From a virus, in the IMG/VR virus record IMGVR_UViG_3300013132_005385, positions 55,742 to 119,741 of that record: a stretch of 64,000 bases of DNA; one strand, given 5' to 3'. Below are positions 1-64,000 of this stretch, piece after piece. Every line of letters starts with the position of its first letter. Position 1 is the first letter of the stretch. The notes beneath the pieces were generated by a model. The model worked only from the letters and a program-made list of their open reading frames with translations, had not been told where the DNA came from and made no database searches. Position numbers and translations under genes: made by a program.

Positions 1-198
1 TCGCCATCTTCAGTCCAGAAAGAAGAATTCAATTCTTTTTTATAGAATTCATCCCTGACCTCTTCCTGTTCTATGATCCATGATTCTAATTTTGCTATAT
101 GTGACAATGCTGGAATTTTTTTCTATATATCCATATTGTCTAACCAAAGGCCGCAAAAAAAGCGGCAGAAGCCGCTTGATGTGAATACTGGGTGTAAA

Positions 199-897
199 TT
201 AAAAGCTCATTTTAAGAAAGCATTCCATCGTCACCCTTACGTCTCCCTCGCAGTATTTTTTAATTCCCTCAAAATTCTTATTGTTCCAAAATTCCCCATG
301 TACCATTGCCCCGTTCATTTCGTCTTTAGGAGAGCTTACTCCTAGAACGCATGACATCAGATCCAGTGATGTGTATGTCTGACCCCAAGCTCCAAAGGAG
401 AATATTTCTGCAATATCCAGAAATCCAGTTTCCCATGGTTTTTTACTCCAGACTTGAATCAGAGACGATGGCTCTATACTATTAATTAGCATCCTTTTCC
501 CTAGAGTGGGGATATCAAAGTTTTTGATGGTGTGTCCCCCCAGTCTCCATCCTTTTCCCCGGGAATTCTCTAACACCTTATTGGTCTTATTTAGAATATC
601 CGACTCATCGTCAGAACAAAAAGAATTTATTCTAATGTTCATATTTTGATCAAAAGCTCCCATAGAAACACAAACGACCCTTGAGAATTCCGCATGTAGT
701 GCTGATTTTTTAAGCCAAAATTCGTCATCGGATGAATTTTGATCCTCTGGAGAATTTTTTCTTAGCCATACGCTTCTTTTTAACCAAAGTTCGTATAGTC
801 TTGGGTCTGATGCTTCTAGATCTCTTAATGTCTGATATGCACCCGTAGTCTCTATGTCAAAAAATAGAGTGGTTTGAAGATGTTGCTTCGTTATCAT
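199..897 (-). CDS. DEDDy 3'-5' exonuclease (PolB-proofreading-like, stand-alone)
   Basis: ExoI FDIETTG, ExoII HTIKNFDIP, ExoIII YCEGD motifs. Confidence 0.85.
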   Translation of the reverse strand: MITKQHLQTTLFFDIETTGAYQTLRDLEASDPRLYELWLKRSVWLRKNSPEDQNSSDDEFWLKKSALHAEFSRVVCVSMGAFDQNMNIRINSFCSDDESDILNKTNKVLENSRGKGWRLGGHTIKNFDIPTLGKRMLINSIEPSSLIQVWSKKPWETGFLDIAEIFSFGAWGQTYTSLDLMSCVLGVSSPKDEMNGAMVHGEFWNNKNFEGIKKYCEGDVRVTMECFLKMSF

Positions 898-921
898 TGA
901 TATATAAAATTAAAAATTACA

Positions 922-1155
922 ATGTCTGAATATTCTAAACTTGGATATAAAAACATATCCGCTCAAGATTCTATATCCAGGGGAGAGACTTTTGTTTCGG
1001 ATACTCCTTCAGGTGATCAATTAACATATGGAAATTTTGTTAACCTTAAGAAGGTCGGAAACTGGGGAATGCCTGGACAAACTCTACAGAATATGAAAAC
1101 AATAGAGGAGTTTTTAAAATCTGGAGAGATTGCGGGAAAGATAGTGGAAAAATAA
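922..1155 (+). CDS. hypothetical protein (77 aa)
   Basis: Fills the gap between two minus-strand genes; preceded by GATATATA at 899-906. Confidence 0.55.
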   Translation: MSEYSKLGYKNISAQDSISRGETFVSDTPSGDQLTYGNFVNLKKVGNWGMPGQTLQNMKTIEEFLKSGEIAGKIVEK

Positions 1156-1156
1156 A

Positions 1157-1957
1157 TTATTTTCTCCATTTTTTATCGATCCAAAATCTTCTTCCTGTCT
1201 TATCCACTATCCCAATCGCTCTATCTTTCCTTTGATAGAATTGGACCCAATCCTGGAAAGTATTCCACTTTTCTCCCTGTTGATCCTCGTAATTATACCA
1301 GTCCTTAAATTGCCCGCCTCCTAGAACATAGGCTTCCTGTGGTATTTGTTTACAGAGATGAAAAAGCTCATCTCCATGTTTTTCTATATAGACACAAGCA
1401 GGCCAAGTGGGATCGCAATCTATTCTTCCCAGAATCTCTGCTCTAAGATAATTTCCTATGCCATTAAACCATTTTTGATTCATGATTAGTTCTAATATTG
1501 GTTTTTTGAAATCCCTATTTGAGATGCTGGATATAATGTTACTGATAAACTCGGGATGTTCTTTAACTGGATCTGGACCTCTATCCTGACTCCAAGAATC
1601 TGACCATTTCCATCTTGCGAATCTTCTCACATCATGAAGACATAATGTTCCAGCGTTCGAAGAAAAAATTAAATGGGAGTGTTTTGGATAGATCTCGCCT
1701 GGAGCGACGAATGCCCAATTGGCTGACATTCCCATCATGAAAAACATCGAGAGATTTTTGCCTCCAAAATCAAAGGTCATTCTGAGTTCTTTTCCTCTGC
1801 TGTCAGCTTTAATCTTAAATTGTAAGTTTTCGTTGAGCGGGGAAAGATCTGTATTAGACTTCTTTTCTTCGCTTTTTCTGGCAGATCTGTAATAGATCCC
1901 AGAGGATTTGGAGTTGATGAACTCCGACATAATTCTTATCTCTGATAGTTCGGGCAT
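1157..1957 (-). CDS. nei: Fpg/Nei family DNA glycosylase (NEIL1/viral Nei-like)
   Basis: N-terminal PEL.E, RGKEL, H2TH motif MNQKWFNGIGNYLRAEIL; no C-terminal Cys4 finger. Confidence 0.85.
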   Translation of the reverse strand: MPELSEIRIMSEFINSKSSGIYYRSARKSEEKKSNTDLSPLNENLQFKIKADSRGKELRMTFDFGGKNLSMFFMMGMSANWAFVAPGEIYPKHSHLIFSSNAGTLCLHDVRRFARWKWSDSWSQDRGPDPVKEHPEFISNIISSISNRDFKKPILELIMNQKWFNGIGNYLRAEILGRIDCDPTWPACVYIEKHGDELFHLCKQIPQEAYVLGGGQFKDWYNYEDQQGEKWNTFQDWVQFYQRKDRAIGIVDKTGRRFWIDKKWRK

Positions 1958-1990
1958 AGTAATTTTTTACCCAAATATAGATTAAAAAAA

Positions 1991-2770
1991 TTAAATTTTA
2001 TCAGGATCCGGTAAACTATTATCAAAAATTATATCAAGATTTATCCCATATGGATTCATTTCGTCTCTGGTTAGAGTGGTTCCATGTGGGAGATAAATGA
2101 TCATAGGGGAAGTACCCTTTGGCCAGGAAGAAGCCGCTAGAAAGAGAGATTCTTTATATGTCAAGCTTCCCTGGTTTGTTGGAAATGATGTGCTGCGAAA
2201 AATTATAGGGATTTTATTTGATGCTGTTACACCGGGTAGCAGATCCTTAACTGAAAAAAGACTTGGCTTATCATCATTAATCACGCAGATCCTATTCTTC
2301 AATGAGTCCGGAAGAAGATAATGGAATTCGCAAAATCTCTCCATAATACCTTTTCTATCACCCTGTGCACTACCAATATGGATTATTAGGGGCGATACGA
2401 AATCGGAAGGAAGCTTAAGTAGATCCATCATTCCACCTATAAGTTTGATCTCGCTAACTGCCTTTTCCTCTGTATTGGTATCAGTGGTTGAAAAGTAGTT
2501 ACCTGATTTAATATAGAATCCAATTCTAAATTTTAGATCCTCAATAAAATGATTTATTCTTTCGATTTCAGAATCCGACGGAATGAAAGATTTTTCAAAG
2601 TCCCAATCAGTGATCTCAAAAATAAAACATGTGTGTCCAGTGGGGATTAGCTCCTTGATCTTATCACAGATCTCTCTGGTGAGATTGACGGGTTTAGACC
2701 TCGACGGCCTTTCCAGTCTGATAATTATTCCCGTCCTCGTTTTTATTCCGTTATAAATGTTTCCAAGCAT
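1991..2770 (-). CDS. UV-damage endonuclease UvsE-like protein, catalytic residues apparently lost
   Basis: IHIGSAQGDRKGIMERF...LKNRICVINDDK..FSVKDLL matches the UvsE core; ENDD and D..HH motifs altered. Confidence 0.65.
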   Translation of the reverse strand: MLGNIYNGIKTRTGIIIRLERPSRSKPVNLTREICDKIKELIPTGHTCFIFEITDWDFEKSFIPSDSEIERINHFIEDLKFRIGFYIKSGNYFSTTDTNTEEKAVSEIKLIGGMMDLLKLPSDFVSPLIIHIGSAQGDRKGIMERFCEFHYLLPDSLKNRICVINDDKPSLFSVKDLLPGVTASNKIPIIFRSTSFPTNQGSLTYKESLFLAASSWPKGTSPMIIYLPHGTTLTRDEMNPYGINLDIIFDNSLPDPDKI

Positions 2771-2818
2771 TATTTTCCCTGTATAATACTTTCTATTGGA
2801 AAATTAATAAATGTTTCT

Positions 2819-3607
2819 CTAAAACGCTTTAAATTCGTCTATAGACATCTTAGGCCATGATTCAATTGCACTCGATGGAGATAGGTTAGCTATTTTTATT
2901 CCCCTATTACTTAGCTCTCTCCCTAACTGGGCATATTCATCATCAATGAGTTTCGTATTTCTAGATAAAACATGGTTTCCTGTTTTTGAAAAGAAGTGAT
3001 TTGGTGTGAAATCAACACCGACCAAACCAATCTTTGATGCCCCCAACTGGTAAGCAACTATCACCGCCATATATGGGGAATTCATGGTGTAGTCAACTTT
3101 GCTTCTGTCATCTAAATTTAATTTTCCTCTGGATCCAAGGTTAATCTTTACTAATGATCTTCTATTGTTTAATACTCCAGGATCTATATGACTAAGAATA
3201 ACCGGGGATTTTGATCTCGTGACCCATTCGAATCTTCCCCTAGAAAATGTTCTTTGGTGATTAACAACAACCAAATAATTTGGCGTTAAAATTCTTTCAA
3301 CATCATTAATCCCAACAACCAAAAAATCAGAGAAATCATTAAATTGGTTTAACGACTCCCCACACCCAGCAACTATAAAAGGTTTCCCCTTTTGCGAGTC
3401 TATATAATCTGGGGAAAAATTAGCCCCAATGTAAGTGTTTATGTTTTGTGTTTGTATTCTGCCTTCCAGTGGAACTAATGATTCATTTAAACCTTCTGTG
3501 GGAATTGAATCATTTTGAACTTCATTCTTTCTACCAAACAAGAATGAATTTCCTCTAAATATCTCTTTGGAAATCTGCATTCTTCTTCTTTTCTCTTCTA
3601 TATTCAT
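2819..3607 (-). CDS. DUF115/MptE/Maf-like (sialyltransferase-fold) protein
   Basis: IVAGCGESL, VGIND, AYQLGASKIGLVGVDF motifs. Confidence 0.55.
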   Translation of the reverse strand: MNIEEKRRRMQISKEIFRGNSFLFGRKNEVQNDSIPTEGLNESLVPLEGRIQTQNINTYIGANFSPDYIDSQKGKPFIVAGCGESLNQFNDFSDFLVVGINDVERILTPNYLVVVNHQRTFSRGRFEWVTRSKSPVILSHIDPGVLNNRRSLVKINLGSRGKLNLDDRSKVDYTMNSPYMAVIVAYQLGASKIGLVGVDFTPNHFFSKTGNHVLSRNTKLIDDEYAQLGRELSNRGIKIANLSPSSAIESWPKMSIDEFKAF

Positions 3608-4446
3608 TACTTGAAAAGGCTTAACATATTATAGACTTTTTCTCCGTAAGTATCCTTAGCTTCTCCATAAGAGATGGAGTTTTTTTCTGGAAATCTAGAG
3701 ACTAGAATACTATATGCTCCCTTTTCATTTCTATTATGAAGGGTTGCTATCGACATAAGATCCTTAATTAATGGCCCGCATTCATTCAGATCTGGATGAT
3801 TATTAAAGAATGTTTCTATCTCCGTGGCCTTTATATGATCGATTAAATCTTTCCCGTGTGTAGGTTTTGATATGTGTATACAATCCCCCTTTAATTCGGT
3901 TTGGTAATCAGAATCTTCTTCAAGCTTTATGAAATACCCAGTCCCCATAGGACCGACTATTCTACCATTTTGATCCTCGGATAACTCTGAGTCCCAATCT
4001 TTCGATTCCATTGATCCCCAAACTATTTTTCCACCGGAATACTTTGCGTTCTGAGCAACCCTTTCCCCTGCAGTGATATTTGCTTTCATCGGGGACTTAA
4101 TATTCCCAGTGTCCAGGTTAAATTCTATTGTTCCGGGGATTGTTTCGTAAACCTTTTTAGTTTTAACACTCTGAATTGTAACCAGTGAATATTTTCCATC
4201 CTCAGATATCTTAGCGGAAATAACTTGACCCAAAACTTTATTCTTAAGTCCTTTAACATTAGCTTTCACATAGTCTCCATTTCTAAAAGCAGAATCTTTT
4301 ATGTCCTTCGTGGGATCCACCGTGATTTCTGAACTTCTGGAAAGATCCCTATATGGATGATAATTAACCTTGAAAACCCCATTAGAACTATTAAATGAGG
4401 ATCCTGTTAGGGTTTGTGAAAAAAACTCATATAATCTCTTGATCAT
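3607..4446 (-). CDS. hypothetical protein, possible head-internal protein
   Basis: 279-aa ORF in operon; N-terminus MIKRLYEFF. Confidence 0.6.
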   Translation of the reverse strand: MIKRLYEFFSQTLTGSSFNSSNGVFKVNYHPYRDLSRSSEITVDPTKDIKDSAFRNGDYVKANVKGLKNKVLGQVISAKISEDGKYSLVTIQSVKTKKVYETIPGTIEFNLDTGNIKSPMKANITAGERVAQNAKYSGGKIVWGSMESKDWDSELSEDQNGRIVGPMGTGYFIKLEEDSDYQTELKGDCIHISKPTHGKDLIDHIKATEIETFFNNHPDLNECGPLIKDLMSIATLHNRNEKGAYSILVSRFPEKNSISYGEAKDTYGEKVYNMLSLFK

Positions 4447-4449
4447 TTC

Positions 4450-4986
4450 TTAGTTCTTTTTTTTATATGAATCCATTAGATCCTTAATCTTTGAGGCCAA
4501 CTCATAGTTCTCTTCCTTAATGGCTTCTTCCAGCCTCATATTCAAATCCTTCTGACTATCCTGAGGAGATTCATTTTTTCTAATAGGTTCAACTCTTTCC
4601 TGTGAAATTGCTATGATTGGTGAAAATAAAATTTCTAGTACAGAATCATTTATGGGAACGTATATTCTGTCTTCCTCGTGTACATCGTCATTTTCAGATT
4701 CCTCTGAAATATCAATTTCCCATTCCCCGTTAACCCATATGATGCTCCATGGTCCATAATTTAATTCAGGGAGGTCATTATCTATGGCGTAATTTATTAT
4801 GGCCAAAACCTCTTCCTTTATTAATTCACTAGACATTTTCTCTCCTTTGACAATCTTTTTTATTCCCGGAATTTTAGTTGGCTCTACACCAACGCTTCTC
4901 TTTAGCATTTTATAGATCTTTAGAACTAAGTCCCAATCAATAGAATCTATTACCCTGTCTACTAAAATCTTGTTTTTTGGATTCAT
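4450..4986 (-). CDS. hypothetical protein with C-terminal UvrB/UvrC (UVR) motif
   Basis: LEEAIKEENYELASKIKD. Confidence 0.65.
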   Translation of the reverse strand: MNPKNKILVDRVIDSIDWDLVLKIYKMLKRSVGVEPTKIPGIKKIVKGEKMSSELIKEEVLAIINYAIDNDLPELNYGPWSIIWVNGEWEIDISEESENDDVHEEDRIYVPINDSVLEILFSPIIAISQERVEPIRKNESPQDSQKDLNMRLEEAIKEENYELASKIKDLMDSYKKKN

Positions 4987-4998
4987 GCAATTGTTTTT

Positions 4999-7900
4999 TT
5001 ATGCGTCTATATCATCGATCACAAGAGCCTCCGAATCGTCGAAGAATCTTAATCTCAAAGGTTGACCAGTTGAGTAATTCTTTTTATATATGGTACAGGA
5101 ATAATCCTGATACACGTAGGTAGCTGGGGTGAAATCTATATTGCTAACTTGACATTCCGTAATATTATATTGGAAATTATTTAATATGATATTGCCATCT
5201 CCAGGAGATCCTGATCCAGCACCAAATAAATGCCTGATTGTGTTATTAGTGAAATTATCTTCTATTGAATTAAGATTAAAAAGCCCTCTAATTTCATTTT
5301 CTAAGAAATCATTTCCAATTGAATTGTGAGCAAAATCATTATCAATATAATTGGACGAAAATCCGCTTCCTATCCTATTATTGTAAAATGTCCCATATAT
5401 TCTGTTATTATAGGCTCCGTCACCTATAATATTAAACTGCATCTCAAATTTAACTGTATTTTCCCCTATTATGCCGAAGGAGTTATTTGCGGACAAACTT
5501 CCGAGATCATTCGAATAAGAAATGTTATAGAACACATTATTGGAGAGGAGAAATGTTCCGGAATTGAGAGCAAAAATTGAGTGGTTACCAATCTTATTAT
5601 CCGCTGTTAAATATAGATTATTAAAAGTGGTAAATTCACTATATGATCCCGTGTTGTTGTCATATGAAAGTATATAATCACCAGTGGGAACTGCAGCATA
5701 ATAATTTACCCCTGTTGATGCGTATGAATAATTATTCGACACCAAAGTTGCCGATGTGTTTGTTGTAATTAACGAGATCTTAAAGCTTAACCCCCCAACT
5801 AAAATTACGTCTCCATTAGAAAGTTCTGTTGTAAAAAGGGTTCCAACCCCAGTCAACGATGTACCCGAAATGGTAACGGTGCCCGTTTTTACCGAACCTT
5901 GTGAGTAATTCTCATATCTTTTAAACTCAACACTTCGGTGATCATAATCCGTTCTGTTGCCAAGATCGTCTATTCTTTCTGTGATCCTGCCCTTCGCTGG
6001 AGCTCCCATAACCTCAGTTGTATTAAAGAATATGTCATATTTTAATTCGTCTGCTGGATAAATTAAAGACCAAGCATTAGGAGCTAATGTGCTTCCGCTA
6101 GTTGCCAGCACACAAATAGGTTCAATCGATGATGTTTTCGTCGTAACTGATCCTTTTGGTGTGTATGTTAAAGAGCCATCGAAAGTAAAATCTGGCTGGT
6201 CGTAAACTGTCTGATAGTCGCTGATAACATATAACGTTCCCGGAGATAAAGATCCAGGACTGGAAGTTATAGTATTGTATAAAGCGCTGTATGTGGTGAC
6301 GATAATTCCTCCTAAGCTTCCTGGACCTGTCATACCTGTGGGTCCAGTGGGTCCGATGTTTCCTTGTAATGTAACTATTGAAATAGAAGTAGATCCAGAT
6401 CCCTTAATTTCAATGTTGCTCCCAGATCCCACCGTGTAATCTACTCTAACCCAGAATCTTTCCCCCGCCTGTACATCTAATATTGCATTAGCTGTTATGA
6501 CTTCGTCGGGTGTATATGATGCTTCAGACAGAATTGAATTATACCCTCTGAATCCATCAACAGCCAATGGCCCTGATGTATTCTTCATTAAATCCGTTAC
6601 GATTTTAGATTCCCCTCCTGTTACAGAATGTGTGACTGTAACCCTATATGAAATTAGGTATCTTCCACTTTGAAGTATTTCCACGTATGTTCCAGTCTGT
6701 CCGGAATTGGTAAAGTTATTATATGAGTAATATGAACCATCTACTATTGGGTATGTGTCCAATAAAACCGGGGATGTTGATCCTGAAGATAGTGCAGGCT
6801 GAGATCCTAATCTATATCCATTAAATGAATATAAACTTGTGGGAATTCCTATAGGACCTGTGGGACCAATATTCCCGATAGGACCAATATCCCCAGTTGG
6901 TCCAGAATCACCTGTGGGACCAACACTCCCTGTTGGGCCTGTCTCTCCAGTAGATCCCGATATTCCCGTAGGACCAGTAGCACCAGTAGTCCCTGTAGGT
7001 CCAAATATGGTGTAACCTGCATAAACCCACGAGGATGTTCCAGAATTCCACTGGTAAACTTGTCCGTCGTTACCGTCTATATAAAGATCCCCGTCTATGC
7101 CCGAAAATATAGGCATACCAAATCCTGTGTATATCCCAGGTCCTTTATCTCCGGTTGGGCCTGTCTCTCCGGTGGCACCAAATCCAGTCATACCCGTGGG
7201 ACCTGTTGATCCGGTAAACCCTGTTTGTCCTTGAGCTCCGGTAAACCCTGTTTGTCCTTGAGCTCCGGTAGGTCCAATAGTACCAACAGATCCTATTGGT
7301 CCTTGTGCTCCTGTTGGACCTGTTGATCCAGTAAAACCAGTAGTTCCTGCAGTTCCTGCTGCTCCGGTTGGTCCAGTTACCCCAGTAGCTCCAGTTGGCC
7401 CGGTTGGCCCAGTTGGCCCGGTTGACCCAGTTGTGCCAGTGTCGCCTGTGGGTCCTCCAGAAGGTCCAGTTGGACCTGTAAGTCCTGTAGCACCAGTTGA
7501 TCCATTAGATCCAGTTGTTCCCGATAGAAAAGAAACCCAAGCATCAAATCCGTCTATGCCTCCAGAAAGACTTCCAGACGAGATGTTTGTTGACACAGTT
7601 CCCGTAATCAGTACAGCGTGTGAATTGGCAGATGCTCCTAAACCAGCATTTGCTATGATGGTAACGGTGTTAAGAGAAAATGAGGCAAGACAGGGAACTG
7701 ATAAATTTTGGAGAATATTAGTTACTAAAAGCTCCGCCGTGGTCACATTATCAATAGTCCAGGAAGCTGTTCCTGCTAAAACCGGACCTCCACCATTATC
7801 ATAGTAAACCGATATGGTTTGTCCAGATGATCCCCCTGAATTAATATCAAATTGAAAAGTTGCCTTAGTCTCGCCAAAACTTAAATATCCTTGGTAGTCG

Positions 7901-8325
7901 TCGCCAGTAAATCTGACCTGTCCGACCAATCCAGGCTGAAGAGTTGGAAGAGGAGCAGTCCTATCCTCTATGAGTCTAAGTCTTCCCCCTGAATTTTTAT
8001 TTCCAACCACGGCATGCCTGCCTATGAATATATCATTAATAAGGTTAATTCCCGATGCGAGAATTTCGCCATTATCTCCTTTAATCTCTATAGATGGATT
8101 TCCCGAGACCGGCAAATTAATAAGGTTTGCCTTAATAATGTTAGTGTTAAGCCTGCCCGTGGGAAAATTCAAGGATTTATCCTGAATGCTTATTCCAAAA
8201 GCTTTATTTAGAATAGCAAATCCTTGTCTTAATTGATCAAAATTACTATTTGAAACCTGGTTATTAGCTCCAACTGTATTTGTGGCTAACAGCTGTCTAA
8301 TTGTAATATCGCTAAGTTCGTTCAT
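4999..8325 (-). CDS. collagen-repeat fibre/virion protein with C1q/BclA-like domain and Asn-rich beta-helix C-terminus
   Basis: Long G-X-T/G-P-T tracts; [15 protein letters not shown]...[11 protein letters not shown]; N.IG..F repeats. Confidence 0.75.
6845..7515 (-). repeat. Gly-X-Y collagen-like coding repeats
   Basis: GPTGPTG/GATG repeats, including a duplicated 27-nt unit near 7211-7268. Confidence 0.85.
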
Positions 8326-8372
8326 TTAACGGGCATATTTTGTTTATATATCCCGTTTAGATAACTTAGGAT

Positions 8373-8768
8373 CTAAAAATATACCTCTTTTATCTCTTTT
8401 ACCCAAGAAGCAAACTTTTCGGGATAAAATTCTTGGATTTCCCTTATTTCTCGAGATGAAATATTATATTTTTCTTTGATAAAGAGGAGAACATCCTCTG
8501 ACACTGGATCTTTTTCTTTTTTATCTCTTTTTATGGTTGACGTAAATATCCACTTTGGAGAGTTTTTATAGATTCTAGAGATATTATCTTTCCACCAATC
8601 TATAGTTCTATCCGGCTGAATCTTTATATGATTAAACATTCCAGCTTGAAGTGGATATTCGATAGACATGATCCTGTTGATCATGAAGAAATTTCGAGAT
8701 TTATCTCTGTCTTTTATTTTATTCCAGTTTTTACCATGGAATGATTTTATTATATCAAATGGACTCAT
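8373..8768 (-). CDS. clamp loader small subunit (T4 gp62-like)
   Basis: MSPFD...FMINRIMS pattern, size, proximity to gp44-like gene. Confidence 0.55.
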   Translation of the reverse strand: MSPFDIIKSFHGKNWNKIKDRDKSRNFFMINRIMSIEYPLQAGMFNHIKIQPDRTIDWWKDNISRIYKNSPKWIFTSTIKRDKKEKDPVSEDVLLFIKEKYNISSREIREIQEFYPEKFASWVKEIKEVYF

Positions 8769-8770
8769 AG

Positions 8771-9907
8771 TTAAAATAAATCAAATGGATCAAATTGTTT
8801 AGGAGTAGCTGAGACATCTCCCCATGGGGAATTCCCTATCATAGTCTTTTTATTTAAAAGAGGCGTCTTGGTTTCGTTGATCTGGTTGGAGGATATTATA
8901 TTCATCCTGGTTATCAGATCCATAGGTATAACTTCAGAGTTAAGCCAAACTAATTTTGCATTCTCGAAATAATTTTGCCTTGCAATTTCTCTCTTTTCTG
9001 TTGTGTCGCTTTCCCCGACTGATCTTAGAATAAATCCAGAAATCCACTCCAGAAACTCAGGATCTTTCCAGATCAATTCCAATCTGCGCCCAGACCATTT
9101 TCCCTGAGTAAAAGCTGCCCATATTTTATCCGCCTTAGAATCTGTTAATCTCGTAACATTTCCCTTGGAGTTCAAAAATTCATAAACGGACGGAACATCA
9201 TCTTTCTTATCGCCTATTAGAACTTTCTTGAAGATAAATTCATGTGGATCTATTTCTTCAATTATACACATCTTTAGGAAAGAATCCAGTTGCTGTCCCT
9301 CATCAGTACTAGTTGGAGTAACATCAAAGATTGACATTTCTCTTTCCTCAGATTTGATAGCATCAAGCCATCCTTTTGAGCAGACTATCTTATTATTTTT
9401 TGAATTTGCGTTCCATACTATGGTCCAGTTCTCTCCATCATGTTCAACAAGCTGGTGCATGTCCTTATCTCCTGTAAAAATTAAAACGCTTCTACCAGAT
9501 TCCCTGAATTTTTTATTCCAGTGCCACAATAGATCGTCACCTTCTGACCCCTGTACTTTTGAGTAATGAAATCCACTGTTTTCAAGAAAAGATCCAAACT
9601 CTTCCATTAGCTGAAAGAACGATGACCAATCAACTCCCTCTTCTTTGACCCTGCTTTCCTTATAAACGCTTCGTGATATTTTAAAATCTTTTCTCCATGA
9701 CCTAGAGTCCTTACAAAATACCACTTGATCTATTCCCGGGATAAGATTAAGCGAGTAGCATAGATCAGTCATAATTTTTTTCATTAGCATTGATCTATCC
9801 CCCGGGGAACTAAGAAAGTCACCAGGATTCTTGTCACCATATCCAGAAATCACTCCGAATGTTTTATGAAATAGGTAATTTCCGTCAACTAGTACATTTA
9901 TTCCCAT
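8771..9907 (-). CDS. rnh: 5'-3' exonuclease/flap nuclease (T4 RNase H-like)
   Basis: LVDGN, YKESR, EGDD, GDKDMHQL, GDKKDDVP. Confidence 0.85.
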   Translation of the reverse strand: MGINVLVDGNYLFHKTFGVISGYGDKNPGDFLSSPGDRSMLMKKIMTDLCYSLNLIPGIDQVVFCKDSRSWRKDFKISRSVYKESRVKEEGVDWSSFFQLMEEFGSFLENSGFHYSKVQGSEGDDLLWHWNKKFRESGRSVLIFTGDKDMHQLVEHDGENWTIVWNANSKNNKIVCSKGWLDAIKSEEREMSIFDVTPTSTDEGQQLDSFLKMCIIEEIDPHEFIFKKVLIGDKKDDVPSVYEFLNSKGNVTRLTDSKADKIWAAFTQGKWSGRRLELIWKDPEFLEWISGFILRSVGESDTTEKREIARQNYFENAKLVWLNSEVIPMDLITRMNIISSNQINETKTPLLNKKTMIGNSPWGDVSATPKQFDPFDLF

Positions 9908-9932
9908 CTTTAATTTTTATTTTTCTTGTGAT

Positions 9933-10403
9933 TTAAAAATCCTCATTTTTTATTTGCACATCAAATATATCAAAATTTTCAAAATCCATCCTATCAGCAC
10001 TAATTCTTCTCTCTGTTGAATCAGCATCTTTTCTTAGATTCATCCTTTTTCTCCTTATTTCCTCTGAAGGATTTATATAGATTATGAAAGAATTTTCTAT
10101 GACATCCTTTGGAAGATTATTAACCCCTCCCGGAGTTATAACGAAAACATCGCTCTTTAAAAATTCTGCGTGTGTGGTTCCATAGTACCATCCATTAAAT
10201 TTCTCTAACTCGATGAATTTTTCCGGATTCTCAAGAAAAAAAGAATCCTCTTTAAAGTGATAATCTACACCATCCATTTCTCCCTCCCTCATCGGTCTGG
10301 AAGTACATGAAACCGAATGTCTGAACCCCTTCTTTTCTAATCTCTTTCTTAATACGTCCTTGCCTGACCCTCCAGGACCAACAATGATTAATCTTTTGCT
10401 CAC
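9933..10403 (-). CDS. gmk: guanylate kinase-like
   Basis: GPGGSGK P-loop, TSRPMREGEMDGVDYHF, YYGT. Confidence 0.9.
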   Translation of the reverse strand: MSKRLIIVGPGGSGKDVLRKRLEKKGFRHSVSCTSRPMREGEMDGVDYHFKEDSFFLENPEKFIELEKFNGWYYGTTHAEFLKSDVFVITPGGVNNLPKDVIENSFIIYINPSEEIRRKRMNLRKDADSTERRISADRMDFENFDIFDVQIKNEDF

Positions 10404-11344
10404 GGTAATAATTTCTGTATGGAAAAGAATAGGCCAAGAAGAGAAACAACCGGATCTATCACGAGATTTCTTTCCGCCTGATATTTTGCTGTTAAAATTA
10501 ATATCTGCGGGATATACTGTATTAGGTTTGATTTATTCTCCTTAATCCACAGAATAAAATCATTAGAGAGTGAGTTCATCACCTCATCAACTCTACCTGA
10601 GTACTGACCAACAATCAATTGGTAATTTTTAATCGGATCCTTATCCTCTGTTAACATAATAAAAAGTTCTTCAAAACTCCAAAAATTCTCATGAATTTTC
10701 TTATCGGAAATCTCGCTGATGCCTTCTATCATCCACCTTTGAATGGTGTTCAGAGCAGATCTCATATCAGGAAAATATTTATTTGAAAAATCGGATAAAG
10801 CTTTTTCTGATATTTCTATTTCCATCTTTTCCAGAATAAGCTTAACCCTTTTATTCCATTCTTCCTGAATTTCTCTTTCTTCCTCCTTATCAATGGGGTC
10901 AAAATCAAAGATCTCGAATCTGCTCTTTATTGGATCTGGGAGCTTATTTAGATAATTGCATGTAGCGATGAATCTAGTTCCTTTAGCGAACTTTTCGATT
11001 GTTCCCCTTAGTGCTTTATAGAATTGGTCCGAAGCTCCATCAAACTCATCTAAAACGACTATTTTGATGGCGTTCTTACCATCCATAATAGAAACCGTCG
11101 AACAGAAGTCTGTAATTTTTGATCTTACTGTGTCAACAGAGCTTTCATCTGACACGTTAATGAATAAATGCGGATGATCCTTCATTAGGATTTTAGCCAT
11201 AGAAGATTTCCCACATCCGGGGGATCCCGATAGCAGCACATTTTGCTGGATTCCCTGTGAGAAAACGTTTCTGATTCTTTTAGGCAGAATCATGTGCTCT
11301 ATCTTTTTTGGACGGAGCTTCTCGGTAAGTAATTCTTGAACCAT
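10400..11344 (-). CDS. clamp loader large subunit (T4 gp44/RFC-like)
   Basis: EKLRP, GSPGCGKS, LDEFD, PIKSRF, FPDMR. Confidence 0.9.
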   Translation of the reverse strand: MVQELLTEKLRPKKIEHMILPKRIRNVFSQGIQQNVLLSGSPGCGKSSMAKILMKDHPHLFINVSDESSVDTVRSKITDFCSTVSIMDGKNAIKIVVLDEFDGASDQFYKALRGTIEKFAKGTRFIATCNYLNKLPDPIKSRFEIFDFDPIDKEEEREIQEEWNKRVKLILEKMEIEISEKALSDFSNKYFPDMRSALNTIQRWMIEGISEISDKKIHENFWSFEELFIMLTEDKDPIKNYQLIVGQYSGRVDEVMNSLSNDFILWIKENKSNLIQYIPQILILTAKYQAERNLVIDPVVSLLGLFFSIQKLLP

Positions 11345-11440
11345 AGTAATAGTTTAAATTGATTAATGATTCCAATCTTATCGATTGTATTTAACTATTA
11401 TATGGGTGGATAGAAATTAAAATTCGAAAATTTCTGGATT

Positions 11441-11701
11441 TTATCTCCCTAAATTTATCCCGCACGATTTACACGGATCGTCTATCTCTGAATTTAACAA
11501 TTTACACCATCCTATTTTATAGTCGGGAAATTCAAGATCTATTTCGTCCTGATACTCTTCCGGCTTTTCGGATGCCTTTATGTATTTGAATTGTGGACAT
11601 GATTTTATGTGATAGATCCCAGTCTCTATATCGAAACTAATTCCGGTGTAGCAATAAATCCCTTCGGGAATTTGTTTTTTAACCTTTCTTGGTACTTTCA
11701 T
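11441..11701 (-). CDS. small Cys-containing hypothetical protein
   Basis: IPEGIYCY...CP...C...CKSCG. Confidence 0.6.
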   Translation of the reverse strand: MKVPRKVKKQIPEGIYCYTGISFDIETGIYHIKSCPQFKYIKASEKPEEYQDEIDLEFPDYKIGWCKLLNSEIDDPCKSCGINLGR

Positions 11702-11709
11702 CTAATATA

Positions 11710-13341
11710 CTATTCTCCCTCAGCCGGGGTCTCTTCTGATGCAGGGGTTTCTGCTGCTGGAGCTTCTTCACCCTCTACAGGTTTGGATTCTTCCCCTGCT
11801 TCTTTCTCCTTGTCTAGATAAATATTATTCATTTTTCGGTCTTCGTTATTCAGTCCCAAATATTTGTCTATTAAAAAGTCCTGATCGAAGAAAGGAACCT
11901 CTTCCTCTCCTTTTTTCTCCTTGATTTCTGAAGCTGCGGCAATAAAGTCTATTGTTTTAATTAGCTGTTCTATTTCTCTGGATTCACCAAAAATATTATC
12001 ACTTTCAAATTTTATACCCAATTGGCTTCTGAATAGTGCATCCTCCTTCAGTTCAGGAAAATCCAGGGCCATCTGAATCCAAAGGGGTTTGATAATAATT
12101 TCCTGAAATATAGATCTTATTCTAGTTACGAACTTGCCGTATCTTACCTCGTCTCTTTCCGCTCCCTCTGCTGCTATCTTAAACATTCCAGCTTGACCTC
12201 CGCTTCTCGCAGCGAATCTGTTATATGGGATTTTTGAATCCATTTTTAGCTTGTTAGAAAAATATACCACGGCATCCATTACGTTCATATTTGGACCCTG
12301 AGGATTAATGGTTTCAACCTTAGGTGTTTCCCCTCCCATCTGCGGAAACAAATAGTTTTTATAGAACTGAAGGTTTGGCCTCCCGTTAATACTTAAAGAT
12401 CCTGAAGTGGTATCCAGTTTAATATCCTCTTTATATACGGACATAAGTTCGCCCAAGGTTTCTTTAGCTTTCTGTGGTGATTTACTACCAACCGGAATAG
12501 TCATTTTTATTCGATACTGGGAATTCATGACGTTCCATATAATCCTGGTGTGTTCCATTATCCTTAAAAGATTATAGGACCTGACTAATCTTTCACAATA
12601 TGATGTCCTTGTTACTTGACTTCCTTTTGCGTATGATATGTAGATCAGCTGCCCGTCATACAATTTTCTCTGTCTAACAGAATCCCCATAATATTGGTAC
12701 CAGATCTGAACGTGTGATCCATCGGGCTGTTTTTCCACTGACGGGGTTAAAGAAACTGGGTCAAGCTCTTTAAATCCAACGATTTTCTTTGCGTCTGATG
12801 AATATATTATTTCAAAAGATAAAAATCCATCTACTAAGAGCTGTCTGAAATATTGCCACCCAGTCAGAGCATTAACCATTCCATGAAGAACGTATATTCT
12901 TCTGAAATTTTCTCTAATAGCACTGATTACTTCAGGCTTAAGATCTAAATTTAATAGGGAAGGATGACAGAAAAAGTTTTTTTCGTCATAGACTATACCA
13001 TCGTCACACAAAGTATCCAGAATATATTCTATTTCGGAGTTCATCGCGAACTTCCTTAAGAAATCTATTTTAAAAGGAACCTCCTTATCTAAACTAGCAA
13101 TATACTTCCTATTTGAAGTGTCTTGAGACGCTATAGAATAAATAAAGTCCTCGTCCTCCTGGGCAAACCCAAATCTTTCTCTCATAGAAAGCTCTGCAGC
13201 CCCCATAGCCTGTGAGTTTTTAATCACTAGGTCCTTATACTCCATCCCGAAATTACCCAATTTTCTAGCAGTTTCTGCTATTCTTGAGAAAATACCTGAT
13301 GAGTTTGATGATCCTCCTAAATTATCTAAAAATCCAGCCAT
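11710..13341 (-). CDS. portal vertex protein (T4 gp20-like), copy 2
   Basis: EIEYILDTLCDD, LRIMEHTRII, KAKETLGELMSVYK, KIPYNRF, RDEVRYGKFVTRIR. Confidence 0.85.
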   Translation of the reverse strand: MAGFLDNLGGSSNSSGIFSRIAETARKLGNFGMEYKDLVIKNSQAMGAAELSMRERFGFAQEDEDFIYSIASQDTSNRKYIASLDKEVPFKIDFLRKFAMNSEIEYILDTLCDDGIVYDEKNFFCHPSLLNLDLKPEVISAIRENFRRIYVLHGMVNALTGWQYFRQLLVDGFLSFEIIYSSDAKKIVGFKELDPVSLTPSVEKQPDGSHVQIWYQYYGDSVRQRKLYDGQLIYISYAKGSQVTRTSYCERLVRSYNLLRIMEHTRIIWNVMNSQYRIKMTIPVGSKSPQKAKETLGELMSVYKEDIKLDTTSGSLSINGRPNLQFYKNYLFPQMGGETPKVETINPQGPNMNVMDAVVYFSNKLKMDSKIPYNRFAARSGGQAGMFKIAAEGAERDEVRYGKFVTRIRSIFQEIIIKPLWIQMALDFPELKEDALFRSQLGIKFESDNIFGESREIEQLIKTIDFIAAASEIKEKKGEEEVPFFDQDFLIDKYLGLNNEDRKMNNIYLDKEKEAGEESKPVEGEEAPAAETPASEETPAEGE

Positions 13342-13344
13342 TTT

Positions 13345-14937
13345 TTATAGTTTAACTTCTTCGGTTTCCCCGCCTCCTTCTTTCGGCTCTTCATCAGGTT
13401 TTTCCTCTTCCTTTTTCTCTTCCGCCCTTTTCTTATACCTTTCGTTTGCTAATCTGTCCTGATCATTCATACCCCAATACCTATCTAGAACATATTTCAT
13501 ACTGAAATAATTTGTTCCGTCCGCTTTTTTAAGACCCGCAATTTTAATAACTTGGTCCTTTCTCGCAGTCAGAAGCTCTATCTCTTTTTGCTTAGTGAAT
13601 TGATTCTCTTTGACGTAATCAAGTCCAAACTCGCTTTTCAGAAGATAGTCTGATTTTAGCTCCGGATGATCCAAACAAAACTGAACCCAAACTGGCTTTA
13701 CCAAAATGTCCTGAAATATGGATCTCAACCTATTTATGAATTTGCCGAATCTTATTTCTTCCTGATCTAATCCATCAGCACCTGAACTAAATGTTCCCAT
13801 GCTATTCTGCTCGTTCTGATTAAATCTAGAGAATGGAATTTTAGAATCTAGTTTCAATTTATCCGAAAAATATTGAAGTGCTTTGGTGTCAGTAAAAGCA
13901 GTGGCATCACCAGATCCACCTAGGGGTTGTATATCCGGAGTTCCGTTCTGACTTGATGGCATCAGGTAATTTTTAAAAAACTGAATGTTTGGTCTACCAT
14001 TCACAAATAATTCCCCAGAATCTGAATCCAATCTAATATCCTCCTTATAGATTGACATTAGCTCTCCAAGAGTCTGCTTAGCCTTCTGTGGTGATTTGGT
14101 TCCTATCGGAACCGTCATTGTCATTCTATATGATGAATTCATCACATTCCATATTACCCTCGTATGCTCCATTATTCTAAGAAGATTGAATGATCTAATC
14201 AATCTCTCAATATAACTTATACGAAGAGATGTTCCACTCCCTTTAGCGTAGCTTATATAGATTATTTGGGAATCATATAATTTTCGGCTCATTGATGGAT
14301 TATCAGGAAATTGGATCCATGTTTCAACATAAGATCCGTCTTCTTGTCTCTCGGTTCCCTGCACCAGAGTAGACGGGTCTAATTCTTTGAATCCTATAAT
14401 TTTTTTACCCTTAGAGTCAAAAATTATTTCAAATGATAGAATTCCCTCAATTAAAAATTTTCTGAATATGTGCCATGCAAAGATATCCTGATTAAATCCA
14501 AAAAGATTATAAATCTCTTTATATCTGTCGTTTATTTCCTCGCATATTTCATCCTTAAGGTCCTTGTGTTGCATGAAAGAAAAATAGGACCAGAAGTTTT
14601 TTTCATCATAAACTATGGATTCGTCGCAAATAGTATCCAGAATAAATTCTATCTCCGGGTTTGCTGCAAATCCCTGACAGTATGCTCTTTTTGATTTGAA
14701 ATCTTTATCAAAATAAGCAATATATTGCTTGGAGGTTGAATCTGCCCTTCTTATTGTGTATAAAAATCCCTGGTCGGTTATTCCACCACCTTTAAGAAAT
14801 TGGGCTTCAGTAACACCTACCGCCTGTGAATTTTTAACAACAAGATCTCCATAAGCCATTCCAAAAGAGCCTATCTTTTTGACGCTATTCATAATGGAGT
14901 TTATAAAATTACCTCTCTGATCTGTAAATCCTGCCAT
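13345..14937 (-). CDS. portal vertex protein (T4 gp20-like), copy 1
   Basis: PEIEFILDTICDE, LRIMEHTRVI, KIPFSRF, EEIRFGKFINRLRSIF. Confidence 0.85.
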   Translation of the reverse strand: MAGFTDQRGNFINSIMNSVKKIGSFGMAYGDLVVKNSQAVGVTEAQFLKGGGITDQGFLYTIRRADSTSKQYIAYFDKDFKSKRAYCQGFAANPEIEFILDTICDESIVYDEKNFWSYFSFMQHKDLKDEICEEINDRYKEIYNLFGFNQDIFAWHIFRKFLIEGILSFEIIFDSKGKKIIGFKELDPSTLVQGTERQEDGSYVETWIQFPDNPSMSRKLYDSQIIYISYAKGSGTSLRISYIERLIRSFNLLRIMEHTRVIWNVMNSSYRMTMTVPIGTKSPQKAKQTLGELMSIYKEDIRLDSDSGELFVNGRPNIQFFKNYLMPSSQNGTPDIQPLGGSGDATAFTDTKALQYFSDKLKLDSKIPFSRFNQNEQNSMGTFSSGADGLDQEEIRFGKFINRLRSIFQDILVKPVWVQFCLDHPELKSDYLLKSEFGLDYVKENQFTKQKEIELLTARKDQVIKIAGLKKADGTNYFSMKYVLDRYWGMNDQDRLANERYKKRAEEKKEEEKPDEEPKEGGGETEEVKL

Positions 14938-14939
14938 GC

Positions 14940-15524
14940 TTAGATCTTATACATTTTCTTATATATCTCCTCTAGTGTAGACCCGGATATAGATCTTGTA
15001 TTAAGGTATACCATTTTGTGCCATTCTTGATACGGAACCTCATGAACGTTCCTTATTTTTTCTATTGAATATTTAGAATATGACTTCTTATAGTTTATCC
15101 CTGTCATTAAAGCCTCTAGATTTTTATACTCTATTTTTAATTGATCCTGTGATTTTATACCCTCTTTCTCTTTCTGTAAATTTCCCTCTATTATAGAATT
15201 AAAAGATGAAAAAATTCTTAGGAAAAAATTTAAGCGGTCTAACGGGGGCATTAGAATAATATCTAATCCTTCTATAGTGGGTTTGGAACTGGCCTTATCT
15301 CTACCTAAGAAAAAAACTAGTGGTCTTTTATTAACGAACTTCCCCTTTTCTGGATCTGAATCATAATAAAATGTATATAGCTTCCCAGTCAGAAAAAGGC
15401 TGGGATTAAACTGGGATGGAGCTAAATATTTTTCTCCATATTCAAAAAAAGAATTTTCTGCCATTCCTGCAGGGGATTTCATTTGAATCCTGTATTTTTC
15501 GAAATCCTCTCTGAAATTGATCAT
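14940..15524 (-). CDS. DNA end protector (T4 gp2-like)
   Basis: GKLYTFYYD...PLVFFL...GL...PP..R; adjacent to gp4-like gene. Confidence 0.6.
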   Translation of the reverse strand: MINFREDFEKYRIQMKSPAGMAENSFFEYGEKYLAPSQFNPSLFLTGKLYTFYYDSDPEKGKFVNKRPLVFFLGRDKASSKPTIEGLDIILMPPLDRLNFFLRIFSSFNSIIEGNLQKEKEGIKSQDQLKIEYKNLEALMTGINYKKSYSKYSIEKIRNVHEVPYQEWHKMVYLNTRSISGSTLEEIYKKMYKI

Positions 15525-16006
15525 CCGAATAAGAAATTTTCATCAACAGCTCCGAATTTGTATCCTATAGATTCCGCATATCTCTTAGCAGCTTCCATTT
15601 TTGCCCTGTTAGTTATCCATACTTTCATTCTCTCGTTATATGCTCGGACCTTTTTTTCCGTAAGTGGACCTTTTATCTCCTCGGGTCTCTTATCTAAGGC
15701 ATATTGATTCTCGGGTTTTATTTCTATAAACCAGTCTTCTTGTAAGTCGCCTTTTTGAACCTTAATATAAAAGTCTATATGATAGTCGTGTTCCTTTTTA
15801 TCTATTGGATTCCAATATTTAACCGAGGCTGGCTCAGAGCTCCATTTTAGAATTTCTGTCTTCAAATCGCAATATTGACAGAATTTTCTTTCCCAAGAGG
15901 ATCGATAAATTATATTATTGATATCACCGATATATTTTTCGGGATTGACTGGAGAGTATTTTCCGGATTTCCATTCACCAGAGGGCTTAAGCTTTTTAAT
16001 GTCCAT
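15521..16006 (-). CDS. head completion nuclease (T4 gp4 / TnsA N-terminal-like)
   Basis: GKYSPVNPEKYIGD..IIYRSSWERKF, WSSE, DF, EIKP. Confidence 0.9.
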   Translation of the reverse strand: MDIKKLKPSGEWKSGKYSPVNPEKYIGDINNIIYRSSWERKFCQYCDLKTEILKWSSEPASVKYWNPIDKKEHDYHIDFYIKVQKGDLQEDWFIEIKPENQYALDKRPEEIKGPLTEKKVRAYNERMKVWITNRAKMEAAKRYAESIGYKFGAVDENFLFG

Positions 16007-16362
16007 TATACGTTCATGTTAGAATCTTCTTCTCTCATGATTCTGGAAAAAGGAACTGCCTTTATCGATCTAGTGGAGTGTATTTTTTTCCATCCTTTTT
16101 GCATTCCATTTTTTGCTATCTGAGAAATAAAAGCGAATGAATTATCAGAAACTTCTGGATTATATCTATTCCAATATTTCAGGAGATCCTCCATACCAAA
16201 GGATATGCAGTCTTCTCTATCTTCAGGATATTTATAAGATCTTGTCTTAGCCATGCCATCCACGATTAACATGAACATTTTAATAGTTTCTGGTGTTAGT
16301 TCGCCTTTTTCTTTGCTCTCCTTTAGAGCTCTTTTAAGGTCTTTGTTTTTTACATATTCCAT
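16006..16362 (-). CDS. late-transcription sigma factor (T4 gp55-like, minimal 118 aa)
   Basis: YVKNKDL...REDCIS...YNPEVSDNSFAFISQI. Confidence 0.8.
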   Translation of the reverse strand: MEYVKNKDLKRALKESKEKGELTPETIKMFMLIVDGMAKTRSYKYPEDREDCISFGMEDLLKYWNRYNPEVSDNSFAFISQIAKNGMQKGWKKIHSTRSIKAVPFSRIMREEDSNMNV

Positions 16363-16432
16363 TAAGTGTCTGGGAATTATTTTTGGGAATTCTTATCCCC
16401 GGTTCTATATTTTCCCTAATAAATCATAATCT

Positions 16433-16459
16433 TTTTACCACTAGAATCATAGAAGTTTC
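16433..16459 (-). promoter_or_regulatory. candidate ECF-type (middle) promoter upstream of gp55-like gene
   Basis: GAAACT-N15-GTAAAA; same motif and spacing at several other intergenic sites. Confidence 0.6.
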
Positions 16460-16500
16460 CAAAATCTTAAAAATATCAATTTATATTGGAATTAATTTAA

Positions 16501-16538
16501 AAAACAAATCCGCCTCTGAGACAGTCTCAGAAGCGGAT
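16501..16538 (-). terminator. intrinsic terminator
   Basis: ATCCGCTTCTGAGA/TCTCAGAGGCGGAT stem followed by TTGTTTT. Confidence 0.75.
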
Positions 16539-16562
16539 CTAATAATTTGGACGACTGGTATT

Positions 16563-18872
16563 TTACTTTGAATTTTTCTTACCCGGAGCAGAAGATAGAT
16601 TAGCTCTTTTTAGGTCCTCTGTGAATTTCTTCCCATTTTTCTTGGAATTTCCATGAGCTCCTGATAAATTAGCATTTTTTTCGTTCTCTATGTGTTTTTT
16701 TGGATCCTTTATACCTTTAGCTGCTGGAGCTTTTTCGATTGACTTGTTTTTTTGTCCTTCTGTTAAGGCTAAATTATGATCTTTTAAATCATCTATAAAT
16801 TTTGAAGCAGATTTGATGCTGCTTTCTGGTGCTTTAGCTAATCCATGAATTCCAAGATCCTGTACAAATTTTGAACCGGCTTTACCTCCTGTTTTAGAAG
16901 GTGCCTGTGACAAATTTTGGTTTCCCAATCCTTTAGTTACCCCAATTTTACCTGTTTTTTTAACATAAGAAGCATTTGCAAGATTATGATTTTTTTCGTT
17001 GTCAGCAAATACCGGAGAAGCGGAAGCGCTTGTTCCTGGGGCTTTAGCCATCATTTTCTTGGAGTTTTTTTCGGTTTTTGTGTCCTTTTTACCTTTAAGA
17101 CCTTTCCCCATAGGAGCAACTGCCATTTGAGTTAATCCTTCTGATGTTGCTTCCCCTTCTAAATCTGTATTAGAAACCTCATCGATTGCATTTTCTACGT
17201 CTCCGAAGAAATACTCACTAGTTGTTCCATTCTCCATCATTACAGTGTATGTCCTTGAATTCCCATCAACACCTATTATTTTTCCCTTAGCTCCGTTTCT
17301 TAAAACCCTAACTTCAGTTTCTAAAGGATATCCTATATTTTCATTTACATCCTCTGAGATCTCATTTTTAGATTTTTCAAATTTTTTGATCTCAAAGTTA
17401 ATTTGGTTCCATCTTTGCTTTAGAGTTTCTGTTTCTTGTTCTATTGATTCTCTGATTGATGCTAGCTCAACTGAATTTTTAAGAAGCGGGTTTTTCTGAA
17501 TAGCGTTATCAATTTTTGCCATTTCTGCCTCTAGGACCTGTATATTATTAGAGATCTGAGTTCTGTCATTATACATTACGCTTCTGATTGCATCTTCTCT
17601 ATCCAAAAATTCAGTTAGTGATTCTGAAATATCAAATCTGATAAATTCTTTTATAATGCTTGTAGCCTGTGTTGCATTTCCTTCATAAACCTTATTCAGT
17701 TTCATTGAAGGATTGCATGTTTGAACATATATTTTACCGCTAACCTTGAATATGTTAGCTTCAACACCTTCGTAAATTTTCGAAGCTATTTTCTTTCCAA
17801 AATCTATATCCATCAATTCTTCCGCTATTTTGGAGATCCCACTAATTTTATTAATGATTTGATTTGATCCCTCAAAAATTGTGTGCAGATTAAGACTTAA
17901 AGCCTTAGGAAGATCTGCCTCTTTTATGGAATTACCATTAAATAATACTTTTTTGTCATCTCCCTCAAAAATAAAATCCACTCTGTTTTTTCCCGTAAAG
18001 CAAGATACCTTATTTTCTGATACTTTTACCATGGGATCATTGATAAGTTCTACTTTATTTAGAAATTCTGCTGGCAAAAGAGAAGCTTCTTTTTCAGATA
18101 AAACCCCCATTTCACTTTCAGTAACATAGAAGAATTTTCCTGATGTATGGAAAATACTTCTAGATTCTTCCACTAAGAGAGGAGAGTATATGTTTAGAAT
18201 CTCTGACTGTGAATTATCAGATTTAACTTGCAATGAATTTTTTGATCTCGACTCATGTTCTCCAAGGAAATTAACCAAATTTCTTACTATCGGATTGAAT
18301 CCCCATTTTTTAAGTCCGGAAGCTAAAACCATTGAGTCTCTATTCTCTGTAACTAACCACTTAGACATAGATTCTGTTGCATCGCTGAAAAGCTCTCTTC
18401 CTGGAGCATTTTTAATGGCCTCATATGATTTAACAACCTCTATTTCTCTTCTTCTGTGCTCATATATTTTATTCAAATTTGCAAGTGCTGATTTGGCTGA
18501 ATTCTCCCATTCAAACCCTTTAAGTTCTACTAAAACATTTTCGATTAAAAAAGCTTCCGAAATTCCCTTGTTAACTAAAAGGTTCTCGAATTTTTCAAGA
18601 ATAATTCTAGCTGATGGTATTTCATAAAGAGAAGAATTCTTAAGAGCTAGCACTGTGCTGAGAACCCCAAAAGAATACACTTTCTTGTTGCTTTTTGGTT
18701 TTAATGACCCCGTGTTTACGGATTCGTTTATTTTTTTGTCTTCTATGTAAGATCCGCTATTGGTAGATCTGTGGGAATTTGATCCTCCCCATTGCTGAGC
18801 TAATTTAGCAGCTGCAGCTTTTGATGCCTCCAATTGTATTTGCGAGATGTTGTTCGAAAAGTTTTGTTCCAT
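16563..18872 (-). CDS. large hypothetical head-associated protein with coiled coil and Lys-rich C-terminus
   Basis: 769 aa; late motif upstream; several (I/V/L)xE sites typical of prohead-protease substrates. Confidence 0.6.
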   Translation of the reverse strand: MEQNFSNNISQIQLEASKAAAAKLAQQWGGSNSHRSTNSGSYIEDKKINESVNTGSLKPKSNKKVYSFGVLSTVLALKNSSLYEIPSARIILEKFENLLVNKGISEAFLIENVLVELKGFEWENSAKSALANLNKIYEHRRREIEVVKSYEAIKNAPGRELFSDATESMSKWLVTENRDSMVLASGLKKWGFNPIVRNLVNFLGEHESRSKNSLQVKSDNSQSEILNIYSPLLVEESRSIFHTSGKFFYVTESEMGVLSEKEASLLPAEFLNKVELINDPMVKVSENKVSCFTGKNRVDFIFEGDDKKVLFNGNSIKEADLPKALSLNLHTIFEGSNQIINKISGISKIAEELMDIDFGKKIASKIYEGVEANIFKVSGKIYVQTCNPSMKLNKVYEGNATQATSIIKEFIRFDISESLTEFLDREDAIRSVMYNDRTQISNNIQVLEAEMAKIDNAIQKNPLLKNSVELASIRESIEQETETLKQRWNQINFEIKKFEKSKNEISEDVNENIGYPLETEVRVLRNGAKGKIIGVDGNSRTYTVMMENGTTSEYFFGDVENAIDEVSNTDLEGEATSEGLTQMAVAPMGKGLKGKKDTKTEKNSKKMMAKAPGTSASASPVFADNEKNHNLANASYVKKTGKIGVTKGLGNQNLSQAPSKTGGKAGSKFVQDLGIHGLAKAPESSIKSASKFIDDLKDHNLALTEGQKNKSIEKAPAAKGIKDPKKHIENEKNANLSGAHGNSKKNGKKFTEDLKRANLSSAPGKKNSK

Positions 18873-18975
18873 TTTTTCGGATTTTTTAATATATATCTAA
18901 GATCTGTAAAGATTCCCATCATGCATTATGGAAATACATTCAATAGATCTTTTATTTTTATAATTAGTCTAGCTT

Positions 18976-20205
18976 CTACCATGTATCCCCCGACCATTGG
19001 ATACGCTTCCAGATTTGTTTTGGTGGATCATCATCTGTTAAAGTCCAAACAAATCCGTTGCTAATATTCATCACAGTGTTGGAAAACCCTAAATCATATC
19101 TATCTCCTCCTAGAGGAGTAACGCTAGTAATAGTAAGAGGACCTATAGAACCGGGAGGATCATTTTGTGGACCGCTTATAGTCCAGCCGATTTCTGGAAC
19201 TCTTTCAGTACTAGAGAACGGTATTGAGGTTAATCCACCAGCAATTCCTCCCCAAGCTCCTCCACTGTCTATTGTTATAGTACTATCATGCGAAACATAG
19301 TTTTCCGTGCAATAGTATATGTACCCGCTTGCTATAACGATCGTACCTTCTACATCACCCGGAGCTCCTACACTTGAAACTGGAACCGAGTTTCCATATT
19401 TCATTGATCCTCCGTCAGGAAAGATTAGAAAACCATCTGTGCTGAATATGAAATTGTTATTATTGCTTGCAATAGTTACCGGCGGATTTGAGCCTTCTCC
19501 AATTTTAACATGACTATTTTCTCCGCCCAAGAACAATACAGCATTAGAGTCATCTTGAGTTCCCCCTGCACGGATATGAATGTGGGGAGGTTCCCCAATC
19601 GTTGGGTCTATAATGATATACTGATCGTTATTCTTTAATGAAGAATCAGGCACTAGTTCGATAGTACCGTTTTCGCTGCCGTCTCCACTTCCAGTACCGC
19701 CTCCAATAATAGAAATTCCATCGAATGTTATATCTCCTGTGTTTGCTCCTCCCCCCAATACTGAATTACCTTCACTATCTAAAATATCTCCGTTTGCTGG
19801 AAGAGTTAAATTACCATCCCTATCAAAAGACCATAATTTATCATTACTTTGTAAATTTACCGATCCGCTGGCATCTATTAATATTTCATCGCTTTCATCG
19901 TTTTCCACATTTATATGAAGAACCATCTGTTCACCTTCAACAGGATAATATTTAATGCTAGCTGTATCTCCGCTTCCTCCGTTAGGATCCTTCGGAAATA
20001 CGATTCCATTTGTACCAGTTCCAGATGTAGGATAAATCACTCTAGGAGCTGTTCCGGATCCTCCAACAGTAAATTGTTTTCCGCCTTCAGTTACACCATC
20101 ACCAATCTTTAATTCATTCGTTGGTGTAAGAAATAATGTTCCTTCAGAAAAAATGGTATTCGAATCTCCGGAAATTTCACTGATATTTAATTTTCTAAAT
20201 TTCAT
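18976..20205 (-). CDS. virion structural/fibre-type protein
   Basis: LKIGDGVT motif, W.F..DG.L.LP repeats, G..G......YIYYC...WKR C-terminal motif. Confidence 0.6.
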   Translation of the reverse strand: MKFRKLNISEISGDSNTIFSEGTLFLTPTNELKIGDGVTEGGKQFTVGGSGTAPRVIYPTSGTGTNGIVFPKDPNGGSGDTASIKYYPVEGEQMVLHINVENDESDEILIDASGSVNLQSNDKLWSFDRDGNLTLPANGDILDSEGNSVLGGGANTGDITFDGISIIGGGTGSGDGSENGTIELVPDSSLKNNDQYIIIDPTIGEPPHIHIRAGGTQDDSNAVLFLGGENSHVKIGEGSNPPVTIASNNNNFIFSTDGFLIFPDGGSMKYGNSVPVSSVGAPGDVEGTIVIASGYIYYCTENYVSHDSTITIDSGGAWGGIAGGLTSIPFSSTERVPEIGWTISGPQNDPPGSIGPLTITSVTPLGGDRYDLGFSNTVMNISNGFVWTLTDDDPPKQIWKRIQWSGDTW

Positions 20206-20243
20206 ATTTGTTTATCTTTTATTATTTAACCTATGGCACACCG

Positions 20244-22514
20244 CTAAGCGGGGCGACTTCCTGTTTCTTGTCCATAGAACATGGTTGCTTTCCATTGAAC
20301 CTTAATTAGATCCTCATAACCATCGATTCTCCATGCGGCTAGTTGACCTTCTCTCGGATCGTCTGGATTTCTATAAGATTCCCAAAGAATAACAGAAGAT
20401 GTATCGCTGCTTCCGGAAGTTGATTCAGAATGCGTGACGTTGAAATCTTCACCATCATTAGAAACGATGATATTTCCTACTATCGTTCCAGAATTCTCAC
20501 TATACGCATGATAATCAATAACTGCCCCTCTGAAATTTCCAAATCCTCCAGGACTATCATCCGGGTTAAACCAAACCTGTGGATCACCTCCTCTAGTGTA
20601 TCTTATGGTTAAAGGATCTCCTTGAGTTATATCTAATACATTGGCTCCTTCGCCTGTCCGTACTTGAACATACCATCCTCCGGAATCCCCATAACCTGCA
20701 GCTCTCACCCCATTCCAACTATCTCCGGAATCCGAGCTAATAAATATATTTCTAACTCCGGGTTGATTGAATTCGGTAGCTTCTGTTTCATTATCTACTT
20801 CGAAATAAGCATAGGGCCCATCAGAATCGAATTTGGCGGTGGATCCTATTTCATAATTTACAGATCGAGTCACTAAAACTTCTTTGTAACCATACCATTC
20901 TTCGATTCTTCTATGAAAAGGTCCTTTGAATTTTATATGATTATTAGCGGAAGTTTTTTGAAGAGTTCCATCAGCAAATCGTATTCCTTCATTTATTTTA
21001 GTTAAATCAATTTCAGTTCGTATGTAACTGAAAGCTCCACCTCCATCTCTTTGCCAATTTGTGAATTTAATTGTATAGTATTTACTAGTTGAAGGTACTT
21101 TCATTACTGCTTCGGCTCCATCTATCTTATTTCCAATTCCCCAATATCCTTGAGCAGCGAAGAAATTCGTATATTCTCGAGATTCAATATCACTAAGATC
21201 TTCATTTCCTTCGAAATTCCAAAGAGTTCCTCCAGGACTCACGTCCTCATCCCAAGAACCTTCGTCATAGGGGTTGTAAATTGCTTTTGAAGAATCTCTG
21301 GTTATAGCAATTACTCCAGGTTCGATTTCGTCTATTTCGCTTCCGTCAGTTGTGTGAACAAACATAATATCCGGATCGATTTGTTGTCTGGTATAATTGA
21401 ATCCTCCTCCATTTCCTTGTCCGGTCCATTGGTTAAATTTAATAGCCCAATATTTGTCGTTGATTTCATCGTACATGACCCATTCAGTGCCTACTATGTA
21501 TTGACCAACGTTCCCAACAAAAGCCTCAACCCAATTTTTGTAGATTCTGCTCTTTATATTTGTTAGATCTGCCCAACCATCGATATTCCATTTAGTTCCT
21601 TTAGGGCTTAAATATCCACTAACTGGTAAATTATCATTCCATCCCGCTTCCAGTTCAGTATTAAATATTCCTTGATTTGAACCTCGGCTGATGCTTAGAC
21701 CTGCATCTATCACATCATTCACGAAGAAAGGATCGGAATAACCCGGTTTTGTAAAAGTAACTAACTCTCCGATATCTTCTCCTGTAACTCCATCTACTTG
21801 TTGTCGAGTATAAGCAAAAGGAGCACCAGAATTAGCATTACCCCATTGAGTGAAATCTATTTTGTAGTATTTGTTGTTAGCTTCATCTTTCATAATGAAG
21901 TTTGGCGCAAGAACATTATTTCCTAAAGATCCCCCGACTGCATCGTAAAATGTTTCGTACTCTCTAGCATTAAGATTTGTTAGATCTCCCCATCCTTCTG
22001 TATTCCATCCTGTATTTTTTGGGCTCTTATGAAGTTCAAAATCATTATCGTTACCATCCCATTCAGGCTCTAATTCTGGATTGTATATTCCTTGATTTTC
22101 GCCTCTAGTGATAGAAATATCCGTATCAATCGAATCAACTTCATCTCCGTAATTTGTTTTGGTGAAATTGACAGGCTCTCCTATGAAAAAATTGATGGTT
22201 GTGGCATCGTTGGTAAGTTCAAGGTTTGTTATCGTTGTAGATCCTTCTCCTCCAGATCCGGTAGGTCCTTGTGGACCGGTAGCTCCTAGATCCCCTTGTG
22301 GACCGGTAGCTCCTAGATCCCCTTGTGGACCGGTAGCTCCTAGATCACCTTGTGGACCCGTTGATCCTTGTGGACCTGTTGGACCAGAAGAAATTTCCGT
22401 TATAAATAGATTCCCGGGAAATTTTTTGGTGATCCCCTCCTGTGATCCTAAAATGTAATCCCCCGGTCCTAAAGTTGATGCTGGGGGAAATTCCGTTATT
22501 TTTCTTTTTGCCAT
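20244..22514 (-). CDS. virion protein with collagen linker and three internal ~125-aa repeats
   Basis: KITEFP N-terminus, GPQGDLGAT repeats, 3x ITRG.N..I.N...SP..T.WN...Y..I.F..W. Confidence 0.65.
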   Translation of the reverse strand: MAKRKITEFPPASTLGPGDYILGSQEGITKKFPGNLFITEISSGPTGPQGSTGPQGDLGATGPQGDLGATGPQGDLGATGPQGPTGSGGEGSTTITNLELTNDATTINFFIGEPVNFTKTNYGDEVDSIDTDISITRGENQGIYNPELEPEWDGNDNDFELHKSPKNTGWNTEGWGDLTNLNAREYETFYDAVGGSLGNNVLAPNFIMKDEANNKYYKIDFTQWGNANSGAPFAYTRQQVDGVTGEDIGELVTFTKPGYSDPFFVNDVIDAGLSISRGSNQGIFNTELEAGWNDNLPVSGYLSPKGTKWNIDGWADLTNIKSRIYKNWVEAFVGNVGQYIVGTEWVMYDEINDKYWAIKFNQWTGQGNGGGFNYTRQQIDPDIMFVHTTDGSEIDEIEPGVIAITRDSSKAIYNPYDEGSWDEDVSPGGTLWNFEGNEDLSDIESREYTNFFAAQGYWGIGNKIDGAEAVMKVPSTSKYYTIKFTNWQRDGGGAFSYIRTEIDLTKINEGIRFADGTLQKTSANNHIKFKGPFHRRIEEWYGYKEVLVTRSVNYEIGSTAKFDSDGPYAYFEVDNETEATEFNQPGVRNIFISSDSGDSWNGVRAAGYGDSGGWYVQVRTGEGANVLDITQGDPLTIRYTRGGDPQVWFNPDDSPGGFGNFRGAVIDYHAYSENSGTIVGNIIVSNDGEDFNVTHSESTSGSSDTSSVILWESYRNPDDPREGQLAAWRIDGYEDLIKVQWKATMFYGQETGSRPA
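22267..22358 (-). repeat. 27-nt tandem repeat (GPQGDLGAT x3)
   Basis: ccttgtggaccggtagctcctagatc repeated. Confidence 0.9.
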
Positions 22515-22524
22515 TTTTTTAATT

Positions 22525-23115
22525 TTATTCGAAATCTATATAGTATCCATTTTCCGATGTAATAAAATAGCCATCCTCTGAAGTGATATAGTCACTGTTA
22601 GATGGAGTTACCGTGTTTGGAGGATTGGATCCTATTATAACTTGTATATTTATCCTTACCGTTTGGGGATTATATAGAAGCATTCCGCCCTGTTCAAAAT
22701 AAGGAGAGGATATGCCACTTCCGTCCGGAGATATGTCCCACCCCCTGCCCGGAGCATCAGAAGCTGGATTTCCTGTTAATACCATAATATCACCCATGGG
22801 AAGCGTTCTCCCCTGGTTTATAAAATTAATAAACCTTAGAGACGGATCTAATGATGTGGGATATGATGCCTTTATTATTATGAGCTTTACTTCTCCGTTT
22901 ATATCTATTCCCTCCGGATTTAAAAGAAATGATAGTCCAGGTTCAAGGCAAGTGCTAAAGGCTGAAAAATCATCTATCGAAATTCCAAAATCGCAAAGAC
23001 TAAACGTGGATTTTACTGTTGTTCCCTCGAGCATTTTAATCTCGCACCTGTCCATGACTATTCCCTGGAAGGTATTATAAACACTCGAAGAGCAAACTAG
23101 TGGAGGAGTAGCCAT
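22525..23115 (-). CDS. hypothetical virion protein, paralogue of adjacent gene
   Basis: SLCDF, G.V..II.K..YP.SL shared with neighbour; C-terminal ITSEDG repeats. Confidence 0.6.
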   Translation of the reverse strand: MATPPLVCSSSVYNTFQGIVMDRCEIKMLEGTTVKSTFSLCDFGISIDDFSAFSTCLEPGLSFLLNPEGIDINGEVKLIIIKASYPTSLDPSLRFINFINQGRTLPMGDIMVLTGNPASDAPGRGWDISPDGSGISSPYFEQGGMLLYNPQTVRINIQVIIGSNPPNTVTPSNSDYITSEDGYFITSENGYYIDFE

Positions 23116-23687
23116 TAATTAAAAATCATTATTTCAACCTGAACGGCCGCTATGTTTGGATTACTTAATAAAAATCCACCGAAAGATATACTTGGAGATG
23201 CTGGTGTTGGTTGTATAGAAGGTGAAAAAGGAGGAACGGGATTGTTTCCTGAATAATTAGTCATGTCCCATCCATTATATAATGCTCTTCCAGATAAAAC
23301 CATGAGAGTTTCTATCGGTCCCACCCATCCATTATATTCAAAAGTAATGTATCTATCGGCACCGACCAAGGAACTTGGATATTTAACCTTAAATATTATC
23401 ATTTGAACTTGCCCGGTACTTCCCACTATCTCCGGTGCTGTAATGATTTGATTTCCATTAGCAGCAAGAACTATGGATTTTTTTATGAAACCCCCGCATC
23501 CATCAAATCCTGGGAAAGCATCAGCTTTATTTAGACTAAGATCGCAAAGACTTACCGATGATAAAACACTTGAACCTTCACTAAGAGTTAATTCGCACCC
23601 TTGAAAAGATACCACCCTTTGTTTGGTTGGTGAGCAGTTTAGATATTTAATATATCTTTGATCTGTTGAGTTAATACTTCCTATCAT
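23115..23687 (-). CDS. hypothetical virion protein, paralogue of adjacent gene
   Basis: SLCDL, GQVQMIIFKVKYPSSL, GG.LL.NP. Confidence 0.6.
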   Translation of the reverse strand: MIGSINSTDQRYIKYLNCSPTKQRVVSFQGCELTLSEGSSVLSSVSLCDLSLNKADAFPGFDGCGGFIKKSIVLAANGNQIITAPEIVGSTGQVQMIIFKVKYPSSLVGADRYITFEYNGWVGPIETLMVLSGRALYNGWDMTNYSGNNPVPPFSPSIQPTPASPSISFGGFLLSNPNIAAVQVEIMIFN

Positions 23688-23739
23688 TCTGAATATAACT
23701 TGGCCTTGTCTTGTATATATTCATATTCTGTAGAAGTTA

Positions 23740-24903
23740 CTATCTAAGTTTGGTTGGATCAACAGCTTGTTTAGGGGCAATAATTTTATCCTGCTTGTAT
23801 CCAAGAAATTTTCCATTTCTTGTTGATGTTACCACGGTTAAATCCTCTTTAATCTCTGGACTTGATATCACATGAGATTTGTCCATTTCATCTGGATCTA
23901 AAATTATATTTTCCATATTGGAATTTTCAATTAAATCCCCTTGGATATGATATTCTGTGCTTTCGCTTTGATCTAAGAATTCATTTGAATCTGATATCTC
24001 ATGGTTAATTGCTTTTTCTTTATTATCTGCAGATGAAATTTCTAAATCTGATACATTTTTCTCTGATTTATCCTCCTCGTTAACTTCTTCCTTATTTTTG
24101 GATGGTTCTGAATTCTTCGAAAACGCAAAATTGGCTGCAATTACTAAGGCAATTGCTAGTGGATCAAACACTAACATTAAAGCAATTATATACCAATTAA
24201 CAACGGTTGATAGGGATTTTCCTGTTATCCCTGCTATATACTTTATTGGCCCAATTTCTTGAGCTATATCTTTATTAGAGTTTATCTTCATAATCTCTAC
24301 ATCCTTAGAAGCTATCTGTCTATTCTTTGATGATAGAGAATCATTAAGTACCTTAAGCTCAGAATCCAAAGTCTTTATATTAGACTCTACACCAGCAATT
24401 TGTGATGTGATTGATCTTGTGGACTTGTTGGCGTTAATTAAATTGTCTTGTGTTCCTTGCTGTTTGGTCCTTATTTCAGATAGAGATCCTATTCTTTTAT
24501 TTTTATCATTTATCTGCCTTGTTATGTTTTCTATTTCACTTTGCAATATCTTCTTGTCCCCCTCTATTAGTTCTATTTCTTGTTTACTGTTCTCTAATTT
24601 AAAAGCGGTCTCCTGATATGCAGAGGATAAAAATCCATAGATCCCTGCCGATGTGATCCCTATAAGTATTAAAACAGAGATCATAAAATATATTCTCAGC
24701 AGCTTATTAATAGATCCCCAGTACTGATGTAGAAGAGATGCTATGACTATTTTGGCAAACTCCAAGCTTCCAGCCATTATCATAACCTGAAGAGATGCGC
24801 CTGCAAACATTTTCCCTATCCCGTAAACGGAATAGAATGCCGCAGAACCAGAAACTAGAAAAGCAGACAAAGCTATTAAATATGGAAAGATTTTTTGCTT
24901 CAT
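23740..24903 (-). CDS. membrane protein with coiled coil
   Basis: Three N-terminal hydrophobic helices, coiled coil, VFDPLAIAL helix; start reassigned to MKQKIF downstream of GATATATA. Confidence 0.7.
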   Translation of the reverse strand: MKQKIFPYLIALSAFLVSGSAAFYSVYGIGKMFAGASLQVMIMAGSLEFAKIVIASLLHQYWGSINKLLRIYFMISVLILIGITSAGIYGFLSSAYQETAFKLENSKQEIELIEGDKKILQSEIENITRQINDKNKRIGSLSEIRTKQQGTQDNLINANKSTRSITSQIAGVESNIKTLDSELKVLNDSLSSKNRQIASKDVEIMKINSNKDIAQEIGPIKYIAGITGKSLSTVVNWYIIALMLVFDPLAIALVIAANFAFSKNSEPSKNKEEVNEEDKSEKNVSDLEISSADNKEKAINHEISDSNEFLDQSESTEYHIQGDLIENSNMENIILDPDEMDKSHVISSPEIKEDLTVVTSTRNGKFLGYKQDKIIAPKQAVDPTKLR

Positions 24904-24937
24904 AATTATCCAAATTCTTTTTGTATATATCGGAAAA

Positions 24938-24962
24938 TAAAAAGGCCCCATGAAAGGGCCTT
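24938..24962 (-). terminator. intrinsic terminator
   Basis: AAGGCCC/GGGCCTT stem plus T tract. Confidence 0.65.
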
Positions 24963-24987
24963 AATTTTAGATCTAAATTTTTATGAT

Positions 24988-25461
24988 TTAAGCAGTTTCA
25001 AGACCCTGCTGTGCAGCTGCTAATTCAGCTTCTAAATCCTTAATTTCCTTGTTATCCGGAGCCAATGAGTATAAAGCTTCTTCCATATTTTTTAAAATTG
25101 CAATGTGAGAAATAGCTTGCACCGATCCTTTTCCTTTATGAGAGTTCAGAAAGAAATGCGATGCTTCTATTTCTAGGTTTCTCAAATAGATCACATTGTC
25201 TTTTATCCCATTTTTTTCAATCTCCGATATTCTTTTGTTTATCTCAACTACGCCTAATGACTGTTTACCAATCCATTCAACATCATTTTCAAAGAATGTT
25301 TTATACGATTCAAAATCGGTTTTTCCCATTTTTACCGCATACAACTTGGTAGAAATCTCCTTTCTCTTCTTCTCGAGTTTATTTGTGAGGTCTTTGACCT
25401 TTTTTTCGTCGATTTTTGGTGCTGAATTTTCCATAGTGACTACTTTAACTTCTTTTTCCAT
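24988..25461 (-). CDS. hypothetical protein
   Basis: ORF; likely start MEKEVK after AT-rich leader. Confidence 0.6.
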   Translation of the reverse strand: MEKEVKVVTMENSAPKIDEKKVKDLTNKLEKKRKEISTKLYAVKMGKTDFESYKTFFENDVEWIGKQSLGVVEINKRISEIEKNGIKDNVIYLRNLEIEASHFFLNSHKGKGSVQAISHIAILKNMEEALYSLAPDNKEIKDLEAELAAAQQGLETA

Positions 25462-25495
25462 TTTAATATGTTTTAACCTTTTTAGATAATATTGA

Positions 25496-26248
25496 TTAGA
25501 TAGTTTCCAGATCCATATAGTTGTTTCTAAATTTTTCAAGTAAATCTAGAAATATTCTAAGGTAATCTTTTAGCTCGTGGTCGTGAACTATAAAAGTTTG
25601 TATTTGGTTTGAATTCTCATTGGATACTCTAATCCTACCCATAACAGGAATCTCTCCATATTTCTCTGCACACATAAACATATATGCAGCTATTTGTAAT
25701 TTATACCCTAGAATATCCTCTTCATTCTTTTCGCTCGTTGATGATTTGAAATCGTCTACCACTAATTTTTTATCATGATTTCTGAAAACAAAATCCGAAG
25801 CTCCTGCCCAGCCTCCTTTGAATTTTGTCCAAAGAAAAACTTCATTTTCAACCACCTCGGATATGGATTCCCAGAAATTGTCATGATAAAAATTCCAGAA
25901 CAGGTTTCTAGCTTTATTTACTATTTTCATTCTCGCTACATCAGAGTTATTTGCCTCCTCTAATGCGTATTCTTGAGCTGTTTTAAGAGCTTTTTCAACA
26001 TCCCTTGATTTATCCCATTCGAGGAGAAATAATTCAAGCATACGGTGCATAATTGTGCCTCTGTCAGCTGCATTGGATAAGATCTTTTCCCACCTATCAT
26101 TTCCAAACTCCTCCCTTAATTTTTCATATTTTTTATTCTCGAGAAGCTTAAGCACAGTAGTAACTGAGGGGAATATCATTTCATTATCACCTTCCTTTAC
26201 TACATATGCTCTACCCCACGGATAGGCCCTTCTTTCTATTGTCTGCAT
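25496..26248 (-). CDS. PD-(D/E)XK exonuclease
   Basis: PSVTTVL, RGT.MH, E, G..D, DFKSS, Q..AY. Confidence 0.85.
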   Translation of the reverse strand: MQTIERRAYPWGRAYVVKEGDNEMIFPSVTTVLKLLENKKYEKLREEFGNDRWEKILSNAADRGTIMHRMLELFLLEWDKSRDVEKALKTAQEYALEEANNSDVARMKIVNKARNLFWNFYHDNFWESISEVVENEVFLWTKFKGGWAGASDFVFRNHDKKLVVDDFKSSTSEKNEEDILGYKLQIAAYMFMCAEKYGEIPVMGRIRVSNENSNQIQTFIVHDHELKDYLRIFLDLLEKFRNNYMDLETI

Positions 26249-26751
26249 TACGCTTTAATAAAATCTATAAGAGATAGGAGTCCTGAAGAAGTTTTCGATA
26301 TAAGAAAGGTGAAAATTGAAAATTTCATTTGGAGCCACCACAATAATACTATACCAAATATTCTAGTAAAGATCCAGGTCAAAGAAAATCTTTGAAAAAC
26401 CGGATAATAAATTACTAGGTATGAATCTGTTCCCTCGAGTGGTTTAAATTCTGGCATTATGATCTCATGTAAATTAAGACTTGTCAGATACTCGTTAATG
26501 GGGCGAATTTCCTCTAGAACATAAGCAGGCCGGATCTCTTCGGGAGCATCAGGTGATAAAGTTACCTCTGGTGGAAGATTCACAACTGTGTATATTCTTC
26601 CTATCCAGTCGGATCTGAGATTAAATTTTTGCCAAGTAATGGTATTTCTTTCTTTCTTAATAGTTTTTTTAAGAAATAGGTAATTGTTTATATCATTAAT
26701 TACCTGAAAAAATGGAAGTCTCATATGATAATAATTTAGTCGACGAAACAT
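26248..26751 (-). CDS. hypothetical membrane-anchored protein
   Basis: C-terminal hydrophobic helix. Confidence 0.6.
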   Translation of the reverse strand: MFRRLNYYHMRLPFFQVINDINNYLFLKKTIKKERNTITWQKFNLRSDWIGRIYTVVNLPPEVTLSPDAPEEIRPAYVLEEIRPINEYLTSLNLHEIIMPEFKPLEGTDSYLVIYYPVFQRFSLTWIFTRIFGIVLLWWLQMKFSIFTFLISKTSSGLLSLIDFIKA

Positions 26752-27344
26752 AATTTAGCATCGGGAAACATTTCCCTTACTTTTAGACGTGCCCTTCTAA
26801 TTCTTGTTGCAACTGCTCTTTTCTTCATGCCGTGTTTTTCCGCAATGTCCTGATATTTCATTTTATGAATTTCTCTATCTATAAGTATTTCTTTATAGAT
26901 CTCGGGAAGATCTTTCATTTTGTGAACCACATTGTCATATAAGCAGTCTAGTTCTCCAAATCTGTCACTAAGGTTCCAATCCGGTTCTGAATATGATTCT
27001 AGCTCAGAATGAACTGTTTCCTCGCCGGACTCATTTACTCTGATAGATTCAGTAATTAGAGGCATATATCTATTTTTAGTCTTCTTTATTAGCAATGATT
27101 CATTTCTTGCTATATTATATGCCCACGTTGAAAAATTTCCCCTTAAGGGATCGTACTGTGACATCTTTGTCCATATCTTAGCCATTGTGTTCGAGAAGGC
27201 ATCTTCCGAAGTTTCTTCGTCTATTAAAATAGCCCTGCAATGGTTAAGTAGTCCGGGCTTTAGTCTTTTATATAAATCTATAAAGTGTTTTTCATCTGAA
27301 GTGTTTAAAAAGTTTTCTGCTAGTTCCTGTATGTTTTTTGGCAT
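26736..27344 (-). CDS. ECF-type sigma-70 factor
   Basis: Region 2 YDPLRGNFSTWAYNIARN; region 4 LPEIYKE...MKYQDIAE...VATRIRRAR. Confidence 0.9.
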   Translation of the reverse strand: MPKNIQELAENFLNTSDEKHFIDLYKRLKPGLLNHCRAILIDEETSEDAFSNTMAKIWTKMSQYDPLRGNFSTWAYNIARNESLLIKKTKNRYMPLITESIRVNESGEETVHSELESYSEPDWNLSDRFGELDCLYDNVVHKMKDLPEIYKEILIDREIHKMKYQDIAEKHGMKKRAVATRIRRARLKVREMFPDAKLCFVD

Positions 27345-27354
27345 TTTCCCCTGA

Positions 27355-27810
27355 TTATTTTAAATTTATTCGTATTATTTCTATTCCTGCTTTTTGGAAG
27401 AGATTAAAAGAATCTGTGTTTCTATACATTTCAGAAAAAACTATTCTTTTGATCCCCGCCTGAATTATTAGCTTAGCGCAGCTAAAGCATGGCGAGAGTG
27501 TCACATATAAAGTGGATCCTTGCGAGCTTACTGTGCTTTTGGCTAACTTTGTAATGGCGTTTGCTTCTGCGTGAAGAACAATATCCAGGGTTTCTCCCTT
27601 TTCATTTTCACAGCAATTTGGAAATCCGGATGGAGTACCATTATATCCATCTGATATTATCACACGATCCTTCACTATAAGACAACCGACCTGGCTTCTC
27701 TTACAATGAGAATTTTCAGCCCATATATGAGCCATTCTCAAGTATACCGAATCTATCTTATATTGTTTTGGATCTGGATTCTGATTAGGACTGTGGATCT
27801 GTAGAGTCAT
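27355..27810 (-). CDS. dCMP deaminase
   Basis: SHCKR..VG, GYNGTP, HAEANA, PCFSC. Confidence 0.92.
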   Translation of the reverse strand: MTLQIHSPNQNPDPKQYKIDSVYLRMAHIWAENSHCKRSQVGCLIVKDRVIISDGYNGTPSGFPNCCENEKGETLDIVLHAEANAITKLAKSTVSSQGSTLYVTLSPCFSCAKLIIQAGIKRIVFSEMYRNTDSFNLFQKAGIEIIRINLK

Positions 27811-28033
27811 CTCTCACCTCTATTACCTCGGTTCTGAATCTTTCCACTAGTTGATATACTTCTCCTAGTCTAAAAGTTCCTAGAAGAACTATAACGGAAT
27901 TAATCTCATCTTCTGATAATTCCGATTTCTCTTGATCGTTTAAAACGTCAAGTGCTTTTTTGTAGCCTCCGTATGAATTTAAAAATTCCAAAACGTCAGC
28001 TTTTAATTCCTGTGTGATCTTAAAATTTGCCAT
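27785..28033 (-). CDS. hypothetical protein
   Basis: 82-aa ORF, first gene after a host-type promoter. Confidence 0.6.
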   Translation of the reverse strand: MANFKITQELKADVLEFLNSYGGYKKALDVLNDQEKSELSEDEINSVIVLLGTFRLGEVYQLVERFRTEVIEVRDDSTDPQS

Positions 28034-28049
28034 AGTTTATTTTTTTCTG

Positions 28050-28057
28050 CAAATATA
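28050..28057 (-). promoter_or_regulatory. Bacteroidota-type -7 promoter element (TAnnTTTG) heading the ECF sigma operon
   Basis: TATATTTG 16 nt upstream of start; similar sites near 1972, 49398, 50078, 60579, 62730. Confidence 0.65.
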
Positions 28058-28083
28058 AAAAAAATTTTTGAATGTTTCTGATA

Positions 28084-29880
28084 TTAATCAAATTTATTTC
28101 CTGAGCTGGTTACAATAAGGGGTCCATTTAGTGTTTCTCTGATTTCCTGCATCACCATAAGTATGGAAGCAAGTACTTCCTGATCTGATCCACCTTTTGA
28201 ACCCTCCGATGATTTTTCGCTCGAGGACCCTGTACTTTTTACTGCGGATTCAGTTTTTGTTTCACTCATTACACCAGCTTCTCCTGTTGCTTGTGATTCA
28301 GGTTTTTCATTTTCCACTTGTGAAGCGGATACTGATTCCTGTGAAGTCTTAGATACTGGAGCGGGTATCTCCTTGGACATCTTTAATGGGGAACTTTCTA
28401 TTTTAGCCTGTAATGCAGATGGTGACTTAGCTGTTTGTTCCGTCTGTTTTATTGATTCTATAGAAACAGGAGATGTTGTTTGGGCAATTTCCTTGGATAC
28501 CTCCTGTATTTTTTTACCCTCCGTTTTCTTCTCAGTCTTCTCCCCTGATTCTGACTCTTTTGTGGATTTCTTTTTAAGCCCACTAAGTAATCCTCCAAGA
28601 CCTAAGCTATCTAAAAATCCCTGCATTGGGGATTCGGCAGCAGACTCACCCTTTTCTTCTGTTGAAACAGGCTCTACTGCTCCTGATGCAGGCTCCGTTT
28701 TTTCTGTTGATTCAGATCCCTCTATTTTTTGTATAGAAGCAGGTTGAGAAGCAGTCGTAGAGGGAGTGGACGGTGGTGCTGAAACAGCAGGGGTTTCCAA
28801 TGATTTAGCCTCGCCTACGCTTTCCATTGAAGGCTTAGAAACTTCCGTTTTAATTCCGGCTTCAGTTTTTATTTCCCCCGCTTCTGGGGATTTTAAAGCG
28901 GACGAAACAGCTTCCACTGGTGCGGGTTCTTTTTTCTCTCCGATTGAGATAGTTTCCTCCTTGGGTATAGCTATCGGTTCTTTAGATCCCTCTGTTTTTT
29001 TAGCTTCTTCCCCTACCGATTCTATACTTTTTGTTTCGCTCTTGAGAGTTTCTAATGTTTTTGTTTCGCTCTTGAGAGTTTCTAATGTTTTAGTTTCGGT
29101 TTTTTCTGTAGTTGTGCTAGATGTTTCCTTCTCCTTTGTCGTCTCGGTCTTAATCTCATTTTTTACGCCTTCTAGCGATTTAGGATTAAATGATTTTAGG
29201 GCTTCGTCGAATTTTTTTTCCGCATCATTAAAATCGGGGTTTTTTATCCCAAGTTCTTTTAGAAGTAAAGCTACTCCATTTAATAATATATTATGCTTAG
29301 ATAGGGTATCATTGAGCATTTTCATGTTCATTTCCGGACCCGGATTTTTAACAAGATCTTCAGTTTGTAGAAAAAGATCCATTAGACTCCTTAAAGTACC
29401 AGCACCAGATTCTTCCACTCTACTTGACACGTCTTCGAATGAATCTGCTCCTTCCAAATCCTTTATTCTGATGTGCCCTGAAATAATTTCGGATATTGGT
29501 CTGGTTAATATATCATTAGCATACCTAGACCTTGTTGCTGCGACCTTCTCAGCTTTTTCTTTGATTGCTACCTCCTCTATGGATTCGCCTTCTTCTAATT
29601 TCTTCTTGAATGATGTTATCTCTTTCCCTATGACAGGGGAAAAGAAATCATAAGCTTCCTTCTTGGATGCTTTTTCAGGATCTATTTTTTGTTCAGCTGC
29701 TGAAACCTCTTCAATGAATGCCTTTCTTACCTCTCCTGATACCTCCCCTACAGCTTTAATGTTCTTAGCTGAATCACCCAATTCAGTAGTTCCTCTTGAT
29801 GCAATAAACCGATCAAGGGTTTTTTTATCCTCCGTAATATCTTTTCCAGAAAAAACCCGTCCTTTATTTTCTTCAGCCAA
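28084..29880 (-). CDS. low-complexity E/K/S/T-rich protein at the tape-measure/hub (gp29-like) position
   Basis: Follows gp26/gp51-like genes; helical N-half, disordered C-half. Confidence 0.45.
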   Translation of the reverse strand: MAEENKGRVFSGKDITEDKKTLDRFIASRGTTELGDSAKNIKAVGEVSGEVRKAFIEEVSAAEQKIDPEKASKKEAYDFFSPVIGKEITSFKKKLEEGESIEEVAIKEKAEKVAATRSRYANDILTRPISEIISGHIRIKDLEGADSFEDVSSRVEESGAGTLRSLMDLFLQTEDLVKNPGPEMNMKMLNDTLSKHNILLNGVALLLKELGIKNPDFNDAEKKFDEALKSFNPKSLEGVKNEIKTETTKEKETSSTTTEKTETKTLETLKSETKTLETLKSETKSIESVGEEAKKTEGSKEPIAIPKEETISIGEKKEPAPVEAVSSALKSPEAGEIKTEAGIKTEVSKPSMESVGEAKSLETPAVSAPPSTPSTTASQPASIQKIEGSESTEKTEPASGAVEPVSTEEKGESAAESPMQGFLDSLGLGGLLSGLKKKSTKESESGEKTEKKTEGKKIQEVSKEIAQTTSPVSIESIKQTEQTAKSPSALQAKIESSPLKMSKEIPAPVSKTSQESVSASQVENEKPESQATGEAGVMSETKTESAVKSTGSSSEKSSEGSKGGSDQEVLASILMVMQEIRETLNGPLIVTSSGNKFD

Positions 29881-29917
29881 TTTAGTGAGATTTTTGATTT
29901 ATATACCCCAAAATTAC

Positions 29918-30106
29918 CTACTTGTTGGAAAAGGAGAATATTTCTGTTAGATCCCCATTGTTGCGGGATTTATTTATGGATTCTATCTTGGCGTTTAGTC
30001 TCTCTATGATATCATAGAATTCGAAATAGGGCATTCTTTCAAAAATATCCGGAGACATTTTAAATTCCTCCCAAAGCCTAAATCTCAGCTCATAATAGTT
30101 GTCCAA
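29918..30106 (-). CDS. baseplate hub assembly protein (T4 gp51-like)
   Basis: NYY...F.L......S....E.MP..E pattern; directly after gp26-like gene. Confidence 0.6.
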   Translation of the reverse strand: MDNYYELRFRLWEEFKMSPDIFERMPYFEFYDIIERLNAKIESINKSRNNGDLTEIFSFSNK

Positions 30107-31127
30107 GGATATCTGAAATAACGAAAAAGGATCGAAAGCCTCCGCGAAAGGTTAAGGGAGCGGTGACCTCTCCACCGCATTTTTCACAATTGAATTTTAC
30201 TTCAGCTTTTGTGGAAAATTTAATTGTTTTGGATATTTGATCCGCTATAGAAAATTGTGTTACGTCCCATTCTTTGGATGCTCTCTCGTAATTATCATAC
30301 ATTGATTCATCAAGATCCCTCCAATTGGGTATAATGTATGGGGCAACGTCGACGAAGCTCTCGTCGTACTTTTTATTTTTTGATCTTTTAAAATCTATTA
30401 TTTTTCTAATTATTGTGGTAACTCCCACGCTAGGGATGAAAAGTTCAAGTCCAGCTCCACCATTTTTAGGAATGAGGTCAAAACACATTTTTTCGTTGCT
30501 GAATTTGGATTTAATCTCAGGTGAAAGCTTAAAACTATCAAGTATGCTGGATCTAAGCTCTATTGAGTCTGGTATATCGCATGTCTCACCTGTACAATTC
30601 TTTTTGGCTGATAAAAATATTCTATTTTCGCCTTTTGGAAAAGTGTAATCCCTGATCGCCATAATCAGATAAAATCTATCTTCATAATGTATATCATAGT
30701 GACTTAAAGGTCCTCCGCTCCATCTGATTTTGCAGCATTTGCTAATTATGTGATTTAATTTATCATCCATATCTAAACGATCGTTCTCATCTATTATGGA
30801 GTAATATTTTATCTCTGAAACATCAGCCGGGCGAATTGCTATTTCCATTCCATCTGGATACCCAAATCCATCTGATGGAAGATTGGAGAGTGGTATATTT
30901 TTCCAATATTCTCCTATTCCCAGAGGCATCTCTGCTACAAACGATGCCTTGCCCAGGCTTTTTGGCTTTTCCGGTTCCTGAGCTAGTACAGGTTCTTTTT
31001 TCTCTTGTGATATTTCTTGAATCCAGGATGGAATTTTAGCATCCTTAACATCCTCATCATACTCCAGAGGAGACGATGCTTCTTTTCTTCTGAGTTCATT
31101 CATCAATTCTTCGTCTATATTATTCAT
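30090..31127 (-). CDS. baseplate hub subunit/chaperone (T4 gp26-like)
   Basis: LPSDG..YP, IRP, DRFYL.MAIR, CxxC pairs, terminal G.RSFF. Confidence 0.7.
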   Translation of the reverse strand: MNNIDEELMNELRRKEASSPLEYDEDVKDAKIPSWIQEISQEKKEPVLAQEPEKPKSLGKASFVAEMPLGIGEYWKNIPLSNLPSDGFGYPDGMEIAIRPADVSEIKYYSIIDENDRLDMDDKLNHIISKCCKIRWSGGPLSHYDIHYEDRFYLIMAIRDYTFPKGENRIFLSAKKNCTGETCDIPDSIELRSSILDSFKLSPEIKSKFSNEKMCFDLIPKNGGAGLELFIPSVGVTTIIRKIIDFKRSKNKKYDESFVDVAPYIIPNWRDLDESMYDNYERASKEWDVTQFSIADQISKTIKFSTKAEVKFNCEKCGGEVTAPLTFRGGFRSFFVISDILGQLL

Positions 31128-31154
31128 TGATCTTTTTAGATTATACTACCAATA

Positions 31155-31361
31155 TTAATTTTGTTCCGATTTTTTATCATTGGATAATACCCGATACACT
31201 CCAAAGCAGAGCGCCGAAAGGAAATAAAAAATTACAACAGTATGCCAATACGACTTCGTCCAATTCATTATATTTGCGAAAAGGATATCGAATCCAAAGG
31301 GACAGAAAAAAGTCCCGAGAACCAAGAAGAGACTTGCTATTTTTCGTTTCGTATTTTTCAC
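31155..31361 (-). CDS. small two-helix membrane protein
   Basis: Two hydrophobic segments, F.PFGFD. Confidence 0.55.
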   Translation of the reverse strand: MKNTKRKIASLFLVLGTFFCPFGFDILFANIMNWTKSYWHTVVIFYFLSALCFGVYRVLSNDKKSEQN

Positions 31362-31456
31362 TATTAGGGTCGTCCATGTATGTATAAATTAAAATCCCCT
31401 GTGATTCACTAGGAAAAACAGGGGATAATCCTTTGTAGAGAATCTTTTTATATATC

Positions 31457-32035
31457 TTAGTTGAAAACGTCCTCGAAAAAGTCCGCTCTGAAAGACATTC
31501 TTATTTTATATGCTTGGTTACCATTGGTGTAATCTAAATCCAGAGGTTTGATTGGTTCCACAGGGAAGCAGTTCAATAGTTTTATTCTTCTGTAGACATC
31601 TCCCTGTTTATTAAACATTGATATTAACATATATGTCTGATTTGCATACACTGATTTAATACCCATTGCACCTGTTAGAGGATTATAAACAAGGTCGGAC
31701 CATTGCCTAAGAGTATTAAACACATAGTTTGAGTTATTATCATCCAGGTTTGTCTCAAATTCTACTGCAACCTTAATTCCAGTGTCATCAAGAGCAGCTG
31801 CTGCATATCTTCTTCTAGAGAATTTATACCTCTGCTCCATAATCCCTGGATTTTTATCAACGGCCAATCCGCTAACAGATAATATATTTTCAACCAATAG
31901 CGTTTTTCCTATATTTCCTAAAGGATTAGATACTGCTGGTGGCGGTTGAATTATAACCTCAAACTGGTTTAAGAATACCGGTTCGTATAGATTAACCGCT
32001 GCTTTGGAATTTGTAAAATGTGGTAGTCCTGCCAT
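31457..32035 (-). CDS. tail tube protein (gp19-like), copy 2
   Basis: EPVFLNQFEV, RQWSDL.YNPLTG, CFP...LDY. Confidence 0.8.
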   Translation of the reverse strand: MAGLPHFTNSKAAVNLYEPVFLNQFEVIIQPPPAVSNPLGNIGKTLLVENILSVSGLAVDKNPGIMEQRYKFSRRRYAAAALDDTGIKVAVEFETNLDDNNSNYVFNTLRQWSDLVYNPLTGAMGIKSVYANQTYMLISMFNKQGDVYRRIKLLNCFPVEPIKPLDLDYTNGNQAYKIRMSFRADFFEDVFN

Positions 32036-32046
32036 TTTTTAATTTT

Positions 32047-32619
32047 TTATATGAATACATCATCGAAATGGTCGACTGCCCATGTTAAGGATATCTCATA
32101 GATATTTGTTCCTGTATAGTTCAGCGCCATTTCCGTAATCGCCGTCATTGGAAAGCAGTCTTTACAAGTTATTCTTCTAAATACATCTCCCGCCTTATTG
32201 AACACATTAATTACTATGGTTCCTGTATAGTCTTTCTTCAGACCCATAGCTCCAGTAAGTGGATTATAGATTAGATCCGACCACTGCCTCATAGTCTTAA
32301 AAACATACATCGAATTGTTATCATCAAGGTTAATCTCGAAAGACATCTCCAGATCAAATCCAGTTTTAGTTGGGGCTGCTCCGGAATAATATCTTTTAGC
32401 AAACTTGAATTGCTGAGAGATCTCGCCTGGGTTTTGATCTACTCCTAATCCAGATATTCTCTTAATTTGTTCCAAAAGGATATTCCCATTTCCAGGAACT
32501 CCATTTATTGGAACAACAGCAGTTGGAGGAGTAATTGTCACCTCGAACTGGTTTAAGAATACCGGTTCAAATTTATTGACTGAAGCCTTAGAGCTAGTAA
32601 AATGTGGTAGTCCTGCCAT
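32047..32619 (-). CDS. tail tube protein (gp19-like), copy 1
   Basis: Same motifs; immediately downstream of sheath. Confidence 0.8.
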   Translation of the reverse strand: MAGLPHFTSSKASVNKFEPVFLNQFEVTITPPTAVVPINGVPGNGNILLEQIKRISGLGVDQNPGEISQQFKFAKRYYSGAAPTKTGFDLEMSFEINLDDNNSMYVFKTMRQWSDLIYNPLTGAMGLKKDYTGTIVINVFNKAGDVFRRITCKDCFPMTAITEMALNYTGTNIYEISLTWAVDHFDDVFI

Positions 32620-32662
32620 TCCTTTTTATTTTATATATTTGTCCTTATCAACTGGACAAAAA

Positions 32663-35600
32663 TTAGCTGAACTGTATAAATCCTCCAGAGCTGATTCCTC
32701 CAGTTCTAGTAACCGTCAATCTGTTGATAAACTTATGAATACCTCTTGCAGGCTCAACTATAACATCGATTATTCCCAAGTTTTGATCTATGATTGCCGG
32801 AGTATTATTAGAAGAATCCATAATAGTCAGGTAATTGTAGATACCTCCAACAGACTTAACTCCTGAAAGATAATTATCAACGAGAGTCTTAATTTCAAGT
32901 CTAATGTTGTCCTCGTTAAAGTCGAACACGTAGTTATTAAGAATATCTTCGATAGCTTCTTCTACAGTGATTAACAGATCCCTAACATGCAAGTTGTTGA
33001 AAGCTGAATTAGTTCTTTGATATCCAGTTTGGTTACCGTATATTACTAGTCCTATGCCTCTTCTTCTAACAATAGGGTTAATTCCAAAAGGCTCTAGAAA
33101 ATCCCTGTCATCGTTACCAAAATCATATTCCAAACCGATTAGATTTGCTCCTGAAAGTATACCCCTTTTCTGACCAGCTACGATTGAATAAGGCTCTCCA
33201 GTGATGAATTTTCTAATAAAGTTATTAGAAACGTGAGCAGCAGGAGGTATGTTCAAATTCTTACCATTTTCTCTAATTGTTAGGAAAGGGGAGAAGAATC
33301 CGCAGAATTTAGCTCCCAAATCTTCATCAGGAAGAGTAAATCTAAATGAAGGATTCAATGATAGATTTCCTCCGTCTGCTATGTATTTAGGATTCAATAG
33401 AGGCTGTGGCTCTGTTGCTGTTGGTAATTCTGTAAATCTAGGATCTATAGAGTCGATGAACTTCTTAATAGATGGAGAATTACAGATTGCCAAACATTTT
33501 TGACGAAGCTTAGCAAGTCTTGATAACTGATTTTTTGAATTAGTTTGAAGACCTCCATCGAACGTATCAACAATGTATCTGAATGTAATAATGTTTCTAT
33601 CAGCAAGGGTTTTAGCGAGATTAGTGTTGAAAAGAACATCTAATATCTCGTTTAGTCTAGTTTCAGTCCCATCGGGTTTATGTGAGGCCTTAATCTTAAA
33701 TCCAGGAAGGTATGACAAGGTGTACGTGTTAATAAACTTGTGTATTGCCTTGAATTTGTTAACCTTAGAAGGTACCCCAGGATAAAGCTTGATAGGTCTA
33801 TCTGTTTTTACGTAGATAGTATACTGACCTGGAGATCCAGGAATAGGAACCTTTCTTACCTCGATTATTCTTGTTAATCTACTTTGAACGTTTTCTACTG
33901 ATGGGTTATCAAACAACTGAAGATCCGTAGATACCAAGAGATCCCCAACCCTAATGAATTTATTATTTGCTTCGGTAGTCGTGATTTCAACGACATTCTG
34001 AGAAACCTGAGATATAATATCTACATATTCGTTAAGGTTGCCTGCAAGAGAAACTATAACAAACTCATATGTGCCTGCCTGGTTCAATGGAACCGCTACT
34101 GAGCTTTTATATGTAAGACCAAAATCCTCGACTGATTCTGCAGATGAGAAATCTGAATCTTGATATGCTCTGATTATTAAGTAATCAAATCCGTCTCTAT
34201 CAATATTCTTTTCAAATTTAAGATATTGCACGCTTGATCCTGTTGAATCTTTCCAAGCTACGTCACCATCAGTAACGTTTCCTATGGTCCAATCCTGGTA
34301 TGCTGGGGAGTTCTCGTAAGCGATGTAGCTATCATTTACTCCAACTAATTCTCCAGGAATATCGGGTGATCCAAAAACATCATCGTAGTCAAAGTAATCT
34401 GGACTACCAAGCTGGTATGCGTTGCTTGATGTGTTTTTGTTGGTGTCGTCCCAAGGTTCAATATAAGTGGTACCTGCAGTAGATCCTACTAAAGGATGAC
34501 TAAATCTAATTCTAAGCTGAGTTTGATATCCAACTGGTAGAGTTCCGTCGGTAACAAATTTCACCTCTTCAACTTTCAATTTCGCTAATTCATCCACGAA
34601 AAATCCAAGGTATCCAGCTGCAGGAAGAGTATTCATAACCTTACCTATGATAAATCTCTTAGAAGGAGATGATGTTGTTGGCGTAAGATAAGCCTTCAAA
34701 GTTGTGATCTGATCTGCATAATTTACTCCAGTAAATGCTGTTTGTAAATAAGGGAGTCCTCCATCTCTTGCGGATGCTGAGTATGTTTGCATATCAGCAA
34801 TATCAATACCTTTATCTCCAAGTGAAGTGAAGGAAGTAAAGAGATTGTCTCCTAATAAAGATCCTGTTTCTATTAGGGATAGACCCGGAGAAGATGCTTC
34901 AGCAATCTCTGTTCCTGTAGATGATCCGTCTATGCTCTTAGCGTAGATGAAATCTGAAACTAAAACTTGGTTATATGAAAGAAAATCAACTTTTTTAGGG
35001 ATTGATACGATGTCAGAGTCAACTGAGATCTCATCTATTAAATGGTGTCCAACAAGATCAACCAAACTAGTGTTAGATCCTAAATCGTCCAATGCCTCTT
35101 CGTTTACCGCACAAAGTATTCCGGTTTGTCCAGTCTCGTTATTGATTAGGGTCTTAACGTATCTGTTAATTCCGTTTTGATCAACAAAATCAGGGATAAA
35201 AGTTCCTGTAATGCTTAGAACAACGTTTATCTGGTTGAGAGATAAAAAGTCGTCTATTCTAGACTTGATGAATCCTTTTGTGGTAAAATATGAGCTAAAT
35301 ATTGGATCGTTTGCCAATGTAGCATAATTTGTCCAATTTCCGCTTATTACGATCACATCAACAAAATAGTCTGAGATGTAATCATAAGGGTGCATGAAGC
35401 TTGGTACGTTCGCAGCACCAAAATATTCGGATGCTAAGATATCGAATCCATTTAATGGAATTCTAGAATCCAGTGACTTTTTAACTATAACGCTAACGGG
35501 ATTTTGTCCAAGGTTAACTATATGAAAAAGCTTATTCTTATCCGGTTGTGTTCCGCTAGAATCTGCAGTAGCCAATAGATAGTTAGGATCTGGGAACCAG

Positions 35601-36073
35601 AATTTCTCCTTATTAAAATATGAAGAAACCAATTTATCTTGGTTTTCTAAAACGGAAGAATAGTCAGTTGTAGCATTCCCACCATTTATTTCCTCTGTGT
35701 CAACAGAAAATGATCTATATCTAGCCACATCGGCTCCTGCTGCATAATCAGGATCGCCGTTAACATCTACCGAATTATTTAGTTTGAGCAGGTTTAAAGC
35801 AAAAACAGGTCCTAGCTGTAAGCAGGTTTGGATTGATCTATGGAAGAAAGATCCTTTCTTTTCCAAAGTTTTGTCAATATCACCAAAAACTGCAAGTGCT
35901 GTTCTAATATCCGGGATATAAACCGGTGTATTAAAAGGACCAACATTTGAGAATCCTACAACCAATCGGATGGTCTGTGGATTAACAATTAAGTTTTCTG
36001 AAGCATCAAATTCCAGGGTGTAAACTCCGGAGCTTTTGAAAACCGAAAGATCCAATTTCAATTTCTTAGCCAT
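32663..36073 (-). CDS. tail sheath protein (gp18-like) with large insertion
   Basis: SSGVYTLEFD, GPFNTP, PPAAHV, INPI, GNQT, NLHVRDLL, FDFN. Confidence 0.9.
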   Translation of the reverse strand: MAKKLKLDLSVFKSSGVYTLEFDASENLIVNPQTIRLVVGFSNVGPFNTPVYIPDIRTALAVFGDIDKTLEKKGSFFHRSIQTCLQLGPVFALNLLKLNNSVDVNGDPDYAAGADVARYRSFSVDTEEINGGNATTDYSSVLENQDKLVSSYFNKEKFWFPDPNYLLATADSSGTQPDKNKLFHIVNLGQNPVSVIVKKSLDSRIPLNGFDILASEYFGAANVPSFMHPYDYISDYFVDVIVISGNWTNYATLANDPIFSSYFTTKGFIKSRIDDFLSLNQINVVLSITGTFIPDFVDQNGINRYVKTLINNETGQTGILCAVNEEALDDLGSNTSLVDLVGHHLIDEISVDSDIVSIPKKVDFLSYNQVLVSDFIYAKSIDGSSTGTEIAEASSPGLSLIETGSLLGDNLFTSFTSLGDKGIDIADMQTYSASARDGGLPYLQTAFTGVNYADQITTLKAYLTPTTSSPSKRFIIGKVMNTLPAAGYLGFFVDELAKLKVEEVKFVTDGTLPVGYQTQLRIRFSHPLVGSTAGTTYIEPWDDTNKNTSSNAYQLGSPDYFDYDDVFGSPDIPGELVGVNDSYIAYENSPAYQDWTIGNVTDGDVAWKDSTGSSVQYLKFEKNIDRDGFDYLIIRAYQDSDFSSAESVEDFGLTYKSSVAVPLNQAGTYEFVIVSLAGNLNEYVDIISQVSQNVVEITTTEANNKFIRVGDLLVSTDLQLFDNPSVENVQSRLTRIIEVRKVPIPGSPGQYTIYVKTDRPIKLYPGVPSKVNKFKAIHKFINTYTLSYLPGFKIKASHKPDGTETRLNEILDVLFNTNLAKTLADRNIITFRYIVDTFDGGLQTNSKNQLSRLAKLRQKCLAICNSPSIKKFIDSIDPRFTELPTATEPQPLLNPKYIADGGNLSLNPSFRFTLPDEDLGAKFCGFFSPFLTIRENGKNLNIPPAAHVSNNFIRKFITGEPYSIVAGQKRGILSGANLIGLEYDFGNDDRDFLEPFGINPIVRRRGIGLVIYGNQTGYQRTNSAFNNLHVRDLLITVEEAIEDILNNYVFDFNEDNIRLEIKTLVDNYLSGVKSVGGIYNYLTIMDSSNNTPAIIDQNLGIIDVIVEPARGIHKFINRLTVTRTGGISSGGFIQFS

Positions 36074-36149
36074 TTGAGATTTTTATTTGTATATATTTAG
36101 AAGTTGGGATTTTTCTATCCTCCTCTTTCTCTATATATATCTTTTCTCT

Positions 36150-37967
36150 TTAGGAATCAAGGAGGGAATTTACAAATCGATAGGAGCTTAAATCCGAATT
36201 CATTTGAGCATTAGGATCGTTGGAGTTATTTCCAAGCTTAGTCTCTATCTCTTTTTTGAATTTTTCCGGTATTGTATCATAGACATCCATCACAAGATCG
36301 TCAAAATCACTACTCTCAAAACATGACGCTGTATTAACTATGGTCATTGCTATATCATCCTTACCAACCTGGCTAGAATATGACCCCCTGGACGTTATTC
36401 CAAAATTAGAAAGCTCAAAAACAGAGTTTTTTTCAGTTATTACTATTCTATTGTTTCTGCAAAGTGATTTGGTATCCTCGCAGTATTTTTCCTTATTCTT
36501 TGGGGTTAGCTTCACCCCTGGTCTTAACTGTTTGGTCGATTCCGAATGTTTGGAATAAACAAACATCTCCTGAACTATTTCGTCACCCTCGAGAAGCTTA
36601 TCCATTAGATTTTCTCCCTTATAATCTAATTCCAATACAATTTTCACATTTTCATTACCCAATACCCTGGAGCAAAGAATCTCAATTATTATTTTAAGTT
36701 CCTCAATCTGAACCACATTAGATCTGAACATTCCCACCTGTAAAAGACAGAAAAAATCACTTTCAGACTCAAAAAATCTCCTTTCCTGAATTGCTGATGT
36801 TGGCATGGGAGACACCTTAAATATATTTACTACTGAGAAGTCTCCTCCCCCACCTCCTGCAGTGTCTATAGAAATGACGAATCTCTGACTTGCATCACTT
36901 TCGAAAATTGATGTTGGGTCAAACTTGGGATGCCACACTAATCCGGAATAATCAACCTGGCTGTTTTCAAAAGGGGAAAGATCATGAAAAATAAAATCAT
37001 TTTGATTTTTTCTCATCTTCTTAAGCGTTGATGAGTCCAATAAGAGCCTAGAACTCGCCAAAAACTGACATCCGTATTCCTGATTAAAATCTTCTTCGGA
37101 TCCCAAACTGGCTATCTCCTTTCTTCTCCATTCCTCGTCTCTCCCTGGTACCTGCCACCATTCGACCCTTATCGGGTTGAAATCATTCTCCTTATTCAAT
37201 GCCGCCTTGTATATCTCATAGAATTTATTCTGTCCATTGGGCGTAGATGTGATAATAATCCTTGCTATCTGTGAGGAAGAAATTGTGGGGTATACAGATC
37301 TAAAGAAGCTGTCTATGAAGTTAGCATTAATGTGAGCAAACTCGTCCATGTATAACATATGAACAGTATAACCGATTGAAGATGTTTTGGTTGTGGTCTT
37401 AGCCATGATTCTACAACCATTATCGAATCTCATCGTCATTACATTATAGATTTTCAATCCAGGTTTCATAAAAAATGGAAGTCCCTTCATAATAATCTTG
37501 ATCTTGTCCATTAATTCCGCAGCAGTATCCCCGATATTCGCCATAATTATGGCGTTCTTCTCGAAGTTAAATAATAGATACCATAGCAGAAATATTGAAG
37601 ATGTGATAGTCTTTCCCGATTGCCTAGGTGAAACAAATATGTTTTTGCGATGATTTTGATATTGCCTTAGAATCTGGATCTGATAATCCCTTAGAATTAT
37701 CTGTCTGATCCCTTCATCTGTCATTACGTGACAATATTTGTCCGCAAAATAAACAACATCCGTCGCGCACTTTTTTATTTCTTCTAGCTCTTCCTCGGTG
37801 TACTCAAAAAGGACGTCACCCTTTCTTAATTCTGGATCGTTCTCATGGAATGGGTTATCAAATTCCTTGTAATCTATACCAATCTCTTCTGCATCTCTGA
37901 GAAGTTTGTTTACTCTCTCAGTAGACCAATAATTTCCCCTTTCTGTATTTTGTGTGCTATTATCCAT
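36150..37967 (-). CDS. terminase large subunit (gp17-like)
   Basis: PRQSGKT, YMDEFA, ITSTPNG, QEYGC.F, nuclease D and KDD. Confidence 0.95.
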   Translation of the reverse strand: MDNSTQNTERGNYWSTERVNKLLRDAEEIGIDYKEFDNPFHENDPELRKGDVLFEYTEEELEEIKKCATDVVYFADKYCHVMTDEGIRQIILRDYQIQILRQYQNHRKNIFVSPRQSGKTITSSIFLLWYLLFNFEKNAIIMANIGDTAAELMDKIKIIMKGLPFFMKPGLKIYNVMTMRFDNGCRIMAKTTTKTSSIGYTVHMLYMDEFAHINANFIDSFFRSVYPTISSSQIARIIITSTPNGQNKFYEIYKAALNKENDFNPIRVEWWQVPGRDEEWRRKEIASLGSEEDFNQEYGCQFLASSRLLLDSSTLKKMRKNQNDFIFHDLSPFENSQVDYSGLVWHPKFDPTSIFESDASQRFVISIDTAGGGGGDFSVVNIFKVSPMPTSAIQERRFFESESDFFCLLQVGMFRSNVVQIEELKIIIEILCSRVLGNENVKIVLELDYKGENLMDKLLEGDEIVQEMFVYSKHSESTKQLRPGVKLTPKNKEKYCEDTKSLCRNNRIVITEKNSVFELSNFGITSRGSYSSQVGKDDIAMTIVNTASCFESSDFDDLVMDVYDTIPEKFKKEIETKLGNNSNDPNAQMNSDLSSYRFVNSLLDS

Positions 37968-37972
37968 AAAAA

Positions 37973-38728
37973 TTAAGCGTCAAATAATTCATCATCTATA
38001 TCTAAAAAACAATCGTCTCCATCTTCACCCAATGGATTTTCCTTCTTAGCTGGGTTAACTAGACTATCATCGTGGTCTATTATTTCGGCCTCTTTCACAA
38101 TAACATTGGTCTTCATTAAGTTCTGCAGGCCCTCCATTAGAGATTTATTTCCCCTAACTTTTAGGGTCTCGCCTGGGTTTATAGATGTTACATTTCCATT
38201 TTCATCTAAAGCTATGGGATTAGAATTCTGTTTGTGTTCAGCCTCAACTTTAAGCTGTTTATAGCTTTTTTCCATCTGCGTCATATAGGAAGAAAAGTTT
38301 TTAGGCATCTGCATCATCTGATTTTGGAGCTGTGCTAAAACCTCAAACATTCTAGGCTGGAAGTTTCCCGAGTCTATTTCTTCAAGAAGCTTAGTTATTG
38401 CATGCTGTGCGGTTCTAACATTAAAAGCCATGATCGATACGTTTAAGGCATCTATTTTTTGCTTTTCATTAATATATTCTTTACCTTCTAATAAATTTGG
38501 ATCCCAATAAAAATCGGCCAGGGCATTAAGAATTCTTTTTGCCTCTGACTCCACATCATTTTTTATGACATCAATGTTCATAGCCCTTTGAGGCTTTAGC
38601 GGAGGTAAATTTGGGTTTTCTATCCCATTAAGCATCTCATCAGCTAGGAGTATTTCATCTAAACTCTTTTTAAGTTCCAGCTCCTTTTGCTTGTTAAGTT
38701 CTCTATTTTTTGGTTTTCTTCTTGGCAT
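37973..38728 (-). CDS. probable terminase small subunit (gp16-like)
   Basis: PRMFEVLAQL motif; immediately upstream of terL. Confidence 0.55.
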   Translation of the reverse strand: MPRRKPKNRELNKQKELELKKSLDEILLADEMLNGIENPNLPPLKPQRAMNIDVIKNDVESEAKRILNALADFYWDPNLLEGKEYINEKQKIDALNVSIMAFNVRTAQHAITKLLEEIDSGNFQPRMFEVLAQLQNQMMQMPKNFSSYMTQMEKSYKQLKVEAEHKQNSNPIALDENGNVTSINPGETLKVRGNKSLMEGLQNLMKTNVIVKEAEIIDHDDSLVNPAKKENPLGEDGDDCFLDIDDELFDA

Positions 38729-38731
38729 AAA

Positions 38732-40930
38732 TTATCTATTTCTTGCTACCTTTGGAAGTCTAAGAATTGGCTTAGCATTATCTATAATGATTGCTAACTG
38801 AGCATCTCCTACAACGTTCTGATTAAGTATAGCTGATTGTTTTCCCTCTTCTATCATGTTCTGGAATATTCTTATGTTTGTCAGGAGAAGAGGAGACGAA
38901 GAGACTTTATAAGAATAATTATTGGTACCGTAAAATTCGCTGTCATAATCTGTTTCTATAACTTCCGGTATATCAAAAGTATATGCTTGATTTATAGTTC
39001 CAACTAGGGAATGGACCAGACTTAAATCGGAGGTCTGAGCCATCGGATTGCTGGGGTCGTATGTCATTTTCCATACGTTTAATGAATACTGCTTGAATAT
39101 ATTGGAGAAATTAAAAACAAAACCGTACCAATCTTCCAAATCTGGAATAAACTCTCCCAAAACACTGGATATATTTTTACCGAATGGTGAATATATCTCT
39201 AGGTTATTTATCTTCACTCTAAAACTTCCAGTTTGAATGTATTCATTCTTGCCGGGCTCGTTTGTTCCGCTCCAAATCACATCCATTCTTATACCCGATC
39301 CCGAATAATACCCATTAATTAGGTTTCTTAGCTGGGCTTTTTGCATTTTCCATAAAGCTGTGGATGCGGGGAGAGGCGCCCCCGAGTCCTTAACAATAAA
39401 AGTGTATTGGTCTGGAATAGAGATAACCTCGAAACCACCAGATCTAACTCCATCACCCAATATGGAAACAAATCCATCTGGATTAGGTCCTAAAGAGAGA
39501 TCATGTGGGATAGGAGCGGTTGTATAAGTTATTGTTCCCGGAGCAGTTGCTAATATGCTGAGGGATAACTTGGGAGCTGGTCTAAAAACTAGCTTGGATT
39601 TGTCTATATAATTTTGAGCTCTAAACCAGCAAGTAAAACTTCTTTCCTCATCGTTACCTAATACGGGCCTTGATTTCCATCTGACCGCGTCTTTTTCCTC
39701 GTCTTTTAAAATCTGAGGCGGTGAAGTAGGAGTAACCGTGTTTGGATCATCGACAAACAATCTTGCCAGATCATAATAAGCATTAAATACTATGGTCCAG
39801 TTGTTATTTAGATCATACTCAATTATAGGTAATAGCTTGTGAATATATGATCTCGTTGGATCCTCGAATCTTCTCTGTGATGTTGTCACATATTGTTGGG
39901 GTTTAGTAAGCTTAGTTTGCTGATCCTCAACCTCTGCACCGAAAAGATCCTTTGTGTTTATAGTGTAATCATGAAGACCCGCTTCTGCTGCTGGATCAAC
40001 CCAATTTGTATTCTTTTGAATCTCATATTTAGCCAATTGGCACTTGAAATAAACCGGATAATTATTAAAATCCCTAAATAAATATGTGGATTCTATCCTG
40101 TATATCCTGTTTGTTATTGGAAAATATATGATATCCCTTTTTCTTGGTTGTGATCCTTTACCAAAAATAGATTCAAAATATCTCCTATCAATGTGTATTT
40201 CAAACGGAGTTTCAAACTGGAGACCAAAAGAATCGAAGTTTATTTTTGCATCAGGAAAAGCGTTATTCGGCACCATCACTTTTATGCACTTGTCGTCTAC
40301 AACATCAAAAAGCGTATATTCTTTCAGCACAACATCTTTTCCTCTACCCTGTGGCTGGACTGAATAATAGATAACCTCATGTCCAAAAACATTATTTACG
40401 AGGTTGCTCATGTCCTGGTAGATGTTTATTCCCCTATTAACATCATACGGATTAAATGTGAAATTACAATCCGAAAAAACTATTGGAAAATTAGTAAGCT
40501 CCCTGCTACAAAGAGGTGCAGGTCTAGATGGCAATGGACCAGAAAGAGATGTTCCACCCACGTTATCACAATCAAACACAAGATCAAGATCGAATCTTTC
40601 CACTGATATCTCAGGGGAAAGAGTAGTGCCAGGAGGAAAATATGGGCTTGAGTTTTCATCAGATGAAGCGGTCATTCTGAATTCAACATAAAAAGGATTT
40701 GATGTGCTCAGGGCAAGTGACTGAATATTATTCTCCGTTAGATGATTCCAAAGGGACCAGTTGGAACCATTTACACTCCATCTGAATTCTAGTAAAAGAA
40801 AAGAGCCCGGGGGATTCTCACCTGTAGTTTCTATTATCCAACCTCTAAATTCTCTAACACATGAAAATGGATCACTGTATGAAATGGTCCTATAATTTCC
40901 TATAGCGGAGAATGTAATTGCATCAGCCAT
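38732..40930 (-). CDS. neck protein (gp14-like domain) with extensions
   Basis: FGLQF...I....F......PRKRDIIYFP. Confidence 0.65.
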   Translation of the reverse strand: MADAITFSAIGNYRTISYSDPFSCVREFRGWIIETTGENPPGSFLLLEFRWSVNGSNWSLWNHLTENNIQSLALSTSNPFYVEFRMTASSDENSSPYFPPGTTLSPEISVERFDLDLVFDCDNVGGTSLSGPLPSRPAPLCSRELTNFPIVFSDCNFTFNPYDVNRGINIYQDMSNLVNNVFGHEVIYYSVQPQGRGKDVVLKEYTLFDVVDDKCIKVMVPNNAFPDAKINFDSFGLQFETPFEIHIDRRYFESIFGKGSQPRKRDIIYFPITNRIYRIESTYLFRDFNNYPVYFKCQLAKYEIQKNTNWVDPAAEAGLHDYTINTKDLFGAEVEDQQTKLTKPQQYVTTSQRRFEDPTRSYIHKLLPIIEYDLNNNWTIVFNAYYDLARLFVDDPNTVTPTSPPQILKDEEKDAVRWKSRPVLGNDEERSFTCWFRAQNYIDKSKLVFRPAPKLSLSILATAPGTITYTTAPIPHDLSLGPNPDGFVSILGDGVRSGGFEVISIPDQYTFIVKDSGAPLPASTALWKMQKAQLRNLINGYYSGSGIRMDVIWSGTNEPGKNEYIQTGSFRVKINNLEIYSPFGKNISSVLGEFIPDLEDWYGFVFNFSNIFKQYSLNVWKMTYDPSNPMAQTSDLSLVHSLVGTINQAYTFDIPEVIETDYDSEFYGTNNYSYKVSSSPLLLTNIRIFQNMIEEGKQSAILNQNVVGDAQLAIIIDNAKPILRLPKVARNR

Positions 40931-40976
40931 TATAAATCTTTTTATAGAATATATATCGGCCTTTTTAAATTAAGGG

Positions 40977-41777
40977 TTACTGTCCAGAAATCTGCTGTTC
41001 TGATCCTATTATTCCTATTCCCTGAAGTATTGTACTTTTATCTTCTGGTACAATCCCAAATTCCACTGTTGCTTTAATCCCACCCTGCATAAGATTTCCT
41101 CTAAACCTTTCAGTTTTGACATCTATTTGAGGCAAATATGTTTCACACGAAACAGTGAAATTTAGGGTTATCCCTTCTCCTCTGGTTGCCCCATATGTAA
41201 ATTGGAATGAATTCTGTCTATCCGGAGGAGCATCAGGGAGTCCAACCTGTACAGGGACTTTAAATCCCTCAAACTCAAAATAATATGTGAAATTCCTATA
41301 TAGAATCTGCATAGTTCTCTGCTGAACCTTAAATGCGTCAAGTGTTGTATCCACCTTAATCTTTATATTTAGAGTTACCTCCAGTGGAATAGGATTCATA
41401 TACGCAGAAAAAGCTTTCATTTCGCTTCCTTCCTCGCTTGGAATTTCTTTGGTATATGTGGCCCTTACGAATTTATTTGTTGAAGCAGATGTGTTAACTC
41501 TGGAACTTTGGAATTCAATGATTCCCCTTGGTACCACATCATAGTTTCCCTCTGCAAATGCAGGGTTTCCGTCGCAGTCTGCATAACTCAAATAAAAATC
41601 CTGTAGAAACGGTTCGTCGCCTGCCATGGAATAAAAGAAAGGAATAAAAACTTCTCTTTTAACCTGGTCTGATCCGGTTTGATAATAGGTTATTTTATCA
41701 TTCATATTTTTAAGTAGACCTATGATCAATCCCCTAAAAAATACGTCATCTGTGTTGAATTTTTCTAAGAAGTTCAT
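40977..41777 (-). CDS. tail terminator/sheath stabiliser (gp15-like)
   Basis: IPFFY, VPR, PIP....N; position in neck cluster. Confidence 0.55.
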   Translation of the reverse strand: MNFLEKFNTDDVFFRGLIIGLLKNMNDKITYYQTGSDQVKREVFIPFFYSMAGDEPFLQDFYLSYADCDGNPAFAEGNYDVVPRGIIEFQSSRVNTSASTNKFVRATYTKEIPSEEGSEMKAFSAYMNPIPLEVTLNIKIKVDTTLDAFKVQQRTMQILYRNFTYYFEFEGFKVPVQVGLPDAPPDRQNSFQFTYGATRGEGITLNFTVSCETYLPQIDVKTERFRGNLMQGGIKATVEFGIVPEDKSTILQGIGIIGSEQQISGQ

Positions 41778-41778
41778 T

Positions 41779-42180
41779 TTATTCCGCTAAATTTAATGGT
41801 GCTTTGCCTCCGACCGATGGTATTTTGTTCTTAATTTCAACCTTTCCTATATTATTCTGTTCATAAATTAATAAGTCCTTATAAGGGAAAGAAATAGGGA
41901 CCTCATCCTGATTGGTATACTTAGGATGATTGAATTTACCTGTTGAATATTCGGTCTCGTTTAGAGCCAGTATTGTTTCTATATTTTCTCCACTAAAATG
42001 CGATCTGATTTCAGATTCCCCTCTTCTAGCAGAAATAGGAACTTTATATTTATATATAAAATATTCTTTGAGCGGGAGGTTGCTCAGTAGACGGGTAGCT
42101 GGTTTAACAACTAAAAAATAATAGAATCTCGGTTCTAAATTTCTTACTGTTCTTGTTCCTGCTGGGAAAATTTTTGCCAT
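41779..42180 (-). CDS. hypothetical protein
   Basis: ORF after late motif. Confidence 0.55.
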   Translation of the reverse strand: MAKIFPAGTRTVRNLEPRFYYFLVVKPATRLLSNLPLKEYFIYKYKVPISARRGESEIRSHFSGENIETILALNETEYSTGKFNHPKYTNQDEVPISFPYKDLLIYEQNNIGKVEIKNKIPSVGGKAPLNLAE

Positions 42181-42223
42181 CCGGGTTCCTTTTATTCTAT
42201 ATATTCCCGGAAATCATTAGTGA

Positions 42224-43891
42224 CTATTCTGTCCTTTCCATTCGAATATCGGAGAAGTTATTCTTCTTCTGTATATCAACCCTCCAATCAAATATTTCTG
42301 TTGGCATAGGAGCGTGATTAATAACGAAGATATTAAGCCCCATTTCATCGCAGATTTTTCTTAGAGTGTTCAAAATTGTGTGGACCCCATCTGGATCGAC
42401 CGAACTGAATATCTCGTCTAGAAATAGGAGGTTAACACTGGAAAATCTGATTTTCATCAATTTTATTATGGCTATCAAGACTGCAAAGTCAACTTTCTTC
42501 ATTTCCCCGGTTGACAATGTTTGCGTGGAAATTTCTTCCCCCATATGATAGATCGAGGCATTAAATTCCTCATTAAATACAACCTTATAAGGAAGATGCA
42601 GTTCTAGAAGGAGCTCAAGAATTTGCTTATTTAGAGATGGCAAGATAGTTTTGATCGCTAGCTGTTTAACCCCCTTTTCTCCCAATACTTCGTCTAAAGT
42701 TTTAATCCATGCCTGTCTTTCCTCATCTCTTGATTTTGTTCTATTGAATTCTTCCAGATCCGTTTGAAGATTAGCCAGAATTTTATTTAGTGATGATATT
42801 TGTTCGTCTCCTCTTCCTGACTTTATTTTTTTAAGCTCGTCTCTTAGCCCTCTGATATTCATTTCTATTTTTGTCCCTTTGGAAATGAATTCTGCCCTGG
42901 ATGATATTATTTGAGATTCATGAGCTTTTGCCTCAGAGTATTGATTTTCATACTTGTTAAGATCTCCAGTTAGGATATCCTTCTGAGATTCTAGATCTTT
43001 TACCAGCGATGTATAAAATTCGGTCTTAAAATCCCCAGAGCAAGTTGGGCACTTTTCCCTGCTATAGAGTGATAACTTGGAGTTTACCTCGTTTATTTTG
43101 CTCTTACATGAATTTAAAACCTCCAATGATTTTTTAACCTCTGCCATTGCAAGAGATTCATTATTTTTAAACTCCCTAAGTTTTTCCCCGTGCAATTCCA
43201 ATAGGGAATTGAATTTCTCAAGTGATTCCTCTATTTCTTTTATTTTCTCCTCTGAATTTTGAATCAGCTTGCTGGTGAGATCTTCTATTTCCCTTTGGGA
43301 ATTTGTTATAGATTTGGATGTTGCTGAGATCTCTCCCATAACTCTTTCCAAACCCAACTTAATATTTTTAGATTCCTCTTTTAGAAGATCCCTCATTTCG
43401 TTTAAGATGTAAAATCCAAAGATCTTGTCTATGATCATTTTCTTGTCATTAGAGCTCATTTTAAGAAAGCTCTTGAAATCATTAATGGAAAGGGAAATAG
43501 TGTTGTTAAACACGTAATACGGAATATTTAGGATGTCTTCCGCGAGATACTCCTGAACGTTTTTTACCCCGGCCTGATCATATGGGGATCCATTTATGTA
43601 TAGATTAAATAAATTTGGATCCAGCCCTCTTTCTACGGTGTAGATATTACCAAGCTGTTCGAATGTTACTCTCATCCATGCTTCCCCGTTTATTCTATTT
43701 GGAATATCCTTTAGTTTCTTTCCCTCGAGTTTTCCGTATAGACCAAATGTGATAACATCTGATATGGTTGATTTGCCAACACCATTCTCGCCAACCACCT
43801 GAATAAGACCAGCTTTCTCTGGAAATTCTATAACTTGTACCTTATTTCCATATGAAGCAACGTTTTTCCATTCAATCTTCTGTATCTTCAT
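42224..43891 (-). CDS. recombination nuclease ATPase subunit (gp46/SbcC/Rad50)
   Basis: GENGVGKS, CPTC zinc hook, LSTGE, LFLDE. Confidence 0.95.
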   Translation of the reverse strand: MKIQKIEWKNVASYGNKVQVIEFPEKAGLIQVVGENGVGKSTISDVITFGLYGKLEGKKLKDIPNRINGEAWMRVTFEQLGNIYTVERGLDPNLFNLYINGSPYDQAGVKNVQEYLAEDILNIPYYVFNNTISLSINDFKSFLKMSSNDKKMIIDKIFGFYILNEMRDLLKEESKNIKLGLERVMGEISATSKSITNSQREIEDLTSKLIQNSEEKIKEIEESLEKFNSLLELHGEKLREFKNNESLAMAEVKKSLEVLNSCKSKINEVNSKLSLYSREKCPTCSGDFKTEFYTSLVKDLESQKDILTGDLNKYENQYSEAKAHESQIISSRAEFISKGTKIEMNIRGLRDELKKIKSGRGDEQISSLNKILANLQTDLEEFNRTKSRDEERQAWIKTLDEVLGEKGVKQLAIKTILPSLNKQILELLLELHLPYKVVFNEEFNASIYHMGEEISTQTLSTGEMKKVDFAVLIAIIKLMKIRFSSVNLLFLDEIFSSVDPDGVHTILNTLRKICDEMGLNIFVINHAPMPTEIFDWRVDIQKKNNFSDIRMERTE

Positions 43892-44999
43892 CTTTTTGTT
43901 CCTCTTTAGTTTGATCCATTGATATTTTATTATACAGGATCTTTATAGTTTTAAAAATCTTATCTTTCTTATCATCATCGAAATTGGTCGATTTTAGATA
44001 TTCATTTACCAGCTCTAATATAGAGAAATTTTTACCCTCCAGATCAAATATGAGGTCTTCTGAATCCATACCTTCCTCAATATTCGAAATGGGAGTAAAA
44101 GTTATCTTTAGGGGAGAGAATACCATGTCTCCCAATATTCCAAGAGGACATTTTACCGCTATCTGAGGGTCTATTAAAATATCAACCAGATTATTCTCAA
44201 ATAGAGAATTTAATTCTGGTGGTGTAGAATTCAAAACTCTTTCGAATGGAATTCTTATAAATTTAGGAGATATAGAATTCTCAAAAAATTTCTCCTCTCC
44301 CGAAACGAAATCAAGAATTGTTATCCCCTTAATATTTTCCGAGTCTGATCTTGTCAGCTGGTATGGCGATCCTAACATCCTGATCTTTCCGTATTGCTGC
44401 GAGTAATGAACGTGACCGGAGTAAACCCTTTCAAATTTATCAAGATCTTGATAGGATATTCCCTCGTCTATTTTAGTGAACCTGTTGAACATTAGTCCTC
44501 TTATATCAGTGTGACAGAAAAGATAATCATGTGAATCTATATTTTTAAGACATGATGACTCCTCTTCATGATCCTTTCTCCAAGGCATCATAAAAACGCT
44601 CTTCTCTCCAAATTTTATAGAGACTGGTTCCTCGTAGATGTTAATTTTTGGTATCCATTTTAATGCTTTCAGAGAATTGATTTCATTGGAGTTTTTCCCG
44701 TATATGTCGTGGTTTCCACAAATTATATAGATGCCATCATGAAATATACTAGAAAGCTCCTCAAATATCTCTATCCCAAGATTGAGAACCTTTAAATTAA
44801 GAGACTGTCTGCTATCAAACACATCCCCTAGATGGACGAGACAATCTCCCTTTTTATAATTTTTCCTACATAGGGGAATGAACCACTCAAAAAAGAATTT
44901 TCTATGAATTTCTATCCATTCATTAGAATTATTTCTAACCCCTAAATGTGTGTCTGTAATTATGAAAGCCCTTTTTATTTGTGATAGCTCTAATTCCAT
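43872..44999 (-). CDS. recombination nuclease subunit (gp47/SbcD/Mre11)
   Basis: DTHLG, GDVFD, GNHD, SGH.H. Confidence 0.93.
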   Translation of the reverse strand: MELELSQIKRAFIITDTHLGVRNNSNEWIEIHRKFFFEWFIPLCRKNYKKGDCLVHLGDVFDSRQSLNLKVLNLGIEIFEELSSIFHDGIYIICGNHDIYGKNSNEINSLKALKWIPKINIYEEPVSIKFGEKSVFMMPWRKDHEEESSCLKNIDSHDYLFCHTDIRGLMFNRFTKIDEGISYQDLDKFERVYSGHVHYSQQYGKIRMLGSPYQLTRSDSENIKGITILDFVSGEEKFFENSISPKFIRIPFERVLNSTPPELNSLFENNLVDILIDPQIAVKCPLGILGDMVFSPLKITFTPISNIEEGMDSEDLIFDLEGKNFSILELVNEYLKSTNFDDDKKDKIFKTIKILYNKISMDQTKEEQKDEDTED

Positions 45000-45485
45000 T
45001 TAGAATATCTTTTTGATTTTCTTCTTACTTAAAACACTATATTTTTCCTCCATTTCGAGAACGATCTTTTCCTTATATTTCATATGAATGCACTCGTATG
45101 CTTTGGTATAGGTGATAGACATAAAATCACAGATGTGAACAAATTTTTCGACATAGGTGAATTGTGTGCCATCTAGAGCATCAAAAAGATCCTGAAATAT
45201 CATAGGAATAAGATCCTTGGGAACTTTCTTGTTTGGATTCAGTGCTATCCATCTTGATTTATTGAACACCACATCTAACTTTTCGTTTAGCTCTTTATAA
45301 TAGAGATATTTTTCATCGTTTCCATCCTGAGCCCCGTATATTCCCTTAAAATCTGCGGCGTTTCCCGAATTTCCCCATTCTATAATGGACGATTCCATGG
45401 GCTCTTCTGTTTGATCGACGGAATCATCGTTTAGATCCTCGTCTTTAAATTCATCTTCGTCTAGTAGTCTTTTCTGTTTCATCAT
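45000..45485 (-). CDS. hypothetical protein
   Basis: ORF coupled to helicase stop; likely start MMKQ. Confidence 0.6.
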   Translation of the reverse strand: MMKQKRLLDEDEFKDEDLNDDSVDQTEEPMESSIIEWGNSGNAADFKGIYGAQDGNDEKYLYYKELNEKLDVVFNKSRWIALNPNKKVPKDLIPMIFQDLFDALDGTQFTYVEKFVHICDFMSITYTKAYECIHMKYKEKIVLEMEEKYSVLSKKKIKKIF

Positions 45486-46786
45486 TGTTCTGTCATTATT
45501 TCGGAGTTGGGATCCTCCCATACTCTCATATAGCTATAGTCAACCAGAAATTTTTTATAGGCATTTTTATATCCTTCATCCCTGTTTGCCAAAACCTTCA
45601 GCTTATATTCATTATTGGAATACATTAGAGGATCCTGAATAATCCCGAACATTCCGTCCACCGTTGCTACTAATCCAGATGACTCGGATGCTGAATTCAT
45701 AGAGAGATCTGTTGCATCGAATTCAGATTGCTTTGTTTGAGTCGCAGTAACCAATGCCCACCCATTTCTTTGAGCCATTGCTCTAAGATCCTCTGCAATT
45801 TGCTTGATCTTCATGTAGGTGTTTTCACTGTTTGGATTTCTCCAATTTTTCAGAATGTTTATGTAGTCTATAATTACTATTTTAAATTTAACCCCTTTGA
45901 TTTGTTCAGTTTTTAATAACCAACTTTCAACGTCTATAACGGAGGCATTTGATGTCCCAAACTCCTTAATAAACAATTTACCGGGTAAAGCCAGGTTATC
46001 AAAAGCCAGATTTTTAATTTTCTTCTTGATTAGCTCCTGATCCTCCGCTGCTCTCTTATATTCACTCATTTTTATACCTAGTAGATTAGCTCCTAATCTC
46101 TTCATGTATTTTCTGTCATTAAGCTCAAGAGTTATAACTGCAACATTGTTAGAAGCTCTGATTGCTTGACATGCTATATTACCCATCCATAATGTTTTAC
46201 CAACCTTGGGTTGGCCTAGAAAAACATAAAGACACTTAGCTGAAAATCCTCCGCCTAGACAGTAGTCTATAAAGTCATATCCACTAGAAAAAGTCTGGGT
46301 GGTTATTTGCTCATGTGAATCTGGATCAGAAAAATCGAGACCTGTATCAAATGCAAAATCCAGGTTGTTTCTCTCAACCACTATTGATTTGTAGGTGTTT
46401 ATAACATCTTTGATGTTATCAGGAGTTACCTCGGTGCTTTTTATATAGTTAACGGAATCTATTGCACTTTTCTCTAGCGTTTTCCATTCTATCCACGCTT
46501 CTGTGTTCTGTGTTAGCCATTCCTGATCATAATCATCTAAATCTACCGCCCACATCGATTCTAATAGATCGTCGGGAAGTTTTCCCTCTAAATTCAGAAG
46601 TCTAGCCGATTCCCTAACCTGGTTTTTGGATGGAACTTGTGAGTATTTTTTCCAAAAGGATTTTACTATTTTAAAAGCCTCCTGATATCCATCGTTTTTA
46701 AAATAACCAGGGCTGCAAGATTCAATGTATGATGAATTTGATAATACTGATTTGAACCAAATGTTTTCTAAATGACTATTTTGCAT
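45482..46786 (-). CDS. replicative helicase (gp41/DnaB-like)
   Basis: GQPKVGKT, ITLE, IDY, TATQ, SES. Confidence 0.92.
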   Translation of the reverse strand: MQNSHLENIWFKSVLSNSSYIESCSPGYFKNDGYQEAFKIVKSFWKKYSQVPSKNQVRESARLLNLEGKLPDDLLESMWAVDLDDYDQEWLTQNTEAWIEWKTLEKSAIDSVNYIKSTEVTPDNIKDVINTYKSIVVERNNLDFAFDTGLDFSDPDSHEQITTQTFSSGYDFIDYCLGGGFSAKCLYVFLGQPKVGKTLWMGNIACQAIRASNNVAVITLELNDRKYMKRLGANLLGIKMSEYKRAAEDQELIKKKIKNLAFDNLALPGKLFIKEFGTSNASVIDVESWLLKTEQIKGVKFKIVIIDYINILKNWRNPNSENTYMKIKQIAEDLRAMAQRNGWALVTATQTKQSEFDATDLSMNSASESSGLVATVDGMFGIIQDPLMYSNNEYKLKVLANRDEGYKNAYKKFLVDYSYMRVWEDPNSEIMTEQ

Positions 46787-46788
46787 GC

Positions 46789-47082
46789 TTAAAAGTGTGG
46801 ATTGTTTCTGATTTTATACCAAATTTTCCCTGCTGAATTTCTTTCTGTTTTTTCAAATTCTCCCGAATCTATCATTTCTTTAACCATTCTTCCGTGGTTT
46901 GTTGAGTTCCATCCTGAAGGAAGAAAAGAATTAAATGTTTGCTCAGTAAAATCTCCATCGGGTCTTCCATCTTTGAGAAGATAAAGATTTAATTCATAGA
47001 TGATGTCCTCACGGGTTGGATACTCAGGAAGTTCTTTCCAAACCCCCATATGGTACTTCATCTTAATTTTATTCTTGTCCAT
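46789..47082 (-). CDS. hypothetical protein
   Basis: ORF between uvsX and helicase. Confidence 0.6.
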   Translation of the reverse strand: MDKNKIKMKYHMGVWKELPEYPTREDIIYELNLYLLKDGRPDGDFTEQTFNSFLPSGWNSTNHGRMVKEMIDSGEFEKTERNSAGKIWYKIRNNPHF

Positions 47083-48259
47083 TGTCCGATTCCGAGTTTA
47101 CGTCTTGTGGTGATTCGATTGATTCTGATGTTTCGCCATCAACAAACTCATCCAATTCTTTTTCATCAAAAAGATCAGGGAGCTTGAAGTGTGTCTGTAT
47201 AACATTCTCGTCGAGCTTTCTTAATACTTCCTCCGTAAATACCTCCGGAGTGAATAATTGTGTGGATGGAACGGTTTTTCCCAAGTGAGCTACTGCCCAT
47301 CTAGGCGACGATTCAACAGATGAGAATATCATTTCTCCAGTTTTCTTATCTACCTCCAATTTTCCCCTTTGTATTCCGCAGTTTTCCCATGATACAAAAT
47401 CCTGTAATCCCACATATGGATTCATACCGTTCATAAATGAGATATGGAATTTTACTGAATATGGTCTGGTGAATCTTGCTTTCTTAGGGGTTGATGTCAC
47501 TATGATTCCAGTTTTAGTGTCTCCCTCTTTAAGCTGAGCTTTGGAAAGCATAATAACATTACTCATGGAGAAAATTGGACCGTCTCCACCTGCAGCCTCT
47601 TTGGTTGGCATAAATCCTCCAATATTTCCTGTTGTTGTGTGATTCGTACATACTAGGGGGATTTTAACCCCCGTTAAGTCCAACGTAATAACTCTGAATA
47701 AAGATCTCATTTCTTTAGATCTGATACCCATATCCATTGCGCTTTTACCTTTTAAAGCATCGCCAGATTCTTTGTCCGTTGTTAACATTCCCAACGAGTC
47801 AAGAACTATCATTATTTTAGGATCAAATCCGTCTTTTCTATAGCCTTTGATTTTGTCCACTAGATTAGCGACGAAAACTTTAAAATCCGTGATCGTTTTA
47901 ATAGGTTGATATCTCACCCTATTTGCATCTATCCCAAACTTTTTTGCGGTTGATCTGTCTATAGCTCCCTCGGTGTCGCAGTAGATGACATCATATCCAG
48001 CTTTCTGAGCCTCTCTGGTAATATTCAAGCATAGAAAGCTTTTTCCAGTTTGGGGATCTCCAGCTATTCCCATTGATCTATTGTTGGCTATTCCACCAAA
48101 AAGACTTCCGGAGAGCTGGGCATTTAATAGGTAATTTCCAGTCGAGATCCACTCGCTGACTTCTGAAAATTCGTTGGTTTCCAAAACGGATCCCATTTCG
48201 AATCCTTCTATTTTGGAGAGTTGTTTGTCAAGTTCTAAGAATGAAAAAGTTTTTCCCAT
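47069..48259 (-). CDS. uvsX: RecA-like recombinase
   Basis: GDPQTGKS, DTE, DSLG, TNH, GG.G. Confidence 0.92.
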   Translation of the reverse strand: MGKTFSFLELDKQLSKIEGFEMGSVLETNEFSEVSEWISTGNYLLNAQLSGSLFGGIANNRSMGIAGDPQTGKSFLCLNITREAQKAGYDVIYCDTEGAIDRSTAKKFGIDANRVRYQPIKTITDFKVFVANLVDKIKGYRKDGFDPKIMIVLDSLGMLTTDKESGDALKGKSAMDMGIRSKEMRSLFRVITLDLTGVKIPLVCTNHTTTGNIGGFMPTKEAAGGDGPIFSMSNVIMLSKAQLKEGDTKTGIIVTSTPKKARFTRPYSVKFHISFMNGMNPYVGLQDFVSWENCGIQRGKLEVDKKTGEMIFSSVESSPRWAVAHLGKTVPSTQLFTPEVFTEEVLRKLDENVIQTHFKLPDLFDEKELDEFVDGETSESIESPQDVNSESDNGQE

Positions 48260-48270
48260 TTGATTATAAA

Positions 48271-48582
48271 TTATTTAGTAATTTTAGCTGTTGCTCTTGA
48301 AATGATTTCACTCTGCGGAAGACTTTCGTTTTCGAATCTCCCGTCCATTTCCCTAAGAATAAATAGGTCTTCTCCTAAATCTGAAGCTATCTCCTGAAGT
48401 GAGTTTCTATCAATTGTTAGATCCAAATCACCCCACCATATTTTTCCCTCTGAAAGGGTAAATATGTTGGCGTTAAAATAGACCTCATGATCTGGAAATT
48501 CTGATCGGTAAAATGATTTAGAGGAAGAAATCATTCTTCCCGCTGACATCCCGTGATTTCTGAAAATTAAATTAGCATTCAT
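48271..48582 (-). CDS. hypothetical protein
   Basis: GRMIS.SKS, FNANI, WWGDLD. Confidence 0.65.
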   Translation of the reverse strand: MNANLIFRNHGMSAGRMISSSKSFYRSEFPDHEVYFNANIFTLSEGKIWWGDLDLTIDRNSLQEIASDLGEDLFILREMDGRFENESLPQSEIISRATAKITK

Positions 48583-48632
48583 AATGATTGTTTTTTTATT
48601 GATTATATTTCTTATACGATTTTAATTTCCAC

Positions 48633-48662
48633 AAAAAAGGCCTTATGTTTTGGATAAGGCCT
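48633..48662 (-). terminator. intrinsic terminator
   Basis: AGGCCTTAT/ATAAGGCCT stem plus T tract. Confidence 0.75.
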
Positions 48663-48682
48663 AATTTTTCTAGTTTCGGCTT

Positions 48683-48841
48683 TTACTTCGCAGAGCAAAC
48701 CGAAATCGAATCTGAGGCTTGAACTGTGTCAACAGCAACCTGAACTGAGTCAGTAGCTGGAGTTTCAATTTCCCCTGTGCTTCCAGGATTGCATGAAGCA
48801 AGTAAAAACACGGGGATAGCCATTAATAACAACTTTTTCAT
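48683..48841 (-). CDS. 52-aa lipoprotein (not in ORF track)
   Basis: MKKLLLMAIPVFLLAS-C signal with lipobox; followed by terminator. Confidence 0.75.
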   Translation of the reverse strand: MKKLLLMAIPVFLLASCNPGSTGEIETPATDSVQVAVDTVQASDSISVCSAK

Positions 48842-48876
48842 TCGTTTAATTATTTATTTATTTATAGTGGTCAGAA

Positions 48877-49137
48877 TTAAGATTGTTTCTTAAGAGCTTG
48901 AGAAATAAATTCTTTACCTTCCACGGAATAAAATTCACCTGTGATTTTTTTGCTCATAAAAAAGTCTTTATCCGTAATTTGTCCTAGTAGAACAAAGGTA
49001 TCTTCTCCTATTAAAAATTCTCTATCAATATTCTCTTCAGAGAGATTATTTCGGGAAATCCATTTCTCGCAATTTCTTAGAAAATATTTCTTATACGAAT
49101 CCTGGATCTGCTCTGATATATTGATTAACCTTCTCAT
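48877..49137 (-). CDS. hypothetical protein
   Basis: ORF in operon. Confidence 0.55.
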   Translation of the reverse strand: MRRLINISEQIQDSYKKYFLRNCEKWISRNNLSEENIDREFLIGEDTFVLLGQITDKDFFMSKKITGEFYSVEGKEFISQALKKQS

Positions 49138-49139
49138 AT

Positions 49140-49400
49140 TTATTTCTGTCTTATTTCTTTAAGTATAATTGAAAGAACCCCGCATTTTTCATATTCTTCT
49201 GACTCCTCGAAGTGATTAATCATTTTTTCAAGTAAAATTCCATCCCTCCATTTATATAATCCCCCTCCTTCTCTGAAGCTATCAGATCCTTCCTTAGAAA
49301 TGTAGGTGTAAAGTCTTACGCATGAAGCTGCGTATGATTCCTGTTGATTCTTTATTTGTTCTCCTAATTCCATATTGATTATTTTTATTTTATACTTCAA
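49140..49400 (-). CDS. hypothetical protein with UVR-like C-terminus
   Basis: FEESEEYEKC; true start may be MELGE at 49373. Confidence 0.55.
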   Translation of the reverse strand: MKYKIKIINMELGEQIKNQQESYAASCVRLYTYISKEGSDSFREGGGLYKWRDGILLEKMINHFEESEEYEKCGVLSIILKEIRQK

Positions 49401-49430
49401 AGGTAAGTAAAAATCCGTAGGAAAAAAAAT

Positions 49431-49616
49431 TTATTCGGAGTTTTTTCTAATTTTTTCCTTGTGTGCTGCTTTGGATACAGCGTCTCTTCTTTTCACGGAT
49501 CTTTTTTTATATTCGGTTCTTTCCCTTAATTCTCTAAGAATCCTGGCTGACTCGAATTTTCTTTTCCATTGTTTTAAGGATTTTTCTATGGAATCCTCAA
49601 CTTTTACCACTAGCAT
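49431..49616 (-). CDS. rpsU: ribosomal protein bS21
   Basis: V.V..SIEKSLKQWKRKFE...ILRELRER..YKKRSVKRR. Confidence 0.9.
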   Translation of the reverse strand: MLVVKVEDSIEKSLKQWKRKFESARILRELRERTEYKKRSVKRRDAVSKAAHKEKIRKNSE

Positions 49617-50053
49617 ATGTTTAATATTAATTGTTTTATTTCGTCTATTTTTGAAGATTGTGATTCATGAAGAATCTTTCTAGCAACATCTAAATTCACT
49701 AATTTATAGTCTGATATTTCCGGATATTTCCCATCAGCTAGAGAAACACAATGAAATTTAAAAGCTGAAATGTCGTTTTCTATAAGGTAAAGAAATGGAT
49801 GCAGGATTTTTTTACGAGATTTATATTCAATCGGGTCCATTTCCACAATATGGGAAATTACTAAATCTCTCTTTTTTAGTCCTGTTTCCTCCCAAAGCTC
49901 CCTTATTGCCGATTCCTCTGGAGACTCCCATTCTTCGCCCATTCCCTTGGGAATAGACCATCCTCCATAATTACCTGAAGATTTGCATACTAACAGGGAG
50001 TTTGTAGACATGGAATAAATGAATATACCAAAAGTTTTCTTTTTAGCTTTCAT
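49610..50053 (-). CDS. Nudix hydrolase
   Basis: PKG..E.WESPEESAIRELWEETG; start reassigned to MKAKKK. Confidence 0.88.
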   Translation of the reverse strand: MKAKKKTFGIFIYSMSTNSLLVCKSSGNYGGWSIPKGMGEEWESPEESAIRELWEETGLKKRDLVISHIVEMDPIEYKSRKKILHPFLYLIENDISAFKFHCVSLADGKYPEISDYKLVNLDVARKILHESQSSKIDEIKQLILNIC

Positions 50054-50096
50054 AGAGGATATATATTTATCATACTGCAAATATAAAAAAAGAACC

Positions 50097-50792
50097 ATGA
50101 ACAATCTTGTTGAATATGAAATATTTTTAGAGAAGCTCAACAATCACTTTGGCGAAGATCACATAAGGGAGTCTCTCAGAATACTAACAGAGGAAACTGA
50201 TGAAGCAATTTTGGAGGCGTGGTACAACACAATATTGGATCTTGCGGCTCTTATTCCCGGAATTGGATCTTTTGCCGAGGGAATAAACCTTGTCTCATAT
50301 GCTAAACAGGGCGAATATCTTCTAGCTGCTTTATGCGCAATAGGACTAATACCTATTTTTGGACAATATGTTGGAGCCGGAGGATCCCTTCTAGTGAAGG
50401 CATTAAGAAGCGGAGGAAGTATAGGCTCGGGAATAATAAAACCACTAACCAGATTAGTCGCTAAATTTTTTCCAAATATAACTAAGTTTTTAAGAAGCTC
50501 TGCATTTATTAAAAAATTCCCCGCCATTACACCTTATATAGATGATATGCTTAAGTCACTTTCAAGTTTTGCATTGAAGGGAGGAGATGAGATTAATAAG
50601 ATAGCAGCATCTCCTGCACTAAGAAGGGGAATAAAAAGGGACGTTGCGAAAGCTAAATCATTTGTTAAGATCGGGGATTGGCTTACACCAGATAAACCGA
50701 AAGCTCCAGAAAATATAATTAAGACCTTTAACCAATATGAGGTTCAACAGTCAGCGAATCCGTATGCTGATTGGTCCCAATATGTTAGGTAA
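50097..50792 (+). CDS. protein with pre-toxin-TG-like hydrophobic segment
   Basis: LDLAALIPGIG..A..IN...Y...G.Y..A.L..IGLIP; start MNNLVEY after GATATATA. Confidence 0.6.
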   Translation: MNNLVEYEIFLEKLNNHFGEDHIRESLRILTEETDEAILEAWYNTILDLAALIPGIGSFAEGINLVSYAKQGEYLLAALCAIGLIPIFGQYVGAGGSLLVKALRSGGSIGSGIIKPLTRLVAKFFPNITKFLRSSAFIKKFPAITPYIDDMLKSLSSFALKGGDEINKIAASPALRRGIKRDVAKAKSFVKIGDWLTPDKPKAPENIIKTFNQYEVQQSANPYADWSQYVR

Positions 50793-50798
50793 AGAAAT

Positions 50799-50828
50799 AA
50801 AAAAGGCTTCGAATATTCGAAGCCTTTT
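50799..50828. terminator. bidirectional intrinsic terminator
   Basis: AAAAGGCTTCGAATATTCGAAGCCTTTT between convergent genes. Confidence 0.85.
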
Positions 50829-50831
50829 CTT

Positions 50832-51698
50832 TTAGAATTTGTTTCCACATTTTGGACAAAATTTCCAATTTGAATCCTTGACCCTAGTCCCGCATCCAGA
50901 ACAATAATTTCTAATAGAATTCATTTCCACAGGCTTGCTTGAGTATGGAAGAATTTGAAATTCATACTTTTCAGTGCACCATGAATTAAAACTTGCATTC
51001 ACGTATTGAAATGACTGGTTGGATTCGCATCCCTTTTCTATAGATCCCGTTTCTATAGATTTAGACTCTCCCGATTTTTTCTTTGTATCTTGAGGATCTA
51101 ATGATCTAGGGATCTCGCCGGAAAAATAGCAGGTGTTAGTGAAAGTCGTACCGCCAAATGACAGATCTGAGGTGTTATTTGCGGTAAATGTTGATCCTAT
51201 ATTTTGTCCAGTATAATATGTTCCTCCCCATCCACCTGTACCGATTCCGGTTCCCGAGTTTCCAACCCATATGTTACCTGAGTATGGATTATATGTAGGG
51301 GCTTCGTATTCATGATAAAATTCCACCTTTACGAATCCATTATCTCTAATAGCATTTTGAGCTTCGTTGGTGTTCTGAACCTGATACGTTGAAAACTCAA
51401 ATTTACAATTTTCATCGATAAATCTATCCAGAAATACCCTTTCGCCTGGCCTTAAAACTATTCCACTTTGTGAAATTAGTTTCCCGTTAAGATAGATCTT
51501 AGCAAGAACCTTTTTGGAATGCGGATTGAATAATTCAATCTCGAAATTTTCCATATCGTTAAGAAATAGGAACCCGTCTGTGTTGCGGAGATCTGGGTTT
51601 GTGATCTCGCCTTTTTTGTAGATCTTTAGGCGATTACGGTTTTTTGTTACGTTTGCCGTGCAGGAACCGCTTCCCCGTCTGAGAATGTTTGAAGTCAT
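50832..51698 (-). CDS. hypothetical protein with C-terminal zinc ribbon
   Basis: CSGCG...FCPKCG. Confidence 0.7.
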   Translation of the reverse strand: MTSNILRRGSGSCTANVTKNRNRLKIYKKGEITNPDLRNTDGFLFLNDMENFEIELFNPHSKKVLAKIYLNGKLISQSGIVLRPGERVFLDRFIDENCKFEFSTYQVQNTNEAQNAIRDNGFVKVEFYHEYEAPTYNPYSGNIWVGNSGTGIGTGGWGGTYYTGQNIGSTFTANNTSDLSFGGTTFTNTCYFSGEIPRSLDPQDTKKKSGESKSIETGSIEKGCESNQSFQYVNASFNSWCTEKYEFQILPYSSKPVEMNSIRNYCSGCGTRVKDSNWKFCPKCGNKF

Positions 51699-51826
51699 AG
51701 CTTACCTTCTTTTTTGCTACTCCCTTCATATCCGGTTAGGAATATTCGACGGTTTGTTGACCGGGGAGGAACTAGAGTTTGAGGCTCTAATCACTACTTA
51801 TATACCGATTCAATTTTTTGTTTCAT

Positions 51827-51852
51827 AAAAAAGGGATCAGTAGATCCCTTTT
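51827..51852 (-). terminator. intrinsic terminator
   Basis: AAAAGGGATC/GATCCCTTTT. Confidence 0.75.
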
Positions 51853-51871
51853 TAAGTATATGAATTTTGAA

Positions 51872-52351
51872 TTATTCCGCGTCTTTAGACCTCTTTTTCT
51901 TCTCGTAATAGTTTTTCTTTGGCTTAGAAGTACCCTTTTTATCTGCAGGTTTTTCTTGCGAAGCCCGAGTTTCTTTTTTCTTTGGTCTTCCTTTGGACTT
52001 TTTTTCTGCCTTTTTAGGCTCCTCAGCTATTACTGATTTCTCCTCTTTTAATTCTGGCTCTGAAATACTGGCTGGTCCTGGAACCTGTGCATCCTCCTTT
52101 TGTGGTTCTTGCTGACAAGATTCGTTATGTAAAACCTCCCACCCTGAATCCTTACACGAATTATTTCCACATTCACAATCGCAGTCTGTATATACATCCT
52201 GTACTTTGGAATCGCTCTCATGCAGTTCAAATGGAACTACCTCCTGTGGAAGATCTGGTTCTATGGGATCGAGCTCGTGAACCACCAAAGTTTGATTTTT
52301 ACCGAATTTGGAAATTAAAAAATCTTTTAGCTTCTTGAAAAATTGAATCAT
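51872..52351 (-). CDS. hypothetical protein, Lys-rich C-terminus
   Basis: ORF between promoter motifs and terminator. Confidence 0.6.
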   Translation of the reverse strand: MIQFFKKLKDFLISKFGKNQTLVVHELDPIEPDLPQEVVPFELHESDSKVQDVYTDCDCECGNNSCKDSGWEVLHNESCQQEPQKEDAQVPGPASISEPELKEEKSVIAEEPKKAEKKSKGRPKKKETRASQEKPADKKGTSKPKKNYYEKKKRSKDAE

Positions 52352-52421
52352 TGTTTTTTATTTATTTTATGTCAGAACGAAATAAAAGTTCCGAAATTTG
52401 ACTAATTATATATCTTTACCA

Positions 52422-52934
52422 TCACAGCATATCACCTAAGCCGATCAGCATATCGCAAGATAATCCGCTCCTGTCCCTTAAATTAACCTCCGTTGAAATA
52501 TATCTTCCCCCGAATTCGAGTATCAGCCTGATGTGGGGCCTAACAGAAAAACCGGAAGCTGACTTGGTAACTTTCACTGCAGAAACCTCGGGGTGTTTTT
52601 TGGAGTACTCTTCGGTGAGCCTCGCTTCGAGATTCTTTAGATCCACTTTCGAAATATCTCTAGGAACATCTATCTTATCAAGTTCCTTATATGATTCAAT
52701 TAGCTCTGGGCTTAATCCTAGTTTTTCCGCAATTTCAAGATCTATGCTGGAGCTTTTAGCCCCGGTATCAAATTTAGCAGATACCTTGATTCTTTTACCA
52801 TCTCTTATTATGTTGATAGGATGGACTCCATAATATATTTTGGACTTAGATGAATAGTGGTAATTTATTTCTATCTCGCCCGATAAGGTATTGTTTACGT
52901 TTGACCCTTTTGATCCAATTGACATTCTAGACAA
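52422..52934 (-). CDS. RimK-associated retropepsin-like protease
   Basis: AKFDTGAKSSSID, RP, NLRDR..L...MLIG. Confidence 0.75.
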   Translation of the reverse strand: MSRMSIGSKGSNVNNTLSGEIEINYHYSSKSKIYYGVHPINIIRDGKRIKVSAKFDTGAKSSSIDLEIAEKLGLSPELIESYKELDKIDVPRDISKVDLKNLEARLTEEYSKKHPEVSAVKVTKSASGFSVRPHIRLILEFGGRYISTEVNLRDRSGLSCDMLIGLGDML

Positions 52935-53514
52935 TATATTTTTTCAGAAATGATCTTCTGTGATATGGAGTAAGACCGTGTTTTATTACAGATTCTATAT
53001 GGCCAGCAGAAAAATATCCAGCATTAGATTCCCATCCGTAGTTGGTATATTCCAGAGAAAGCTCCTGCATTAGTGTATCCCTATATGTCTTGGCAATAAT
53101 AGAAGCAGCTGCTATTTCTTGGTATGTGTCGTCTCCTTTAACAACCAATTCATATGGAATCCCATTGGATTGGTTGCGCCATTGATTCCCGTCCACTAAT
53201 AAAAGATCCATAGGCTGTCCTATGACGCATTTATTCATGGCTTCCATGGTTGCATTAAGGATATTGATTTCGTCAATCCTAGGAGCCTCTATTTGAGCTA
53301 TACGGAAGAATATGGAATTCTCCATGATTAGCTTGGAAGCCTCTATTCTTTTATTTTCTGAAAGCTTCTTGGAGTCCTTTAATAGAGGACTAGAAAATCC
53401 GGGATTAAGTATAACACAAGCAGCAACAACAGGTCCTGCAACGCTACCCCTACCAACTTCGTCTACCCCTCCAACTAATTTACCCTGTTCAGATAATGGA
53501 TGTCTTTTCAGCAT
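52927..53514 (-). CDS. rnhB: ribonuclease HII
   Basis: GVDEVGRG, DSKKL, VDG, KGD, AASIIAK. Confidence 0.95.
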   Translation of the reverse strand: MLKRHPLSEQGKLVGGVDEVGRGSVAGPVVAACVILNPGFSSPLLKDSKKLSENKRIEASKLIMENSIFFRIAQIEAPRIDEINILNATMEAMNKCVIGQPMDLLLVDGNQWRNQSNGIPYELVVKGDDTYQEIAAASIIAKTYRDTLMQELSLEYTNYGWESNAGYFSAGHIESVIKHGLTPYHRRSFLKKYIV

Positions 53515-54031
53515 GTTTTTTCATTAAGTAATCGCGTACTGCTTTCCAGCCCGGGAATTTTGATGTTCCAAAGTGAATATGCTCACCTTGAAAATCTCCA
53601 ACTCCGTTAGCGGTTCTATCGTCTATAAGATAATCACCTCTTAAAAGGCCCTTGTTTGATGATAGAATCAATTTCCTTTTGAACCTTTTATCAAAGTGCT
53701 TTCCTATCCATTCCCTTTTTTCTGTCCAAGCATAAACGTTTGACCAAGGAGCGGTTGAAAGGAAGTAGATCTCATATTTATCCTCCAAATCATGAATGGA
53801 CTCAAGAGCTCCTGAAATTGGTTCTAAACTGGCAAAAAGACCTTTAGAAGCAATTGCTGTTGCCTCTGGAATTCCTGCTGAAATCATTGCTCCGATTCTT
53901 CCATCGAAATCACACACGACTCCATCCATATCTATGAATAGGATCGGACCCTTAGAAGGGATATTTGTTCTAAAATCTGATGACTTTCTCATATTACCAA
54001 AATGTTCTGTAGCCGTTTGGTTCCTGGCCAC
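53489..54031 (-). CDS. 5'(3')-deoxyribonucleotidase (NT5C, HAD)
   Basis: DMDGV..DF, EK.EW, K..L.GDYLIDD. Confidence 0.9.
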   Translation of the reverse strand: MARNQTATEHFGNMRKSSDFRTNIPSKGPILFIDMDGVVCDFDGRIGAMISAGIPEATAIASKGLFASLEPISGALESIHDLEDKYEIYFLSTAPWSNVYAWTEKREWIGKHFDKRFKRKLILSSNKGLLRGDYLIDDRTANGVGDFQGEHIHFGTSKFPGWKAVRDYLMKKHAEKTSII

Positions 54032-54650
54032 AATTTTTTCTAAAGTTATTTAATAAGCCGAGTATGTTTTGAGCTCCTGCGGGATTTGCTGAATGCACCG
54101 TAAACTGACACATCTTAAGATCGTTGTCCATACAATATTCAACAAGCCATTTAGCGCAGTCATATCCAGTTCTTTCCCCCATATCAATTCTTTCCGGAGT
54201 GTAGTACCATTCTTCGAATTCCAGACTATAATGCTCATCAGCCAAATCATGGTCAAATGAAATGAGACTTGGAAGTCCGTTTTCCTTAATGTATGCCACA
54301 AAATCATTATAGCTTCTGACTATGGTCCAGGGCTCGTGATCCGATGGATTATTCTGTGGAATTCTTACATCGTCCAGATATAGACACTTTTTCATAGGAA
54401 CATATAATGATTCATCAGCCTGCATTTTTCTATGCGTTGATGTCCAAACCACCATTTCCTCATCTTCCTCTGCAGGATAAGCAAACAGCATTTTATCATC
54501 CCCGCTTCTGGCCACGGCTAACATTCCGCATCCCTCACAAATCACCGAGGTGTATTGGTTCTTTTGTAGAGATTCAAATATCTCTCTTTCGTTTATGTCC
54601 GCTTTGGGAAATCCCATTTCCCTTGAGCATTCTGTACAGAAGTCTGCCAT
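53994..54650 (-). CDS. cyclic-phosphate-processing receiver-like domain fused to N-terminal Cys module
   Basis: LYLDD.R, SFDHDL, TGYD..KW, VHSAN..G; N-terminal CTEC/CEGC. Confidence 0.75.
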   Translation of the reverse strand: MADFCTECSREMGFPKADINEREIFESLQKNQYTSVICEGCGMLAVARSGDDKMLFAYPAEEDEEMVVWTSTHRKMQADESLYVPMKKCLYLDDVRIPQNNPSDHEPWTIVRSYNDFVAYIKENGLPSLISFDHDLADEHYSLEFEEWYYTPERIDMGERTGYDCAKWLVEYCMDNDLKMCQFTVHSANPAGAQNILGLLNNFRKNCGQEPNGYRTFW

Positions 54651-54691
54651 ATGAATTTATTTTTTGCAAGAGTAATGAATTCTCGCTTTAT

Positions 54692-55498
54692 TTAAAAATT
54701 TTTCTTTGCCTTAAGAAGAACTTTTTCGTGCTTAAATGCGTGAAGAGAACAGATGTGCATTGTTAGCATTCCCGGTTTAACGTGACCCCAAGTCTCCTGA
54801 TCTCTTTCCTTTAAATGCCCAAGAAGCCAAAGAAGCTTTCTAGCGCAGAGATAAATGTCATCTCTAAAATGTCTAAAGTAATCACATGACCTGATATAAT
54901 AAACCACATGTATCCAATCAAATCTTCGGATAAAGTGATAGCCTATCGTGCAAGGAACCCTTTCTTTATGTACAACTCCGGTGTCTTCGGGAAACCATAT
55001 GGGAAGGAAAGCCTGTCTAGTGAACGGCTCTTTCTCCATAAGATCAACCACATCCATGAAATCACCATACTTAAATCTTACACCCTCGAGTTCTCTCTTA
55101 TCTCTCCATGATTCGGAATCAAGTTCTCCATATTTAGACCAGATCCTTTCTGGATACGTGTGGGAGAATTTTGTGACGCCGCCAAATTCTGCGTTATTCT
55201 TCTGTGCGTAAGGCCACCTCTGATGTGATGGAGGGGGATTCAAAGGGATTTCTCCAACCCTCTCCTCGAAATGCTCATCTGCCCATGTAGCATTAGGCTT
55301 GATCTGATCCCTGAGAGTATCAAGATCTGGGCTAACCTGACAGGTAAATGAATGGTTAAGAATCTCTATCATGGCAAATCGATCATCCTGCTTGATGTCT
55401 TTACCCTGCCATTTTTCCGTGTGTACCTCGTAACAGGTGTCATGCATTTTTTCGGATGTCCAGTCTATTACATCCTTAAAATTTCCAAATGCTTTCAT
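54692..55498 (-). CDS. thymidylate-synthase-superfamily protein, dCMP-type specificity residue
   Basis: TRQA, PC catalytic Cys, RSCDYFRHFRDD, SLH. Confidence 0.75.
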   Translation of the reverse strand: MKAFGNFKDVIDWTSEKMHDTCYEVHTEKWQGKDIKQDDRFAMIEILNHSFTCQVSPDLDTLRDQIKPNATWADEHFEERVGEIPLNPPPSHQRWPYAQKNNAEFGGVTKFSHTYPERIWSKYGELDSESWRDKRELEGVRFKYGDFMDVVDLMEKEPFTRQAFLPIWFPEDTGVVHKERVPCTIGYHFIRRFDWIHVVYYIRSCDYFRHFRDDIYLCARKLLWLLGHLKERDQETWGHVKPGMLTMHICSLHAFKHEKVLLKAKKNF

Positions 55499-55500
55499 GT

Positions 55501-56559
55501 TTATTTATTAAATCTTTCGAATGAATTTCTAGTGATCACGTTCCATTCCACCTTACCTACGAATTCTCCAAGAGTTGCAGTGTCAGTGTAACTCATTGTG
55601 GATTTTAGATAATGAGTGAAATTTTCTGTCCATCCGGAAAGGGTATACTCGACCTGTTGTATTTTTGAAATACCTTCCGATGTTTTTACTTCTTTCTTTC
55701 CTAAAGACATTTGCACCTCTTTCGTTGACATTCCCCTGAACTTTTTGTAGAATTTTCTTCCGAGACCAAATTCATTTGAGACCTTTTCTGAATACTGATC
55801 AACTTTTTCACCTGGCTCAGTCCATGAATTATATTTAATATTCTCTTCGAAAGTTTCGCCTGCGCTTTCCAATGCTTTATTAAAAATACTTCCTAGCATA
55901 ACATAATCTGCTCCCAGCGCCAAAGCTTTTATTATATCGGAGTATTTTTTGAATCCCCCATCTGCAACAATTTTAGCGTTTAGATTTCTTTCCATTTGTA
56001 TTGCTGCAGATTCTATAATTAAAGATGCCATTGGATATCCAACCCCCGTTTGCACAGTGGTTAAACATCCCCCTCCATTTCCTATCCCCATTCTAACATA
56101 GTCTGCTCCTGCCTGTGCCATAGCAAGATATGTCAGGGGATGAGCACAGTTACCGGCCATAAGAACCATATCATCTCCATAAATAGTTTTTGCCGCAGCC
56201 ACAGAGTCGATTAAATCCCTCATGTGTCCGTTTGCGATGTCTATAAGAACATAGAATTTACCGGAGTTGTTAATTATATTGTCTATAAAAAGGCTTTTAA
56301 AATCTTCCAGCCCATACGCAATCCATACTTTGGGATCATATGAGACATCCTTCTCTGTATATGAAGATTTTCTGGGTATTATCGAGTAAATACCCGAGTC
56401 ATTAAAAATATTGAAATTTTCTGGTGATACCACCGAATCCATAGGAGCCGTAAACAACGGCAGCATTTTCATTTGGTCGTATGGATCAACAAGGGATCTG
56501 GATCTGATGTCCGAAATAATACACGGTTCTATTAGGACATCATCAAAGTCTAGTAGCAT
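55501..56559 (-). CDS. guaC: GMP reductase/IMPDH family
   Basis: APMD, DIANGH, GIG.G..CLT, ADGG, FRGMS. Confidence 0.8.
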   Translation of the reverse strand: MLLDFDDVLIEPCIISDIRSRSLVDPYDQMKMLPLFTAPMDSVVSPENFNIFNDSGIYSIIPRKSSYTEKDVSYDPKVWIAYGLEDFKSLFIDNIINNSGKFYVLIDIANGHMRDLIDSVAAAKTIYGDDMVLMAGNCAHPLTYLAMAQAGADYVRMGIGNGGGCLTTVQTGVGYPMASLIIESAAIQMERNLNAKIVADGGFKKYSDIIKALALGADYVMLGSIFNKALESAGETFEENIKYNSWTEPGEKVDQYSEKVSNEFGLGRKFYKKFRGMSTKEVQMSLGKKEVKTSEGISKIQQVEYTLSGWTENFTHYLKSTMSYTDTATLGEFVGKVEWNVITRNSFERFNK

Positions 56560-56609
56560 GAAATAAGATTTTATCTCTTATATCACAATAACACGTAAGT
56601 TTTCTTTAA

Positions 56610-57149
56610 TTAAAGCAGGAATGAGAGTATTTTTTCTTTTATCCCAGACTGTTTTATGCCCTCATTAGATCTTGGGGTGTAGACAAAGTTTTCCAGTCCC
56701 CATGTAAATCCACGCTGATCTGTTTTTATTCTCATATCCAGATCATCAACAGAAACCCATTTTTCTATTGGTGAATTATCGGAAAGCCATTTAGTAATCT
56801 CAAAGGATCTGGATTGTTCTAGATCCCATTTTGGATCATATTGAAAACCAGCCGGGGATAAAACATCTATTGTAGTGAATCCTATTGGCTTTTTGGATAC
56901 CCCATTAGCTTCGTATACCCTTCCCATTTCTTCTAAATTACAGTGCCATCTCCAATCCGAAGAAACCACTATCTCCGCTCCAGACTGGTCCAGAATATCA
57001 TTTAGCACGCCAACTGCTTTTCTATTAAAATTGTCAAATTGGTTTTCTATGGGAGCTCCTGGTATTCTATATCCTTTCTTTTTGAACCTTCCTCCTGCCT
57101 CTGACAAAAGACAGATCACTCCATCATGATCTAAAAATATGATTTTCAT
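56610..57149 (-). CDS. HAD phosphatase, RNA-repair ('Swiss Army Knife') type
   Basis: IFLDHDGV, IVVSSDWR, R..EI..WL, VDD. Confidence 0.75.
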   Translation of the reverse strand: MKIIFLDHDGVICLLSEAGGRFKKKGYRIPGAPIENQFDNFNRKAVGVLNDILDQSGAEIVVSSDWRWHCNLEEMGRVYEANGVSKKPIGFTTIDVLSPAGFQYDPKWDLEQSRSFEITKWLSDNSPIEKWVSVDDLDMRIKTDQRGFTWGLENFVYTPRSNEGIKQSGIKEKILSFLL

Positions 57150-57922
57150 TATTTACGAGATTTTTTTTCAAATGTAGAGGGATTATATTTATATATTGTC
57201 CATTCGCTGCCGTCAAACTCAAGACTGGTAAGGTTTTCTATCCAGTCTCCGGAATTCATATAAAAAACTTTACCTTCGTCGTTTCGATACTCTCTAATGC
57301 ATGGCTGATGAATATGTCCATTTATAACATAATCATATCCCTGTCTTATCGCATGTCTGCAAGACATTTCCTCAAAATCACTCACATAAACTATCGCTTT
57401 CTTAACAGAGTCTTTGACCTTTTTACTTAGCGAATATGGTTTTCTTCCCATAAACTTTAGTATTATATTGACCCATCTGTTGATCCTTATTAGAAAATCG
57501 TATGCAGATCCACCTATCACTGCTAAGCTTTTACCAAGTTTTCCCTGCATCGAAAGATCGAAAATATCTCCATGAAAAAACCAGTATTTTTTATCGTCTA
57601 TGGTCAAAACAAGCTTATCTAATTTATGAAGATTCAAAACACTTATCTCCTCAAAATTTCTCATAAAATCGTCATGATTTCCCGTGAGATAGTAGACAGT
57701 GGTGCCTTTTTTAATAAGGGTAAGAACATTCCTAACAAATTCAACGTGCGATGATGGGAAGTATTTTTTATTGAAGACATATCCATCGAATATGTCTCCG
57801 TTAAGAATTAGTATTTTAGGCTTGATTGATTTTATATAGTGATTTAACTCCTCTGCATGGCATCCATAGCTGCCCAGGTGCACATCTGATATAACTACTA
57901 TTTCAAGTTCTCTCTTTTCCAT
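57149..57922 (-). CDS. PlcP/LpxH2-type metallophosphoesterase
   Basis: SDVHLG..GC, GDIFD, GNHD, HGD, GHIH, NSGDW. Confidence 0.8.
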   Translation of the reverse strand: MEKRELEIVVISDVHLGSYGCHAEELNHYIKSIKPKILILNGDIFDGYVFNKKYFPSSHVEFVRNVLTLIKKGTTVYYLTGNHDDFMRNFEEISVLNLHKLDKLVLTIDDKKYWFFHGDIFDLSMQGKLGKSLAVIGGSAYDFLIRINRWVNIILKFMGRKPYSLSKKVKDSVKKAIVYVSDFEEMSCRHAIRQGYDYVINGHIHQPCIREYRNDEGKVFYMNSGDWIENLTSLEFDGSEWTIYKYNPSTFEKKSRK

Positions 57923-58929
57923 TATTTAAAATTTAATATTTTAGCAGATATATCCCGCATCTCGTCTATATAATTGAGCTTAACTGAATAATCATTCTCG
58001 AAAAAATCATCGAATAATTGTACATCAAAAAAATCAGCGGACAGAACGCCAAACTTAGACAGAGTTTTAGTGTTGTATATTTGCTCTATTTGATTTTTTA
58101 TGGGCATAACCAACAATTTTTTACCGAGAAATAAACACTCGGAAGTTGTTTGGAATCCAGTGTGACATATGACTCCTCTACATTTTATTAATTTCTCGGT
58201 GAATGCTAATCTATCTATAGGTCTCAGAGAAACATTCTCAAAATCTGAGGGATCTTTTATTTGACTATGAAATATGTAGAATTTTTGATGAGGAAATAAT
58301 GTGAAGAATTTAACCTGATCCTCAACAGAGATAGAACTCAGATAGCACAGATAAAAGTCATCTTTGGGTAGGTTTACTATTCTAATCGAGCTTCTAATTA
58401 TTGGAAAAAAATCATTTTCGTTTTCCTTTAAATAGTCAAATGCTATGTAATCGCTGACCGGACACACAAACTTTGTGACCATTTTATTTGAGAAAAAATT
58501 AGGCGAAAGATTCTTTAGAAACCTTTTATTTGATAAAAATTTATATTGATTGCTTATTCCTAGAACCCTTTTTCTCCTGAATATCCCTGCCCAACAGGTA
58601 ACGGGTTCGAAATCCGAAATCACTATATCATATTTTCTCGCATCCACCGAAAGGGATGATCTTATAAGTCCTATAATATTAATGTTTCTAATGGTTTTAA
58701 GAATTGATATTCCGCCATCGCTAACATCTAAGCTTAGTCCTTCAAATTTATATTTAATATTTAGATCACCAAAATCTATTTGGGAGAAAGTTCCCGACAG
58801 ACACACATCTATTGATTCTATCTGATCTGAATGGTTCTTTTCCAGGTATTTTATTATTTCCTTGGATCTAGTTAGATGCCCATTCCCCGTGCATTGTATG
58901 CCATATAATATTTTAAGCTTCTTTTTCAT
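57922..58929 (-). CDS. GT-B glycosyltransferase (MJ1255/VC2487-like)
   Basis: ILYGIQ.TGNGH.TRS, ISDFEP, GF.T.SE....GK, Q.EQ..N. Confidence 0.85.
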   Translation of the reverse strand: MKKKLKILYGIQCTGNGHLTRSKEIIKYLEKNHSDQIESIDVCLSGTFSQIDFGDLNIKYKFEGLSLDVSDGGISILKTIRNINIIGLIRSSLSVDARKYDIVISDFEPVTCWAGIFRRKRVLGISNQYKFLSNKRFLKNLSPNFFSNKMVTKFVCPVSDYIAFDYLKENENDFFPIIRSSIRIVNLPKDDFYLCYLSSISVEDQVKFFTLFPHQKFYIFHSQIKDPSDFENVSLRPIDRLAFTEKLIKCRGVICHTGFQTTSECLFLGKKLLVMPIKNQIEQIYNTKTLSKFGVLSADFFDVQLFDDFFENDYSVKLNYIDEMRDISAKILNFK

Positions 58930-59070
58930 AGCAAAAATCTCTTAGCGGAGATTCTGAATTTTAACCAATCCTTTGCTTGATTTCCAGATGTGATCTGCCC
59001 ACATTTGTCTTTTGATTTTTACCATAGAAATTAATTTAGTTTCGCTTCCAAAATAATTTGAATCTAAACT

Positions 59071-59100
59071 AAAAACCTCAGATAAAATCTGAGGTTTTTT
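59071..59100 (-). terminator. intrinsic terminator
   Basis: AAAAACCTCAGAT/ATCTGAGGTTTTT. Confidence 0.8.
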
Positions 59101-59105
59101 ATTGC

Positions 59106-59384
59106 TTAAAGGCTCCAAGCTGGATTGGCTATAACCAATTTACCATTTTCTATTCTTGGGATTCTTCCCGTGTCATATGGGTCTGCATATTCGATATCAT
59201 CCTGGTAGAACTTCTGTCCATCAAACATGATGTAATTGGACTCATCCTTACCTCTGTGGCTCCACCCTTGTCCTCTTAGAGAATCGTGAGTTGCGTCATC
59301 GACAGTTGGTTTTCCGAATATCCTGTTCCAGAAGCTTTCGTTGGTGTTCTGGACAAATGATTCATATTCGTAAAGATGCTTCAT
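59106..59384 (-). CDS. hypothetical late protein
   Basis: N-terminus MKHLYEYESF...NES; GATATATA upstream. Confidence 0.65.
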   Translation of the reverse strand: MKHLYEYESFVQNTNESFWNRIFGKPTVDDATHDSLRGQGWSHRGKDESNYIMFDGQKFYQDDIEYADPYDTGRIPRIENGKLVIANPAWSL

Positions 59385-59425
59385 GATGATAATTTTTATC
59401 TATATATCTCATGAGTTCTGAAATG

Positions 59426-59499
59426 TACTCCCTATGGGATTCGAACCCACACCTTGTAGTTTTTGAAACTACTGCCTCTACCAATTGGGCTAAGAGATC
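59426..59499 (-). tRNA. tRNA-Leu(CAA), short variable loop, imperfect acceptor stem
   Basis: GTAGT-TTCAAAA-ACTAC anticodon arm, TTCGAAT T-loop. Confidence 0.7.
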
Positions 59500-59507
59500 A
59501 AATATAG

Positions 59508-59581
59508 AGATTCTGGAGGGATTCGAACCCCCAACCCTCTGATCCGAAGTCAGATGCTCTAGTCCGTTGAGCTACAGAACC
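59508..59581 (-). tRNA. tRNA-Arg(TCG)
   Basis: TCTGA-CTTCGGA-TCAGA; full cloverleaf. Confidence 0.9.
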
Positions 59582-59675
59582 ATGTCGGGCTTAGACACCA
59601 TCGCAGCCGCCTTAGTGCTTTGCCCTGTCTGAATGGATTGTGGCACGATGCGGCTTGACCCATTTCCATTCATTG

Positions 59676-59763
59676 CGGAGAGAGCGGGATTCGAACCCGC
59701 GGCACCCTTTAGGGGTGCACACGCTTTCCAAGCGTGCTCCATAAGCCTCTCGGACATCTCTCC
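59676..59763 (-). tRNA. tRNA-Ser(GGA)
   Basis: CACGC-TTGGAAA-GCGTG; long variable arm. Confidence 0.93.
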
Positions 59764-59766
59764 TTT

Positions 59767-60147
59767 TTATATTAGTTCCCAGAATACTTCAGTTAGAAAT
59801 TTATCTGGATCCTTTATCGTCATCAATTCCTTTTTATGTTCCTCGTTAAATTGTGCTATTTCTTCAGGTTTATCATTTGACCAAAGACCAATTTGGTCGA
59901 AATGATTAAGGCGTGCTAGCCTAACCAATTCATTATAGTCTCTGTCCCTGAGATATCCCTTGAGAGGCATTAATCTGCCCACGCAACTGTTCCATTTCAG
60001 TCTCCTGCCGTCATATGTCACATAATAGTAGTCAATATCGTCTTCCCCAATAGCAACCAATCTTTCGATTTCCCAGCTGCAGGTGATAACGAATTGTCCC
60101 TTGAGTTTCTCAAATTCCTCGAGGATCTTCTTTAGATTTTCATTCAT
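59767..60147 (-). CDS. hypothetical protein within tRNA array
   Basis: Start reassigned to MNENLKK; the upstream extension overlaps tRNAs. Confidence 0.65.
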   Translation of the reverse strand: MNENLKKILEEFEKLKGQFVITCSWEIERLVAIGEDDIDYYYVTYDGRRLKWNSCVGRLMPLKGYLRDRDYNELVRLARLNHFDQIGLWSNDKPEEIAQFNEEHKKELMTIKDPDKFLTEVFWELI

Positions 60148-60163
60148 CTCCCATTTTAATTTG

Positions 60164-60244
60164 TACCCGGGGTGGGACTCGAACCCACACGTCCGAAGAC
60201 ACTGGTTCCTAAGACCAGCGCGTCTACCGTTCCGCCACCCGGGC
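60164..60244 (-). tRNA. tRNA-Leu(TAG)
   Basis: CTGGT-CTTAGGA-ACCAG. Confidence 0.93.
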
Positions 60245-60257
60245 ATTTTTATTTTTG

Positions 60258-60342
60258 TACCGAGGGTGGGATTCGAACCCACACGGACCCTGCGGTCCAG
60301 GGGATTTTAAGTCCCCCGCGGCTACCCTTACGCCACCTCGGC
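60258..60342 (-). tRNA. tRNA-Leu(TAA)
   Basis: GGGGA-CTTAAAA-TCCCC. Confidence 0.92.
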
Positions 60343-60361
60343 ATTAATGCCTCTCATTATT

Positions 60362-60574
60362 TCAAACCAACGCTCTCTCAGCATTCTCAGATAGAAATTC
60401 AACGGATCCAACAAAAAGTCTTTTTTCAAAGAGCGGATTATATCTGCCTGAAATCAGATCATCATACGAGATCAGCTTGTATTCCAGTCCCCTATCAATC
60501 GCTCCGTAAAGTGCGCATGCACAATCGAAGTGATGTGGAAGGGTTCTTTCCTCGTTTGACTGAATGTAAATCAT
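60362..60574 (-). CDS. short ORF, possibly a truncated N-terminal fragment of an ATP-grasp-type protein
   Basis: A..G....G...FVGSVEF; host-type promoter upstream. Confidence 0.4.
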   Translation of the reverse strand: MIYIQSNEERTLPHHFDCACALYGAIDRGLEYKLISYDDLISGRYNPLFEKRLFVGSVEFLSENAERALV

Positions 60575-60613
60575 AGCGCAAATATAATCAATTTTTTCAA
60601 ATAAAAAAATAAA

Positions 60614-60643
60614 TGGAGCCTCGACCGGGAATCAAACCCGGTA
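60614..60643 (-). pseudogene. tRNA 3'-half remnant
   Basis: CCGGG-TTTGATT-CCCGG-TCGAGGC-T-CCA with no matching 5' half adjacent. Confidence 0.7.
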
Positions 60644-60679
60644 GCTCATTTAGATATATAATATAATTAAAAATGAGCT

Positions 60680-61192
60680 ATGGAAAAACAAATACTTTTG
60701 GATAGAATATCTAATGGACATTCTATTCGAAAAATTGCCAAGGAATTTGGAAAGGGATATCAAACCATTAGATTTTGGATCAAAAAATATAATCTTAAAA
60801 CTGAGTACAGTAAAAACAATGAGGATCTTTTTCATTGTAGAAGATGTAAGGATAAATTAGATCAATGTAATACATATAAATACAAGCAAAAAAGAATTCT
60901 TTGTAAAAAATGTATAGCGGAACAAAAATATCATGAATTTAAGAAATTTAAAGAGGAATGCGTTAAATATAAAGGAGGAAAATGTGAAGAATGCGGATAT
61001 CATAAATCACTTTCCGCTTTAGAATTTCACCATAAAGACCCATCAGAAAAAGATTTTGAAATATCTAAAAATAAAAGTTCCAAATTTCCAAATGAAAGAG
61101 TAATTATAGAACTTGAAAAATGTGAATTACTGTGCTCTAATTGTCACATAGAAAAACATGAAAAAATATTTTTAGAAAAATTACATAGATAA
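60680..61192 (+). CDS. HNH homing-type endonuclease with N-terminal HTH
   Basis: SIRKIAKE HTH, CEECGY, LEFHH.DP, LCSNCH...H. Confidence 0.85.
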   Translation: MEKQILLDRISNGHSIRKIAKEFGKGYQTIRFWIKKYNLKTEYSKNNEDLFHCRRCKDKLDQCNTYKYKQKRILCKKCIAEQKYHEFKKFKEECVKYKGGKCEECGYHKSLSALEFHHKDPSEKDFEISKNKSSKFPNERVIIELEKCELLCSNCHIEKHEKIFLEKLHR

Positions 61193-61199
61193 GATTATT

Positions 61200-61274
61200 T
61201 GGAGCTTCCACTCAGACTCGAACTGAGGATTCCTGATTACAAGTCAGGTGTTTTACCAGCTAAACTATGGAAGC
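61200..61274 (-). tRNA. tRNA-Thr(TGT)
   Basis: CCTGA-CTTGTAA-TCAGG; encoded CCA. Confidence 0.92.
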
Positions 61275-61283
61275 TTTTTATTG

Positions 61284-61356
61284 TCGGGGTGAGAGGGCTC
61301 AAACCTCCGGCCTCTCGGTCCCAAACCGAGCGCTCTATCAACTGAGCTACACCCCG
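61284..61356 (-). tRNA. tRNA-Pro(TGG)
   Basis: CTCGG-TTTGGGA-CCGAG; C1-G72, A73. Confidence 0.9.
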
Positions 61357-61451
61357 ATGAAGGCTATTCAACACTTGTACTTCATGTTGAAAGATCGATA
61401 TTAGCATCCAAGAATGCCTGTCAACCATCTCTGATCAATCTTTTCGCCTTG

Positions 61452-61522
61452 TTGTCCCGGGAGGATTCGAACCTCCACACTCAGAGCCAAAATCTGAGGT
61501 CCTGTCATTAGACGACGGGGCA
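61452..61522 (-). tRNA. tRNA-Gln(TTG)
   Basis: TCAGA-TTTTGGC-TCTGA. Confidence 0.88.
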
Positions 61523-61530
61523 ATAATTAG

Positions 61531-61602
61531 TAGTTCCGGGCAGAATCGAACTGCCATTTGGAGATTAGAAGTCACCCGTTCTATCCATTGAACTACGGAA
61601 CC
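61531..61602 (-). tRNA. tRNA-Arg(TCT)
   Basis: GGTGA-CTTCTAA-TCTCC. Confidence 0.88.
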
Positions 61603-61702
61603 ATATCTCGGTTACTGGATTCCATACCAGCATTTATTCTCTTAGCGAGAATCGACATAATTTATCGGGACGTCTCCCGAGGTGATTAGTCCAAACCAAT
61701 AG

Positions 61703-61785
61703 TGACTCTATCGGGACTCGAACCCGAACGCCAAGCTAGGCCAGGATCCTTAATCCTGTGCGTATACCAATTCCGCCATAGAGCC
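61703..61785 (-). tRNA. tRNA-Leu(AAG)
   Basis: CAGGA-TTAAGGA-TCCTG; Leu-type D-loop, variable arm, A73. Confidence 0.88.
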
Positions 61786-61899
61786 ACAGTGCAGCGTTAA
61801 ATAGGCGATGTAATGTATTTCCGTCCACGCTGCAGAGACGTAATTACCATCATTTCCACGAAAGCAGTTCACTACCTTCGCTTTAGTTGCCACTTAGTG

Positions 61900-61985
61900 C
61901 GGAAGACGGCAGGATCGAACTGCACCCGAATTAACGGGCTCAACGCTTAGCAGGCGTGACCACTCTCCGTCGTGGATCATCTTCC
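61900..61985 (-). tRNA. tRNA-Ser(GCT), 8/4 fold
   Basis: Loop CTGCTAA; acceptor GGAAGATG/CGTCTTCC, T-stem GCAG/CTGC. Confidence 0.82.
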
Positions 61986-62078
61986 AAAGGGCCCCGCTTG
62001 CATTATTCATACCTTCATAAGGGCTTAATTTCATTCATCCAACGCGGGGCAACATGGAGAACTACTTCCTTACTTCTG

Positions 62079-62163
62079 CGGAGGAGAGAGGACTCGAACC
62101 CCCACTCCGAATAACGGAGAACGGTTTTCGAAACCGCTGCAGTACCATTATGCTTACTCCTCC
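62079..62163 (-). tRNA. tRNA-Ser(CGA)
   Basis: GCGGT-TTCGAAA-ACCGT; long variable arm. Confidence 0.9.
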
Positions 62164-62167
62164 GGAG

Positions 62168-62242
62168 GGTGCTCGACCGGATTCGAACCGGCGATCTTCT
62201 GAACCACAATCAGACGCTTTAACCAGCTAAGCTACGAGCACC
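62168..62242 (-). tRNA. tRNA-His(GTG)
   Basis: TCTGA-TTGTGGT-TCAGA; G-1:C73. Confidence 0.93.
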
Positions 62243-62248
62243 ATATAA

Positions 62249-62406
62249 AAAATCAGAGAATATGAGCAAGAGTGTTTTTCTTTTACTATTGCGTTTACCA
62301 ATTCCGCCATCCCCCGTGATGCGTTTTAATTAGTCGGGGGAGTAGGGGTCGAACCTACAAATGAATAGTTCCCATACGAAGTAACTCTCACTTTGCTACT
62401 GATTTT
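62249..62406 (-). ncRNA. YrlA-like Y RNA / circularly permuted tRNA mimic
   Basis: Order T-arm, acceptor stem closed by loop, D-arm, all enclosed by a long terminal stem. Confidence 0.65.
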
Positions 62407-62492
62407 GGCGGAGAGAGGAGGTGTCGATCCCCATACCCGAAGGTACCGCTAGTTTTCAAGACTAGGTTTAGCGCCGGCTAAATTCTCTCTCC
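62406..62492 (-). tRNA. tRNA-Ser(TGA), 8/4 fold
   Basis: CTAGT-CTTGAAA-ACTAG; acceptor GGAGAGAG/CTCTCTCC; encoded CCA. Confidence 0.85.
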
Positions 62493-62501
62493 AAATGAGA
62501 C

Positions 62502-62517
62502 CAATATGTCAAAGAAC
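62502..62517 (-). promoter_or_regulatory. boxA-like antitermination element
   Basis: GTTCTTTGACATATTG just 5' of the first tRNA. Confidence 0.55.
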
Positions 62518-62523
62518 CTATAA

Positions 62524-62562
62524 CAATAAAAAACCCGAGACTTTTTGAAGGCCCCGGGTTTT
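62524..62562 (-). terminator. terminator/attenuator hairpin ahead of tRNA array
   Basis: ACCCGGGGC/GTCTCGGGT stem followed by TTTTTATTG. Confidence 0.8.
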
Positions 62563-62586
62563 CATTGAGGATTAAATCTTTAGTGA

Positions 62587-62685
62587 TTATGACCCCTTAA
62601 CTTCATACACAGGACCTGTTCCACCCGGTCTTGATAGACTTGGCGTATGCAGGGATAACTGTGATGTTTGTCTTAGAGTTTTCAT
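62587..62685 (-). CDS. 32-aa leader peptide of tRNA operon (not in ORF track)
   Basis: MKTLRQTSQLSLHTPSLSRPGGTGPVYEVKGS, between promoters and terminator. Confidence 0.65.
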   Translation of the reverse strand: MKTLRQTSQLSLHTPSLSRPGGTGPVYEVKGS

Positions 62686-62697
62686 CGCTTGTGAGTT

Positions 62698-62748
62698 TAT
62701 ATATCCTTTTCTCTTTTTGAATTATACCCCAAATGTAGGGAAAGTTTC
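62698..62748 (-). promoter_or_regulatory. stacked promoter motifs (ECF-like, host-type, late-type)
   Basis: GAAACT-N15-GTATAA 62722-62748; TACATTTG 62730-62737; GATATATA 62698-62705. Confidence 0.6.
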
Positions 62749-62784
62749 TGAAATAAAAAAATTTTTCTGAAAAATAATTTGGAT

Positions 62785-63711
62785 TTATTTTAGTCCAGCA
62801 ACGGGAACGTGTATTATCTTTCCAAATGGAGGCATATTATAAACCTTGGGAGAACAAACAAACCAGAATGTCTTTTTAGCGTATTTCCTTATACCATATT
62901 TGCTAGGCTCAGGCATTTCTCCCCCAGTATCGGTTAGGTACACGAAAACGGATGGATTGATCTTATTTTTTTCGACCCATTGAAATGGAGGAATGAATCC
63001 CCTCATGTTTCCACCGGTCGATGCTATCTTCGTGAAATCAGGATCCTGTCCCTTTTTAACCCGGTCAACATTGTCTATATCGTCACTACAGTATATTATG
63101 ATTGTCTCGTCTGCATCGAATTTTTTAACCAATCCCATTACTTCCTTAATAAAGAGCTTGATTTGCGGTTTAGAAATCGAAGATGATGTGTCAACAGCGG
63201 CAACAATAGTCTTTAGTGTGTCATCGCCTATTTGCTTCCTGCCATACATAATGTCTCCCCCAGCCAGATATCTCTTATTGGGCAATACCCATTCAGAGGA
63301 TTTAAAGGTCTGATCAAAGAATTTCTTCAGCTCTTTCTTCCAATCCACTACAGGCTCCGTACTCTTGAGCTTTTTTATCATTTTTTTGGCTTCATCCGAA
63401 AGATTGGATCTTGATGATGCACCGGATGAAAGTTCATCCCAATTAGGTTTTTGAACTTTTTTAGCCATCTTTGATGTACCGATCTTTTGTACTTCTCTTG
63501 GCTTTTCGACATTGATCTCTTTCTTAGCGCTATCGAAATCTCTAAAAGTTTTAATGCCTGATCCTCCTGATCCTACGGGGGCGATTTTTACATCCTCAAT
63601 TTCGTCATCGAATTCAGGATTTGATGCGTTTGGATTGTCGGTGCCACCATCCGGTTTTTTCCCCTTGTCCTTCTCCGGAACTACTGAGTAATTTCCCTTT
63701 TTAACTATCAT
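62785..63711 (-). CDS. vWA-like domain protein (DUF2201 C-terminal type)
   Basis: VDWKKEL, MIDAS VDTSSS, GG....PF, YLTD. Confidence 0.8.
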   Translation of the reverse strand: MIVKKGNYSVVPEKDKGKKPDGGTDNPNASNPEFDDEIEDVKIAPVGSGGSGIKTFRDFDSAKKEINVEKPREVQKIGTSKMAKKVQKPNWDELSSGASSRSNLSDEAKKMIKKLKSTEPVVDWKKELKKFFDQTFKSSEWVLPNKRYLAGGDIMYGRKQIGDDTLKTIVAAVDTSSSISKPQIKLFIKEVMGLVKKFDADETIIIYCSDDIDNVDRVKKGQDPDFTKIASTGGNMRGFIPPFQWVEKNKINPSVFVYLTDTGGEMPEPSKYGIRKYAKKTFWFVCSPKVYNMPPFGKIIHVPVAGLK

Positions 63712-63718
63712 GTTTCTA

Positions 63719-64000
<282 letters not shown>

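What the first reader, a model, noticed from the sequence alone, without database searches (positions are those of the whole stretch)
62502..62748. Candidate tRNA-sensing attenuator: leader peptide codons match the downstream phage tRNA array
Seen: on the minus strand, promoter motifs (62698-62748) precede an unannotated ORF at 62685-62587: ATG AAA ACT CTA AGA CAA ACA TCA CAG TTA TCC CTG CAT ACG CCA AGT CTA TCA AGA CCG GGT... An intrinsic terminator (62524-62562), a boxA-like site and 14 tRNAs follow. Codons 3-20 (TLRQTSQLSLHTPSLSRP) are 18 consecutive residues drawn only from Thr, Leu, Arg, Gln, Ser, His and Pro. These are exactly the seven amino acids of the array, and all seven are used. 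Many codons are exact matches to array anticodons (CTA, AGA, CAA, ACA, TCA, TTA, TCC, CCA). Leader segment CCGGGT (62628-62623) is perfectly complementary to ACCCGG in the terminator 5' arm (62559-62554), and a GACC/GGTC hairpin could compete. Established: trp/his/thr-type attenuators work by ribosome stalling that frees an antiterminator. Inference: stalling on any of these codons, for example after host anticodon-nuclease attack or tRNA depletion, gives read-through and supplies replacement tRNAs. This would be a multi-codon sensor of tRNA shortage; I know of no description of one for a phage tRNA array.
Basis: partly seen in the sequence, partly recalled or inferred. Interest (0 to 1): 0.93.

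Follow-up and report, generated by a model that had tools for sequence, protein, structure and literature searches.

The report
Leader-peptide attenuator gating phage tRNA genes
A freshwater giant phage puts a tiny test gene, spelled in the amino acids of its own tRNA set, and a switchable stop signal in front of its tRNA genes, so it probably makes these tRNAs only when ribosomes run short of them.

Summary
On the minus strand lie a Bacteroidota-type promoter box, a 32-codon ORF (62685-62587), an intrinsic terminator, a boxA motif and 14 tRNA genes for seven amino acids. Codons 3-20 use only those seven. This is the longest such run in all six frames of the 119.7-kb contig.

Comparison decides the reading. 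A scan for 'T-run + GGTTCTTTGACAT' gave 58 tRNA-linked places in viral contigs. 54 distinct places carry a 29-52-codon ATG ORF just before the terminator, and these fall into 15 unrelated leader families. Leader composition tracks each family's own tRNA set (0 of 200,000 permutations reach the observed match). In 13 of 15 families the end of the ORF can pair with the terminator's 5' arm.

The motif is the rrn spacer boxA of Bacteroidota.

Weak points:
- Exact codon-anticodon matching is no better than codon usage predicts.
A pairing at codons 23-26 is kept.
- At equilibrium the terminator usually wins, so control would have to be kinetic.
- Nothing is shown experimentally.

My literature searches found no description. 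This scan has already noted the same design on other genomes. Verdict: a new variant of leader-peptide attenuation, applied to tRNA genes.

The parts
62730..62737 (-). Promoter -7 box TACATTTG (Bacteroidota type TAnnTTTG), followed by TATAAT
   Evidence: TAnnTTTG lies within 110 nt upstream of the leader ATG in 11 of 15 families, against 134 of 1715 background windows. That TAnnTTTG is the Bacteroidota -7 element is recalled knowledge.
62587..62685 (-). Leader ORF, 32 codons plus stop
   Evidence: Codons 1-20 are invariant in WIN, L001 and L251. An ORF in the same position occurs in 54 distinct places, which form 15 families.
62626..62679 (-). Sensing segment: codons 3-20, all from the seven amino acids of the array
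   Evidence: A ribosome with its A site at codons 2-19 gives the predicted antiterminator in the truncated RNA.
62604..62667 (-). Predicted leader hairpin (segment 1 pairs with segment 2) inside the ORF
   Evidence: MFE folds. The 226-nt leader has z = -2.9 against shuffles. Prediction only.
62610..62617 (-). Antiterminator strand AGGUCCUG (codons 23-26), which pairs with 62556-62549
   Evidence: -13.2 kcal/mol in the window and -13.8 in L001. The G-to-A change in L001/L251 turns a G-U pair into A-U.
62623..62628 (-).
   Evidence: -12.6 kcal/mol in the window but -5.7 in L001, where it reads CCGAGT. Not conserved.
62528..62561 (-). Intrinsic terminator: 11-bp stem, 9-nt loop, T6
   Evidence: An equivalent hairpin plus T-run is present in all 15 families.
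62501..62518 (-). boxA motif GGTTCTTTGACAT(ATTGG)
   Evidence: The same 18-mer lies 25-51 nt 5' of 23S rRNA in 9 of 14 genome loci checked. In 49 of 82 viral matches a tRNA starts 12-30 nt after it.
62409..62493 (-). First gene of the array: atypical tRNA-Ser(TGA)
   Evidence: Rfam hit. ARAGORN calls Ser(tga) at the same position in L251 and L005.
62242..62408 (-). Acceptor-closed, circularly permuted tRNA-like module on a two-helix handle (Y-RNA-like), inside the operon
59425..62241 (-). 13 tRNA genes called by ARAGORN, interspersed with small ORFs
59071..59099 (-). The only other terminator-like site on this strand: probable end of the operon

Best explanation
This is a ribosome-mediated (leader-peptide) transcription attenuator placed in front of a phage tRNA operon.

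Proposed steps:
1. Host RNA polymerase starts at a Bacteroidota-type promoter and transcribes a 32-codon leader.
2. Codons 3-20 sample all seven amino acids whose tRNAs the operon encodes.
3. If the ribosome runs through the leader, the two halves of the ORF re-pair (or, in most other families, the ribosome covers the end of the ORF). The terminator then forms and transcription stops at 62528.
4. If the ribosome stalls on any of the 18 codons for want of charged cognate tRNA, the 3' part of the ORF (codons 23-26) is free to pair with the terminator's 5' arm as soon as that arm is made.
5. RNA polymerase then reads on, picks up the Nus antitermination complex at the boxA 10 nt further on, and transcribes the tRNA genes.

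The products would speed up leader translation and so shut the operon again, which is a negative feedback on decoding capacity.

What is shown: the sequence anatomy, its recurrence, and the co-variation of leader and array. What is inferred: translation, stalling, termination, kinetic competition and Nus recruitment.
For: 1. Anatomy in the window.

2. The run of 18 is far beyond chance.

3. Recurrence. The pattern T6-N(2-14)-GGTTCTTTGACAT gave 82 oriented matches, which are 80 distinct places. 58 have a same-strand tRNA within 700 nt, and in 49 the first tRNA starts 12-30 nt after the motif. 56 of the 58 (54 distinct places) have a 29-52-codon ATG ORF ending shortly before the terminator. These fall into 15 families with under 50% peptide identity to each other.

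4. Co-variation. The mean share of leader residues found in a family's own array is 0.628, against 0.461 (sd 0.027) when arrays are permuted. Leaders contain 0.943 of their array's amino acids. For both measures 0 of 200,000 permutations reach the observed value. The result is the same for the 11 families whose arrays are not cut off (0.707 against 0.516). Examples: an array of Asp, Glu, Val, Leu, Ala and Trp goes with leader MKNLLDILMAAVLMVDVLLWAAEEDKLCAVG; an array of Ser, Thr, Cys, His, Glu, Asp and Met goes with MKNLFHTTTSSSTSTSSCDEDTRALLRDR.

5. The match is stronger in the first 65% of the leaders (221/327) than in the tails (95/176), Fisher p = 0.004.

6. In 13 of 15 families the best partner of the terminator's 5' arm ends 1-16 nt before the end of the ORF. 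In 9 of 15 families at most 25 of 500 shuffles do as well.

7. In folds of the RNA made before the 3' arm exists, pairing of the 5' arm with ORF nucleotides is higher with a ribosome stalled at one third of the ORF than with one at the stop, in 15 of 15 families. In the window it is 0.80-0.85 for A-site codons 2-19 and 0.53-0.63 for codons 20-32.

8. No room for a promoter: there are 9 nt between the T-run and boxA, and 12 nt between the 13-nt boxA core and the first tRNA.

9. The frame is kept in the largest family: 11 distinct sequences, all 114 nt.
Against: - No experiment and no usable transcript ends. The public runs are contigs only.
- At equilibrium the full-length leader forms the terminator whatever the ribosome position in 12 of 15 families. 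In the window this holds at 31 of 32 positions. The switch would therefore have to be kinetic.
- Given the amino acid, exact Watson-Crick codons are not enriched (143 against 141.8 expected). Readable codons are only mildly enriched (275 of 316 against 250.4).
- In the window the antiterminator complementarity is marginal by itself (34 of 500 shuffles are as good).
- In the window a ribosome at the stop codon does not mask the antiterminator (0.77).
- The window's own family has only three members, all at least about 93% alike, so nothing co-varies within it.
- Some families fit poorly: L025 0.32, L029 0.55, and L040 and L058 0.17-0.18, the last two with arrays cut off by the locus end.
- A second TAnnTTTG at 60586 may drive the distal five tRNAs independently.
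- The loci were chosen by T-run plus boxA, so the share of all phage arrays with this design is unknown.
- The 15 families may not be fully independent.
Confidence: 0.75

Rival explanations
1. The ORF is a sensor of the reverse sign or of something else. Efficient translation might promote read-through, giving positive feedback. Or stalling might report amino-acid starvation or general translation stress, not supply of the phage's own tRNAs.
For: No exact codon-anticodon enrichment was found, so the signal could be charged-tRNA or amino-acid supply for these residues in general. The terminator is thermodynamically dominant, so the direction of the switch is not fixed by the folds alone.
Against: The stop codon lies 20-34 nt before the 5' arm in all 15 families, too far for a terminating ribosome to melt the terminator. 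The antiterminator strand lies inside the end of the ORF, where a translating ribosome covers it. Leader composition follows the array family by family, which a general stress sensor would not need.
Confidence: 0.12
2. The ORF encodes an independent micropeptide, or the roughly 200-nt transcript is a small RNA, ended by its own terminator. The tRNAs are made from other promoters, and the likeness in composition is incidental.
For: The leader RNA folds better than shuffles (z = -2.9). Codons 1-20 are 100% conserved at nucleotide level in three relatives. An internal promoter-like box exists at 60586.
Against: The 15 leader families share no peptide sequence but all track their own arrays. Peptide sequence drifts freely within a family (26 nonsynonymous against 18 synonymous variants), and the stop moves by one codon in L251. 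There is no room for a promoter before the first tRNA. A boxA immediately after a terminator only makes sense if polymerases pass the terminator.
Confidence: 0.08
3. Chance: an accidental small ORF in an intergenic spacer, whose terminator simply ends the upstream DUF2201 gene.
For: The seven amino acids own 30 of the 61 sense codons (a count from the standard genetic code, not from a call).
Against: p^18 = 3.8e-9, and this is the longest run in six frames of 119.7 kb. The design recurs with different amino-acid sets. A promoter box lies between the upstream gene and the ORF.
Confidence: 0.02

Closest known systems
Leader-peptide attenuators of amino-acid operons (trpL, hisL, leuL, pheL; multivalent thrL and ilvL of enterobacteria). 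Textbook knowledge, recalled.
   Same: Promoter-proximal short ORF enriched in diagnostic codons. Intrinsic terminator before the regulated genes. An alternative pairing of the terminator's 5' arm with a segment in or near the end of the ORF. Ribosome position decides which structure forms. The terminator is more stable than the antiterminator, so control is kinetic.
   Different: The regulated genes are tRNAs, not enzymes. Seven amino acids are sensed at once in the window, and up to 18 in family L085. There are no long runs of one codon. The products act directly on the sensor. A boxA follows the terminator. The host is Bacteroidota, where I know of no such attenuators (recalled).
pheST attenuator of E. 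coli, where a leader peptide controls a tRNA synthetase operon (recalled, not looked up)
   Same: Leader-peptide attenuation applied to a component of the translation apparatus.
   Different: It senses one amino acid, and its target is a protein gene.
T-box riboswitches
   Same: They couple transcription read-through to tRNA status through a terminator/antiterminator choice.
   Different: A T-box binds uncharged tRNA directly and needs no ORF. No T-box was found by Rfam in 58500-64000.
rrn antitermination (boxA with NusB/NusE; abstract of PMC10250234 seen in the listing)
   Same: The 18-mer after the attenuator is identical to the motif that lies 25-51 nt 5' of 23S rRNA in 9 of 14 genome loci checked.
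   Different: Here it heads a phage tRNA operon and sits directly behind a conditional terminator. Nus binding is not tested.
The trn tRNA operon of Anabaena PCC 7120, induced under translational stress (PMC8421152 and PMC10272220; passages found by word search)
   Same: An accessory tRNA array that is silent by default and switched on when translation is impaired.
   Different: It is controlled at the promoter by direct repeats and the repressor TrcR. The words attenuat-, leader and terminator do not occur in either main text.

Membership tests
Ribosome-mediated (leader-peptide) transcription attenuator | Short ORF between the promoter and the regulated genes | tested here: met
   32 codons at 62685-62587. 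A counterpart exists in 54 distinct places.
Ribosome-mediated (leader-peptide) transcription attenuator | ORF enriched in codons that report the regulated pathway | tested here: met
   18 of 18 codons in the window. Across 15 families, 0 of 200,000 permutations reach the observed match. The match is at amino-acid level only; exact codons are not enriched.
Ribosome-mediated (leader-peptide) transcription attenuator | Intrinsic terminator between the ORF and the regulated genes | tested here: met
   11-bp stem plus T6, -14.7 to -15.1 kcal/mol. This is shown by sequence only.
Ribosome-mediated (leader-peptide) transcription attenuator | Mutually exclusive antiterminator that depends on ribosome position | tested here: inconclusive
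   A partner lies in the ORF end in 13 of 15 families. Truncated-RNA folds favour it under stalling in 15 of 15 families. Against this, the terminator dominates at equilibrium, and the window's own signal is marginal (34 of 500 shuffles as good).
Ribosome-mediated (leader-peptide) transcription attenuator | The leader is translated, and stalling raises read-through | not testable with these tools
   Only contigs of public runs were available.
rrn-type boxA antitermination site | Sequence and position as in host rRNA operons | tested here: met
   GGTTCTTTGACATNTTGG lies 25-51 nt 5' of 23S rRNA, after the spacer tRNAs where the locus reaches that far, in 9 of 14 loci scanned with Rfam. About 50 of the 80 listed record titles name Bacteroidota taxa; I counted these by eye and the taxonomy is recalled.
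rrn-type boxA antitermination site | Binds NusB/NusE and modifies RNA polymerase | not testable with these tools
   No tool available here tests RNA-protein binding.
YrlA-type Y RNA (side observation at 62408-62242) | tRNA-like module with a closed acceptor end, carried on a stem formed by the RNA's own 5' and 3' ends | tested here: met
   ARAGORN finds a cloverleaf in circular mode only. In an alignment of 7 copies, 13 of 29 pairs show compensatory changes.
YrlA-type Y RNA (side observation at 62408-62242) | Match to Rfam YrlA, and a Ro60/TROVE partner gene | tested here: not met
   No Rfam hit at E up to 1. No TROVE or DUF2828 match in the contig, which is only 39% complete, and the DUF2828 control rang nowhere.

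The most novel reading that the evidence does not exclude
Phage tRNA operons are self-regulating. A modular cassette (promoter, leader ORF written in the operon's own amino acids, terminator/antiterminator, host-type boxA) measures decoding capacity for exactly the codons the operon serves. It releases RNA polymerase, already modified for processive synthesis, only on shortage. Because the leader is rewritten whenever the tRNA set changes, the cassette would be a general and evolvable multi-input sensor. It could also let the phage respond to host tRNA cleavage or depletion.
Probability: 0.55. Interest if true: 0.9.

Novelty: new variant of a known kind. Interest (0 to 1): 0.85.

Why it matters
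Why phages carry tRNA genes is still debated (abstract of PMC10264068, seen in the listing), and how phages control them is hardly studied (my own impression, not from a call). A leader that is re-spelled to match each tRNA set would show that the phage measures decoding of those very codons. That would make the debate testable with simple reporters.

It would also:
- extend leader-peptide attenuation to RNA genes and to Bacteroidota;
- give a natural sensor with up to 18 inputs;
- link attenuation to Nus/boxA antitermination;
- offer annotators a signature (T-run + boxA + tRNA) for finding such operons.

Tried and rejected
1. Scans of viral contigs with two words from the leader found only the close relative L001/L006 and one chance hit inside a gene (L007).

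2. Relatives found through the upstream DUF2201 protein: L002-L004 have no tRNA within the flanks, so they say nothing.

3. Metagenome scan: only 10 of 119 hits are tRNA-linked. It added one member of the window's family (L251).

4. Public runs: all four runs laid were contigs, so there are no starts, ends or strand information. One contig of an RNA library (X21, record 16, 2284 nt) spans 62247-62774 in a roughly 95% relative, across the terminator. It also runs into the upstream gene and may be DNA, so it is not evidence. Small shares of words in other runs were not used for habitat. Only X1 (share 1.00, possibly the source sample) and X2 (share 0.52), both labelled lake water, hold most of the stretch.

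5. Rfam: no known leader or riboswitch family at the site. The Phe_leader hit at 59024-59103 (+), 26.7 bits against a cut-off of 55, overlaps the terminator-like hairpin at the far end of the operon and is treated as chance.

6. The 16S test for the boxA motif found nothing, because the motif lies before 23S and not before 16S.

7. I first read 62408-62242 as a true permuted tRNA-Pro(GGG) needing ligation. ARAGORN gives Leu(gag) instead when more flank is included, and the covarying handle fits a non-decoding tRNA mimic better.

8. The boxA consensus of E. coli could not be read from PMC3177189 or PMC2800207 by word search. That likeness is therefore recalled.

9. Literature. Searches found no paper describing a leader-peptide attenuator for tRNA genes; I saw only the listings and abstract starts. 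Supplements are closed and were not seen.
Full report
WHAT IS THERE

The window is the right-hand 64 kb of a 119,741-bp viral contig. It has 36.7% G+C and CheckV estimates it as 39% complete, so the phage is probably around 300 kb. On the minus strand, after a DUF2201 VWA-like gene (62785-63711), the following lie in order:
- a TAnnTTTG box (TACATTTG, 62737-62730) followed by TATAAT;
- a 32-codon ATG ORF (62685-62587, MKTLRQTSQLSLHTPSLSRPGGTGPVYEVKGS);
- a hairpin AAACCCGGGGC / GTCTCGGGTTT running into T6 (62561-62528, about -15 kcal/mol);
- nine bases later, GGTTCTTTGACAT (62518-62506);
- twelve bases after that 13-nt core, an atypical tRNA-Ser(TGA) (62493-62409). ARAGORN misses it, but Rfam's tRNA-Sec model scores it at 48.6 bits;
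- further on, 13 tRNAs called by ARAGORN, down to 59425.

The 14 tRNAs serve exactly His, Ser, Leu, Arg, Gln, Pro and Thr.

IS THE RUN MORE THAN CHANCE?

Codons 3-20 are 18 consecutive residues from these seven amino acids. This is the longest such run in all six frames of the whole contig; the next longest are 15 and 13. In 98 long ORFs of the contig the seven residues make up 0.341 of all residues, so p^18 = 3.8e-9. Among 333 small ATG ORFs of 25-45 codons, the longest run elsewhere is 11.

13 of 21 relevant codons are Watson-Crick cognates of array anticodons, against 12.2 expected from the contig's own codon usage.

RELATIVES

A close relative (L001, whose neighbouring protein is 90% identical) has the same leader with codons 1-20 unchanged. 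Its three changes in the tail are all nonsynonymous.

A third member (L251, from the metagenome scan) ends the ORF one codon earlier.

A distant relative (L005, neighbouring protein 49% identical) shows the same layout before a different array: TATATTTG box, 30-codon ORF MNKNFNILPLHSTLLSSSRRPITPAKILGN, terminator, the identical 13-mer, then tRNA-Ser(TGA). This array lacks tRNA-Gln, and its leader lacks Gln.

A SELECTION-INDEPENDENT SAMPLE

I scanned the viral contig collection for T6-N(2-14)-GGTTCTTTGACAT, a pattern that says nothing about any ORF. Counts:
- 82 oriented matches, which are 80 distinct places.
- 58 have a same-strand tRNA within 700 nt.
- In 49 the first ARAGORN tRNA starts 12-30 nt after the motif.
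- The other 24 mostly lack the extended ...NTTGG and look like chance matches.
- 56 of the 58 (54 distinct places) carry an ATG ORF of 29-52 codons that ends shortly before the terminator.
- The remaining two (L067, L075) have a GTG-started frame that I saw by eye, and I left them out.
- The 54 fall into 15 families at a 50% peptide-identity threshold.

Their arrays differ widely, and the leaders follow them:
- Array Asp, Asp, Glu x3, Val x2, Leu x4, Ala x2, Trp goes with MKNLLDILMAAVLMVDVLLWAAEEDKLCAVG.
- Array Ser, Ser, Thr, Cys, His, Thr, Ser, Glu, Asp, Met goes with MKNLFHTTTSSSTSTSSCDEDTRALLRDR.
- Array Cys, Thr, Gln, Pro, Leu, Glu, Tyr, Phe goes with MMATYLTYSPFSLPQQLCEELFYALKEGKYSG.
- An 18-amino-acid array goes with MQTQMNHIIENCFSQVAYAKWTGNDRDLGFRR.

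Statistics:
- With one representative per family, the mean share of leader residues whose amino acid is in the family's own array is 0.628, against 0.461 (sd 0.027) when arrays are permuted among families.
- Leaders contain 0.943 of the amino acids of their own array.
- 0 of 200,000 permutations reach either value.
- The result is the same for the 11 families whose locus runs at least 400 nt past the last tRNA (0.707 against 0.516).

Poor fits exist and are counted in these figures: L025 0.32 (there the longest ORF probably starts upstream of the real start), L029 0.55, and L040 and L058 0.17-0.18 (arrays cut off by the locus end).

The match is stronger in the first 65% of the leaders (221/327) than in the tails (95/176; Fisher p = 0.004).

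Within the largest family, the three members whose leader has Ala are the only ones of 24 informative members with a tRNA-Ala. They share one leader sequence, so this is a single event and an anecdote.

Given the amino acid, exact cognate codons are not enriched (143 against 141.8). Readable codons are mildly enriched (275 of 316 against 250.4).

THE SWITCH

In 13 of 15 families the best partner of the terminator's 5' arm lies in the last 1-16 nt of the ORF, and it is often a near copy of the 3' arm. In 9 of 15 families at most 25 of 500 dinucleotide shuffles of the leader pair as well. The window scores 34 of 500, and L037, L058 and L025 score 265, 120 and 96. The stop codon lies 20-34 nt before the 5' arm in all 15 families.

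In folds of the RNA that exists before the 3' arm is made, pairing of the 5' arm with ORF nucleotides is higher with a ribosome stalled at one third of the ORF than with one at the stop codon, in 15 of 15 families.

In the window the geometry is of the four-segment trp kind. The two halves of the ORF form a long hairpin. With the A site at codons 2-19 this hairpin is broken, and AGGUCCUG (codons 23-26, 62617-62610) pairs with CGGGGCCU (62556-62549). The 5' arm is then paired with probability 0.80-0.85. At codons 20-32 the figure is 0.53-0.63, from a local hairpin only. The stall range that gives the antiterminator thus nearly coincides with the 18-codon run.

It drops to -5.7 in L001, where the sequence is CCGAGT; L251 carries the same change. 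The codon 23-26 pairing improves there to -13.8, because the G-to-A change in the arm turns a G-U pair into A-U.

Against a simple picture:
- At equilibrium the full leader forms the terminator at 31 of 32 ribosome positions in the window.
- The same holds in 12 of 15 families.
- In the window a ribosome at the stop codon leaves the antiterminator free (0.77).

Control would therefore have to be kinetic. I recall that this is also the case in trp.

THE BOXA

The 18-mer GGTTCTTTGACATNTTGG occurs in at least 120 places in the species-representative genomes. About 50 of the 80 listed titles name Bacteroidota taxa (counted by eye).

In 9 of 14 loci scanned with Rfam it lies 25-51 nt 5' of the 23S rRNA gene. 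In 8 of the 9, Rfam also finds spacer tRNAs or 16S just upstream; L197 shows 16S but no tRNA hit. I recall that enterobacterial rrn operons carry their spacer boxA in this place.

So the phage operon carries the host's rrn-type boxA directly behind the conditional terminator. Together with the TAnnTTTG box (11 of 15 families against 134 of 1715 background windows), this points to a Bacteroidota host and to host RNA polymerase. It also leaves no room for a separate promoter before the first tRNA.

A second TAnnTTTG at 60586, before a 70-codon ORF, might drive the distal five tRNAs on its own. The proximal block (62493-61200) already contains all seven amino acids.

READING

The best-supported mechanism is a ribosome-mediated attenuator that senses how well the codons served by the operon are decoded and opens the operon on shortage, giving negative feedback through the tRNA products.

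Rivals are less likely:
- A reverse-sign or general stress sensor is argued against by the geometry and by the family-by-family match.
- An independent micropeptide or small RNA is argued against by the free drift of the peptide within families (18 synonymous and 26 nonsynonymous variants, all 114 nt) and by the boxA.
- Chance is argued against.

What triggers shortage in nature (host shut-off, codon mismatch, anticodon nucleases) is open.

NOVELTY

Six full-text searches found no description of leader-peptide control of tRNA genes (listings and abstract starts only).

The nearest case in print that I found is the stress-induced trn operon of Anabaena. It is controlled by promoter repeats and the repressor TrcR, and neither paper uses the words attenuat-, leader or terminator (word search of the main texts).

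This scan has noted the same design on other genomes many times, among them Caulobacter phages and a marine Bacteroidota phage. Those are unchecked notes, not independent evidence. My tests here were made on this window and on loci that I fetched myself.

I class this as a new variant of a known kind. The mechanism class is classical. The target (RNA genes), the multi-amino-acid leader that is rewritten with the array, and the coupling to boxA are new.

SIDE OBSERVATION

Between tRNA-Ser(TGA) and tRNA-His (62408-62242) lies a tRNA-shaped module whose 3' part precedes its 5' part. Its acceptor stem is closed by a 16-nt loop. ARAGORN finds it only in circular mode.

Similar modules lie in gaps of arrays of other families. 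Seven copies (the window, L001, and five from L069, L023, L039 twice and L029) share a two-helix handle formed by the flanks, and 13 of 29 consensus pairs show compensatory changes.

Earlier notes of this scan read such RNAs as YrlA-like Y RNAs. Here there is no Rfam YrlA hit and no TROVE gene in the partial contig.

Noticed in passing
window 62242-62408 (-); also L069:5610-5776, L023:9292-9464, L039:4217-4389 and 3997-4142, L029:11149-11298: A circularly permuted, acceptor-closed tRNA-like module on a covarying two-helix handle with conserved GTAGCAA / TTACTTC / TTCTC motifs. It recurs inside several phage tRNA arrays. It looks like a Y-RNA (YrlA-type) tRNA mimic, but there is no Rfam hit and no Ro60/TROVE gene in the partial contig.
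   Followed up: partly
window 62409-62493 (-): The first gene of the array is an atypical tRNA-Ser(TGA). It scores on Rfam's tRNA-Sec model (48.6 bits) and ARAGORN misses it. Its anticodon loop CTTGAAA was read by eye.
   Followed up: partly
window 60579-60650 (-): A tRNA 3'-end-like piece (T arm plus acceptor strand) runs into a T7 run at 60609-60603. It is followed by a TATATTTG box at 60586-60579, directly before a 70-codon ORF. This may be a tRNA remnant and an internal promoter for the distal five tRNAs.
   Followed up: no
window 60680-61192 (+): A 170-aa ORF with an N-terminal HTH domain (Pfam HTH_28) lies on the opposite strand in the middle of the tRNA operon. It may be a mobile element or homing-type insertion.
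   Followed up: no
window 63719-64000 (-): An open-ended ORF made of GDTGTTG-like collagen-type triplet repeats runs off the end of the contig.
   Followed up: no
L074 and L083, arrays after the motif: ARAGORN calls a suppressor-type tRNA with anticodon tta in these arrays. This hints at stop-codon recoding in that phage lineage.
   Followed up: no
upstream of the leaders in the window, L033, L029, L074, L067 and L060: A shared GAAACTTT-like element lies a few bases before the TAnnTTTG box. It may be a clade-specific promoter extension.
   Followed up: no
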